The notes beneath the pieces were generated by a model. The model made no database searches. It was not told where the DNA came from and saw only the letters and a list, made by a program, of their open reading frames with translations. A stretch of 64,000 bases of DNA from Escherichia coli (GTDB lineage Bacteria > Pseudomonadota > Gammaproteobacteria > Enterobacterales > Enterobacteriaceae), in NCBI RefSeq assembly GCF_041886205.1, contig NZ_CP169029.1; one strand, 5' to 3'. Below, piece by piece: positions 1 to 64,000 of the stretch. How positions within the stretch are numbered: the first letter of the stretch is position 1; each line of letters begins with the position of its first letter. Made by a program: the position numbers and the translations under genes.

Positions 1-29255: not shown

Positions 29256-30587
29256 TTACCCCATTCTCTGCCCGCGGATCGTCATATTGCTGGTCTGCGC
29301 CAGTGACATCCCTCGAGTCTCCGGGGCAAACGCTACGGAAATCAACAAGCCAAACAGCGAGATACCCGCCCCCATTAGCATCGTGTTACTGATACCGTAA
29401 TTATTGATAAAGATCGGTAGTGCCCAGGTCGAAACAATGGTGCCAATACGACTTAAGGACATAATCACGCCCACGGCAGAGGCGCGGATATCCGTCGGGA
29501 AGAGTTCATTAGGATAGAGCCACTGCAAATTACCCGGCCCGCCAGAGAAAAAGGCATACACCGCAAAGGCCATCACTACCAGCCAGATCCCCATATCCGG
29601 GATCAGCCCCAAAACCGCCAGCGCCAGCGTCATCATGGCAAAGCTGCCAATCAACAATGGACGCCGTCCGGCAGTGTTTAGCCACAGCATCGGCGGAATA
29701 CAGCCGAGCATAAAGAACAGGCTAATCACCACGTTCCCCAGTGCCGCGTTTTTGCCAACACCCAATCCCAACAAACCAACGATTTGCGGGCCAAAGGTGT
29801 AAATGGCGAACATTGGGATCACCTGGCAGGTCCAGATGGCGGCAACAAACAGAACAAAAGGAAAATGGCGGCGATTAAACAGATCGCGAAAACGGGTTTG
29901 CTGCGGCTGCTCTTCATCGAAAGCCACCGGTTCGCCAAACAGTTTGATCATCATCTCTTCGCACTCTTTTACTCGCCCTTTGCGTAATAACCAGCGGGGA
30001 GATTCAGGCAGTTCGAATCGACCAATCAAAATCAACAAACAGGGGATCGCCGCGCTACCCAGCATCCAGCGCCAGCCGCCTTCCACATCATAAAGCCAGT
30101 AGCCGACCAGATCGGCACAGGTCGCGCCGACATACCACATGGCGGCGATAAAGCTGATGGAAAACGCCCGCTGACGGGTACTGGAGAACTCAGTGATCAT
30201 CGAAGTGGCGATGGGATAGTCTGCACCGATGACAATGCCGATAAGTACCCGCATCACCAACAGTTCGACGGGGGATGAAACAAACATCGTCGCCACCGAT
30301 ATCACGCCGATGGCGATGATATCAATGAGGAACATTTTGCGCCGTCCGACTTTATCGGAAATATAACCAAACAGCGATGTGCCAACGAACAGCCCGGCGA
30401 GCGTTCCCGCGCCCAGCAAGCCAATCCAGTCAGCGTCCAGTTTTAGCGCCGGCGTCAGTTGCTCCAGCGCCACGCCAATCATTACCAGTACATAACCATC
30501 CAGAAACGGACCACCGCTTCCCCACAGCAAAATGCGGCGGTGAATAGAGGAAAATTTAAGATCGTCAAAGTTTCTGGACGGTTGCAT
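29256..30587 (-). CDS. yaaU: MFS transporter YaaU
   Basis: 443-aa polytopic MFS-like ORF in the K-12 yaaU position. Confidence 0.9.
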   Translation of the reverse strand: MQPSRNFDDLKFSSIHRRILLWGSGGPFLDGYVLVMIGVALEQLTPALKLDADWIGLLGAGTLAGLFVGTSLFGYISDKVGRRKMFLIDIIAIGVISVATMFVSSPVELLVMRVLIGIVIGADYPIATSMITEFSSTRQRAFSISFIAAMWYVGATCADLVGYWLYDVEGGWRWMLGSAAIPCLLILIGRFELPESPRWLLRKGRVKECEEMMIKLFGEPVAFDEEQPQQTRFRDLFNRRHFPFVLFVAAIWTCQVIPMFAIYTFGPQIVGLLGLGVGKNAALGNVVISLFFMLGCIPPMLWLNTAGRRPLLIGSFAMMTLALAVLGLIPDMGIWLVVMAFAVYAFFSGGPGNLQWLYPNELFPTDIRASAVGVIMSLSRIGTIVSTWALPIFINNYGISNTMLMGAGISLFGLLISVAFAPETRGMSLAQTSNMTIRGQRMG

Positions 30588-30644
30588 GGGTTATTCCTGT
30601 TTTTTGCAATGAGAGTCAGTGCGGCGTTACGTATCAAACCAACA

Positions 30645-30932
30645 TCAGCCGTAACGGAACTCCACACCAAAGGTGCCGCGCGGGTATTCCCACTGTTCCA
30701 GCGCCGACCCCAGCCCCAGAATGCGACAGGTGCCGCACTCCAGACATCCGGCGTAATCGAAGCGCACACTGCCGTCATCCTGCTTCTTGTACAGACCTGC
30801 GGGGCACGCTTTCACCAGCAGCTCCAGCGCCTGTTTATCGGCATCGGCTTTCACAACAATGTGCGGATGCTCTTCATCGACATTGAATTTATTGACGCCC
30901 AGTTTGACGTCCACATTGACGGGAAAAGTCAT
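30645..30932 (-). CDS. fixX: Ferredoxin-like protein FixX
   Basis: 95-aa ORF with cysteine cluster; position after fixC. Confidence 0.92.
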   Translation of the reverse strand: MTFPVNVDVKLGVNKFNVDEEHPHIVVKADADKQALELLVKACPAGLYKKQDDGSVRFDYAGCLECGTCRILGLGSALEQWEYPRGTFGVEFRYG

Positions 30933-32215
30933 AAAACGGTCACTCCTTTCATGCCATCCTTGATCAGATTGATGAAGCCCACTTTCTTGCCGTGGCGGAG
31001 GATTTTCTTGCGCATCAGTTCCGGCGCACTGCCGTCAATGGTGAACAGGTCACGCGCCACGCCTACCGCCAGTTCCGGGTAGCCGCTAAACATGCGTGGG
31101 TTATCAAGGAAGGCCGGTAGTTTCTGGTACATACGCATATCGCGCAGCGGGCCACTCTCAAGATGCTGACGATATTCCGCGAGTTTTTGCTTACTGAAAT
31201 CGTCGCTTTTCATCGCTGAAAGCACGGTTTTTGCTGCAGCTTCCCCGGCGGCAATCGCCAGATCCATACCGCGAATGGTAAAACCGAGGTTCATACACAT
31301 TCCGGCGGCATCACCGGCAATCAATACGCCGTCACCGACCAGCTCCGGCAGCATGTTGATGCCTGCTTCCGGCACTACGTGAGCGGAATATTCCACCAGC
31401 TTGCCACCCGCGATCAGCGGTGCAACGGCCGGATGTTGTTTGAAATCTTCCAGCATTTGCGGCACCGATTTTTTCGCGTCATGCAGATGATGCAGACCAC
31501 AAACCAGCCCCAGCGACAGGGTGTTTTCATTGGTATAAAGAAAACCGCCGCCCATCAGGCCATCGGTGGGTGATCCCGCAAATAGGCAAGCCGCCCCCTG
31601 ATTACCCTGCAACTGAAAACGGTCTTCAATAACCGACTTCGGTAACTCGATCAGTTCCTTCACGCCAACCGCCACATCCGTCGGTTTAACGCGTTTTGCC
31701 ATCCCCAGCTTTTCGGCAAGGATGGAGTTCACTCCATCAGCAAGGATCACCGTTTTCGCTTCAATCACATCGCCATCGGCTTCTACACCGACGACTTTGC
31801 CATCGCGCTGTACGAGGTTATCGACGCGGATCCCGGTAATTAACTGCGCGCCCGCTTCTTCGGCCTGCTCCATCAGCCAGGCATCAAATTTACTGCGCAA
31901 AACGGAGTAAGAACGCTGGGATGGCGAGGTTTCGTCACCGTTGCAGTAGTCCATAGTCATCGCTGACTTTTCCGTCATAAACGCGAGTTTTTCATGGGTG
32001 ATCAGGCGTTCTACGGGGGCAGATTCGGCGAAACCTGGAATAATGTGTTCCAGACTGTGGGCATAGAGACGCCCGCCGGTGACGTTCTTGGCACCAGCAG
32101 AATTGCCACGCTCGATAACTAACACTTGCGCACCTTCGCGGGCGAGCACCAGTGCGGCAACCGAACCGGCAAGCCCTGCACCGACGATGATGGCGTCAAA
32201 GATATCTTCGGACAT
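30929..32215 (-). CDS. fixC: Electron-transfer flavoprotein-quinone oxidoreductase FixC
   Basis: 428-aa ORF with N-terminal FAD fold GAGLAG; matches FixC. Confidence 0.95.
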   Translation of the reverse strand: MSEDIFDAIIVGAGLAGSVAALVLAREGAQVLVIERGNSAGAKNVTGGRLYAHSLEHIIPGFAESAPVERLITHEKLAFMTEKSAMTMDYCNGDETSPSQRSYSVLRSKFDAWLMEQAEEAGAQLITGIRVDNLVQRDGKVVGVEADGDVIEAKTVILADGVNSILAEKLGMAKRVKPTDVAVGVKELIELPKSVIEDRFQLQGNQGAACLFAGSPTDGLMGGGFLYTNENTLSLGLVCGLHHLHDAKKSVPQMLEDFKQHPAVAPLIAGGKLVEYSAHVVPEAGINMLPELVGDGVLIAGDAAGMCMNLGFTIRGMDLAIAAGEAAAKTVLSAMKSDDFSKQKLAEYRQHLESGPLRDMRMYQKLPAFLDNPRMFSGYPELAVGVARDLFTIDGSAPELMRKKILRHGKKVGFINLIKDGMKGVTVL

Positions 32216-32265
32216 AAGAGCTCCCTGTCAGCGGCAGGACCAAAATGCAGCCCTGCCAGAGTGGA

Positions 32266-33207
32266 TCAACGCGCTAAAGCTGCGGTCAGCGCCGGAAGGA
32301 TCTTCACGGCGTCGCCAACAATGCCGTAATCCGCGTACTGGAAGATCGGCGCATTTTTATCTTTATTGATGGCGAAAATGGTTTGCGACGCGTTAGCGCC
32401 AACCATGTGCTGGATCTGCCCGGAGATCCCCACAGCCAGGTACAGTTCAGGTTTCAGCATCAGGTTGGAGATACCGACATAGCGTTCGTGCTCCATCCAT
32501 TTTTCGTTTTCTGCCACCGGACGAGAACAGGCCAACTCCGCACCTATCGCCTTGCAAAGCTGTTCTGCCAGCGCAATGTTCTCTTTGCTGCCAATACCGC
32601 GACCGACGCTGACCACCAGACGGGCTTTGTCGAGATCGACGCTGTTGCTCTGGCGCGCCTGGGTTGCCGTGCGGGTAATCGCCACAGCCGGAGCCTGCCA
32701 CTCCACGGTGTGCGTTTCGCCAGTGCGTGACGCGTCTGGCTGAGCCGCATCGAACGTGCCGCTGCTGATGGTCAGTACCGCATACGGCGTGGCAATGCGT
32801 TCTTCGCCAATCGCCAGACCACCGTAAACCATGTGTTTCACTGTCGCTTTACCGTCCTGTACGCTGACGGTGCTGGCATCGTTAGACACCGCCGCTTTAA
32901 GGCGATAACCCAGTTTTGCCGCCAGTAATTTGCCGCGACGGGTGTTTGGCAGCAGCACCAGGCCGTCTGCGCCGTGCTGGCGAATAGTGTCAGCCATGAC
33001 ACCGGCGTAATCTTCGATCATCCGATCGTCCGGTTTGCCGTTTAATTTCCAGACATGATTAGCGCCGAGCTGGATTGCCTGTGCGCCGTCGGCATCATTG
33101 AGGACAAAGGTGTTGATTTGATTAGCTAAAGCCTGCGCACCGTTCATCAGTTCCGGCAGACGAGAAGGGGTATCGCTGAATACCCAGACTTGAGAAAACG
33201 TGTTCAT
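32266..33207 (-). CDS. fixB: Electron transfer flavoprotein alpha subunit FixB
   Basis: 313-aa ORF matching FixB. Confidence 0.95.
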
Positions 33208-33221
33208 AGCATCCCCTGTAA

Positions 33222-33992
33222 TTAAATGACTTTGCGAAGATTTTCAGCAAATGCGGCGATCTGTTCTTCGCCGTCGCCTTCAATCACGATGCGCTGACGT
33301 TCGCGCTGTTTCGGCGCGGCAACCTGTTGTTCTGACCAGGCTGCCTCTGCGTTAAAACCAATATCCGCCGCCGACCATACCTGGACGGGCTTTTTCGCCG
33401 CGCCGAGAATGGCTTTCATCGAAGGAATTTGTGGGGAATTGATATCAGTGGAAACAGCAACAACCGCAGGCAGCGGAATGCTTAAGGTTTCGGTTTCATC
33501 TTCCAGTTCGCGCTCAACGGTGAGGGTATCTGCCGTCAGGGAGATAATTTTGCTGACGCCGTTAACTGCCGGAATATTGAGGATTTCGCCCACCAGCAGA
33601 CCAACCTGCTGGGCATAAAGGTCGGAAGAACCATCGCCACAGAGGATCAAATCAAAGCCTGCTTTCTGGGCGGCTGCAGCCAGTGCGCTCGCCGTTTGTT
33701 GCGGCAGTGCCTGCTCGAACTGGTCATCAATCACCACAATCAGTTCATCCGGGCCGCGCGATAGCACATCTTTACGCCCTTTGGCGTTGGTCAGGGCTTT
33801 ACCGCCCACACTTAAGGCCGTCACCTGCGCCTCTGCTGCCTGTTGCTTTAGCTGGCAAGCCGCTTCAATAGCGTTCAGATCGTATTGGCTTATTTTGGCA
33901 TCGGCTTTGCTGAAGTCTAATGAACCATCAGCATTATTGACCGCAATATCCTGTTCATCAGGCACGCACTTATAGCAAGTAATAATCTTCAT
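33222..33992 (-). CDS. fixA: Electron transfer flavoprotein beta subunit FixA
   Basis: Matches FixA from [17 protein letters not shown]; track ORF extended 21 codons. Confidence 0.95.
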
Positions 33993-34055
33993 TGCATCTC
34001 CAGAAATCATGAAGGAAACGTCGTTCATATCGGTGGTGTTAATTACAGATATCAC

Positions 34056-35975
<1,920 letters not shown>

Positions 35976-36005
35976 TTAACCCCCAAAATATCAAGAGGTT
36001 GAAAG

Positions 36006-37148
36006 ATGGATTTTAATTTAAATGATGAGCAGGAACTGTTTGTCGCCGGTATCCGCGAACTGATGGCCAGCGAAAACTGGGAGGCCTATTTTGCCGAGTG
36101 CGACCGTGACAGCGTCTACCCGGAACGTTTTGTCAAAGCACTGGCGGATATGGGTATCGACAGTCTGCTGATCCCTGAAGAGCACGGTGGTCTGGACGCG
36201 GGGTTTGTTACTCTCGCCGCCGTGTGGATGGAGCTGGGACGTCTGGGGGCACCAACCTATGTGCTGTACCAGTTGCCGGGCGGGTTCAACACCTTCCTGC
36301 GCGAAGGCACACAAGAGCAGATCGACAAAATTATGGCTTTCCGCGGCACCGGTAAGCAGATGTGGAACTCAGCGATTACCGAACCGGGCGCGGGCTCCGA
36401 CGTGGGTAGCCTGAAAACGACTTATACCCGTAGAAATGGTAAGATTTATCTTAATGGTAGTAAGTGTTTTATTACCAGCAGCGCCTACACCCCGTACATC
36501 GTGGTGATGGCGCGCGACGGGGCTTCTCCGGACAAACCTGTCTACACCGAATGGTTTGTTGATATGAGCAAACCGGGCATCAAAGTGACCAAACTTGAAA
36601 AGCTCGGTCTGCGTATGGATAGCTGCTGTGAAATCACCTTTGACGACGTGGAACTGGACGAGAAAGACATGTTCGGTCGGGAAGGTAACGGCTTTAACCG
36701 CGTCAAAGAAGAGTTCGACCATGAACGTTTCCTGGTAGCCCTCACCAACTACGGTACGGCGATGTGCGCCTTTGAAGATGCGGCGCGCTACGCCAATCAG
36801 CGCGTGCAGTTTGGCGAGGCTATTGGTCGTTTCCAGTTGATTCAGGAAAAATTCGCCCACATGGCGATCAAATTAAACTCCATGAAAAACATGCTGTATG
36901 AAGCAGCGTGGAAAGCAGACAACGGCACCATCACCTCTGGCGATGCAGCGATGTGCAAATACTTCTGCGCCAATGCGGCATTTGAAGTTGTGGATAGCGC
37001 AATGCAGGTGCTGGGCGGTGTCGGGATTGCGGGCAACCACCGCATCAGCCGCTTCTGGCGTGATCTGCGTGTAGACCGCGTCTCCGGGGGATCTGACGAA
37101 ATGCAGATCCTGACGCTGGGTCGTGCGGTGCTGAAGCAATACCGCTAA
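36006..37148 (+). CDS. caiA: Crotonobetainyl-CoA reductase (acyl-CoA dehydrogenase family)
   Basis: 380-aa ORF matching CaiA. Confidence 0.96.
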
Positions 37149-37149
37149 G

Positions 37150-37245
37150 TCCGTGCGCTGCCTGATGCGACGCTGATGCGTCTTATCAGGCCTACGGGAG
37201 CACGAATGTAGGCCGGATAAAGCGTTTACGCCGCATCCGGCAGTC
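37150..37245. repeat. REP/BIME element between caiA and caiB
   Basis: gcctgatgcgacgctgatgcgtcttatcaggcctac and gtaggccggataaagcgtttacgccgcatccggca. Confidence 0.8.
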
Positions 37246-37258
37246 ATGCGCTACATAA

Positions 37259-38494
<1,236 letters not shown>

Positions 38495-38567
38495 ACGCGT
38501 GGCGTCAGTCGGCTTGCCTGACTAGCGCCCGCCCAATAACAAACGAACAAAAATGGATAGAGATGCA

Positions 38568-40121
38568 ATGGATATCATTGGCGGACAACATCTACGTCAA
38601 ATGTGGGACGATCTTGCGGACGTTTACGGTCATAAAACGGCGCTGATTTGTGAATCCAGCGGCGGAGTCGTTAACCGGTATAGTTATCTTGAGTTAAATC
38701 AGGAGATTAACCGCACGGCAAACCTGTTTTATACGCTGGGGATTCGCAAAGGCGACAAGGTTGCACTACATCTCGACAACTGCCCGGAATTTATCTTTTG
38801 CTGGTTCGGGCTGGCAAAAATTGGCGCGATTATGGTGCCGATTAACGCCCGCCTGTTGTGCGAGGAAAGCGCGTGGATCCTGCAAAATAGCCAGGCGTGC
38901 CTGCTGGTGACCAGTGCGCAATTCTATCCTATGTATCAACAGATTCAGCAGGAAGATGCCACTCAATTGCGGCACATTTGCCTGACAGATGTGGCACTTC
39001 CCGCTGATGATGGCGTGAGTTCGTTTACTCAACTGAAAAATCAACAACCTGCCACCTTGTGCTATGCACCGCCGCTATCGACTGACGATACGGCGGAAAT
39101 TCTCTTCACCTCCGGCACCACCTCCCGACCGAAAGGTGTGGTGATTACCCATTACAACCTGCGCTTCGCTGGATATTACTCCGCCTGGCAGTGTGCACTG
39201 CGTGACGATGACGTCTACCTGACGGTAATGCCTGCGTTTCATATCGATTGCCAGTGTACTGCGGCGATGGCGGCGTTTTCTGCCGGGGCCACCTTTGTGC
39301 TGGTCGAGAAATACAGCGCCCGCGCCTTCTGGGGACAGGTACAGAAGTACCGCGCCACCGTTACCGAATGTATTCCGATGATGATCCGTACGTTGATGGT
39401 ACAGCCGCCTTCAGCGAACGATCAGCAACACCGCCTGCGGGAAGTGATGTTTTATCTCAACTTGTCGGAGCAGGAAAAAGATGCGTTTTGTGAACGCTTC
39501 GGCGTTCGCTTGCTGACGTCTTATGGGATGACGGAAACCATTGTGGGCATTATCGGCGATCGTCCTGGCGATAAACGACGCTGGCCGTCGATTGGTCGGG
39601 TGGGGTTTTGCTACGAAGCGGAGATCCGCGACGATCACAATCGCCCGCTCCCGGCTGGTGAGATCGGTGAAATCTGCATTAAAGGCATACCTGGGAAAAC
39701 CATCTTCAAAGAGTACTTTCTCAACCCACAAGCCACTGCGAAAGTGCTGGAAGCCGATGGCTGGCTGCATACCGGCGATACCGGATACCGCGACGAAGAG
39801 GGCTTTTTTTATTTCGTCGATCGCCGCTGCAATATGATTAAACGTGGCGGCGAGAATGTCTCCTGCGTGGAGCTGGAAAATATTATCGCCGCGCACCCGA
39901 AAATTCAGGACATCGTGGTTGTGGGTATTAAAGATTCGATTCGCGATGAAGCCATCAAAGCATTTGTGGTGCTGAATGAAGGTGAAACATTGAGCGAAGA
40001 GGAATTTTTCCGCTTCTGCGAACAAAATATGGCGAAATTTAAAGTGCCCTCTTATCTGGAGATCAGAAAAGATCTGCCACGTAATTGCTCGGGGAAAATA
40101 ATTAGAAAGAATCTGAAATAA
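38568..40121 (+). CDS. caiC: Carnitine/crotonobetaine-CoA ligase
   Basis: Matches CaiC from [15 protein letters not shown]; an in-frame ATG 5 codons upstream (38553) is the track start. Confidence 0.93.
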
Positions 40122-40229
40122 ATGAAACAGCAGGGAACTACCCTGCCAGCTAATAATCACACTCTAAAACAATATGCATTTTTTGCAGGGATGTTGTCGT
40201 CCCTGAAAAAGCAAAAATGGAGAAAAGGA

Positions 40230-41015
40230 ATGAGTGAATCATTACATCTGACCCGCAATGGATCAATTCTGGAAATTACCCTTGATCGTCCAAAAGCGAA
40301 TGCTATTGATGCAAAAACCAGCTTTGAAATGGGCGAAGTATTTCTAAATTTCCGTGACGATCCGCAATTACGTGTCGCCATTATTACCGGTGCCGGAGAG
40401 AAGTTCTTTTCCGCGGGCTGGGATTTAAAAGCGGCAGCAGAAGGCGAAGCACCGGATGCTGACTTTGGTCCGGGTGGTTTTGCGGGATTAACCGAAATTT
40501 TCAATCTCGACAAACCGGTTATCGCAGCTGTGAACGGCTATGCCTTTGGCGGCGGCTTTGAACTGGCGCTGGCGGCAGATTTTATTGTTTGTGCCGATAA
40601 CGCCAGCTTCGCCCTGCCGGAAGCCAAACTGGGCATCGTTCCTGACAGCGGCGGTGTGCCGCGTCTGCCGAAGATCCTGCCGCCTGCCATCGTCAATGAA
40701 ATGGTGATGACCGGCAGACGAATGGGCGCAGAAGAGGCGCTGCGTTGGGGGATAGTCAACCGCGTGGTTAGCCAGGCGGAACTGATGGATAACGCCCGCG
40801 AACTGGCTCAGCAGCTGGTTAACAGCGCCCCGCTGGCGATTGCGGCGCTGAAAGAGATCTACCGCACCACCAGCGAAATGCCGGTAGAAGAAGCGTATCG
40901 CTATATTCGCAGCGGCGTGTTGAAACACTATCCATCGGTTCTGCATTCGGAAGATGCCATTGAAGGGCCGCTGGCGTTTGCCGAGAAGCGCGATCCGGTG
41001 TGGAAAGGACGTTAA
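40230..41015 (+). CDS. caiD: Carnitinyl-CoA dehydratase (crotonase family)
   Basis: Matches the 261-aa CaiD from [21 protein letters not shown]; track ORF extended 36 codons. Confidence 0.93.
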
Positions 41016-41020
41016 CAACC

Positions 41021-41611
41021 GTGAGCTATTACGCCTTTGAGGGGTTAATTCCGGTGGTTCACCCGACGGCGTTTGTCCATCCCAGTGCCGTCTTGATTGG
41101 CGATGTGATTGTGGGAGCCGGTGTCTACATCGGCCCACTCGCCTCACTGCGTGGTGACTACGGGCGGTTGATCGTGCAAGCGGGAGCCAATATTCAGGAT
41201 GGCTGCATTATGCATGGCTACTGCGACACTGACACTATCGTTGGGGAAAACGGCCATATCGGGCACGGAGCGATCCTGCATGGTTGTTTGATTGGTCGCG
41301 ATGCATTGGTCGGGATGAACAGCGTGATTATGGATGGCGCGGTCATTGGCGAAGAGAGCATTGTTGCCGCCATGAGCTTTGTCAAAGCGGGCTTTCGCGG
41401 CGAGAAACGCCAGTTGTTGATGGGTACGCCAGCCCGCGCTGTACGCAATGTTAGTGACGACGAGTTACACTGGAAACGGTTGAATACCAAAGAGTATCAG
41501 GATCTTGTCGGGCGCTGTCATGTATCGTTACATGAAACGCAGCCACTGAGGCAAATGGAGGAAAATCGCCCCCGTTTGCAGGGGACGACGGATGTGACGC
41601 CTAAACGGTGA
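41021..41611 (+). CDS. caiE: Carnitine operon protein CaiE (hexapeptide-repeat transferase-like)
   Basis: Matches CaiE from (M)[17 protein letters not shown] with GTG start; track uses GTG at 41000. Confidence 0.9.
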
Positions 41612-41614
41612 TCT

Positions 41615-41672
41615 TGCCGGATGCGACCTGGTTGCTGGATAAGATGCTACAACATCGCATCTGGCAAGCAGG
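41615..41672. repeat. Imperfect REP-like hairpin between convergent caiE and caiF
   Basis: tgccggatgcgac ... atcgcatctggca is a near inverted repeat. Confidence 0.5.
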
Positions 41673-41696
41673 ACGCCCGGTATCAACGAGATAAAA

Positions 41697-42092
41697 TTAA
41701 CGACGCATACTCTTTGACAACATCATCTGCCACTTCTGCTCGCGGTTAAGTTCCGTGAGCGGAACGGCAGGAATACGCGGCGTCTTTCTTACACCGACTA
41801 ATTTTTCCCGACTGTTATTGCGCAGGCGCGCGTAAATTTGCTCATCGATATCGACCACTTTAACCAGTCGCTGACACTGGCATCCCCGCCCTTCCAGCTT
41901 ATTAGGGATCATCTTAACTTCGCAGCTTATTTCTGTGACTTCCGACAGAATATAAGTCAGGGTATTAACCGCCTTGCTGTGTTCAATATCGAAATGAATA
42001 GAGATCTCTCTTGCTATCACCCACCGATTTTCAGCCATCATCCATTCGGCGATTAACAAGTAGAGTGGTTTTTCAACATATCCTTCACACAT
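41697..42092 (-). CDS. caiF: Carnitine-responsive transcriptional activator CaiF
   Basis: Matches the 131-aa CaiF from MCEGYVEKPLYLLIAEWMMAENRW; track ORF extended 35 codons. Confidence 0.93.
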   Translation of the reverse strand: MCEGYVEKPLYLLIAEWMMAENRWVIAREISIHFDIEHSKAVNTLTYILSEVTEISCEVKMIPNKLEGRGCQCQRLVKVVDIDEQIYARLRNNSREKLVGVRKTPRIPAVPLTELNREQKWQMMLSKSMRR

Positions 42093-42281
42093 ACGAACTC
42101 CAGTTTCACAAATTAAAAGTCTGGCTATGACTCGTTTTGAAGCAATTAAACAAGGCCATATTAAAATTGTGGATATATCGATAGTATGCAACTTCACCGT
42201 CGATAAGTGTGAGCTAAATCCTGCTTATGTCATCAAAAATATCGATTCCCCAAAAGATTTACTTAATGGGCAAAAAAAAAC

Positions 42282-42310
42282 GGTCCTCATCAGAGAACCG
42301 TATTAGTTAT
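42282..42310 (-). terminator. Rho-independent terminator downstream of carB
   Basis: On the minus strand: 8-bp stem (one G-U pair) cggttctc/gaggaccg, 4-nt loop, then a run of nine T. Confidence 0.75.
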
Positions 42311-42353
42311 TCGATCAAATTAGCGGATGAAAAATATCTGCCATGACACGCTA

Positions 42354-45575
<3,222 letters not shown>

Positions 45576-45592
45576 GGCTCTTTTACTCCTGA

Positions 45593-46741
45593 TTACTTAG
45601 CGGTTTTACGGTACTGCTCAATTAACTCGATAAAGTGGTCGAACAACGGCGCGGCGTCGTGTGGACCAGGGCTGGCTTCAGGGTGACCCTGGAAGCTGAA
45701 CGCCGGTTTATCGGTGCGATGAATGCCCTGTAACGTACCGTCGAACAGGGATTTATGCGTGACACGCAGGTTTGCAGGTAATGTTGCTTCATCCACCGCA
45801 AAACCGTGGTTCTGGGCGGTGATCATCACCACGTTTTTCTCAACATCTTTAACCGGATGGTTGCCGCCGTGGTGACCAAATTTCATTTTGACAGTCTTCG
45901 CACCGCTCGCCAGCGCCAGCAGCTGATGACCGAGACAGATGCCGAATACCGGAATATCGGTTTCGAGGAATTTCTGGATGGCGGTAATGGCGTAATCGCA
46001 CGGGGCCGGGTCGCCAGGACCGTTGGAGAGGAAGATGCCGTCTGGATTCATTTTCAGCACATCTTCCGCAGAAGTTTGCGCCGGAACGATGGTCAGACGA
46101 CAGCCTCTGTCCACCAGCATCCGCAGGATGTTGCGCTTGGCACCAAAGTCATAAGCCACAACATGGAACGGCAGCTCGTCTTCTTTTTTCGCTTCTGGCA
46201 GGCCGCCGGTCAACGTCCAGCTCCCTTGTGTCCAGCTATAGGCTTCTGCGGTGGTCACTTCTTTTGCCAGATCCATGCCATTCAGACCTGGGAACGCGCG
46301 GGCTTTTTCTAACGCCAGCGCCGCATCCGGGTTATCGCCTGCGATAATGCAGCCATTCTGTGCGCCTTTCTCGCGCAGTAAACGCGTCAGCTTACGGGTA
46401 TCGATATCGGCAATCGCCACGATGTTATGGCGTTTCAAGTATGAAGAGAGATCTTCGGTATTACGGAAGTTGCTGGCAATCAGCGGTAGGTCGCGAATCA
46501 CCAGACCTTGTGCATGTACCTGAGAAGATTCTTCATCGGCGTCATTAGTGCCGACATTGCCAATATGGGGGTAAGTAAGAGTAACGATTTGACGAGAATA
46601 GGAAGGATCAGTGAGGATTTCTTGATAACCGGTCATTGAAGTATTGAAAACGACTTCCCCAACCGCCGAACCTGTTGCCCCTATGGCCCGACCGTGAAAC
46701 TGGGTTCCGTCTTCCAGAACCAATAGCGCTGACTTAATCAA
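45593..46741 (-). CDS. carA: Carbamoyl-phosphate synthase small (glutaminase) subunit
   Basis: Matches the 382-aa CarA from (M)[11 protein letters not shown] with TTG start preceded by GGAGG; track begins at an upstream GTG. Confidence 0.95.
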
Positions 46742-46800
46742 AACACCCTCCAGAGAATATTCACTCACTTTATTTGCATATTAATTCACAATGATGACGT
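46742..46800. promoter_or_regulatory. carAB P2/operator region with two ARG boxes (ArgR sites)
   Basis: Minus-strand reading gives tgTGAATtaatATgCAaa and agTGAgTgaatATTCtct, fitting the ARG-box consensus TGAAT-N4-ATTCA, abutting the carA start. Confidence 0.75.
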
Positions 46801-47112
46801 AAATCAATGCAAATCTGCTTACCGACGAATTTCTGGCAAACGGCGGCATTCTGGAGATATGGGCGCTAAAAGTCAACTTAATGGCAGGATTTTTTATATT
46901 ATTTTGTGGCTCATGCATGTTTTACAGGCATTAAGCGACAAAAAGATCATATAACCTGTTCTGGAAAACGCTTGCGCAGCAAGAAGATTGCATGAAATAA
47001 AAACGAGCAGGGAAAAGTGGACCAAATGGTCAAAATTTACATTAAAACAACAAAAACAGAAGACAAAACATGTAATTTTTAGCACTTTCATAAAATTTAA
47101 AAGCATAATACC

Positions 47113-47144
47113 AAAAATAAAAGGGCTAGAAATTAAAGCCCTTT
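47113..47144 (-). terminator. Putative dapB terminator hairpin in the AT-rich dapB-carA intergenic region
   Basis: aaagggc / gcccttt inverted repeat with T-rich 3' flank on the minus strand; long loop makes it weaker. Confidence 0.45.
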
Positions 47145-47196
47145 ATAATTAATAAATTAAATATGTTATTTTTACATCATCATAAACATGATGTGG

Positions 47197-48033
<837 letters not shown>

Positions 48034-48184
48034 TTAATTTGCATAGACCGTTTTCAGAGTAACCAGCGCATCGCTACGCCGCCAGCCAAAAACGCTGATA
48101 ATTAGAAATTAATGATAAACAGGGAGGGATATCAGTGAAAGGCATGAGTCGATGAATGACTGCATGCCGATAACATGTGACAGG

Positions 48185-64000: not shown

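Follow-up and report, generated by a model that had tools for sequence, protein, structure and literature searches.

The carB terminator of Escherichia coli is an ordinary intrinsic terminator that lies upstream of a probably separate caiF promoter

The window, by which I mean the whole 64,000-nucleotide stretch of Escherichia coli DNA analysed here, carries the carAB–caiF–cai region of K-12 as its reverse complement, and the features discussed below are therefore read on the minus strand unless stated otherwise. Positions were converted by K-12 = 76392 - window, a relation checked with two published sequence strings bearing K-12 coordinates; it places the carB stop at K-12 34038 and the caiF ATG at K-12 34300. 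A 731-bp query over the region of interest has a match of 95-100% identity in 5,424 of the 5,426 complete E. coli genomes, and the features annotated there are carB and caiF. The carAB operon is repressed by arginine and pyrimidines in rich medium. The first-pass annotation had delimited the stretch of interest as 42198..42353, limits that run from a meaningless in-frame GTG to the base preceding the carB stop and that have to give way to those of the true intergenic region, 42093..42353 (Table 1). The 166-aa "ORF" that opens at GTG 42197 was rejected: it is a mere in-frame upstream extension of caiF, and it is considered non-coding because the alignment between genera contains insertions and deletions that are not multiples of three. 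A 59-aa ORF on the opposite strand, 42127..42306 (+), runs antisense to the caiF promoter and reaches into the terminator; the PGAP annotation of some E. coli genomes has a longer version, of 72 aa, entered as a hypothetical protein, and in an older paper the interval is labelled yaaV/caiF. This antisense ORF looks spurious, since insertions and deletions between genera break its frame.

Table 1. Features of the carB-caiF region, in window coordinates
Feature	Position	Strand	Remarks
carB coding sequence (large subunit of carbamoyl-phosphate synthase, 1073 aa)	42354..45575	-	ORF list, E. coli genome annotation, translation
carB stop codon	42354-42356	-	
carB-caiF intergenic region	42093..42353		261 bp
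carB 3' UTR, from stop codon to Term-seq 3' end	42275..42353	-	79 nt
Terminator hairpin, stem ACGGUUCUC/GAGGACCGU, loop UGAU	42280..42301	-	fold and covariation
Terminator U-tract, 8 unpaired U	42272..42279	-	9 T in a row if the closing A-U pair is counted
Variable spacer between terminator and conserved caiF promoter block	42243..42271	-	about 29 nt; A1 columns 124-170
FNR half-site, 14-mer TTGATGACATAAGC	42223..42236	-	centre 42229.5, i.e. -55.5 relative to start 42174
CRP/FNR-like site CAGGATTTAGCTCACA, with a perfect TCACA half	42208..42223	-	centre 42215.5, i.e. -41.5, class II activator position; motif scan
-10-like hexamer TACTAT in the conserved block TTGCATACTAT	42181..42186	-	-12 to -7 relative to start 42174; no -35 match
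Interval containing the caiF transcription starts	42174..42198	-	genome-wide mapping, 42198 (Kim et al. 2012); start taken from primer extension, 42174
caiF 5' UTR (Shine-Dalgarno sequence GGAG; two conserved blocks)	42093..42173	-	fold not significant, z -0.30
caiF coding sequence (131 aa; activates transcription of the cai and fix operons)	41697..42092	-	ATG at 42092

The hairpin that follows carB begins 52 nt past the stop codon and is co-oriented with the gene. Its stem consists of nine pairs, including five G-C and one G-U. Folded alone, it has a free energy of -13.9 kcal/mol and a z-score of -4.39, and none of 200 dinucleotide shuffles folds as well. Chance expectation was assessed at two levels of stringency. 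A loose terminator scan of a 2.5-kb stretch gave 3 candidates where 2.8 are expected, and thus no enrichment; a strict scan of both strands of the 64-kb window, for which a minimum of 8 perfect pairs, 4 G-C pairs and 7 T out of 8 was set, returned 2 sites as against 0.1 ± 0.3 in 30 dinucleotide shuffles, and the carB terminator is one of these two. The sole other strict match, 50367..50389 (-), consists of AACCAGCACACTCGTTGCTGGTT followed by TTTTTTT and lies between the minus-strand ORFs 50406..51440 and 49125..50333. In the first-pass annotation the carB terminator had been put at 42282..42310; the hairpin that this interval overlaps is real, but the interval is shifted by about 9 nt towards carB, too far 5', and misses the U-tract. 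The distance of about 190 bp to the caiF start given there holds: the ATG lies 188 nt past the base of the stem and 180 nt past the last U of the tract.

The intrinsic terminators of E. coli operons, like those at trpA and rrnB, provide the class with which the carB element is to be compared. As in that class, a G+C-rich stem closed by a tetraloop is followed directly by 8-9 U, and the element is located soon after the stop codon that closes the operon, has a covarying stem and has RNA 3' ends in its U-tract (see below). There is no difference of substance, the closing A-U pair and the single G-U pair of the carB element being ordinary. Activity in both directions is not obvious from the sequence, since an A-tract mirroring the U-tract is missing and the plus-strand tail reads AUUAGUUAUU. 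Elsewhere in the region, a terminator-like hairpin, 41569..41584 (-), made up of CCCCTGCAAACGGGGG and a weak T-run, is found about 113 nt past the caiF stop, within the terminal 3' portion of the convergent caiE ORF (plus strand, end at 41611). This hairpin is a possible caiF terminator overlapping the caiE coding sequence.

A scan for CaiF, with one genome per species, yielded 55 loci, and carB lies directly upstream of caiF in 29 of them, at a distance of 221-292 bp. The genera that display this adjacency are Escherichia, Citrobacter, Salmonella (S. enterica subsp. arizonae and diarizonae), Pseudocitrobacter and Intestinirhabdus; in Proteus, Edwardsiella, Hafnia, Yokenella, Atlantibacter and others, carB was not found within about 2.5 kb upstream of caiF. 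Regions upstream of caiF that do not have carB as a neighbour are too diverged for alignment. Twenty-three carB-caiF spacers from the five genera were aligned (alignment A1), and the hairpin is present at the same position in all 23. Pairing of the stem is kept in 99.5% of the cells of the alignment, and five of the eight pairs have changed on both sides, giving compensatory variants such as CGGUUCUC/GAGGACCG, GGGUUUCU/AGAAACCC and UGGCUUCG/CGGAGCCG. The covariation score of the stem was reached by none of 500 shuffles, and sliding the partner strand by 1-3 columns, as a control, made pairing fall to 27-58%. The T-run that follows the stem is invariant in the 23 loci. Within Escherichia (e.g. 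loci L002-L006) the loop varies between UGAU, UGCU and GAAA, and in one lineage the U-G pair of the stem has become U-A (GAGAACCG); all Escherichia variants keep or strengthen the hairpin. Conversely, the first 52 nt of the carB 3' UTR, upstream of the hairpin, are not conserved outside Escherichia and cannot be aligned between genera. A covarying stem and an invariant T-run next to a 5' flank that cannot be aligned therefore indicate that selection acts on an RNA hairpin with its U-tract and hence on a functional intrinsic terminator. On the other side of the U-tract, in the variable spacer, the Citrobacter, Salmonella and Pseudocitrobacter loci (L009-L030) share an inverted repeat about 10 nt past the U-tract (A1 columns 131-146) that is conserved among them as CAGGTCATTCCTGG (variants CAGGTAATTCCTGG). 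This repeat has no counterpart in the window, where it would fall near 42255, Escherichia having a deletion of about 12 nt at that place.

Published mapping of RNA 3' ends locates transcript release in the U-tract. A Term-seq 3' end is listed at MG1655 34117 on the plus strand, with the flanking sequence CGCTAATTTGATCGAATAACTAATACGGTTCTCTGATGAGGACCGTTTTTTTTTGCCCATT and a modest read count of 2,828 (Adams et al. 2021, PMC7815308, supplementary file 1, sheet "M63 0.4"). This end corresponds to window 42275, the fifth unpaired U of the U-tract. It was called only in minimal medium and in neither of the two LB conditions of that study (Adams et al. 2021, PMC7815308), a distribution that fits the rich-medium repression of carAB mentioned above. 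The description of carAB as highly expressed in the first-pass annotation must accordingly be made conditional, given an end that is seen in minimal medium only, with a modest read count, and that is absent from both LB conditions. The supplements of a SMRT-Cappable-seq study were also searched, and no carB, caiF or coordinate entries were found in them.

The same data set classes the 34117 end as "orphan" (Adams et al. 2021, PMC7815308). One reading of that label is that the 79-nt carB 3' UTR is released as a small regulatory RNA derived from the 3' UTR, and a stable terminator with a long U-tract would suit such an RNA. Yet the class merely reflects the distance of the end, 79 nt, from the carB stop. 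The region 5' of the hairpin, where a seed would be expected, is the very stretch that is not conserved outside Escherichia; a 92-nt stretch comprising the carB 3' UTR and 13 nt downstream folds no better than its shuffles (z -1.81); and an Rfam scan of 41600-42500 at permissive E-values gave no family at threshold, the sub-threshold matches (L20 leader, 22 bits against the 58.7 required; ctRNA, 19 against 50) being attributable to chance. Since the would-be seed is not conserved and no Rfam family matches, release of a regulatory RNA from the carB 3' UTR is extremely unlikely.

As to the caiF promoter, primer extension by Eichler and colleagues is said to have placed the transcription start 82 nt upstream of the ATG, with a CRP motif at -41.5. 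I take this start to be window position 42174 (K-12 34218) and use it here as the reference for promoter positions. In alignment A1, a conserved block starts about 30 nt past the U-tract (window ~42242, about -68) and runs into the caiF 5' UTR; in E. coli it reads ATATTTTTGATGACATAAGCAGGATTTAGCTCACACTTATC...AAGTTGCATACTAT...ATATCCACAATTTTAATATGG. The FNR half-site in this block coincides with the FNR site described at -55.5 of caiF (Arense et al. 2013). The CRP/FNR-like site is the only CRP-like site of the region with at least 7 matches out of 10, its GCTCACAC portion is nearly invariant in the 23 loci, and its position is that of the best FNR motif of caiF, -41.5, in Table 1 of Myers et al. 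(2013). A sigma-70 consensus scan of the intergenic region found no promoter with two hexamers. This negative result is read as lack of a -35 element and not as absence of a promoter, as would be expected of one that depends on activators. The assumed start is thus consistent with the positions of the CRP-like site, the FNR half-site and the TACTAT hexamer and with the -41.5 motif of Myers et al. (2013), and also with the anaerobic sigma-70 ChIP-seq peak at K-12 34197. In addition, a genome-wide survey lists a weak start, supported by 4 reads, at K-12 34194 (Kim et al. 2012, supplementary file 2), which is window 42198. The promoter of the window thus resembles the caiF promoter as described (Eichler et al. 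1996; EcoCyc/RegulonDB), a class II CRP/FNR-dependent sigma-70 promoter, in its -41.5 site, its FNR half-site at -55.5, its -10-like hexamer without a -35 element and its anaerobic-specific sigma-70 occupancy; it differs in that the start of Kim et al. (2012) lies 24 nt further upstream.

These positions bear directly on the relationship between the two elements, since the carB terminator had been proposed to lie inside the caiF promoter region. Terminator and promoter do share one 261-bp intergenic region and are on the same strand. However, the U-tract is followed at 74 and 98 nt by the starts at 42198 and 42174, respectively. Numbered from 42174, the hairpin and U-tract span -127 to -98, so that they are not interposed between the promoter elements, which extend downstream from about -68, and the start. 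Of the two observations that were to speak against the original proposal, complete termination at the hairpin and a caiF start mapped downstream of it, the second is what was found. Whichever start is used, the terminator is therefore upstream of the caiF promoter rather than inside it.

Downstream of the start, two stretches of the leader are nearly invariant over the five genera: ATATCCACAATTTTAATATGG at the start site, 42153..42177 (-), and TTTTAATTTGTGAAA just ahead of the Shine-Dalgarno sequence, 42101..42118 (-). These conserved blocks could be protein sites, a suggestion made because NarL and H-NS repress caiF without a mapped site. A comparison of the sequences upstream of caiF with those of the cai-fix intergenic region, made with autoregulation in mind, revealed no common CaiF-box-like sequence above a 9-mer of A/T.

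The FNR occupancy data raise the question of whether regulatory DNA extends further upstream, beyond the terminator. The FNR ChIP-seq summit assigned to caiF is at K-12 34059-34065 (Myers et al. 2013), i.e. window 42327-42333, between the carB stop and the terminator and about 100 bp upstream of the annotated FNR and CRP sites. A summit on that side of the hairpin would be accounted for if the DNA of the hairpin and of its A/T-tract belonged to the caiF upstream regulatory region, either as part of an extended FNR-bound region or as a curved A-tract nucleating H-NS, the terminator then doubling as a promoter-distal element. A TTGAT half-site at 42318..42314 and the run of 9 A/T at -98 to -106 would fit such a role, and H-NS is reported to repress carnitine metabolism, probably via caiF. 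On the other hand, that half-site stands alone: upstream of the hairpin, neither FNR nor CRP motifs reach 7 matches out of 10. The stretch is not conserved between genera, the hairpin covaries as an RNA structure and is not fixed as DNA, FNR occupancy at caiF is about equal in the wild type and in an hns stpA mutant in published data, and an earlier ChIP-chip FNR peak, at 34153, adjoins the annotated sites. A regulatory region spanning the terminator is accordingly considered very unlikely, and the offset of the ChIP-seq summit is treated as imprecision of peak calling, because only a lone TTGAT is found upstream, in a stretch that is not conserved, and because the ChIP-chip peak lies beside the annotated sites.

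If the terminator precedes the promoter, the remaining question is whether carAB transcripts get past it. The first-pass annotation had suggested that they do: a leaky terminator would let carAB read-through supply FNR-independent caiF mRNA or occlude the caiF promoter, thereby coupling arginine and pyrimidine status to the regulation of carnitine metabolism. The arrangement lends itself to this, both genes being on the same strand and the release site only about 100 nt from the caiF start, and the order carB-terminator-caiF is conserved across five genera. Expression data provide a further argument. The sigma-70 ChIP-seq peak at 34197 has an occupancy of 364 in anaerobiosis versus 21 in the presence of oxygen, yet in glucose minimal medium caiF mRNA of the wild type changes by less than 2-fold between aerobic and anaerobic conditions despite this 17-fold change (Myers et al. 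2013). Such a discrepancy fits a basal, promoter-independent signal; it equally fits low expression of caiF in glucose, where cAMP-CRP is lacking. In the same medium, a condition in which carAB is on, caiF is scored as FNR-activated by RNA-seq (Myers et al. 2013). Furthermore, caiF mRNA has been reported to be monocistronic and dependent on FNR and CRP, and a caiF-lacZ fusion to be induced 20-fold by anaerobiosis. A perfect tract of 8-9 U behind a stable, covarying stem is the signature of an efficient terminator, and RNA 3' ends do map in that tract. The fold shows no antiterminator pairing, the 3' UTR upstream of the hairpin is not conserved, and Proteus and other genera have a working caiF that is not preceded by carB. 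Read-through as a determinant of caiF expression is therefore judged unlikely.

A stricter version of read-through, in which the terminator is a regulated device, was considered and rejected: in the fold of the 3' UTR the terminator stays intact with no competing helix, its 5' flank is unconserved, and there is no match to an Rfam cis-regulatory family. Like conditional terminators, attenuators and read-through circuits, the carB terminator sits between two co-oriented genes that are regulated differently. Unlike them, the carB-caiF region lacks a leader peptide and an antiterminator helix, the sequence 5' of its hairpin is not conserved, and no polycistronic transcript has been reported from it; its terminator is at the end of a 3' UTR instead of in a 5' leader.

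Natural intrinsic terminators commonly leak a few percent. A residual form of the leak can thus be formulated, in which a few percent of derepressed carAB transcription, under arginine or pyrimidine limitation, would escape and yield FNR-independent basal caiF mRNA or transient occlusion of the promoter, creating a weak link from nucleotide and arginine status to carnitine respiration. I regard such a link as highly doubtful; were it true, it could account for a change in caiF mRNA that stays below 2-fold with oxygen in glucose minimal medium while sigma-70 occupancy changes 17-fold. It would then be one more case of neighbouring operons coupled by gene context, of modest interest for carnitine bioprocess engineering, in which the caiF promoter was replaced. 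A second potential source of incoming transcription lies within carB itself, where an exact CTGGCCTTCGAATTGCA is found at 43114..43130 (-). This is the intragenic sense sigma-54 ChIP-seq site IS01, with its motif centre at K-12 33270 and caiF as the downstream gene, 1,027 bp away (Bonocora et al. 2015). Any transcript from IS01 would have to cross the carB terminator before reaching caiF.

The reading that best accommodates these observations, to which I assign a probability of roughly 85%, is that a canonical Rho-independent terminator ends carAB and is followed by a separate, activator-dependent caiF promoter, the terminator serving as insulation between the two. The carB element has every feature of an intrinsic terminator at the sequence and comparative levels, to which published 3'-end mapping in vivo is added. 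In the proposed sequence of events, polymerase coming from carB would copy the 52-nt non-conserved portion of the 3' UTR and, after it, the G+C-rich hairpin with its 9-bp stem and the 8-9 U that follow; the transcript is released within the U-tract, as shown by the published 3' ends at window 42275. About 30 nt further on, a self-contained sigma-70 promoter for caiF would begin, with the FNR half-site at -55.5, the CRP/FNR-like site at -41.5, TACTAT as its -10 element and no -35 element. It would fire only in anaerobiosis with cAMP-CRP and give rise to a caiF mRNA that is monocistronic and has about 82 nt of 5' UTR. The role of the terminator towards caiF would presumably be one of insulation, keeping arginine- and pyrimidine-regulated transcription of carAB out of a promoter that responds to oxygen and carbon source.

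Enterobacterial genomes routinely have a terminator, a short spacer and an independent promoter in this order between co-oriented genes, and descriptions of both parts already exist. The carB terminator is a known, ordinary feature and not a new regulatory device. What the analysis documents for E. coli and its close relatives is that carAB ends in a well-formed intrinsic terminator that has been maintained in evolution, with the caiF promoter as a separate unit just downstream, and that exact coordinates of these elements are available for annotation.

Follow-up and report, generated by a model that had tools for sequence, protein, structure and literature searches.

Where does translation of carA begin in this stretch of Escherichia coli DNA, and what lies in the few dozen nucleotides directly upstream of its start codon? 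The question is raised by a mechanical list of open reading frames (ORFs) for the window, i.e., the whole stretch of 64,000 nucleotides that was analysed. This list gives carA as 45593..46768 with a GTG start and a length of 391 amino acids (aa), nine codons beyond an in-frame TTG. The evidence assembled here indicates, with near certainty, that the region is the well-characterised E. coli carAB P2 operator and translation-initiation region, with UUG as the carA start codon. The GTG-started frame is an artefact of choosing the longest ORF. For K-12, descriptions of the tandem carAB promoters, of the ARG boxes and of the UUG start go back to the 1980s; the carA feature is, in this sense, ordinary, and nothing in the regulatory system is new.

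The start codon of carA

The elements on which the choice of start codon depends are the following.

45593..46741, minus strand: carA coding sequence, 382 aa plus stop (RefSeq annotation of strains 6EVA and K-12, PDB identity)
46739..46741, minus strand: carA initiation codon, TTG (UUG in the mRNA) (sequence, RefSeq, PDB, 117/117 Enterobacterales loci)
46747..46751, minus strand: Shine-Dalgarno (SD) sequence GGAGG, with a 5-nt spacer to the carA TTG (sequence)
46752..46769, no strand assigned: ARG box 2 (AGTGAGTGAATATTCTCT), the promoter-distal half of the carAB P2 operator, with 3 mismatches to the consensus, 3 bp from box 1
46766..46768, minus strand: in-frame GTG, the longest-ORF start, which is positions 2-4 of ARG box 2 and no start codon (ORF list, no SD)
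46773..46790, no strand assigned: ARG box 1 (TGTGAATTAATATGCAAA), with 1 mismatch to the consensus, the best match in the 64-kb window
46781..46783, minus strand: in-frame TAA within ARG box 1, 14 codons before the TTG, which bounds the longest ORF (sequence)

Read along the minus strand, the region runs TCATCAT TGTGAATTAATATGCAAA TAA AGTGAGTGAATATTCTCT GGAGG GTGTT TTG ATT AAG TCA GCG CTA TTG GTT. Box 2 ends at 46752 and adjoins the GGAGG, which starts at 46751, and the TTG lies 10 nt further. Here, a program that opens each frame at the first NTG following a stop will include nine spurious codons (MSEYSLEGV), because the TAA within box 1 is followed by a box-2 TG that reads as GTG in frame.

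The gene encodes the small subunit of the glutamine-hydrolysing carbamoyl-phosphate synthase (RefSeq WP_000597260.1). Over 601 bp, the carA region is 100% identical to that of E. coli strain 6EVA and about 97.5% identical to that of most E. coli. The RefSeq start of carA in 6EVA corresponds to window position 46741 and gives 382 aa. Alignment with the curated K-12 annotation, which the sequence-only reading had suggested as a check, leads to the same TTG: carA of K-12 MG1655 is annotated in RefSeq at 29651..30799, with 382 aa and a TTG start.

Structural records point the same way. The 382-aa CarA chains of E. coli in the PDB start with MIKSALL, and two of them, 1cs0_B and 1bxr_B, are identical to the product of this carA; residues 10-391 of the long ORF align with residues 1-382 of 1cs0_B (E = 2.5e-261). 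Altogether, six distinct PDB sequences of E. coli CarA (379-382 aa) were aligned, and each alignment starts at residue 10 or 11 of the long ORF. As SEQRES entries are supplied by the depositors, the PDB is consistent with the TTG yet is not an independent proof of it, and the PDB SEQRES and RefSeq starts may go back to one shared original curation, in which case they are not fully independent of each other. Weyens et al. are said to have reported N-terminal sequencing in 1985 (Eur J Biochem). The supplements of the TetRP, TRAINSPOTTER N-terminomics and Ribo-RET works yielded no CarA N-terminal peptide or initiation-profiling record.

The ribosome-binding signal can be judged from the DNA itself. 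The 17 nt preceding the TTG form a duplex of -9.8 kcal/mol with the anti-SD sequence, which places this codon in the top 0.3% of the 6027 NTG triplets of the window. For the GTG at 46768, the same calculation over the preceding 17 nt gives +0.4 kcal/mol, i.e., no Shine-Dalgarno sequence, and the inferred P2 transcript begins only about 6 nt before this codon.

The codon next to the TTG also has to be considered, as the 1984 paper on the carA sequence reportedly left the start open as 'UUG or AUU'. This second candidate is the ATT at 46738-46736; E. coli is known to use AUU as a rare start codon, and a distance of 8 nt from the SD is an acceptable spacing. Nevertheless, its third base varies among species (entropy 0.5 at +6) in the manner of a synonymous site, whereas the TTG is invariant, and the PDB and RefSeq proteins begin with M-I-K rather than M-K. 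The review of Charlier, Nguyen Le Minh and Roovers (2018, PMC6245113) states that the carA initiation codon is TTG. Initiation at the ATT instead of the TTG is, on this evidence, scarcely credible.

The sequence-only reading had assigned the CarA N-terminus MIKSALL to the TTG at 46741 behind GGAGG, and had called the upstream GTG a misplaced start. The first of these statements is borne out by RefSeq, the PDB, the review, the 117 species compared below and the SD energy; the second holds as well, the longest-ORF list indeed beginning nine codons upstream of the TTG.

Conservation of the start region across Enterobacterales

Homologous loci were retrieved with a degenerate DNA pattern for an 11-residue stretch of CarA, the start codon being left out of the pattern. 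The search yielded 120 loci from about 40 named Enterobacterales genera, 117 of which had enough upstream DNA for comparison. Because of the shared ancestry of these 117 species, and of their selection for the exact 11-residue stretch, the counts given below are not counts of independent events.

The codon before IKSALL is TTG at every one of the 117 loci, and all except one have GGAG at -10/-9, with a column entropy of about 0. Nearly all of these loci also carry the pair of ARG boxes at -49 +/- 1 from the TTG; the 21-bp register of the pair is kept across genera, and the core of box 1, TGAATTAATATGCA, shows column entropies of 0.3-0.7. Coding constraint sets in at the TTG. By frame position, the column entropies are 0.54/0.74/0.42 over the 27 nt upstream, with no periodicity, compared with a clearly periodic 0.24/0.18/0.84 over carA codons 13-100. 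A strong SD, a conserved codon and a coding periodicity that begins at this codon are all found at the UUG.

The nine codons upstream behave differently. They translate into 34 different peptides across the loci. The codon at -9, which corresponds to the GTG at 46768, is GTG, ATG or TTG in 85 of 109 loci (78%); the remaining 24 have CTG, GCG, CCG or TCG there, or the frame is interrupted by a stop. Twenty of the 109 loci lack any in-frame start ahead of the TTG, since indels of 1 nt between box 2 and the SD place stops at -7, -9 or -10. Most loci have a stop at -14 codons. That an NTG is usually but not always present at -9 follows from the operator, since this NTG is the conserved TG of an ARG half-site preceded by an N of the consensus.

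These data bear directly on the proposal that carA is translated from the GTG at 46768 alone, giving a CarA of 391 aa. This GTG is the first in-frame NTG after the stop, the 391-aa form is present in GenBank on at least 40 contigs, and a possible start codon occupies its position in the 85 species just mentioned. Set against this are the absence of an SD, the proximity to the P2 transcript end, the 24 species in which the codon is missing or cut off, the aperiodic and unconserved nine-codon peptide, and the agreement of RefSeq, the PDB and the review on the TTG. The probability that we would leave to this proposal is negligible, and the GTG as sole start is effectively refuted.

A weaker form of the proposal combines both codons, with a main product from the TTG and a minor, extended proteoform made from the GTG on the longer P1 transcripts. 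The GTG is indeed in frame, occurs in E. coli and most of its relatives, and would have a leader of 73 nt on the P1 mRNA. Such dual initiation is nonetheless very unlikely: the GTG would have to work without an SD, the extension peptide is unconserved and is impossible in about one-fifth of the species, and the conservation of the NTG is fully explained by ARG box 2. Initiation at the UUG, with the GTG as part of the operator, is the reading retained here.

The start region is also unusually constant on its downstream side. Codons 2-13 of carA (46703-46738, minus strand) have a normalised third-position entropy of 0.10 across about 100 Enterobacterales species, the lowest of the 156 twelve-codon windows in the first 200 codons (median 0.57). 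The UUG is thereby embedded in a block of almost no variation, from -12 to about +39, which includes the synonymous sites of codons 2-13. A second island of low entropy (0.11) covers carA codons 36-47 (46601-46636, minus strand). Eyre-Walker and Bulmer reportedly found, in 1993, that synonymous change is reduced at the starts of enterobacterial genes. As carB at the same loci shows a weaker dip (0.32 in codons 2-13 versus 0.53 later), the dip in carA is best read as an extreme case of this general reduction, and it fits the TTG as the true start.

Secondary structure of the mRNA was considered as a cause of the frozen synonymous sites. The minimum free energy (MFE) of the 5' end of the P2 mRNA is no more stable than that of shuffled sequences (z = 0.31). 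A candidate long-range helix of the MFE structure, between the SD/UUG region and codons 39-43, shows 95.5% canonical pairs over 91 sequences, with changes on a single side only; its duplex energy of -14.7 kcal/mol ranks 10th among 47 genes of the window, and 36% of synonymous recodings do equally well or better. With an ordinary MFE, an ordinary duplex and only single-sided changes, this explanation was rejected as unsupported.

Promoters, operator and their proposed interplay

Upstream of the start region lie the two promoters of carAB and a short transcript.

46841..46876, minus strand: promoter P1 (pyrimidine-controlled), with -35 TTGACT at 46876-46871, -10 CAGAAT at 46853-46848 and start G at 46841 (promoter scan, ES003)
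46789..46841, minus strand: ES003 (Rfam RF02750), 53 nt, from the P1 start to the second base of ARG box 1 (Rfam match)
46774, minus strand: approximate, inferred transcription start of P2 (P1 start plus a 67-nt spacing)

What is known from K-12 applies directly to this locus, because the control region 46690-46890 is identical to that of K-12 at 200 of 201 positions, the one difference being a T/C upstream of the P1 -35. In the promoter scan, the -35 and -10 elements of P1 are 17 nt apart and are followed by GCCGCC GTTTGCC. Further upstream, at 46945-46978 on the minus strand, are GCGCAAGCGTTTTCC, at about -122 to -137 relative to the P1 start, and a GATC, at about -104 to -107; they may be the PurR box and the Dam site known from carAB regulation.

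The ES003 match is full length (1-53 of 53), scores 87.4 bits against a gathering score of 37 and is identical to the family consensus. ES003 corresponds to K-12 positions 29551-29603, and its 5' end is reported to coincide with a transcription start site mapped by experiment (Rau et al. 2015, PMC4676190, Table 3). In the same work, ES003 is presented as a novel intergenic transcript that has no terminator and is 133-fold less abundant in stationary phase (PMC4676190). The P1 start can be fixed at 46841, because the ES003 5' end at K-12 29551 is 100 nt upstream of the TTG at 29651. The position of its 3' end, just inside ARG box 1, might suggest a link to the ArgR/P2 operator. Another RNA element bearing the name of the gene, the 'carA motif' riboswitch candidate, is irrelevant here, as it is restricted to beta-proteobacteria and is explicitly contrasted with the E. 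coli arrangement (PMC8632094). Beyond the promoters, Rfam gives a weak match to DapZ at 47113-47168 on the minus strand (24.8 bits, below the gathering score of 56; E = 0.05). It lies just downstream of the dapB stop, which is the expected place of the Salmonella dapB 3'-UTR sRNA.

ARG boxes were searched for throughout the 64-kb window with the consensus WNTGAATWWWWATTCANW, allowing up to 3 mismatches, and dinucleotide-preserving shuffles served as a control. The window contains 16 matches, versus 8.1 +/- 2.8 in the shuffles. Box 1 is the only match with a single mismatch, and boxes 1 and 2 of carA are the only matches in the canonical 21-bp register, with TAA as the 3 bp between them. A lone ARG-box-like match with 2 mismatches (AATTAATAAAAATTCATC) lies at 57268-57285, just upstream of the espX1 start; it has no partner in the 21-bp register among the matches listed.

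The sequence-only reading had described the ARG boxes as abutting the TTG start and as lying in the next 50 bp. Both boxes do fall within 46739-46800, although the element that they abut is the SD and not the TTG itself; the location within 50 bp is likewise right, provided that it is understood as upstream of the gene, since carA is on the minus strand.

Characterisation of the operator in the literature is detailed. P2 is repressed about 50-fold by one arginine-bound ArgR hexamer, for which footprints and operator mutants are cited, through an operator of two 18-bp imperfect palindromes 3 bp apart (PMC6245113). Binding of ArgR and of RNA polymerase at carAB P2 is mutually exclusive, and the start points of P1 and P2 are 67 nt apart (PMC6245113). 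With P2 starting at about 46774, the boxes therefore cover its -10 region and start point, from about -16 to +23. The locus thus shows what defines an ArgR operator of the E. coli type, namely two 18-bp imperfect palindromes, a 3-bp spacing and an overlap with the core promoter, the last of these depending on the inferred P2 start. The boxes are also said to 'partially overlap the -35' of P2 (PMC6245113), which does not match the geometry derived here (46752-46807); either the wording is loose or a different promoter assignment was used.

These elements are best explained as follows. Transcription initiates at 46841 from P1 and at about 46774 from P2, and the ARG boxes at 46790-46773 and 46769-46752 overlap the P2 core and start point. 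As expected from the literature, arginine-bound hexameric ArgR on the pair of boxes would exclude RNA polymerase from P2, and P1 transcripts would read through the operator. Ribosomes begin at the UUG at 46741, behind the GGAGG at 46751-46747, and the product is the 382-aa CarA that starts with Met-Ile-Lys-Ser-Ala-Leu-Leu.

Two additions to this scheme can be imagined from conservation and coordinates, and together they are improbable. The retention of UUG in the frozen block could reflect an uncharacterised translational tuning of carbamoyl-phosphate synthase that needs a weak start combined with a strong SD. Separately, ES003 could be the product of a P1 polymerase stopped at an operator occupied by ArgR or by P2. 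If this roadblock were true, arginine would act on P1 transcripts after all.

Over-extended starts and comparison with known systems

The carA case is one of several in the window. RefSeq starts were mapped onto the window from strain 6EVA; beyond caiT, ORFs were matched by stop codon and annotated length, since mapping with a single offset fails there because of a 5-bp indel in the caiT-fixA spacer and of differences near the fimbrial genes. For 18 of the 49 genes compared, the longest-ORF start is over-extended relative to RefSeq. The sequence-only reading had named eight genes besides carA:

araC: longest ORF 17 codons longer than RefSeq
folA: longest ORF 45 codons longer than RefSeq
kefC: longest ORF 32 codons longer than RefSeq
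fixA: longest ORF 21 codons longer than RefSeq
caiD: longest ORF 36 codons longer than RefSeq
caiF: longest ORF 35 codons longer than RefSeq
ispH: longest ORF 28 codons longer than RefSeq
djlA: longest ORF 15 codons longer than RefSeq

All eight are over-extended against RefSeq, with a start codon at each annotated offset, but the list was incomplete, as nine more genes had been omitted:

937, plus strand: thiB, longest ORF 4 codons longer
1896, plus strand: thiP, longest ORF 4 codons longer
3481, plus strand: thiQ, longest ORF 7 codons longer
8068, plus strand: araA, longest ORF 8 codons longer
16025, plus strand: rluA, longest ORF 19 codons longer
23380, plus strand: apaG, longest ORF 18 codons longer
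38553, plus strand: caiC, longest ORF 5 codons longer
41000, plus strand: caiE, longest ORF 7 codons longer
50333, minus strand: XAC2610-related gene, longest ORF 1 codon longer

Over-extension of this kind is generic to any rule that places the start at the first NTG following a stop, whatever the locus. A TTG start alone does not lead to it: rpsT (ribosomal protein S20; 56556, plus strand) also starts with TTG in RefSeq, but its longest ORF coincides with the annotated start.

The consequences concern annotation quality only. Public databases hold the 382-aa CarA on at least 1000 contigs. The form of 391 aa has spread into them as well and is found, under GenBank accessions, on at least 40. 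For carA, the start error hides biology, because the extra codons are the ArgR operator. The 90%-identity cluster that holds both CarA forms also contains CarB proteins of 1073-1075 aa, with a representative of 1074 aa; this peculiarity belongs to the clustering, not to the locus.

Outside the control region, the window departs from K-12 at several places. A fimbrial cluster and espX1 replace IS1 between nhaR and rpsT (57303-62769), the XAC2610-related gene lies between ispH and rihC (49125-50330), and genes for a CcdA-family antitoxin, a hypothetical protein and a DUF4291 protein lie between folA and apaH (24691-26071).

At the locus itself, the closest known system is carAB of K-12 MG1655 (b0032), which has the same TTG, GGAGG, two ARG boxes, P1 and ES003, only the host strain being different. 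The carAB control region of Salmonella typhimurium is alike according to the review (Kilstrup et al. 1988; Lu et al. 1992, cited in PMC6245113); the Enterobacteriaceae loci sampled here, none of which is from Salmonella, share the box pair at -49 and the TTG. With respect to Rfam RF02750, a family described as a candidate short transcript, the copy upstream of carA starts at the P1 start. The canonical ArgR operators of E. coli (argA, argCBH, argF, argI and argR, among others) likewise consist of paired 18-bp palindromes with a 3-bp gap, 39 bp in all, that overlap a promoter. The carAB operator differs from them in its weak box 2, with 3 mismatches, and in its position downstream of a second, ArgR-insensitive promoter, and it is because of this position that carAB repression is only partial ('cumulative repression').
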